This document shows positions 1-28,359 of a stretch of DNA of 28,359 nucleotides, in pieces. Made by a program: the position numbers and the translations under genes. Numbering within the stretch: position 1 is the first letter of the stretch; every line of letters starts with the position of its first letter. This DNA comes from a virus (Duplodnaviria; Caudoviricetes): positions 1-28,359 of the IMG/VR virus record IMGVR_UViG_3300049070_000021; one strand, given 5' to 3'. The notes beneath the pieces were generated by a model. That model ran no database searches and had not been told where the DNA came from. It saw nothing but the letters and a program-made list of their open reading frames with translations.

Positions 1-1014
1 GCATGTGGAGTGTTTTCACCAGGAACAAACTATAGAGTAATCAAGTTTGTTCAAGGAGTAGCCGTAGGAGAAGCTGGTTGTATCACTAAAACGGGCTTAA
101 TTCTGTTTGATAATAGAGTTTTGGGTGATAGGAAAATAAAACTCTATGATGCTAACCTTGCCGAATTGGGAAATGATACAATCTTAGCATTTGCTGACAT
201 TCGACGAAATCAAACTACTGGTTGGTTTTGGGTGAATGTTAAAGAGAATGCTGCATTTTCCAAATTGTATAAGGTAGACCCAACTGTTCTACCACTTACT
301 AAAACTTTAGTCGCAACAATTGCTGATGGAACAGGTAATCAACAGGGAATTGCGACTAATAATGCTGAAACTATTGCCTACTTTAGCCACAATGCATTTA
401 ATGATGGCATTAAACGTTGGGACTTAAGTCTTGATATTGCAATGTCAGATTTAGTTGCTGCTCCCAATGCAAATATGTTATTACTAGATATACTATGTTT
501 GGAAGATGATAGCATCATAGCTGGATGGTCTTTCGATGATGGAAGTCCAGATACTTATGCTAATCCTAGACGTTATGATGCTGCTGGTATTCAGCTAAAT
601 GATTACGGTAACTATGTTAGCTATGAAAATGAATTTGGAATTGTTAGATTAGCATATGACCCAGATAGTCCTAATTCATTCTGGGTTAAGCTCCGTGAAA
701 TGGATAGTATTACTAAAGAGCCAACTGGAGATGCGATTTTCCATCGAATTAGAGTTAGCGATGGAGTAGTCCTTCAAACAGTTCGGCATATGGAATACAA
801 TGAGCGTAATTACATTGGACCCGCTGCAACCAGTTATCGTGGTGAAGCTGGATTGTGGAATTCATGTCCAATGGTAATTATGGCAATTGGTAATCCTGAA
901 ACTCTTGAAGGAGGTATTCTTTTCGGTAATCCCACGCTCAGACATGACGTATATCCAGACCAAGCAAGAAAGATTCCTAATCCAACGATTAGGACTGCAT
1001 ACATAGGTGATTGA
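1..1014 (+). CDS. Tail protein, 5'-truncated (beta-propeller-like repeats; tail nozzle/stabilisation-type)
   Basis: Frame is open from base 1, so the true start probably lies outside the window. Beta-strand/turn-rich with W-D type repeats, at the head of the virion module. TGA overlaps the next ATG (1012-1016). Confidence 0.5.
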   Translation, partial: ACGVFSPGTNYRVIKFVQGVAVGEAGCITKTGLILFDNRVLGDRKIKLYDANLAELGNDTILAFADIRRNQTTGWFWVNVKENAAFSKLYKVDPTVLPLTKTLVATIADGTGNQQGIATNNAETIAYFSHNAFNDGIKRWDLSLDIAMSDLVAAPNANMLLLDILCLEDDSIIAGWSFDDGSPDTYANPRRYDAAGIQLNDYGNYVSYENEFGIVRLAYDPDSPNSFWVKLREMDSITKEPTGDAIFHRIRVSDGVVLQTVRHMEYNERNYIGPAATSYRGEAGLWNSCPMVIMAIGNPETLEGGILFGNPTLRHDVYPDQARKIPNPTIRTAYIGD

Positions 1015-1325
1015 TGGCTAAAGGTGCTGCACTCTCAGAAGGTAGTTCTGGCGAGAATATACAGCATTTCTCTGCCATGAGGATTCGTGCTACAGGCACG
1101 GGAGATTTAGACCTAAAAGTCTATTCACTAGATGATGTGCGTAGTAAGACGCTGGTCCCACTACCGATAGCGAGTGCATCGCGTATTATTCCTACTCGTT
1201 TAGTGAATTTCATGGAGCAAAGAGCTTCTTTTGAAGTGAAACAGACTGAGATTGATGAATTCATGCGCGTCAATCGGATTGTCATTTTCATCAAGGAAGT
1301 CTTTACTTCATATCCAGGTTCGTAA
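1014..1325 (+). CDS. Virion structural protein resembling the C-terminal domain of tail stabilisation/nozzle proteins
   Basis: ATG at 1014 coupled to the upstream TGA; alternating beta-strand pattern ending MRVNRIVIFIKEV; module context. Confidence 0.45.
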   Translation: MAKGAALSEGSSGENIQHFSAMRIRATGTGDLDLKVYSLDDVRSKTLVPLPIASASRIIPTRLVNFMEQRASFEVKQTEIDEFMRVNRIVIFIKEVFTSYPGS

Positions 1326-1768
1326 TGGCATTTCAGCGTCCAAAGAAGCAACCGAATTTTGCGACACTGAAATCTACGCTTGCTCAGACTAAGAACACTG
1401 AGCATCCACTATATCAGACCATTCAAATACTAATTGAACGGTTGATGCAGTTTCAGGGCATCACCGTAGAAGAATTAGGGGACGTAAATGCCAGTGTTAA
1501 TAACGTTCTTAGTATTGTCAACAATCTTGCCGACAAAACAAGAACTTATATCACTGTTGCTGATGAAGTCCTCAATCTGCCTAATTCTGTTCAGCTTCTT
1601 GCTGGCCTTAATGTTACGTTTGACGATACTGTTCCTAATAAACGCACTATTAATGTCACTATTCCTGCTACTGCTGACCACGTTCCTATGGCAACAGGGG
1701 CAGAGCCATTAGAAATAATGTCAGATGGAGCTGGTAACGTGTTCCTAGTTGGATTTACAGGACCATGA
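1325..1768 (+). CDS. Hypothetical tail-associated protein
   Basis: 147 aa, TAATG coupling, helical N-terminal half and beta-rich C-terminal half. Confidence 0.6.
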   Translation: MAFQRPKKQPNFATLKSTLAQTKNTEHPLYQTIQILIERLMQFQGITVEELGDVNASVNNVLSIVNNLADKTRTYITVADEVLNLPNSVQLLAGLNVTFDDTVPNKRTINVTIPATADHVPMATGAEPLEIMSDGAGNVFLVGFTGP

Positions 1769-1980
1769 GCGATACTACATATCAAACATTCCAGCATTAT
1801 GGCACAGCGGCTCAACGTGCTGCATTTGTGCCTAATCCTGCTGCTGGAATACAGCCCATCTACATCTGGTATGAAACAGATACAGGTGACACGTATCTGT
1901 ATGATACCGCATGGCATCTAATTTCCAGTAGCGGCGCGGCTGTTACTACGTTTCATCCGTTCTTGACGATGGGTGGATAA
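1765..1980 (+). CDS. Small tail-fibre-associated protein
   Basis: ATGA overlap; IWYETDTGDTYLYD motif typical of phage fibre adaptor segments. Confidence 0.6.
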   Translation: MSDTTYQTFQHYGTAAQRAAFVPNPAAGIQPIYIWYETDTGDTYLYDTAWHLISSSGAAVTTFHPFLTMGG

Positions 1981-2308
1981 TGCCTGACGTATATAAAGTT
2001 CTAGGACAGTCAAATCCCGCCGCAGCTACGTTAACGGATGCGTATACTGTCCCCGCATCTACAGAAGCCATTATAGCAGTATCACAATTGCTAATAGAAG
2101 TGCTACACCTACAGATTTCAGAATCAGTGTTGCCCCTGCTGGCGCGGCTGATTCAAATGAGCAGTATATTGCTCATACTGTAGCGATTGGCGCTAACGAG
2201 GCTATCGCATTGACTCTAGGTATTACGTTGGAAGCAACCGACGTAGTTAGAGTTTATGCGACATTGGCTACTCTCTCGTTCAACATCTTTGGCGTTGAGA
2301 AGAGCTAA
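1980..2308 (+). pseudogene. Small virion protein (YKVLGQSNP...LTLGITL family) interrupted by a -1 frameshift at about 2073-2075
   Basis: The first frame gives MPDVYKVLGQSNPAAATLTDAYTVPASTEAII. The -1 frame continues SSITIANRSATPTDFRISVAPAGAADSNEQYIAHTVAIGANEAIALTLGITLEATDVVRVYATLATLSFNIFGVEKS* and its TAA (2306-2308) overlaps the next ATG. The span is 329 nt, one short of 110 codons. Confidence 0.8.
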
Positions 2309-2766
2309 TGATAAGGCAATTTAAGAATTTCCTGTTCGGCGCTTTATCCGGTAATGCTACGGAGTATTACGACGGCACAGGACAATTCTCTACACCTGCT
2401 AGTAGTGGACAAATCTATAAGGTAGGTGTAACAATAGATGGTGGTGGTTCCGCGATTTCTACTGGAATCAAGGGCTATACGTCCATTCCCGTATCAGGAA
2501 ATATCACCAAAGTTAGATTACTAGCTGACCAAAATGGCGGCGCAGTAATGGATATTTGGAAAGATGTTTTTGCCAATTATCCGCCTACTGTAGCTGATAC
2601 AATTACGGCGGCTGCAAAACCTACTCTTGTAGCAGCAGACAGTTACGAAGATACTACTCTTACAGGATGGACAGTAGCAGTTACAGCTGGTGATGTGCTT
2701 GGTTTCAACGTAGATTCAGCATCAACGATTACTAGACTTACTCTGGAACTTGAGATTACTCCATAA
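2308..2766 (+). CDS. Tail fibre/spike adaptor protein
   Basis: IDGGGSAISTGIKG...VMDIWKD...PPTVADTITAAAKP...GDVLGFNVDS pattern, common in phage tail accessory proteins; coupled to both neighbours. Confidence 0.6.
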   Translation: MIRQFKNFLFGALSGNATEYYDGTGQFSTPASSGQIYKVGVTIDGGGSAISTGIKGYTSIPVSGNITKVRLLADQNGGAVMDIWKDVFANYPPTVADTITAAAKPTLVAADSYEDTTLTGWTVAVTAGDVLGFNVDSASTITRLTLELEITP

Positions 2767-4097
2767 TGGCTCTTTCAGCATCAACAGTTTGGGAAGTTAG
2801 AACTACTGGTAATGACGGTAACGGTGGAGGTTTCGTTACTGGCTCCGGTGGAACTGACTTTTCACAACAAGACGCTGCTCAAGCTGTATTAACTGTAGCT
2901 TCAGTATTAGGACCGGCAGCTAACCAAGTTACTGTAGCTGGTGGTGACTATACTTGTGTCGCTGGTGACGTTGGTAATATTCTTCAAATAACTGGTGGAA
3001 CTGCCACAGCAGGATTCTATCATATTACCGCTCGTGCCGGACAAGTTTGGACACTTGATAGGAATGCTGGTGCAATTGGTAATACCGTTGTTGGAGCTAT
3101 GGGTGGTGGATTAGCGAGTCCTGCTGTAGCTGCTCCACCAATGGTTAATGGCAATATTCTGTTTATTAAGGCTGGCACCTACTCAATGTCAGTCAATACT
3201 AATAATGTTGCTAATGGTAAATGGAGTAAAAGTGCTCCCGTTCTAGTTATTGGTTATGATACCAATAGAGCATGGGGTAATGTAGATACTAAACCAATCT
3301 TACAAGCTACTGTTACGCTCACTACGATGTGGACTGGTAGTAGCAATTGGGTAAACAATATAGTATTTGATGTAAATAGTCAAGCATCTACTCGTTCTGT
3401 AAGTGGTGGTGCATATACTAGATGCGAATTTAATAATGGTAATTTAGCCAATGTTCAGACTTTGGCTACTCATTGCACTGCAACTGGTAATTCTGCAACT
3501 TCATTTACTGACGGAGCTGCCGGATTCTTTTACTGTGAAGCATTTGGAAATACAGCTACCGGATTTAGTTGTAGTAATGCTAGTTTGCACAGTTGCCTAT
3601 CATACGACAATAGTGGAGCTACATCTGACGGATTTATTAATCCAAGTCTTACATCAGCTCACTTCTTCAATTGTATTGCATACAATAATGGTAGGGACGG
3701 ATTTAGAAATACAACTGGCTCACTTGTTTCACGAATGATTCTCCAAAACTGTATTGCGGAGGATAATGCTGGAATCGGAATCAACGCAGCAAATACTCAG
3801 TATCCGTCTATTGCAATCAGATGTTCAGTTTTCAATAACGGAACTGATACTGCTGGTGGATTAACTGAAGTTGATACATTGACTCCAGGTGGTTCAGTAT
3901 TTACAAATGCTGCTGCCGGAGATTTTTCTCTAAACAATACTGGTGGGGCCGGAGCTACATTAAGAGCTGCCGGATATATTGAATTTGACAGCAATGTATT
4001 TCCCGCTGGTTTAACTACTTCATATCTTGATGTTGGTGTAGCACAACATCAGGATACAGGTGGTGGAGGCGGTGGAGAGCATTCCGCTGTATTCTGA
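2766..4097 (+). CDS. Tail fibre/tailspike with right-handed parallel beta-helix (pectin-lyase-like) region
   Basis: Gly/Ala/Thr/Asn-rich; IKAGTY motif followed by repeated (N/H/Y)CxAxxN...GF coils typical of beta-helices. Confidence 0.7.
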   Translation: MALSASTVWEVRTTGNDGNGGGFVTGSGGTDFSQQDAAQAVLTVASVLGPAANQVTVAGGDYTCVAGDVGNILQITGGTATAGFYHITARAGQVWTLDRNAGAIGNTVVGAMGGGLASPAVAAPPMVNGNILFIKAGTYSMSVNTNNVANGKWSKSAPVLVIGYDTNRAWGNVDTKPILQATVTLTTMWTGSSNWVNNIVFDVNSQASTRSVSGGAYTRCEFNNGNLANVQTLATHCTATGNSATSFTDGAAGFFYCEAFGNTATGFSCSNASLHSCLSYDNSGATSDGFINPSLTSAHFFNCIAYNNGRDGFRNTTGSLVSRMILQNCIAEDNAGIGINAANTQYPSIAIRCSVFNNGTDTAGGLTEVDTLTPGGSVFTNAAAGDFSLNNTGGAGATLRAAGYIEFDSNVFPAGLTTSYLDVGVAQHQDTGGGGGGEHSAVF

Positions 4098-4513
4098 TGA
4101 ATGGACCGTCAAAACATCTTTCGTGGAAAGAAGTAGCCTGTAACGATGGAACACCTTATCCACGAAAATTCATTGATGATGGACGAGTGTTCAAATTGGC
4201 CGATGCATTTGAACAGATTCGTTCATTATGTGGAGACCATCCAATTCAGGTTCTATCCGCGTATAGAACTCCTACTTGGAATAGAAAAGTTGGTGGAGCA
4301 CCAAAAAGTCAGCATGTTGAGGGTCGTGCATTAGACCTCAAACCACCTAAACATTTAACTGTGAAACAGTTTTACGACCTAATCCATGCAAATCACAAGG
4401 ATTTTGGGATTACTGGAATGGGTCGATACAAGACATTCGTTCACATTGATATCCGTCCTACAACTAATTTAGTTGCATGGTCTGGAACAGGATTAAAGGA
4501 GTCAAGGGCATGA
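4097..4513 (+). CDS. Endolysin, peptidase M15 family (Zn D-Ala-D-Ala peptidase fold)
   Basis: Motifs SAYR, SQH-x2-GRALD and FVHID give the H/D/H zinc ligands of M15A. Confidence 0.9.
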   Translation: MNGPSKHLSWKEVACNDGTPYPRKFIDDGRVFKLADAFEQIRSLCGDHPIQVLSAYRTPTWNRKVGGAPKSQHVEGRALDLKPPKHLTVKQFYDLIHANHKDFGITGMGRYKTFVHIDIRPTTNLVAWSGTGLKESRA

Positions 4514-4869
4514 AAAGGGCACTTTCACTAGCAATTATCATTAGCTTGTTCGTGGCGTGTGCGCCGAAGAATCTACCACCAGAGTTGAAGCCTGCTTATA
4601 CTGCGAATGAAATTCTTATTCGCATACAAGAGCTTCAAAAAACTACGATTGGTCTTTACGATGCCACGCCACGGGCAATTTCAAAGGAGCGCGCAGACTT
4701 AATTGTAAAGTTTACAATTGTTGCCGCTGAAGCAACACAAAAGTCATTGCAGGGTTGGCAGCAAACTATTAAATCTGCATGGGCACAGCTTAATCAACAG
4801 TTACTTGTTCCAGATAAAGGATTAGAAACTCTCTGGAATCTTGTAGATGCCATGATTGGAGCACTGTAA
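4510..4869 (+). CDS. Lipoprotein in the lysis cassette (possible spanin component)
   Basis: ATG at 4510 (ATGA overlap); MKRALSLAIIISLFVA-C is a signal peptide II with lipobox; helical body; follows the endolysin. Confidence 0.65.
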   Translation: MKRALSLAIIISLFVACAPKNLPPELKPAYTANEILIRIQELQKTTIGLYDATPRAISKERADLIVKFTIVAAEATQKSLQGWQQTIKSAWAQLNQQLLVPDKGLETLWNLVDAMIGAL

Positions 4870-5072
4870 TGTGGGAAATTCTCATAGCAGAAATTCTCAA
4901 AAATATCATTGTTCCTGAACTCGTGGAATTCACCAAAAAGAAATTTCAAGAAACAGGAACATGGCCTACTAAGGAGGAACTTGAAGCCTTGGTAGATAAA
5001 AGAGCACTTGAAATTAAGACAGTTGGTCTTGATTTTCTTAGTAGACCCAAGGATGAAAATCCGAAGCCTTGA
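4869..5072 (+). CDS. Small hypothetical protein (lysis cassette)
   Basis: 67 aa, TAATG coupling, amphipathic N-terminus. Confidence 0.55.
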   Translation: MWEILIAEILKNIIVPELVEFTKKKFQETGTWPTKEELEALVDKRALEIKTVGLDFLSRPKDENPKP

Positions 5073-5430
5073 ACCATCTGATTTAGAGTTATTAAAGAAG
5101 ATACATGAGAAGCACTTTGGCGAAGAATTTGTGCTTCCTGATTTTCTTCGTAACTATCTATGCGCGTTCACTGTGGAAGATGATGAAGGAATACTAACGA
5201 TTGGTGGTGTTCGTCCCATAGCCGAGTGCGTAACAGTAACAAATAAGGACAGAACACCATCAGATAGATTAGATGCGTTATATCGTGTATTAGACGCATC
5301 AATATTCGTAGCTCAGAAGCATGATTACGACCAACTTCATGCTTTTGTCCAAGACAAGCGTTGGTCCAACCGATTACACAGAAATGGTTTTCGGCCAACC
5401 AAAGGCCAATCATTAGTTTTGGACATCTGA
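5053..5430 (+). CDS. GNAT-fold (acetyltransferase-like) protein preceding the ejection proteins
   Basis: Likely start MKIRSLEPSDL (GNAT beta1-alpha1 pattern) and C-terminal LHRNGFR; podoviruses often place a GNAT-like gene here. Confidence 0.6.
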   Translation: MKIRSLEPSDLELLKKIHEKHFGEEFVLPDFLRNYLCAFTVEDDEGILTIGGVRPIAECVTVTNKDRTPSDRLDALYRVLDASIFVAQKHDYDQLHAFVQDKRWSNRLHRNGFRPTKGQSLVLDI

Positions 5431-5437
5431 GGGCAAC

Positions 5438-6412
5438 ATGGCAAAAGGTGATGATGCTCGTGTAAGGGACCAAGGTCAGTATCAGCAAAACCGATACGAG
5501 AACCAGCAAGGTCCAATGGTTAATGCGTTCGCGCATAACTATGGACGTGGCTCTGAAGCTAACTATGGTGATTATACCGATATCATGAATCGGTATCGCA
5601 CTATTGCTGGTGGTGGAGCAGGTGGTAGTGGAGGCGGTGGAGGTGGTGGGGGTGGATATACCCCATTCATGGTAAGTCCTGGACGTGCAGGATACTCTGA
5701 CCCCTTCAAATCCTATGCTGGCTACGAAGAATTTTCTAAGACAGGTGGCTACAGCAAAGAGGATATGGCGAATATGCGCGCTCGCGGCGTATCGCCTATC
5801 AGAGCCGCTTATGCCAATGCAGAACGTGAAGTTGGTAGACAGCGAGCATTGCAAGGTGGCTATAGTCCAAATGCTACAGCCTCACTAGTTAAGATGGCTC
5901 GTGAACGCTCACAAGCTGGTGCTGATGCATTGCAGAATGTAGAAGCAGGGCTTGCAGAAGCACGTAATAAGGGTCGTCTTGCTGGTCTTGGTGGAATGTC
6001 TAATATCGAGGGTCAGCGTCTTAATGCTGATGTTGATATTAGCAAATTCAATACAGGACTAGATTTTCAAGGTCAAACTTATAACGCTGATGCACAATCG
6101 CGTGCTCAGGCAGCTAATAATGCTGCTGGTGCCGCTAGTGCTGCCGCGAGTAGAGCTGACCAATTTCGTGCATTGCAGGGCATGACTGCATTGTATGGAA
6201 CTAATCCTGGAATGTCAGAAACATTCGGTAATCAGCTTCTACAGGGTGTAGGCCAAGGTGGTAATTTCGGTCTTGGTATGATGGGTCGTAACATTGAAGG
6301 TGCCCAACTACCTGGACAATGGGATTACTTCACACAGCGAGCAGGTGATGTAGCTAACATGGCTTATCCTTGGTTGGATTACTTTGACGGTCAAGATGAA
6401 GGGGGTGGCTAA
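5438..6412 (+). CDS. Putative ejection/pilot (internal virion) protein 1
   Basis: 324 aa, Gly/Ala/Gln/Asn-rich, no Cys, predicted helical; position between GNAT gene and larger internal proteins. Confidence 0.6.
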   Translation: MAKGDDARVRDQGQYQQNRYENQQGPMVNAFAHNYGRGSEANYGDYTDIMNRYRTIAGGGAGGSGGGGGGGGGYTPFMVSPGRAGYSDPFKSYAGYEEFSKTGGYSKEDMANMRARGVSPIRAAYANAEREVGRQRALQGGYSPNATASLVKMARERSQAGADALQNVEAGLAEARNKGRLAGLGGMSNIEGQRLNADVDISKFNTGLDFQGQTYNADAQSRAQAANNAAGAASAAASRADQFRALQGMTALYGTNPGMSETFGNQLLQGVGQGGNFGLGMMGRNIEGAQLPGQWDYFTQRAGDVANMAYPWLDYFDGQDEGGG

Positions 6413-7773
6413 TGGCATTCCCTATCCGTCAATACAACATCATGGATAATATCGGTGCTGTTGGCGATGCACGTATGGCCGGTGGCTACGATGATTATGA
6501 GGATTTTGGAGTAGGTCCAGTTCAGCCTAGTCCTACATATCCTACAATGGGTGCAATTTCGCGTATTGGTCAAACACCTCCAATGGTAGACCATGCAGCA
6601 CCACAAGACCCTAATATCGCTCAGTTAATGCAGCAGTTTTATACTCCTGAAACTGAAGCAACTGATGCATTTAATCAGCTTGTTAGAAACGCACCACAGC
6701 GTAACAAGCCCGGTATTGCACGTCGTTTAGCTGCTTCTGCTGGAGCATTAGGAGCACCTAAAGGTAAAGGATTAGAAACTGCTGAACAGTTCATGTATGC
6801 CCCATTCATGCGTAATACGCAGGATTGGATGGCAAAGATGGACCCGAACTACAAAGCTGCTTCTCTCGAAAACACTCGTAATGCCAATGAACGCCAGCTT
6901 GCTGGTAACATGGCACAGTATACGATGGCCGAGAGAAAACAGACCGAAACTGAACGTAAGAATAGGTCTGAAGAAGAAATTCGTCGTAAGCGTGCAGAGG
7001 TATACGATTTCAAAGCGCGTAATCCAAATATGCGTTTTGATTTTAGTGGTCCTACTGTTAAAGCTGCTGACCCCCTCACAGGTAAGGTATACGATACTGG
7101 ACTTGCTACAGGTTCCATGACTGATATGGACCGTATCAATCTACAAGGTGAATGGGGAGTAGCTAGAGCTAGAGAAGCTGGCGGTCAAGCACGAGAAACA
7201 GAACGTGTAAGACAAGAAGGTAGGGAATCACTAGCAGATAAACGTGGATGGCAGGTTGTTCAATCTTCTGATGGACAAGCGTGGGCTGTTAATCCACAAA
7301 CAAGACAATTGGAACCAATTCAACCACCTTTAGGAGTTACTCCACCACAAGGTCCATTAACTAGACCTGGAACACCTCCTAGACCTAGTGGTGCAGGTGG
7401 CAGTGGTGGTAATGAAGCACTGAATGTTCAACGTCAACGCTTCAATACAGCTAAGCAGTTAGCTGATACAATTCCAGGTGCGAACAAGTGGATTAAATTC
7501 ACTAGTCCCACTACGTTTAGAATTGAACAACCGGGTAGATTTACCAGTGAAGCTGATAAAAAACTCTATCAAGATATCACTAGTAAAATCTATGGTTCCG
7601 GTAACAGTTCTGCTGGTGGTCCCGGAACTGGTAGAGGGGGTGGCCCCGGACGTAGTAATTTACCACCTAATCAACAGAAAACTCCAGTAAAGAAGGAGTA
7701 TAGTCAGAGTAGGAATCAAACACGCATTACCTATTCTGATGGAACTACCCAGATTGTTAATGGGAGACAGTAA
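6412..7773 (+). CDS. Putative ejection (internal virion) protein 2
   Basis: 453 aa, Cys-free, coiled-coil and Pro/Gly low-complexity tracts, TAATG coupling on both sides. Confidence 0.6.
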   Translation: MAFPIRQYNIMDNIGAVGDARMAGGYDDYEDFGVGPVQPSPTYPTMGAISRIGQTPPMVDHAAPQDPNIAQLMQQFYTPETEATDAFNQLVRNAPQRNKPGIARRLAASAGALGAPKGKGLETAEQFMYAPFMRNTQDWMAKMDPNYKAASLENTRNANERQLAGNMAQYTMAERKQTETERKNRSEEEIRRKRAEVYDFKARNPNMRFDFSGPTVKAADPLTGKVYDTGLATGSMTDMDRINLQGEWGVARAREAGGQARETERVRQEGRESLADKRGWQVVQSSDGQAWAVNPQTRQLEPIQPPLGVTPPQGPLTRPGTPPRPSGAGGSGGNEALNVQRQRFNTAKQLADTIPGANKWIKFTSPTTFRIEQPGRFTSEADKKLYQDITSKIYGSGNSSAGGPGTGRGGGPGRSNLPPNQQKTPVKKEYSQSRNQTRITYSDGTTQIVNGRQ

Positions 7774-10700
7774 TGGCGCAGAAGATACAACCCATTGACG
7801 ATTGGCAACCAGTAGATGATTGGCAGGAAATAGACGATTGGGAAGATGCAACTCCTAATCGTGGTTTCCTACAAGCATGGGATGAGGCATGGTTTAACCA
7901 ACCTCTTTCTAATAAAATCAAGGTCAATGATACTCAAATCTTTGACCCTCAGTATGCAGCCAATTTCTACGATGACCCTGCTAAACGAACTGAAGACCAG
8001 TGGAAAATACCTGATTGGGTGCCAATTGCAGGTGGTGGAACATGGCGCTCATTAGGTGCTGGTATGTTGGAGGGTGGTGGTAACGTTGTAGCCGGACTTA
8101 CTACACCTCTAAACATAGCTACTGCTGGCACTACTAGTGTAGCTAATAGGGCTGCAAAAACAGCTAGAACTCTACCTGCTTTAACTGAAGCTGCATATAC
8201 TACTGCACCTAAAGTAGCTGCTACTGCACGTAGGGCTACACAGGCTCTAGGTGCGCCTATGATAGCTTCGGGTGCAGCTAGAGTAAATCGTGGTTTAGAA
8301 GGTGGTGCAGACTACGAAGGTGATACTGATTGGGCTGATATTGCATTTGGTGTAGCTGAAGCTGCTGGCGGTGGTGCTGCTGCATTAATGCCAAAGAACT
8401 TTCCTAATGCACAGCCACGTCTACAGCAGATTGCTGATGCACGCACTCAGCCAATGGGTGATTTACCACTAAATGCACCTCATCCTGGCACATTAGATGC
8501 TGCACCATCAGGACCACTACCTACTAGAGTTACACTCAAACAGCCCACTCCTGCGGTTGTTGCAGACCTACGTAATAAAGGCTACGTATCAGGTGGTGTA
8601 GACGAGAACGGCTATCCCGTAATGATACGTAAGGACGTTCTGGATAAGATTGAAGCTCCACCAGTTAAACGCCCTGAACCAGAATCTTCGTCAATTTTTG
8701 GTGACAATGAAATCATATTTGACGAAGAAATAGCTGTCAAAAATCCAAGTGCTGCATTTATCAAGAGAATGCAGGACCAAGGATTTGCACTCGATGAAAT
8801 TGAAGGTGATACAGTCATCTTCAGACAGCCTAGAGAACAGGAAATGCGTGTTCCGGCAGAAGGTAGTGGCGGTAGTTTAGTCGAAAGGATGAAAAGAAGC
8901 GAAGAACTACTAAGAAATCCACGGGAAGCATTCATGCAACAAATGTTTCCTGAAGAACAATCTACAGTTCAACCTGAACAGCCTACATTTCCTGAAATAA
9001 TGAGGGAACCTGGTAGAAGTGAATTTTCACCTGATTTGATGCAAATTGATGAACCTGTAGGTGGTGGATATTCACCTAAATTTGTGCCTCGTAGGGGTGC
9101 ATTAGAAAACATTGGCAACGCAGAGGAAATGCGCGTTCCTAATGTCAATGAAGGTAAAGGTGGATTAAGTAACGTTGCAATGGGCGGTGCAAGTCCGCGT
9201 GTTCTGGATGTATTGGGTAGTTCTTTGTATTCGCGTGACCGTCCTACGGTTATCGCTAAGGAACTCCTACAAAATGCATTTGATGAACATCGTATTGCAG
9301 GTGTCCAAGACCCTGTTAGAGTGCTTGTTCGTCACCAAGTTAAGAATCCTATAACTGGTGAAGATGCTAAAGCCATGACTATCCGTGATAGGGGTAGAGG
9401 CTTGCCACCTGACCAGATTTATACAGTTCTTACTGACGTAGGTGAAACTGGTAAAGCAGGTATTGAGGGTGCATCAGGTGGATTTGGCTTTGCTAAAGCT
9501 GCTCCATTTTTAGGAGGTAAATACGCTCGCGTAGTTTCAGTAGTTGATATGCCTGATGGTCAGCGTATGCGATATACGTTTGAAGGCAATCCTGCTGAAT
9601 TAAAGAATCAAGCTCGTGGTGTAGCACTTAACGAAGAGGCAGTTGGACCTAATGTTCCTACAGGTCTTGAAGTAACTACCTACTTCGATAAGGAAAGCAC
9701 ATCATTCTACGATGCAACTCGATTCGTCAAGAATATGACGGAACGTTCCCCGTCTATTACTTCTGACGTATTGATGCACGAAGATTATGGTGGTTACAAA
9801 AGTAATCACGAAGATATGTTACGTAGTTGGTTGGATGAAAATCCAAATCAATTACCTGAGGAAGCATATAATGTTACGGCTGATAGATTTACCCGAGAAG
9901 AAGTTCCGCCGTTACAGGATACTATTGATACTCCTGGTGCGAAGATTAATATTCACTACGCTGAACCTGAAAGGGGTTATCAGGCTAATCAAAGCCCGAT
10001 TCACATGCTCAATAAAGGGCTGTATCAGGCTAGTGATAGTGCGTATTATGGTAACGAACCAGTTTCTAACGTGCCCCGTTCTATTGTTGCAGACATTATT
10101 GCAACAGTTGAAGAAGGACACGCGGACTATCCATTTACGGCCAATCGTGAACAGTTAAACACGAAGGTTAATCAGGCTATCAGTAAATGGGTAGACGAGA
10201 ACATTACCTCTGGTGCTCAGAAGAAGCGCCTCAAAGAACTACAACGTAAATACGATTCAATTACTGCTATTGACGTAGAGACTCCTGTTAGCGGTCCACG
10301 TCAGATTCATATTTTGGATGATGGTAATAGACTTGCTCCTGAAGAAATTCAAATGATTCAGGAATCACAGTCTTTTAACAGCATTCTAACTACACTGGAT
10401 GATGTTAACAAGGCTATTCTAGGTGTTGCTGATACACTTGGTTGGAGCCTAACACCATCTGGTAGATTAAAGAAATTCGGATTATTGATTCAGGCTCCCG
10501 ACCAGCGTGGAACTACGCTTGGTATTCACATTCCACGTCCTGATGACCTAAATGATTCAGCTATTCTCATTAATCTGTTTGAACATTTGAAACGGGTAAT
10601 GGGTTCACCTGAACCATTAGACGGTCTATCAACTGGGCTGCTTACTACTATCACCCATGAACAAGCGCACATTCCGGGTGGTGGTCACGATACTGGATTT

Positions 10701-12356
10701 GCGTATCGACATGCTCAATTGATGGAAGCATTGGGCAGACGTAAAACCAACGAATTGCTAGATACTCTAGCGGAGGTATTTGACGATGGAGCCGGAGGAA
10801 TTAATCCCGAGTTATCAGAGTTTCTATCAATCTATGATGAGTCAAGGCTTAGAGAACCGAGCGGCGATGATGCTATCCTCGCAACTGGAGTCCATAGCCG
10901 AAGACCCACGAATAGAACCGGAGGAAAAGAAGGTAATGCTGAACGCGCTGACGCAAGTAGGGATGAACCTTCGACTCTTAGGGAACTCTACGAACTCCCC
11001 AGAGGTCTAACTACTACTGCTGACTTGTCATTTGGATTTAGACAAGGATTACCCCTAATCACTACTAAACAGTGGTGGACTTCATGGGGTGAAGCAATAA
11101 AAGCATTGGGTTCAGATGGCGCATACCGTGAGGTAATGGCTAAGATTGAAGCTGACCCAATCATGCAGCGCCGAGTAGACTTAACTACTGGCAAAGTTAA
11201 GAAGTCATTCGCGCAAGAAGCAGGTTTAGCTATTACTGACCTTAGTAAGAAGCTAAATAATCGTGAAGAATCTCAGCGTTCTACACTTGCTGAGAGACTA
11301 CCAGCAGGTATAGGTAGGGTAGTTAAGGCTAGTAATCGTGCCTATAACGCCTATCTAAACCAACTACGATTTGAAACATTCAAGTCACTTCTCGACGATG
11401 CGCGTGCAATGTCAGTAGAAGGAGCTGCTCAGGGTGAAATACAACATCCTGGTGTAAGTGGTTGGTTTGGCAATAAGATGAAAACTGATGCGGCAAAAGC
11501 AGCAGAACTTAATCCTTATAGGAATATGGTTCTTGCTAAGCAAATTGCTGACTTCGTGAATACGGGCACAGGACGTGGCCCGCTACGTATGGACTTACCT
11601 ACCATCGAAAAAGGTAAGTTCACAATGAAAGAGCGTTCGCTCGAACAGAACGCTGAACTACTTACAAATCTACTGTTTTCACCCAGACTATTTGCATCTC
11701 GTGTGCGTATGCTTAATCCTGGCACATATGTAATGGCAGACCCCTTCGTGCGTAAACAATACGTCAAGGCTCTGCTTGCTACAGCCGGTGCATGGGGAAG
11801 CATTAGTAGCATTGCTGCGATGGCTGGTGCTGATGTATCATTAGACCCAAATAGTTCTGACTTTGGTAAAATCAAAATTGGTAATACGCGGCTGGACCCT
11901 GCTGGTGGATTCCAACAGTTCCTTGTTACTGCGAGTAGATTCCTGAGTGGTGAATACACTTCATCATCTACTCAGCAAGAATCAGAACTAGGACAGGGAT
12001 TCCGTGCAGAAACTAGAAAGGACGTAATAGAAAGATTTGGTGTGAATAAGCTACATCCAGTAGCTAGATTCGCGTATGACCTAATGTTTGCATCCAAGTA
12101 TCAGCCGGTTAACATTGGCGATAGAATCGTCCAGATGTTTATTCCGCTGATTATTCAGGATGTAATTGAACTAGCTCAGGAAGACCCAACCCTGCTCCCA
12201 CTTGTAGGTTTAGTAGGAGCAGGTATGGGAACTCAAACTTACTCGCAGGGTGAAGTAGAAGGTAAACTCGTTCCACCTGATAAAGATTGGATTTGGACAG
12301 GTGGCACACCACGTAGAGCTTGGGATGCTCTTATTGGTAATGAGAGTGACTTCTAA
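7773..12356 (+). CDS. Large polyvalent ejection protein with internal GHKL ATPase and HExxH metallopeptidase domains
   Basis: 1527 aa, last gene of the virion arm, Cys-free. GHKL boxes KELLQNAFD, IRDRGRGL, GASGGFGFAK, TGLEVT; Hsp90-middle-like PFTANREQL; THEQAHIPGGGHD zincin motif. Confidence 0.8.
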   Translation: MAQKIQPIDDWQPVDDWQEIDDWEDATPNRGFLQAWDEAWFNQPLSNKIKVNDTQIFDPQYAANFYDDPAKRTEDQWKIPDWVPIAGGGTWRSLGAGMLEGGGNVVAGLTTPLNIATAGTTSVANRAAKTARTLPALTEAAYTTAPKVAATARRATQALGAPMIASGAARVNRGLEGGADYEGDTDWADIAFGVAEAAGGGAAALMPKNFPNAQPRLQQIADARTQPMGDLPLNAPHPGTLDAAPSGPLPTRVTLKQPTPAVVADLRNKGYVSGGVDENGYPVMIRKDVLDKIEAPPVKRPEPESSSIFGDNEIIFDEEIAVKNPSAAFIKRMQDQGFALDEIEGDTVIFRQPREQEMRVPAEGSGGSLVERMKRSEELLRNPREAFMQQMFPEEQSTVQPEQPTFPEIMREPGRSEFSPDLMQIDEPVGGGYSPKFVPRRGALENIGNAEEMRVPNVNEGKGGLSNVAMGGASPRVLDVLGSSLYSRDRPTVIAKELLQNAFDEHRIAGVQDPVRVLVRHQVKNPITGEDAKAMTIRDRGRGLPPDQIYTVLTDVGETGKAGIEGASGGFGFAKAAPFLGGKYARVVSVVDMPDGQRMRYTFEGNPAELKNQARGVALNEEAVGPNVPTGLEVTTYFDKESTSFYDATRFVKNMTERSPSITSDVLMHEDYGGYKSNHEDMLRSWLDENPNQLPEEAYNVTADRFTREEVPPLQDTIDTPGAKINIHYAEPERGYQANQSPIHMLNKGLYQASDSAYYGNEPVSNVPRSIVADIIATVEEGHADYPFTANREQLNTKVNQAISKWVDENITSGAQKKRLKELQRKYDSITAIDVETPVSGPRQIHILDDGNRLAPEEIQMIQESQSFNSILTTLDDVNKAILGVADTLGWSLTPSGRLKKFGLLIQAPDQRGTTLGIHIPRPDDLNDSAILINLFEHLKRVMGSPEPLDGLSTGLLTTITHEQAHIPGGGHDTGFAYRHAQLMEALGRRKTNELLDTLAEVFDDGAGGINPELSEFLSIYDESRLREPSGDDAILATGVHSRRPTNRTGGKEGNAERADASRDEPSTLRELYELPRGLTTTADLSFGFRQGLPLITTKQWWTSWGEAIKALGSDGAYREVMAKIEADPIMQRRVDLTTGKVKKSFAQEAGLAITDLSKKLNNREESQRSTLAERLPAGIGRVVKASNRAYNAYLNQLRFETFKSLLDDARAMSVEGAAQGEIQHPGVSGWFGNKMKTDAAKAAELNPYRNMVLAKQIADFVNTGTGRGPLRMDLPTIEKGKFTMKERSLEQNAELLTNLLFSPRLFASRVRMLNPGTYVMADPFVRKQYVKALLATAGAWGSISSIAAMAGADVSLDPNSSDFGKIKIGNTRLDPAGGFQQFLVTASRFLSGEYTSSSTQQESELGQGFRAETRKDVIERFGVNKLHPVARFAYDLMFASKYQPVNIGDRIVQMFIPLIIQDVIELAQEDPTLLPLVGLVGAGMGTQTYSQGEVEGKLVPPDKDWIWTGGTPRRAWDALIGNESDF

Positions 12357-12577
12357 ACTCCACCATCTACACGAGTAACTTCGGCTGCGCGTGGTCCTTT
12401 GGGTGAAGGGACGATAGTAAAAGTAACATCTACTTTACGTCCCTTCATCATATCTTCAGCTAAGTCCTCAAAGAATCCATTGAGGTCGTCCTTGTGGAAG
12501 AAGTATTCCTTACCATCTTCCCCCTCGATGAATCCAAACCTACGTTCCAGAACGAGTTTAATTACCTTACCCTTCAT
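12353..12577 (-). CDS. Cold-shock domain protein
   Basis: True start probably MKGKVIK at 12577 (GAAGGGGGG upstream); RNP1 RFGFI, RNP2 YFFH, C-terminal KGPRAAEV. Confidence 0.9.
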   Translation of the reverse strand: MKGKVIKLVLERRFGFIEGEDGKEYFFHKDDLNGFFEDLAEDMMKGRKVDVTFTIVPSPKGPRAAEVTRVDGGV

Positions 12578-12809
12578 ACGGCCCCCCTTCGTTATAGTCG
12601 GCTGGTCTAAGAGTAGTTTTTCGTAATCGAAATTTGCAAAACACACAGTATTTGCACCTTCCAAACATCGTTGTTCCGCACTCAACACACTTCCAGTTAG
12701 GCACATTTAGATACCAGTCATACCACCGCTGAGGCTTGATGTTACCAGTAGGAGTAGATACCGTTTCTACTCGTTCCTCGTATTCATCAGGTGGTGGTAT
12801 TATTGGCAT
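12567..12809 (-). CDS. Small zinc-finger protein
   Basis: CVEC...CKYCVFC; overlaps neighbours in operon fashion. Confidence 0.6.
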   Translation of the reverse strand: MPIIPPPDEYEERVETVSTPTGNIKPQRWYDWYLNVPNWKCVECGTTMFGRCKYCVFCKFRLRKTTLRPADYNEGGPYEG

Positions 12810-13000
12810 TCTGTATTGCTACCCAATTGGGCATTGCACTTACGACAGAATGTTCCATTCATATACCATTGCCAATCATGCAATTTATTCCTATAATAAT
12901 CTGTTTGCATCCAGTGGAACATGCACATCCATCGTTTGAACCATTCGCGCTGTTCTTCACCTTCCTCACGGTTCTTTACAACACAAGTGCATTCACTCAT
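12800..13000 (-). CDS. Small hypothetical Cys/His protein
   Basis: CMFH...CRKC; ATGA overlap with the upstream gene stop. Confidence 0.5.
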   Translation of the reverse strand: MSECTCVVKNREEGEEQREWFKRWMCMFHWMQTDYYRNKLHDWQWYMNGTFCRKCNAQLGSNTECQ

Positions 13001-14280
13001 TTGTTTTTCCCCGCGAATAGACGTTTATATTCCTCGACGACCACTTCAGGCATGATGTAGATAATCTGATTACCTACGCTTTCTATCTTAATCATACCTG
13101 CTTGGTCAAACGACATCATAATTTCATCAAATTCAGTAGCATCCTTGTAATGTGCCCACATCTTCTTGAGCAGCATGGTTCTACTGATTTGGTGCGTATC
13201 CCTACCCAATATCTCCTTGATGATTAATCCCTTAATTAGTTTGGCATCAGATAACCCCTTCTTACCGTGGGTCATCTCACGCACATTACCAATTAGTTTC
13301 TCACAATGAGATATAGCAAGTTGCATTGATTCCTCGTCTATATATAGTTCAGGTGAACGTGATAAGGCGAGGAGCATAGCGACTTTAAGCACCGAATCTC
13401 CGAATCTATTAAGAGTGCCCGTATCATCGCGGATTTCTTGGACCGTAATGATGTCAATGAAATCTTCATACCACTTCTGGTAAAGTAATCCAGCCGGTGA
13501 ATAGTAACTAATTTCATCTGACTCTCGGGACTTGTATTCAATGGTGCATTCTTCTGTTGGTTCCCTTGACGCGAGAGGTCTAAAGGGACCACGAAGTTTT
13601 GCGAGGTCTTTGAGATACTCTGATGATTCCTTGTAATTTGGTGGATTAGTGAGTGGGACAAGTAATGAGTTAGCACGGTTTCTCTTATGCTCGGCAACGA
13701 TAAAAGTTCGTGCAAAGTATCCACCATGTATGTCCTTCTTTCCAAAAAAATCTGTTGAGTGAGCTTCATTGGTCGCAGTTAACATGGTGATAGTTGGGTC
13801 TTTCAAATTGAAAGATTCCATTTTGAGTAGACTTCGCCACTCACCAATGTTATACTGGCGGTCATAAAGGTCTGTGAGAATATCCGTTGCTACCTTATCC
13901 TCAACGATTGAACTAGTCAATTCGGAAGAACAGATAAATGCAACAGACTTCATTATAGGCTTACCCTTACCGCCCTCTACTGTAGTAGCTGTGCCTAATT
14001 CTTTTAGGATACCCTGAATAGATGAACGCCCAGATATAATCTTAGTGCCCCCAACAGCGCGCACCAATTGCTTAGCCATGCTGATAGGTGGACCTTTTTT
14101 AAGTCCTGATTCAGCATGGAACATAACATAGATGTTAGGGTAAAGATTATATATCTGTCGGTCCAGCCATACGTTATCCTGAAGCACCGCCGAAATAGCA
14201 GCTAATCCACCCCAGAACCAGAATGCTGTTGGAGACTCTAGTTCTGAGTGTTGACTCAGAAGTTTCTCCAACCACGTCAT
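12997..14280 (-). CDS. DUF3987-type P-loop ATPase (putative replicative helicase-like)
   Basis: ESP..F..W..L..IS, PNIYV..AESGLKK (Walker A-like), FICSSEL (Walker B-like), LTDLYD and GGYFAR match this phage family; downstream of the DNA polymerase. Confidence 0.7.
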   Translation of the reverse strand: MTWLEKLLSQHSELESPTAFWFWGGLAAISAVLQDNVWLDRQIYNLYPNIYVMFHAESGLKKGPPISMAKQLVRAVGGTKIISGRSSIQGILKELGTATTVEGGKGKPIMKSVAFICSSELTSSIVEDKVATDILTDLYDRQYNIGEWRSLLKMESFNLKDPTITMLTATNEAHSTDFFGKKDIHGGYFARTFIVAEHKRNRANSLLVPLTNPPNYKESSEYLKDLAKLRGPFRPLASREPTEECTIEYKSRESDEISYYSPAGLLYQKWYEDFIDIITVQEIRDDTGTLNRFGDSVLKVAMLLALSRSPELYIDEESMQLAISHCEKLIGNVREMTHGKKGLSDAKLIKGLIIKEILGRDTHQISRTMLLKKMWAHYKDATEFDEIMMSFDQAGMIKIESVGNQIIYIMPEVVVEEYKRLFAGKNK

Positions 14281-14441
14281 TCAGTTTTCCATTCATTCCT
14301 TGGAAATCCTACACGAATTCTTGTAATGTGTTGTTCTTCACAAACATACACATCACACGCATCTTGTGCCCCTGCTCTTGTAGCCTTCTTACTACAAGTA
14401 GGACATACTATGTATTCTGGAGCTTTAGAAGGGGATGTCAT
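14277..14441 (-). CDS. 54-aa zinc-ribbon microprotein (not in ORF track)
   Basis: MTSPSKAPEYIVCPTCSKKATRAGAQDACDVYVCEEQHITRIRVGFPRNEWKTE*; fills the gap and its TGA overlaps the ATG at 14280. Confidence 0.6.
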   Translation of the reverse strand: MTSPSKAPEYIVCPTCSKKATRAGAQDACDVYVCEEQHITRIRVGFPRNEWKTE

Positions 14442-14625
14442 CGTCTGGTGCCCTCATCTTTAATCTTTCTTCGTCAAGTATCCTATTATGGACACTACCT
14501 ATTAACACCATGAACTGAGCTAAAAGGGACACCAGATTATCTGCCATGATTATATCCACGGCAGTTACTCCGAATTGTTCCGAATCTTCCTTATAACTCA
14601 GTTTTAATTCAAAGTGTCTCATCAT
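14425..14625 (-). CDS. Small protein ending in the SSB-type tail DDDIPF
   Basis: Start MMRHF at 14625 overlaps the polymerase stop (ATGA); C-terminus RAPDDDIPF. Confidence 0.65.
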   Translation of the reverse strand: MMRHFELKLSYKEDSEQFGVTAVDIIMADNLVSLLAQFMVLIGSVHNRILDEERLKMRAPDDDIPF

Positions 14626-17252
14626 TGGTCCTGCTTCCTCTCCCATGCATTGTAAATGATTTCGTCCAACTTTGAATCAGGTGGCACGATATCATCTGCA
14701 AGGAATTGTTCAGTAACAGATTTAGGTGGCATTGGCGGAAGTTCTATTTTCTGACCTTCCGGCACTTTAATTTCAGGTGCATTGAACTTTTTCAAGTCCT
14801 TATAGTTTTCACCAATTTCAATATCACACGGTATCTTTAGACTCCTTCTGGGGAGGGAACAACACGTAAAGTTAATTGGTCGTTCCATTTCCTGTCTGGC
14901 AATGGGCACAAAGTCTTGCAAATATTCTCTTCTGATGCTAAAAACAAGAGCGTCATGAGCTTCAAGAATGATTTTGCATTCTCTGAATCTCTTCTTAATT
15001 CGTATACCAGCTGCCTTGGTATTATCAGTAACAGCTCGTTGGGGGAGATAGGCCATTGCCTCTCTGAATAACTCATCTCCCCATCTTTCATAGAATATAC
15101 GAACACCACCTCGCTCTGCATCGACTCCCCAAGGCAAAGGTGCATATAGCATTCTCCTATTTTCTTTAAGAGCTTCAATTACACCCGCGTGGAAGACCTT
15201 CTGAATCTTAGGTTGTTTGGCGTGGAAGATTTTTAGCGCACGTTCTGCAATGGCTTCAGTGATAGTGATGGGGATTTTATATTTCCGAGCTTGAGTATTA
15301 AGTTCGGTAGCTGCTCTACGTTTTCCTGCACCAAGATGACCAGCGTGTCGTAGCGTTTTTCCTGCAAATCTAATTGGTGATTCGTATCCCAATATCTTTT
15401 TAGAATAATCAGATTCGCTACCACCGAAAAACCAAGAAGCAGTGAGAGCGTGATAATCATGTTCATCTATGTCCTTTAATGCTTGCTCATCAGTTGCTAA
15501 ATTAAAGACGACTCTTGCTTCAGCTTGTGAGCTATCAAGCTGGACAAAGATTTCGTCTTCATCTGGCTCATACATACCACGAACATCTGCACCAATATCA
15601 CCATGCTTGGTGAATACCTGAAATGCAGTGCCCATTACTTTCATGTCATTCTTACGACCCTTACCTACCAAGTCTATTTTAGGTCTAATTGGTGGGTCTT
15701 GCTGACCTGTAGCAGTTCTACCTGTTTCTAGGCACAGATAACAGGTAGTTCTCATCTTACCATCGAAGTCAGGAATCGCCATCAAGTAGGTGCTAATCGT
15801 TTTCTTTACACGTCTTCTCTCTAAGCATTTCTCAATCCATTGGCGCATACTTTCATTCTTCACGCCATTCTGTAAATTGAGTAATGCAGTTAATTCTTCT
15901 TCTCCGGTGCCTGGACGACGTGGTAACTTCCAGTGATTAAAAAGTAATTCGTAGACTTGTCCAGTCGGCCCATTGGAATTAACGTTAACGTCAATACCAG
16001 CGAGATGGAACATCTCGTATCCCAATCGTTCGTCCCATTCAATATACTTACGAATGAGTTCATCGCGTTTGGTATGGTTAACCCTAAATCCATTGTTTTC
16101 AATCTCCAGATAGAAGTCTGGAAGTGTCATTAAGAAGTTCTCATAAAACTTCCTAACACCTAATTCATCGAGGTCCGCATCCATCGCTTCGTCAATTTCA
16201 TAAGTGACACAAGCGTCACGTCCGCACCCAGAGAGCAAATCAGACACGTCCCCTTCATACATACCCTCATCTTTATAGAAGGGTTCCCGCGTATATATGC
16301 TTGTATTAAACGCCAAACCCTTGGGGAGTTCGGGGTTAATTGCGAATGCTTTAAGCATAGTATCGCTATAGATTCGTCTAATAGCGAATCCAAGGCGTCT
16401 AATTTTATCTCGGTCATAGTTGAAATTCTGTCCAATTATGTCCTTTTCCCAAAGGACTTGTGCAAGCAACATCCAGCACGATACTAAGTCCGCATCAGGT
16501 ATAGAGGATAGACCATCTCTATTCCACAATGGAACTACCATCGAGTGATGTTTGTTGAATGCGAGGCCGATACAGATTGGTAGACAATGACCACCGGCTT
16601 CAATGTCTACAGCCATCTTACGATGACCTTTATATCGTTCTAGGTAGGAATACAACTCTCCAGAATTACGACATATCTGGATGTTACGTTGTGGTAATTC
16701 GATTAGAGGGCTTCTACCTTCTTCCCATGCCCTCTTAAAATCGAATATCATTACCTGACGGTTCCAATACCCCTTGATTTCTCCGCCTGTAGTCGCATGA
16801 AGTAAGTGCGCCGGATGGTATGAAGGAACAAATTTGTGTCCCATCCCACGCATAATACTACCACGGTGCCGCGAAATTTTAGACTTACCTGATAGTGCCC
16901 ATAGTGCTGTTCCACCAAGCGCGAGAATACAATTCGGTCGTATCGAATTGATTTCCGTATGTAATTCTTCAAGCTGCACCTTCATATCAATGCCCGCACG
17001 TTCAGCGCGCACATTGAATGGAAGTTTCTTACGACCAGGTAGGTCTGGTGGAACCTCGTATTTACAAGCATTGGTAATCCAACACTCGTGACGAGGTATA
17101 CCAGCATCCTTTAATAGACGGTCCAATTCTCTACCCGATGGACCTACGAATGGTTTACCTGCTGCGGTTTCCTCATAGGATGGAGCCTCACCAAGTATCA
17201 TAAACTTAGCGCCAATTGGCCCCATCCCAGGAACGTATTTCTTTTCACTCAT
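14622..17252 (-). CDS. polA: Family A DNA polymerase with N-terminal family-4 uracil-DNA-glycosylase-like domain and 3'-5' exonuclease domain
   Basis: UDG motifs ILGEAP, PFVGPSG, ITNACK, SYHPA; Exo motifs VDIE and GQNFNYD; Pol motifs ETGR, LDSSQAEAR (A), RFAGKT (B), HDAL (C). Confidence 0.92.
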   Translation of the reverse strand: MSEKKYVPGMGPIGAKFMILGEAPSYEETAAGKPFVGPSGRELDRLLKDAGIPRHECWITNACKYEVPPDLPGRKKLPFNVRAERAGIDMKVQLEELHTEINSIRPNCILALGGTALWALSGKSKISRHRGSIMRGMGHKFVPSYHPAHLLHATTGGEIKGYWNRQVMIFDFKRAWEEGRSPLIELPQRNIQICRNSGELYSYLERYKGHRKMAVDIEAGGHCLPICIGLAFNKHHSMVVPLWNRDGLSSIPDADLVSCWMLLAQVLWEKDIIGQNFNYDRDKIRRLGFAIRRIYSDTMLKAFAINPELPKGLAFNTSIYTREPFYKDEGMYEGDVSDLLSGCGRDACVTYEIDEAMDADLDELGVRKFYENFLMTLPDFYLEIENNGFRVNHTKRDELIRKYIEWDERLGYEMFHLAGIDVNVNSNGPTGQVYELLFNHWKLPRRPGTGEEELTALLNLQNGVKNESMRQWIEKCLERRRVKKTISTYLMAIPDFDGKMRTTCYLCLETGRTATGQQDPPIRPKIDLVGKGRKNDMKVMGTAFQVFTKHGDIGADVRGMYEPDEDEIFVQLDSSQAEARVVFNLATDEQALKDIDEHDYHALTASWFFGGSESDYSKKILGYESPIRFAGKTLRHAGHLGAGKRRAATELNTQARKYKIPITITEAIAERALKIFHAKQPKIQKVFHAGVIEALKENRRMLYAPLPWGVDAERGGVRIFYERWGDELFREAMAYLPQRAVTDNTKAAGIRIKKRFRECKIILEAHDALVFSIRREYLQDFVPIARQEMERPINFTCCSLPRRSLKIPCDIEIGENYKDLKKFNAPEIKVPEGQKIELPPMPPKSVTEQFLADDIVPPDSKLDEIIYNAWERKQDQ

Positions 17253-17373
17253 TTTCGATAGCTTCGAGGATGGAATACGCCATGTTAATCAATTCGATAG
17301 CAGTAAGATTCGGAAACCTTTTCTTCAGAATCTCTGCTATACGTTTGACTTTTTCATTTTGTGCGATTGGCAT
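17245..17373 (-). CDS. 42-aa hypothetical protein (not in ORF track)
   Basis: MPIAQNEKVKRIAEILKKRFPNLTAIELINMAYSILEAIENE*; GGAG RBS; overlaps the polymerase start. Confidence 0.55.
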   Translation of the reverse strand: MPIAQNEKVKRIAEILKKRFPNLTAIELINMAYSILEAIENE

Positions 17374-17542
17374 ATATCTTCTCCAATATTTCTTGTTGAC
17401 GTGGTGAAAGACTACCCTTACGGTTGAACTGTTCCTTCACCGACTCAACAAAATTTTCTTCCCATTCAGTTAAATCATCACCATATATGTCCAATTGCTC
17501 GAACATATGATTGATGAAATCATGGAGTTCCTGCGGTGTCAC
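17354..17542 (-). CDS. Small helical phage protein
   Basis: LTEWEENFVES...LSPRQQEIL pattern recurrent in phages; GAGGTG RBS, GTG start. Confidence 0.7.
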   Translation of the reverse strand: MTPQELHDFINHMFEQLDIYGDDLTEWEENFVESVKEQFNRKGSLSPRQQEILEKIYANRTK

Positions 17543-17675
17543 ATTTCACCTCACTAATGAACGTCTTCGAGCAACAGACGCACAAGTATCTGTATACCAC
17601 CGGATATACGTAGTTCAATATCGTCAGTAGTTCAAATAGTCGTGGGTCGTCATTCGTGCAATGTGGGCACTTCAT
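17520..17675 (-). CDS. 51-aa zinc-ribbon microprotein (not in ORF track)
   Basis: MKCPHCTNDDPRLFELLTILNYVYPVVYRYLCVCCSKTF...; GGAG RBS; fills the gap between neighbours. Confidence 0.65.
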   Translation of the reverse strand: MKCPHCTNDDPRLFELLTILNYVYPVVYRYLCVCCSKTFISEVKCDTAGTP

Positions 17676-17919
17676 CTTTCTTCTCCTGCTCTAAGACTTT
17701 AATCTGGATTGCACGCCAACCCTTACCAGGAATTTGCACAGGTATAAACTCGCACGGCATACCTGTCTTCAATTCCTTAAAGCCTAGCGTATCCTGTCGT
17801 AAAGCAGTCCAATGAAAAAAGATGCGTGTAAATTCAATTTCTTTGGATGAGATGAATCCCCATCCCTTTGCGTGAACCTTGATTATTCTTCCAAGAACTC
17901 TCTTGGATTCATTATCCAT
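17650..17919 (-). CDS. Cold-shock domain protein 2
   Basis: KGWGFI (RNP1), IFFHWTAL (RNP2), GKGWRAIQI; start likely MDNES at 17919. Confidence 0.85.
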   Translation of the reverse strand: MDNESKRVLGRIIKVHAKGWGFISSKEIEFTRIFFHWTALRQDTLGFKELKTGMPCEFIPVQIPGKGWRAIQIKVLEQEKKDEVPTLHE

Positions 17920-17942
17920 TGTAATTCTCACAGGCTAAAGGC

Positions 17943-17989
17943 GGGGGTGGATACGGTTTGCTCTACTATGAGAGTATGTATCCACCCCC
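17943..17989. promoter_or_regulatory. Stable stem-loop upstream of the cold-shock gene
   Basis: Perfect 12-bp inverted repeat GGGGGTGGATAC / GTATCCACCCCC with inner CTCT/AGAG stem. Confidence 0.7.
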
Positions 17990-18100
17990 TATCATTAAAT
18001 AGCTTTCAAAGGCATCGACTTATGCCAATGTAGACCGAATCACAACATCGGGCATCAGCAATTTCCGAACATTCCCTCTATAACTATCTAATGAGTCTTG

Positions 18101-18247
18101 TTACTTGGACTCTGATGGAGTATCGTCTTCCTCGTAGTCCTCGCCTGCTTCTTCTTCTTCATCCTGAGTTTCTTCGTCCTCAGTCTGAATATCGTCAGAT
18201 TCCACAGGCTCGGTTACATCGTCTTTCTTCACATCATTGGGGGACAT
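18101..18247 (-). CDS. 48-aa highly acidic peptide (not in ORF track)
   Basis: MSPNDVKKDDVTEPVESDDIQTEDEETQDEEEEAGEDYEEDDTPSESK*; AGGAG RBS; 23 of 48 residues are D/E. Confidence 0.7.
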   Translation of the reverse strand: MSPNDVKKDDVTEPVESDDIQTEDEETQDEEEEAGEDYEEDDTPSESK

Positions 18248-18277
18248 TTATGTCTCCTAGTTGGACCTTATTAATTA

Positions 18278-18314
18278 CCCGGTGTAGCAGTAAGGTCAAA
18301 CCTACTACACCGGG
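18278..18314. promoter_or_regulatory. Intergenic stem-loop after the SSB gene
   Basis: CCCGGTGTAG / CTACACCGGG 10-bp stem plus inner AGGT/ACCT; no clear U-tract. Confidence 0.6.
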
Positions 18315-18333
18315 CCTTACTAGTTTCGGATGC

Positions 18334-18726
18334 TTACGCCGTTCGCAGAGCGCGATACTTGTGGTTCACACGGTTGACCATGCGACCCTGGTATGTATCG
18401 TTTTCCACGAACACTTCGAGTTGCTTCCCTGCGGCATTCGCAAGGTCAAAACGAGCACCCGATTTTACATCCACGCCGAACGCCGTCAGGAATCCAACCG
18501 CAAAGCCAATCGCCTTGCTGTTGAAATTCCAGTCAATCGGAACACCCTTGAACTCCTCGTTGCCATTGTCAGCATTCTTGACAATGACGCCTTCCACGGG
18601 GTAATTGGTAGAACCACCATCTTTCGACGGTGCCTCACCAACGCTTTCGATGTGCATGACATACCATGCAGGCTCTACGACTTTACCGCGAAGAAGGTCT
18701 TTGTCGCTAAACTGGACTACTGGCAT
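18334..18726 (-). CDS. DUF669-like phage single-stranded DNA-binding protein
   Basis: VEPAWYVMHIESV...SKDG..N...GKQLEVFVENDTYQGRMVNRV OB-fold pattern; in the ATPase-nuclease-SSB recombination cluster. Confidence 0.7.
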   Translation of the reverse strand: MPVVQFSDKDLLRGKVVEPAWYVMHIESVGEAPSKDGGSTNYPVEGVIVKNADNGNEEFKGVPIDWNFNSKAIGFAVGFLTAFGVDVKSGARFDLANAAGKQLEVFVENDTYQGRMVNRVNHKYRALRTA

Positions 18727-18763
18727 TGCTTTTCTCCTGTGTTGTTGTTGTTGGCTACTACGT

Positions 18764-18973
18764 CTACGTGGTTGTCGTATCTTCGATTTGTTGCCTTACT
18801 GCTGCGTCTTTTGCTTCAAGCAATTTACGCAACATGACAGTCCTTTCAGGACCAGGATGCAACCGCCCACACATATCATGTGCAAGCTGTGAGAACTGTG
18901 ATGAGATAGTTCGCATTGGTTCTTTCAAATGCTCGAATACGAACCATCTAAGCATTCTTTCTTCTGGCATCAC
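18764..18973 (-). CDS. Helical hairpin protein, possibly Acb2/Tad1-related nucleotide sponge
   Basis: F.F.HL...S..F..LA...GPERTVMLRKLLEAKDAAVR is a widespread phage family; the link to Acb2/Tad1 is recalled, not searched. Confidence 0.5.
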   Translation of the reverse strand: MMPEERMLRWFVFEHLKEPMRTISSQFSQLAHDMCGRLHPGPERTVMLRKLLEAKDAAVRQQIEDTTTT

Positions 18974-19182
18974 AGTCCTACCTTGCGTAAGGTATCCATG
19001 ACCTTTTCTGCACCAGGATTTTCGTCCAATGCAGTAAGAGCATCGTCTATCTCACGCACTTTTTGCTGGAATGCTTTTCTCATATCCAGCAATTGTTCAC
19101 GCTTTGTTTGTGGCCTTGACAATGAATTTAGGCCACCATAAGCAGCCTTTTCCATTGCCTGTGTAGGCCCATCGTAATCCAT
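18970..19182 (-). CDS. Hypothetical coiled-coil protein
   Basis: Strong GGAGGTG RBS; ATGA overlap downstream. Confidence 0.7.
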   Translation of the reverse strand: MDYDGPTQAMEKAAYGGLNSLSRPQTKREQLLDMRKAFQQKVREIDDALTALDENPGAEKVMDTLRKVGL

Positions 19183-19189
19183 ACACCTC

Positions 19190-20002
19190 CTAGAACTTCT
19201 GTGTTGGTCCAGGCATCTGATTCATCTTCGCAATAGCTGGTTTAATCCAAGTATCGTAAAGAGGTTTGTCACCAAAGACAATCTCTTTATCCATACCTAG
19301 AGCGGTGCGTGCGAAGTCGTCACCTGTATGTTCTGTTAATAGACTATAGTCACCTCCTTGTCCTTCTTGAAAGCCCTTCTTAATGTTGAAATGATAGACT
19401 TCCCCACAGTAGGCAGGAATTTTTGGGGCTACTTTCTTACCTGCTGTCACAATTTGGCGGGAAATGTGTGTGACATTCTGAGTAGTGGAACGATACTCAG
19501 CTTGAACTACGTGAGCAATGAGGATAACATTAACTTTGTGGAATGCGTTAATGTCTTTGGTGAGAGCTATCAGTTCTTGAAGGGCTGCTGATTCCGCGTT
19601 GTAATCTTCAATCTCATTTACTGCAATACCAGCAATGAGCTTTCCTGCTTGTGCCCCTGAAGCGCGTGTAACTCCATACTTCATCTTGACTGTTTGACGC
19701 AATGTCATATCAGCCATTGATGTAATAGAGTCAAACACTAACGTCTTGAATGGGCATTCTACTTGAAACTTTTCCAGCTTTTGTTTTGGCTTAGTCCAGT
19801 CCTCGTAATCGTCGAACTGAATAACCTTCGGGTCTATCCCCCATTTCTTCATGGGTAAATAGATACCGTTCATCTTTCTATCCCAACTAAACCAGTATTG
19901 TGGTGTTGGAAATGAAAGAGCCTGCGTTGATTTGCGTGTTCCAGGTTCACCCTTGAACAAACAATACAACGAATCGAAATTGACCTGCTCCATGTTAGGC
20001 AT
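19190..20002 (-). CDS. AAA_24/Sak4-like P-loop ATPase (recombination)
   Basis: GEPGTRKST (Walker A variant), LVFDSIT (Walker B), VILIAH; adjacent to SSB and nuclease. Confidence 0.8.
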   Translation of the reverse strand: MPNMEQVNFDSLYCLFKGEPGTRKSTQALSFPTPQYWFSWDRKMNGIYLPMKKWGIDPKVIQFDDYEDWTKPKQKLEKFQVECPFKTLVFDSITSMADMTLRQTVKMKYGVTRASGAQAGKLIAGIAVNEIEDYNAESAALQELIALTKDINAFHKVNVILIAHVVQAEYRSTTQNVTHISRQIVTAGKKVAPKIPAYCGEVYHFNIKKGFQEGQGGDYSLLTEHTGDDFARTALGMDKEIVFGDKPLYDTWIKPAIAKMNQMPGPTQKF

Positions 20003-20235
20003 TATTTAACCACCAATACCTCGTTACAGCGTTCACCGTTCCGTGCTTGGAATGGGCGCACAGTTAAATCTACCTGCCTATCTTCCAATGGAGCCTGTAT
20101 TAAACCAAGCCCGCAGATACGAAGTGGTGTTGGACAGTATCCTTGCTTCTGTGCATCAGCATTCGAATGAAAGTAAATTACACCACGTTCATGGTCAATT
20201 TGTAGTTCTCCCATTATTAGGGTTGTGCTTTTCAT
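20002..20235 (-). CDS. Hypothetical protein
   Basis: Likely start MKSTT at 20235; GELQIDHERGVIYFH; TAATG coupling to the ATPase. Confidence 0.6.
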   Translation of the reverse strand: MKSTTLIMGELQIDHERGVIYFHSNADAQKQGYCPTPLRICGLGLIQAPLEDRQVDLTVRPFQARNGERCNEVLVVK

Positions 20236-20491
20236 TTTCCACCATCCGTTCACTATGTCCCCTATCTTCATGCACAGCCTCAAAGAGACACGTAGGTAGA
20301 AATCCTACGTCACCGTTGCCAGCAAGTAGGAAACATTCTACATGCTTCATCTTTCCAGTATAGCCATCGACCATAACCATATCACGGTCATAGCCCATGA
20401 CTTCATATTCTGTTCCTAATGGAACATCAGTATCTATGACAAACCATCCCTCATCGTCGGGGAAGGAGTGCCTTATTAGTTTTACTTTCAC
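20195..20491 (-). CDS. Hypothetical protein
   Basis: 98-aa ORF in the operon strand. Confidence 0.5.
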   Translation of the reverse strand: MKVKLIRHSFPDDEGWFVIDTDVPLGTEYEVMGYDRDMVMVDGYTGKMKHVECFLLAGNGDVGFLPTCLFEAVHEDRGHSERMVENEKHNPNNGRTTN

Positions 20492-20730
20492 TACAGTTTC
20501 TCTACAACGATGGGCATTTCCTTACGACGAACAACAGCTACAATCTTGACGATGATTACACCATCGCGTGTAGGCTGGTCCTCCAATTGCATCCGTGCAT
20601 TACGCACGGCTTCTTCCATCGTCGCATGAGTGTGAGTATCATTTGTGCCATTCATGATGGCGCGTGCGATATGCTCAGCACCAGTGTAGAACTTCTTGAT
20701 GTTCTTCTTATTAAGTGTGATAGTCTTCAT
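20491..20730 (-). CDS. Hypothetical protein
   Basis: 79 aa with GGAG RBS. Confidence 0.65.
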   Translation of the reverse strand: MKTITLNKKNIKKFYTGAEHIARAIMNGTNDTHTHATMEEAVRNARMQLEDQPTRDGVIIVKIVAVVRRKEMPIVVEKL

Positions 20731-20733
20731 AGT

Positions 20734-20904
20734 TTACTCCATTTGTCCAATTACTTGTTGGACTTTATCCTTGATTTGTTGAACTTCCCAATTAATGGAA
20801 TTGGCCCATTTGTAATGACCACTCTTCCATACTTTTAGGTTAGTAGATTCAATTCTCTTGAGTCTATTCCATATTTCTTCCCATTCATTTCTGGTTAGAC
20901 TCAT
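20734..20904 (-). CDS. Hypothetical protein (56 aa)
   Basis: Start MSLTRNEW at 20904 behind a GAGG RBS; the longer ORF-track version overlaps the nuclease. Confidence 0.6.
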   Translation of the reverse strand: MSLTRNEWEEIWNRLKRIESTNLKVWKSGHYKWANSINWEVQQIKDKVQQVIGQME

Positions 20905-20905
20905 G

Positions 20906-21862
20906 TTATTCCTCTTCCTTATTAGATGGGTCCCACTTAGGACCAACCTTGAAGTTAGTGCGTAGAATTTCGACACGCATGTTCCTATCCGCCTCACATA
21001 CTTCCTTGAAGGCGCACGGTCCATACATTGTGTCACAGTGAGTGTAGTCGGGAGGCCAGTATCCAGACTCCGCATACTGAACGTATTTGTATGCATAGTA
21101 TGGAAGTATTTCCGACTGCCATTCGAGTAAACGGTCAGCGGAGAATGAAACTGGTTCGCGTGTAAGACGCTCAGCAATCTTTAGACTGGTCTGTAAACCA
21201 ATCTTATTGACAATCACATTGCGTGACTTCAATAGAAGACACTGACCACTGAACTGATTACTCAGTGTAGTCTTGTCTCGACGCTGCTTGAACGTTTTAT
21301 GGTCCAGAGAACAGATACCGATTTGATTAGTGTCAATAATCAAATCGAACTTCGCTTTCCACAAGACACGAATTTCATCGTCCTCATACAGCACTTCACC
21401 TTTTACTTGCTCTGCTGCAAGAGGAACCCATGAATCGTTCTTGTAGAAATTGAAGTATTCATCACAAGTCTGCATGGCCCAACGCCATCCAACCTTATGA
21501 CGCCCATCATTATCTTCTGGAGTATTCTGCATACCGGGATATTCACCCGGCTCGTGTTTACAAGCAGGCTTCGCCTCATTGATATCGGCACAGTGAGGAC
21601 AGCCAGTAATGAATAACTGACCTGCAATCATCGCATTACCGATTGCGGTATTGCGTGGAAAGCCAGCTATCAAATGCTTGTAGTAAACTTCAAGAACCTT
21701 ATGAATGAGAGTGCCAACCTCTAGTGAGTTTGACTTTCCCTTCATAGATATGAAGTTGTGATTGTAACGTAAATCATGGTAGCGACCACAGCTCATTAAC
21801 GAACTGAGCAGAGTCGCATCCATGATAACGTTTTTCTTTGGTGGCAGAATGATGTCAGTCAT
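20906..21862 (-). CDS. PD-(D/E)XK (Cas4/RecB-like) exonuclease
   Basis: GTLIH, AAEQ, KFDLIID, LDHKT, NQF; N-terminal Cys plus C-terminal C-x6-C-x5-C cluster. Confidence 0.85.
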   Translation of the reverse strand: MTDIILPPKKNVIMDATLLSSLMSCGRYHDLRYNHNFISMKGKSNSLEVGTLIHKVLEVYYKHLIAGFPRNTAIGNAMIAGQLFITGCPHCADINEAKPACKHEPGEYPGMQNTPEDNDGRHKVGWRWAMQTCDEYFNFYKNDSWVPLAAEQVKGEVLYEDDEIRVLWKAKFDLIIDTNQIGICSLDHKTFKQRRDKTTLSNQFSGQCLLLKSRNVIVNKIGLQTSLKIAERLTREPVSFSADRLLEWQSEILPYYAYKYVQYAESGYWPPDYTHCDTMYGPCAFKEVCEADRNMRVEILRTNFKVGPKWDPSNKEEE

Positions 21863-22097
21863 TGTCGATTCTCACTTCATTCTTGCCCAAGGTTATACGC
21901 CACCCATTGATGACAAGAGATGTTTCTTTCCGTTCCTTCTTCGTGCTCTTGTAAGGACCGCGTTTCTTAGCAGCCTTTACTATCTGTTTTGCTACACGCT
22001 GGAGAGGTGAACGCTTTTCAGCCCACACCTTCTTTTGTGCAACAGACATTTTAGCCTTGCCTTCTTCAGTCTGAGTCCAGTGCAGTTTTTTGCTCAT
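21855..22097 (-). CDS. Small basic protein, possibly DNA-binding
   Basis: Lys-rich; TEEGKAKMSVAQKKVWA resembles NUMOD3-like helices; GAGG RBS. Confidence 0.55.
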   Translation of the reverse strand: MSKKLHWTQTEEGKAKMSVAQKKVWAEKRSPLQRVAKQIVKAAKKRGPYKSTKKERKETSLVINGWRITLGKNEVRIDND

Positions 22098-22266
22098 TTC
22101 TCTTCCTCATTTCCGCCTCGATATGAGGCATCATCCATTCCTGCTCGCGTGTGAGAACATTGTCATTCTTCAATTGCTGAAGCAATCTTAATACTAACGA
22201 TAGTTTGTTAGTATCAATATGTTCCATGTTGGCGACATACCTACGAGCTTCAGCCATTGAAATCAT
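22066..22266 (-). CDS. Hypothetical protein
   Basis: 66 aa with ATGA overlap. Confidence 0.55.
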   Translation of the reverse strand: MISMAEARRYVANMEHIDTNKLSLVLRLLQQLKNDNVLTREQEWMMPHIEAEMRKRNEQKTALDSD

Positions 22267-22655
22267 ACGTCCTGCTTTCTCTTACGAGAACGAGTTATCG
22301 CGTTGTGCTTGAAAGATGAGAACTTGACGTTGTTATCCTTGTATTGCCACCATTCCTCAACGTCGTATTCAGCTTCTTCCAGTATGCACAGAGCTACGAA
22401 CAAACACGACTCACCTATTCCCTTGACTCGTGCAAGAGAGAACGGGTCCATGTTATTTAGTTGAGCAGGCGTAGAGATACCCAAACGACGTAAGATTTTG
22501 CTGAGCTTGGCTGCCGCTATGAAGTTAGCACAGCCGAGGCGCTCAACCATCTCACGCCTTGTGTATACGAGTTTACCTGAATCAACTATCAGTTCGTCTA
22601 ACTTGTCCGCGAAGCCCTTCCCGATTATGTTCTCGACTTTCGTTCGAGCAATCAT
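22263..22655 (-). CDS. Protein with RNA polymerase alpha-CTD-like helix-hairpin-helix domain
   Basis: ILRRLGISTPAQL..MDPFSLARVKGIGESCL matches the alpha-CTD/HhH pattern; AAGGA RBS. Confidence 0.6.
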   Translation of the reverse strand: MIARTKVENIIGKGFADKLDELIVDSGKLVYTRREMVERLGCANFIAAAKLSKILRRLGISTPAQLNNMDPFSLARVKGIGESCLFVALCILEEAEYDVEEWWQYKDNNVKFSSFKHNAITRSRKRKQDV

Positions 22656-22744
22656 AGTTACCGTCCTTTATTACGTGGAGAGGAATATATCGGTGGGGAG
22701 AATAGAGTGTATCTCCCCACTTCACATATTCAGTTATCCAAAGA

Positions 22745-23017
22745 CTAGGAGTGCGTGAGTCTAACTGCATCGCATCTCCCAGTATCGTAGAGCGTGTAAA
22801 CGATTGTCTGAATGGGAATCTCTTTCATCCCATTCGAGTGAATAGTTCCCCACTTGATAGCATAGCGTGTTTCATGCTTGAAACGCACAGCTTCAAATGA
22901 GGCCCAGTTTCGAGGACTTGCATTTAACTCGCGCCAATCTTCCAATACGAGTGCTGCAAGCTCTTGATTAGTGATGCCCGGCTTCATAGTTTTATCACAG
23001 TTAAGCATCTTCTTCAT
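22745..23017 (-). CDS. Hypothetical protein
   Basis: 90-aa ORF in the operon strand; exact start uncertain. Confidence 0.5.
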   Translation of the reverse strand: MKKMLNCDKTMKPGITNQELAALVLEDWRELNASPRNWASFEAVRFKHETRYAIKWGTIHSNGMKEIPIQTIVYTLYDTGRCDAVRLTHS

Positions 23018-23282
23018 CCTTGAAAGTTTCGGCCCACTCTTCTGGAGTAATGCCGGTCATTAGAAATTCGCGTTCATCAGGAGTAAGGAATCTGAATGCA
23101 TCCTGAATGAACCTACCATTCATCCAGTAATACCATCCCTGATTCATGTCCTCGATGGACGCATTGACGATAAGAGTCTTGTTACTTCCTTTCGCTCCAA
23201 TCAGGGTGACAGTAGATTTGTCTCTACCTGCTGGAGAAATTTGAAACGTGAGGCCAAGGGGATTGTATCTATTGAGAATCAT
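23001..23282 (-). CDS. Conserved phage hypothetical protein
   Basis: IQDAF.FLTPDEREFLMTGITPEEW motif is recurrent in phage early regions. Confidence 0.7.
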   Translation of the reverse strand: MILNRYNPLGLTFQISPAGRDKSTVTLIGAKGSNKTLIVNASIEDMNQGWYYWMNGRFIQDAFRFLTPDEREFLMTGITPEEWAETFKDEEDA

Positions 23283-23480
23283 TTAGATATCCCATCCCTT
23301 TTCACGCTTGTCCGCGCACGAATTGCAGTAAGCGTAATCACGCTTGATTTTAACTCTACGTCCACAGCCCTGACACTTCTTCCACACAGATTCACGCTGA
23401 GTCTGCTTGTAGAACTCGCGCATATCGGGGTCATCCATGTCATGCCATTCACCGTAGTTGTCATCATAGTAAGTAGCCAT
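23283..23480 (-). CDS. Small zinc-finger protein
   Basis: CQGC...CNSC; AGGAG RBS. Confidence 0.7.
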   Translation of the reverse strand: MATYYDDNYGEWHDMDDPDMREFYKQTQRESVWKKCQGCGRRVKIKRDYAYCNSCADKREKGWDI

Positions 23481-23644
23481 TATCGTTACTCCTATATGCC
23501 GTTACTGTTAACCTGCGACGGCCTCAGCGCAGTAACCAAACGACTCAAAGTTAAAGTAAAATTGTAAAGTTTGCTTAGCCCGGTGGTTGCGACATTTCAG
23601 CACCTCTACCTTAGTCATTGTGGCTGGTCAGGCCACAGTTAAAA

Positions 23645-25750
23645 TTAGGAAGCCTTCTTGTGCTTCTGCTTGTAGCCTCGCACGATAGCTTCCGCAAGTT
23701 CCTTTGCCAACGAGTTTTCATTCCACGTAGGCAATTCACCCTTGTTCATGGTATTGTGGAATGCCACTCGCTTACGTTCCACGATACCATCCAACGTCGA
23801 GTCAATAGCTGTAAGCCCTTCCATGTGAGCATATGTAGCATTGACTGACGTAGCCTGCTGTCCGATACGAATGAATCTACCCTCTGCCTGTTCCTCGTTA
23901 GCAGGATTCCACTGACGTTCATGCATCACACAATCAGCGCATGTTTGAAGGTTCAATCCTTCACCTGCTGCCAGCGTGGATGCAACCATTAATGCACGAG
24001 GACTACGATTGAACAATTCCTGCGCGTTGAATCGTTCCTCGCCATTCATGGCTGAAGTAAGTTTGAGAACTGGCATATCATTCCCAAACTTTTCTTTTAG
24101 ATTTTCATACAACATAGCACCAACGTCCTGATGCTGCACGAAAATCACGAGCTTGCGGTCGGTATCCTCTACAAACTCCTCAACAAATTCCTCAGTAGCA
24201 GGCATCTTAGCCAATCCAATGAGGTGACGCATCTTTGCCATAGCAGCAAGAATATGCATCCCTGCAATGTTCTCGGCCTGTTCCTGATACCATTTCACGA
24301 AAGCCTCTACAGCTTCATCATATACAGACTCCTGAGTGGGGTCCATACGAACGTAGAGCTTAGTGCGATTAACGAGTGGTAATTCACTCATTACTTCACT
24401 ACGCTCACGACGAATACAAAGGTCTTTCACGAACTCACGGAACTTCTCAGGATTACGGATACCGCCTTCCATTAAGCGATTACCCTGCCAGTAGGTGTTA
24501 ACCCACGTCTTTTTGAAGTGCTCACCAGAATAGAATTTCTGGGGGTCCATCATGTTGAACACTGGGAACAATTCACTACCACGATTCTTCCACGGTGTTC
24601 CTGACAGTGGGATTACTTTACGGCCCTTAACTACACGGCGAACTTGCTGCGTGCGCGTGGAATCAGGGTTCTTAATCTGCTGGCATTCATCGAGGACTAC
24701 ACACTTGATACCAATGGTATCGAACTTCGTAATATCAAAGCCCTGATGAATGTCCTTACCATTCTTTGATTTACGAACTTTCGGCACCAGCATATCGTAG
24801 CCGACGATGTAATGCTTCAGGCCGGGAATGAGAAAGTCATTACTCTTTTCAATAATCTGTGGAACGTGGTCATCACCCATCCACAGCACGATTGATTTAG
24901 CAAACTGGAACTTCAATCCAGACTTGACTACCCACAACGTAGGCCACAGTTCAGGATGATACTTGATTACACCTTCCGCTTGGATGGTTTTACCAAGTCC
25001 CATTTCATCGAATACAGCACCGCCCATATTAACGGCAAGTGCCATTTCAAGGAACTGCATACCTTCAATCTGGAACTGATATGGACGAGCACGCCCACAC
25101 AATTTGCAGAGATTCTTATTCCAGTCGTGGTTACAGTTAATGTCTCCACCCATCTGGAACAAGTGGAATGGAGTGCCCTTTGGAATCTTTTTGATGATGG
25201 TATGGCCGCACTCAAGAGTAATTACCTTGAGATTAGGCCGCGTATCATCATTGTTCTCAATGAGCGTTTCCTTAGCGGTTTTCGCTACTTTGCCACAGTA
25301 TTCGCAACGGTCCTGCAACCGAGTAATGTTATACTTTGGTCGGCGGACAGTTTCCTCTACTTTGACAATCTTAGTTACAACTTCTTCCTCGAATGTAACT
25401 TCGACTGTAGCACCGCTACGAATAGCGTCAATTACTCGTGGGTCCAATGCCATCGAGCATGTAGGAGATGTATTCAGGCAACCTAATTCCATTGCCTTAT
25501 CACCCCATACTTTATCGTGCCCGTGGCCGGGAGTAAGCGCGTGCGCTACTTCATGTAGGATTGTATCCTTTACCTCAGCGGTCGGATGCGTGTCAATATG
25601 ATGCGCGTTAAGAATAATCACCTTATCCTTATACGAGCACATACCAACATACGACTGATTAATGTCGGGGTTAATACGAACACCCCAATCATTTAAGCCG
25701 TGCTTGTTTAATTCATCACGGCAATACTGCGCCGCCTCTTGTCTTGTCAT
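23645..25750 (-). CDS. SprT-like metalloprotease fused to SNF2-family (SF2) helicase/ATPase
   Basis: N-terminal GMC...ILHEVAHALTPGHGHDKVW; Cys-rich linker; DEMGLGKT, LDECQ, LSGTP, AGEGLNL, QAEGRFIRIGQ. Confidence 0.9.
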   Translation of the reverse strand: MTRQEAAQYCRDELNKHGLNDWGVRINPDINQSYVGMCSYKDKVIILNAHHIDTHPTAEVKDTILHEVAHALTPGHGHDKVWGDKAMELGCLNTSPTCSMALDPRVIDAIRSGATVEVTFEEEVVTKIVKVEETVRRPKYNITRLQDRCEYCGKVAKTAKETLIENNDDTRPNLKVITLECGHTIIKKIPKGTPFHLFQMGGDINCNHDWNKNLCKLCGRARPYQFQIEGMQFLEMALAVNMGGAVFDEMGLGKTIQAEGVIKYHPELWPTLWVVKSGLKFQFAKSIVLWMGDDHVPQIIEKSNDFLIPGLKHYIVGYDMLVPKVRKSKNGKDIHQGFDITKFDTIGIKCVVLDECQQIKNPDSTRTQQVRRVVKGRKVIPLSGTPWKNRGSELFPVFNMMDPQKFYSGEHFKKTWVNTYWQGNRLMEGGIRNPEKFREFVKDLCIRRERSEVMSELPLVNRTKLYVRMDPTQESVYDEAVEAFVKWYQEQAENIAGMHILAAMAKMRHLIGLAKMPATEEFVEEFVEDTDRKLVIFVQHQDVGAMLYENLKEKFGNDMPVLKLTSAMNGEERFNAQELFNRSPRALMVASTLAAGEGLNLQTCADCVMHERQWNPANEEQAEGRFIRIGQQATSVNATYAHMEGLTAIDSTLDGIVERKRVAFHNTMNKGELPTWNENSLAKELAEAIVRGYKQKHKKAS

Positions 25751-25756
25751 GATGAA

Positions 25757-26455
25757 TTACTCCGTGTATTTGCCGAGTTTTACGGCTAAGTCTTTTGCAG
25801 CGTTTTCCACCGTCCAGTTCTTAGCTGTAACCAACATCTGAACCGCAGTAGCGTGGGAACCATCAAGATTAAACTTCTTGATAGCTGCATTCAGTTCCTC
25901 GCGGGAGAACTTTTTCTTACTAGTTCTCGGTGATGCTGGCTTTACAGTCTTAGGAGGCGCTGGCTGATAGTTTACATCAAACTGCTTGAACTTCTCACGA
26001 AGCTCCCCGCGAAGTGTAGACGCAGCTTGCTGAACTTGCGTCTGCCACATACGCATTTTGTTTTCGTTTTCCAGCAATTCCTGACGCTGGTCGAAAACAG
26101 TCTTTTGAAACTTCAGGAAACGTTCGAGGCAGGCATTAGCGTATACGTATTGCTTTTGGTCGGCTGGAATGTTCTCGTCATTCTCAATAGCCGCTTTAAG
26201 CTCTACAGACGCTACAGTAGCAGCATTGAATAAATCCGTCTTTACTACAACGGATTCATCAATCTTAGCAGCCGCGTGGAGCGTAGCATTAACACGAGCC
26301 TGCACGTTCTCAGGCTTCATGTTTTCAGTAGTGAGTTTACGCTCTTTTTCGATGCATTCATCGCACATCCAGATATTGCCGTATGTGCATGTAGTCTTAA
26401 GATTGGTGTTAGCGCACACTTCACAATCTTGTATTTTAGTCTGATTGACAGCCAT
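25757..26455 (-). CDS. Hypothetical protein with N-terminal zinc finger and coiled coil
   Basis: CEVC...CDEC followed by long helical segments; 232 aa. Confidence 0.7.
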   Translation of the reverse strand: MAVNQTKIQDCEVCANTNLKTTCTYGNIWMCDECIEKERKLTTENMKPENVQARVNATLHAAAKIDESVVVKTDLFNAATVASVELKAAIENDENIPADQKQYVYANACLERFLKFQKTVFDQRQELLENENKMRMWQTQVQQAASTLRGELREKFKQFDVNYQPAPPKTVKPASPRTSKKKFSREELNAAIKKFNLDGSHATAVQMLVTAKNWTVENAAKDLAVKLGKYTE

Positions 26456-26456
26456 G

Positions 26457-26627
26457 TTATCGCGCTACCTTTCTGCTAACAGTAGCACGATGCACCTGAT
26501 TGTCACTGTGACGATTGCAGGCGCCTACACGCAGGGAGGGGTCCACAGCAACCGTATTATCAATCAATACGGGATACTTGCGAACGCGCTTCACTTTCTT
26601 ACAGACTGTGCAGTAGAATCTTTTCAT
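26457..26627 (-). CDS. 56-aa basic zinc-finger microprotein (not in ORF track)
   Basis: MKRFYCTVCKKVKRVRKYPVLIDNTVAVDPSLRVGACNRH...; GAAAGGA RBS; stop 2 nt before the next ATG. Confidence 0.65.
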   Translation of the reverse strand: MKRFYCTVCKKVKRVRKYPVLIDNTVAVDPSLRVGACNRHSDNQVHRATVSRKVAR

Positions 26628-26660
26628 GATGTTTTCCGTCCTTTCGGATGCGGTTGTTGG

Positions 26661-26885
26661 CTACTTCGTTTCGAGCTTGCTGTGAATGTCGCGGATATTC
26701 TTTCCAACGCGAACACGCAGCGTAAATGGTTTATTGGAGCGCACGACATTAGGTCCATCGCTATACTGCGATAGAACGTTGCCCTGCTCTACAATGTCGT
26801 ATTGCTTGTAAATGCTGCCAGTGGGGGAAGTGCAGCCTTTAGGTAGGCGGATTACATGCGGTGGTCTTACATGCCGTTTACTCAC
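26661..26885 (-). CDS. Small basic hypothetical protein, first gene behind the sigma54-like promoter
   Basis: GTG start with GAAAGGA RBS; 74 aa. Confidence 0.6.
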   Translation of the reverse strand: MSKRHVRPPHVIRLPKGCTSPTGSIYKQYDIVEQGNVLSQYSDGPNVVRSNKPFTLRVRVGKNIRDIHSKLETK

Positions 26886-26960
26886 TTTTCACGTCCTTTC
26901 GGATTACGTGTAACCGATTGTATGTAACCGCAGGGGCAGCCGGGCGGCACCCTGATACAG

Positions 26961-26976
26961 TGCAAAATCCGTTCCC
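26961..26976 (-). promoter_or_regulatory. Putative sigma54 (-24/-12) promoter
   Basis: Minus strand GGGAACGGATTTTGCA has exact GG-N10-GC spacing and a TTGCA -12 box, in a 190-nt intergenic gap facing the downstream operon. Confidence 0.6.
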
Positions 26977-27012
26977 GGTCTGAAGTCGCCTAAGTCCTTT
27001 GTTTACAACAAG

Positions 27013-27090
27013 TTACAATTCTGTAAGTGTCGGAAATCGCTACACCGGGAGACAAAGTTACACTGTCAGGCTGACATTACAGAATTGTAA
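27013..27090. repeat. 14-bp perfect inverted repeat (operator/enhancer-like)
   Basis: TTACAATTCTGTAA (27013-27026) and TTACAGAATTGTAA (27077-27090); each copy is itself TTACA-N4-TGTAA. Confidence 0.75.
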
Positions 27091-27421
27091 TATCTTGTAA
27101 TCGCTTCTTGTATACAACTAATGGCTGAGCATATGTGGCTATATCAAGTTGTCTTTGATTATCCTCCATAGCTTTATCCATCATCTTACGAATTAATGTA
27201 ATCATGTCTTTACTGATTACAGCTCCGCCCGGAGGATGAACCCATGATGATACGAACTGTGGAGTAGTCGAGCGCGTAATGCCCATCCACGTCCCTACAG
27301 TAGCATCATTTAGTCCCCAATCTATTCCATATAGCTTGTCTATTGCTTGCTTAGGTCTGTATGGAATGAGTGGAGCTAGAGGGACAGCCAATAGAGCGCG
27401 CATGAAGGTGCGTCTATCCAT
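27077..27421 (-). CDS. Twin-arginine-motif protein B with putative capsid-like segment
   Basis: MDRRTFMRALLAVPLAPL; GGAG RBS; internal LYGIDWGLNDATVGTWMGITRSTTP. Confidence 0.7.
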   Translation of the reverse strand: MDRRTFMRALLAVPLAPLIPYRPKQAIDKLYGIDWGLNDATVGTWMGITRSTTPQFVSSWVHPPGGAVISKDMITLIRKMMDKAMEDNQRQLDIATYAQPLVVYKKRLQDITIL

Positions 27422-27701
27422 TCTTTATCTCCAAAGGTATGCGAATATCACCTGTGCCAACTACTATAGATTGCTTAGATAGAGCACGATAGAACATATC
27501 GTCACGCTCGAATAGCTGGCGTATCTTAGGCGTAAGACGTTCTATTTCGAGCGCGATAATCTGTGATTCAGTTAATCTGTGTATAGATCTGGATGGCAGG
27601 AATATAGTCTTCTGCCCCGGTATCCACAGTAACTTATCGAGGTCTAATGTGTGAGCTACACCTGAAGCCAGTATAGCGCGTATGAAGGCACGGCGATTCA
27701 C
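27414..27701 (-). CDS. Twin-arginine-motif protein A with putative capsid N-terminal segment
   Basis: MNRRAFIRAILASGVA..LD.DKLLWIPGQKTIFLP; GTG start overlapping the upstream TGA; then ESQIIALEIERLTPKIRQLFERDDMFY...IRIPLEI. Confidence 0.7.
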   Translation of the reverse strand: MNRRAFIRAILASGVAHTLDLDKLLWIPGQKTIFLPSRSIHRLTESQIIALEIERLTPKIRQLFERDDMFYRALSKQSIVVGTGDIRIPLEIKNG

Positions 27702-27964
27702 TTTATCCCCTTTTCTTTTAGGAATGCATCCAATACATCAATGTCTACTCCAAGTGTGCATTGTTCACACTCAGGCATATCCATCTGCATTGATTCTTCA
27801 GTCATAGTGAATTGTTCACCGCACTTCCAGCATATTGAACGTTTCCCTACAATGACATGCGCTAATCCCTGATGCACAAACCATTTACATCCGTCTAACG
27901 CGCATCGCCAAGTGCTAACGTGCTTACCAGAAACGCGCATGAACTGATGCGTATGTTTTACCAT
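27698..27964 (-). CDS. Zinc-binding protein, first gene of the early operon
   Basis: HTH...C-x4-C...CWKC...CEQC; AGGAG RBS. Confidence 0.7.
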   Translation of the reverse strand: MVKHTHQFMRVSGKHVSTWRCALDGCKWFVHQGLAHVIVGKRSICWKCGEQFTMTEESMQMDMPECEQCTLGVDIDVLDAFLKEKGIK

Positions 27965-27987
27965 TGTGTTCTCCTACATAATGTGAT

Positions 27988-28214
27988 TACATGTAATGTC
28001 CTATTTAGAGGACAGGTGTGTCTGTGTGTCCATCATATCATACCCTCCGGGGGGTTGTCAAGGGCAGGGGTTCAGGATTACATTTAATAATTATAAAAAA
28101 AAAAAAAAATAAAAAAAACTAAAACCTCTTCTCGACGGCTTGGTAGTGTGCCCTAGTGCCCCTATAGAGGTAACACACACACACACACATCCACTTTTGA
28201 GGACATTACATGTA
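27988..28214. repeat. Imperfect inverted repeat flanking the promoter and poly(A) tract
   Basis: TACATGTAATGTCCT (27988-28002) is the exact reverse complement of 28200-28214; similarity continues into GT-rich versus (CA)n tracts. Confidence 0.7.
28032..28061 (-). promoter_or_regulatory. Sigma70-type early promoter
   Basis: TTGACA-N18-TATGAT with extended -10 TG, an upstream A/T tract, about 70 nt before the first minus-strand ATG. Confidence 0.75.
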
Positions 28215-28286
28215 TTTTATACGAATGGCGCACAGCTTATGCGGGGTTCGCACGGTTACGTGCGAGCTGTATGTAGGAGGGAATGT

Positions 28287-28317
28287 AAAAGGAGGGGAGG
28301 TTTGCTGTCCCTCCCCT
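28287..28317 (-). terminator. Probable intrinsic terminator for a transcript entering from the right
   Basis: AGGGGAGG / CCTCCCCT 8-bp stem followed on the minus strand by CCTTTT. Confidence 0.5.
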
Positions 28318-28359
28318 TACGTGTTACTGGAGTGTAGATTCCGCGAGTGCGATTGCTTC

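Follow-up and report, generated by a model that had tools for sequence, protein, structure and literature searches.

Several proteins of bacterial defence systems recognise phage capsid proteins. According to the respective publications, CapRel binds the capsid protein 1:1, with predicted contacts at the spine helix and the P-domain sheet (PMC9712102), whereas in Thoeris ThsB1 binds a capsid monomer via one loop and ThsB2 needs a second, distant loop (PMC12578639). A capsid mutant that keeps ThsB1 binding fails to recruit ThsB2 and causes no activation, as follows from the need for two distant sites (PMC12578639), and a review states that some capsid triggers require oligomers (PMC13728456). 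Because of such two-site or oligomer requirements, a capsid piece that offers one site only could bind without activating and thus act as an antagonist. A short capsid peptide can also be a trigger in itself, as reported for Lit and the Gol peptide (PMC12926258), and any decoy must therefore differ from the trigger. Proteins are directed to the Tat translocase by signal peptides with a twin-arginine motif, given as RRxFLK (PMC9360617).

Here we analyze two small phage genes, ORF A and ORF B, whose N-termini fit this motif and whose bodies resemble parts of a capsid protein. They are encoded in a 28,359-nt stretch of DNA from a tailed phage (Caudoviricetes; IMG/VR record IMGVR_UViG_3300049070_000021), referred to as the window, which is the entire record of this phage.

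Genomic context of the two genes

The gene content of the window as obtained by library scans includes a polymerase of the PolA type with a fused uracil-glycosylase domain, an SNF2 helicase, and a peptidase M15. A capsid gene was named in the window by neither of two library scans, and a six-frame scan with a capsid profile (see below) returned only A and B. A minus-strand operon begins at the right end of the window and comprises an 88-aa Cys-rich gene, A, and B in this order, with overlapping stops and starts (Table 1). Both A and B are preceded by a Shine-Dalgarno-like stretch. The Cys-rich gene product had a weak match to a Pfam zinc ribbon (E 0.003, under the cut-off). Its homolog heads the corresponding array in the close relative L233 (L numbers denote related loci), which has a 12/12 promoter site at the equivalent place and three leader genes in tandem, the last two being the counterparts of A and B. 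The third leader gene of L233 (3866-4177) is located between the Cys-rich gene and A, is absent from the window, and encodes a body that matched none of 47 gene-family profiles.

Table 1 Features of the early operon in the window (minus strand throughout)
Feature	Position	Strand	Basis or remark
Putative sigma-70-type promoter heading the operon	28032..28061	-	11/12 matches, extended -10 (TG)
First gene, 88 aa, Cys-rich (zinc-ribbon-like)	27698..27964	-	Stop overlaps A start
ORF A, 95 aa: leader, conserved motif, and capsid N-terminal piece	27414..27701	-	GTG start overlapping upstream stop
A residues 1-19: twin-arginine leader	27645..27701	-	RRxF[LI][RK]; helix predicted at 3-12; uncharged stretch of 11
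A residues 20-36: family motif DxDxLLWxPGxKTIFLP	27594..27644	-	Sequence conservation
A residues 43-95: copy of capsid residues 3-56 (N-terminal arm and next strand)	27417..27575	-	Profile; long helix 45-75 predicted
ORF B, 114 aa: plain RR leader and two capsid pieces in apparently reversed order	27077..27421	-	8-nt overlap with A
B residues 1-21: twin-arginine leader, 13 uncharged residues, then basic residues	27359..27421	-	Pfam TAT_signal 14.7 bits vs cut-off 22.7
B residues 27-69: copy of capsid residues ~223-265	27215..27343	-	Capsid profile, 23.8 bits
B residues 72-94: likely copy of capsid long (spine-position) helix 104-128	27140..27208	-	Alignment, segment picked by eye

The original prediction, which had been made from the sequence alone, placed both ORFs as genes two and three behind an early promoter, and the present analysis arrives at the same positions, on the minus strand behind a sigma-70-like promoter. 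It also called the genes immediate-early. This term suits their position in this phage and in L233 but not the family as a whole, since placement varies across 31 related loci: in 17 the leader gene is located between the SSB and DNA polymerase genes, in six after the primase gene or terminal in the operon, and in the remainder at other places. The leader genes were on the strand of the replication genes in 29 of the 30 loci that have such markers, and in some P22-type relatives several kb at most separate them from the capsid gene. Tandem arrays vary in size, with three genes in L233. Among 19 relatives chosen by their capsid, including 14 records that are at least 90% complete, none contained the leader (positive control 5/5); the profile used could miss B-type leaders, and a capsid-profile search of the same 19 records added one piece. 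Leader genes are thus small, optional, and mobile within the early/replication operon. A GTDB scan for the host hit a single Armatimonadota MAG, on a contig of 2 kb, in addition to one match ascribed to chance.

Some further features of these genomes were noted. The early promoter sits within an inverted repeat of ~40 nt (arms at 27988-28029 and 28173-28214 in the window, and at 3303-3341 and 3478-3516 in L233). Its outer arms are kept in L233, and the inner parts differ but remain complementary, 12 of 43 predicted pairs being changed on both sides in this comparison of two sequences. Candidate roles for the repeat are those of a DNA hairpin, of an element of an origin or terminus, and of an invertible promoter. 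A 13-nt near-palindromic box occurs three times around the promoter (27985-27997, 28076-28088, and 28204-28216); two of the boxes are kept in L233, and they are possible operator sites. On the plus strand, the virion block ends with a gene for a 1,527-aa protein (7773-12356) whose residues ~474-579 form a domain of the HSP90-like ATPase or rIIA-like type, unusual for an apparent injected protein. Cold-shock-domain genes flank the polymerase-primase pair on either side (12353-12706 and 17650-17931), and in many relatives the leader gene comes directly after the first of them. In L017 (8149-11700) the DNA polymerase is encoded in two genes with a leader gene in between, and the polymerase is apparently split in L023 too.

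Capsid origin of the gene bodies

A search of viral contigs with A yielded 17 loci, 11 of which matched residues 43-95 of A alone, at 42-54%. These 11 matches were the N-termini of proteins of ~415 aa (one cut by the contig end). All three of the 415-aa proteins tested matched PHROG 14242 'major head protein' (E 1e-7 to 6e-5), and a match to NF033394 had an E value of 4e-6, under the cut-off of that family. The top two Foldseek matches of a low-confidence structural model (pLDDT 58) were phage capsids (E 4e-4); a search of PDB sequences with the capsid profile gave no match. The gene for the 415-aa protein comes after terminase-, portal-, and scaffold-like genes (labels by motif and position). 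These data identify the donor, as judged from homology and gene order, as an HK97-type major capsid protein of 415 residues. In L009-L011, the region downstream of this capsid gene contains homologs of several tail-side genes of the window, and the phage's own capsid is therefore probably of the same family.

On a profile built from 56 capsid rows, residues 43-95 of A scored 47.5 bits at positions 3-56, and B scored 24.1 bits from position 223. Of 783 six-frame segments of the window scored on the capsid profile, the best after A and B reached 2.8 bits. The piece corresponding to capsid residues ~223-265 was also found behind leaders in L016, L017, and L045. Residues 72-94 of B aligned best to the long helix at ~104-128 in all 17 capsid proteins compared (0/500 shuffles reached the mean and 1/500 the maximum score), and the capsid model places this helix at 108-131. 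This second match is the weaker one, because the segment was picked by eye and scored only 1.1 bits on the capsid profile. If it is right, B would be a capsid mosaic in reversed order. The original prediction had likened the body of A to a major capsid N-terminus and that of B to internal capsid segments. Both likenesses are borne out by the profile scores, more firmly for residues ~223-265 than for the helix, and the bodies of A and B are confirmed as homologous capsid pieces, old and conserved as far as sequence comparison can tell. The capsid-like extent is 53 residues in A and about 43 + 23 in B, and the full assembling fold is absent.

A profile search found 395 relatives of A. The best-kept residues of the A body (I48, E52, F64, D67, F70, and Y71) are mostly hydrophobic or aromatic, E52 and D67 being the additions. 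As 35 of 103 scored A-family rows stop 5-14 residues past the FY pair, the core of the A body corresponds to capsid residues ~3-37. An AlphaFold2 model of A based on 108 rows consisted of separate helices (3-12, 21-25, and 45-75; pTM 0.33) without a globular fold, and Foldseek found no fold match for it. Neither A nor B belonged to a family in PHROG, Pfam, or NCBIfam. Among cultured phages A had no match and B only weak ones, which we put down to chance, and in the ESM Atlas A matched only unnamed clusters, all scoring below 0.9, and B gave no usable result.

The leader family and its cargo

From a total of 1.84 billion, a 37-residue profile of the A-type leader retrieved 3,530 clusters at E≤0.001, the weak end of which may contain ordinary Tat signals, and 1,267 at E≤1e-10; the family thus comprises more than 1,000 clusters defined at 50% identity. 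The best 150 clusters, ranked on the leader alone and including five already found with A, were all short (46-194 aa) and contained the RR pair in 150/150. Their bodies matched a P22-coat-like profile in 38 cases and the profile of the 415-aa capsid family in 14 (≥10 bits), i.e., 52 of 150 in total, and the other 98 bodies matched neither capsid profile. The original prediction had supposed that other structural-protein fragments follow this leader; further capsid pieces were found there, these 52 among them.

The cargo was compared with other phage genes as well. When 189 bodies were scored on 47 profiles of gene families from this phage group, which include terminase, portal, scaffold, and polymerase, 44 reached ≥12 bits and every one of these did so on capsid, with no match to the terminase, portal, scaffold, or polymerase profiles (shuffled bodies at 10 bits, 0/945). 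BLAST of the bodies against 655 long frames from the window and the records of 14 relatives, two of which were covered only to base 39,000, gave 45 matches, 44 of them to capsid proteins. In the first locus set, which was seeded with A and hence biased to it, 43 of 86 bodies reached ≥10 bits, compared with five control frames out of 6,478, all five of which also resemble capsid sequence. The same 14 records and the window contained 29 small frames with an RR leader by pattern (some spurious). Twelve of these matched a large gene of their own record, which was the capsid gene in 12/12, vs such a self-match for 21 of 5,183 other small frames. Six of the 12 donors were of the 415-aa family, three of PF11651, one of PF25209/PF10124, and two P22-like by likeness only. 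In these self-matches the cargo follows the carrier's own capsid family, across three capsid families. Since profiles detect conserved stretches best, the list of capsid pieces that appear to be chosen is biased.

The pieces used differ between close relatives, and capsid pieces also occur in genes without a leader. Small genes without an RR leader in L017 (13972-14295) and L023 (11106-11429) bear capsid residues ~326/361-391 and start with a stretch that by eye resembles capsid residues 62-71. The P22-coat-type phage L060 has five RR-leader genes in tandem (6905-10072), two of which weakly match its own coat protein. One leader protein (P0266) matched a terminase PHROG (E 0.0008). A Walker-A-like stretch in L016 that by eye seemed terminase-derived was rejected (-0.1 bits on the terminase profile). 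By eye, some unassigned bodies (P0298, P0307, P0308, P0321, P0340, and P0363) resemble head-decoration or portal pieces, and a likeness to N-terminal arms of further capsid families is common.

Relationship of the leader to Tat signal peptides

The RR pair was invariant in the 108 rows of the A family and in all 58 leaders found via the downstream motif, a set whose confirmation step favours leaders resembling that of A. In 133 of 165 A-type leaders the spacing from RR to W was 23. The TATFIND rule combines a motif pattern with at least 13 uncharged residues. Its motif pattern was present in 156 of the 165 A-type leaders, and the uncharged stretch after the motif, which has 11 residues in A (also the mode) and 13 in B, was at least 13 residues long in 38 and shorter in 127. 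The curated Tat profiles have cut-offs of 22.7 bits (PF10518) and 16.7 bits (TIGR01409). A had no Pfam Tat match, B remained under the cut-off with 14.7 bits, and neither matched TIGR01409. Among the relatives, 0 of 145 reached the Pfam cut-off and 66 of these matched at E≤0.1 (by-eye count), and 8 of 18 hand-picked sequences reached that of TIGR01409. The PDB matches of the leader profile include the signal peptides of CueO, NapA, and thiosulfate reductase, at E values that are not significant (0.4-2.8). Signal-peptidase sites have small residues at -3 and -1. Position 16 of A is always occupied by G, A, or S across the 108 rows, and cleavage behind it would be compatible with such a site but would leave a very short signal. 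A predicted complex of A (108-row alignment) with E. coli TatC scored 0.00, which we counted neither for nor against an interaction.

The leader of A thus resembles the n-region of Tat signals and is a putative export signal, with full export no more likely than docking alone. The proposal that both genes start with Tat signal peptides holds for the RR motif, including its conservation among homologs, but not for the curated cut-offs or the length of the uncharged run in A. Similarly, the proposed leader RRxF..LLWxPGxKTIFLP describes A, which carries the LLWxPGxKTIFLP motif, but not B, which has a plain RR leader without it.

Age of the pieces and selection

In 16 genomes with both genes, the piece was 32-58% identical to the carrier's own capsid, which was the top match for its piece in two of the 16 genomes (median rank 7). 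Third positions of identical codons agreed in 121 of 267 cases (~0.45), a value like that for the capsids of other phages. Two candidate explanations, recent copying from the own capsid gene and a DNA-level (CRISPR-type) decoy, were rejected, as third positions were no nearer to the own capsid than to others. The pieces evolve much faster than the capsids. In a tree of pieces and capsid N-termini the two sets separated at 94/99, which neither shows nor rejects a single origin. Three genomes that have a divergent capsid, and that are related and not independent, contained pieces leaning to that capsid subgroup (1 of 364 permutations).

Compared with L232/L233, dN/dS was 0.13 for A (0.07 for the leader and 0.21 for the helix) and 0.12-0.21 across the leader and both pieces of B, all from small counts; three other pairs had values of 0.15-0.20. 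These ratios indicate that A and B are under purifying selection.

Possible functions

The reading that we favour, with somewhat less than even confidence, is that A and B are non-activating capsid decoys, which bind capsid-sensing proteins and park them at the Tat translocase or the membrane. The decoy would be made ahead of the real capsid protein (an expression order that we infer), and its capsid piece would serve as the binding site for a bacterial protein that recognises capsids. The leader would act as an anchor that keeps the sensor-decoy pair at the TatBC receptor or the inner membrane, where the bound sensor would stay unactivated and would be removed by tethering, export, or proteolysis. 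The features that led to this proposal are the modular build, the capsid origin of the bodies, selection, optional presence, the host-type promoter upstream, and the match to the own capsid family in relatives. A mimic of the trigger would have this look, i.e., capsid-only cargo matched to the carrier's family in optional, mobile early or middle genes under selection. Against the decoy reading stand the capacity of a short capsid peptide to trigger defence by itself, the loose tracking of the own capsid (first in 2/16, median rank 7) and the fast evolution of the pieces, the 98 of 150 bodies and the third gene of L233 that lack a profile match, and the Tat link, which rests on the motif while A and B stay under the cut-offs. 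A wider version of the proposal is more tentative still, namely that numerous unrelated tailed phages carry a library of self-mimics, composed of a fixed twin-arginine tag and exchangeable pieces of their own capsid, which would bind sensors unactivated and carry these to or across the Tat translocase.

Alternatively, the capsid piece may bind capsid subunits in place of the same segment and the leader may remove them, which would mop up own premature subunits or poison a related co-infecting phage. We consider this unlikely, although a cargo that matches the own capsid family, the leaning of pieces to the divergent capsid subgroup in three related genomes (1/364 permutations), and the mostly hydrophobic or aromatic kept positions of the A body (I48, F64, F70, and Y71, plus E52 and D67), as expected for a packing face, all agree with it. 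A poison of the own capsid family would harm its carrier, the identity of pieces to the own capsid (32-58%) is no higher than to the capsids of other phages, and close relatives use different pieces.

Somewhat less probable is that the leader is the working part, which jams or competes at TatBC and thereby cuts the export of Tat-dependent host proteins (e.g., phage receptors), with the capsid piece as filler drawn from a convenient gene. The leader is indeed the most conserved part (dN/dS 0.07 in A, RR invariant), the shortness of its uncharged stretch is in keeping with binding but no export, and the 98 of 150 bodies that match no capsid profile are compatible with filler. If the body were filler, any gene could have supplied it, yet the profiles for terminase, portal, scaffold, and polymerase all went unmatched. 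In addition, the body keeps specific capsid residues under selection, and capsid-piece genes without a leader exist.

Satellites encode proteins of the Sid, Psu, TcaP, or Ccm type that bind capsids. The pieces might be decoys against such satellite or prophage proteins, which bind the helper capsid to redirect or block its assembly, and not against host sensors. Their anatomy and patchy presence fit this equally well, but the early position fits a conflict at the late assembly stage less well, and we regard it as improbable. We judge it about as improbable, or slightly more so, that the genes encode accessory assembly factors which tie nascent proheads to the membrane. The predicted helical leader joined to a capsid-like helix and the proximity of leader genes to the capsid gene in some P22-type relatives (within several kb) would suit such a role; against it, the leader is absent from 19/19 capsid-chosen relatives, the genes belong to the early/replication operon in this phage group, and the cargo varies among relatives. 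Neutral debris of recombination with the capsid gene, as the long branches and varied ends might suggest, is hardly credible in view of open frames in hundreds of relatives, dN/dS well under 1, and third positions that are saturated while residues are kept.

If A and B are capsid decoys, they represent a new kind of counter-defence that joins mimicry of the phage's own trigger with a host trafficking tag. Each cargo would be a bait for pulling down unidentified sensors, and with such ready-made baits it becomes directly testable which capsid surfaces sensors recognise; were the wider self-mimic library real, its pieces would be a map of the capsid surfaces read by bacterial sensors. Even under the alternatives, a large family under selection shows fragments of the most conserved phage structural gene being used again as proteins in their own right, and phages with this leader family may engage the Tat pathway.

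Comparison with known systems

A search of mostly open-access literature found no description of a design that combines a twin-arginine leader with a capsid fragment. The fusion of leader and capsid piece is real and has no earlier description in the literature searched; what it does is proposed from the features above. The N-terminal RRxF[LI][RK] motif is shared with Tat signal peptides (PF10518, TIGR01409; motif as in PMC9360617). In contrast to these, the A-type leader has an uncharged stretch of mostly 11 residues followed by a fixed acidic/Trp-Pro-Gly motif, and A and B remain under the profile cut-offs. Whereas Tat substrates are folded enzymes, the cargo here consists of a small part of a capsid protein, for which no globular fold is predicted.

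Homology links the bodies to short segments of HK97-fold capsids (PHROG 14242/NF033394-like, P22 coat PF11651, and PF25209/PF10124), but they differ from these proteins in being pieces of 20-60 residues, sometimes in changed order, behind a foreign leader, outside the structural operon, and too small for a shell. The proposed targets would be of the type of CapRel-SJ46, Sau-Thoeris ThsB1/B2, and Lit, which are reported to bind or be triggered by a capsid protein or peptide (PMC9712102, PMC12578639, PMC12926258). B seems to carry the helix at the spine position, an element that CapRel is predicted to contact (PMC9712102). In the accessible parts of these sources, escape from CapRel-SJ46, Thoeris, or Lit occurs through capsid mutations or unrelated inhibitors, and none is described via free capsid pieces with a targeting leader. 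The closest functional analogs would be anti-defence sponges and mimics such as the Tad proteins and the antitoxin mimic Gp145, which are likewise small and optional and titrate or bind a defence component (PMC13728456). Those proteins bind signals or enzymes, whereas A and B would mimic the phage's own trigger and add an address tag to it.
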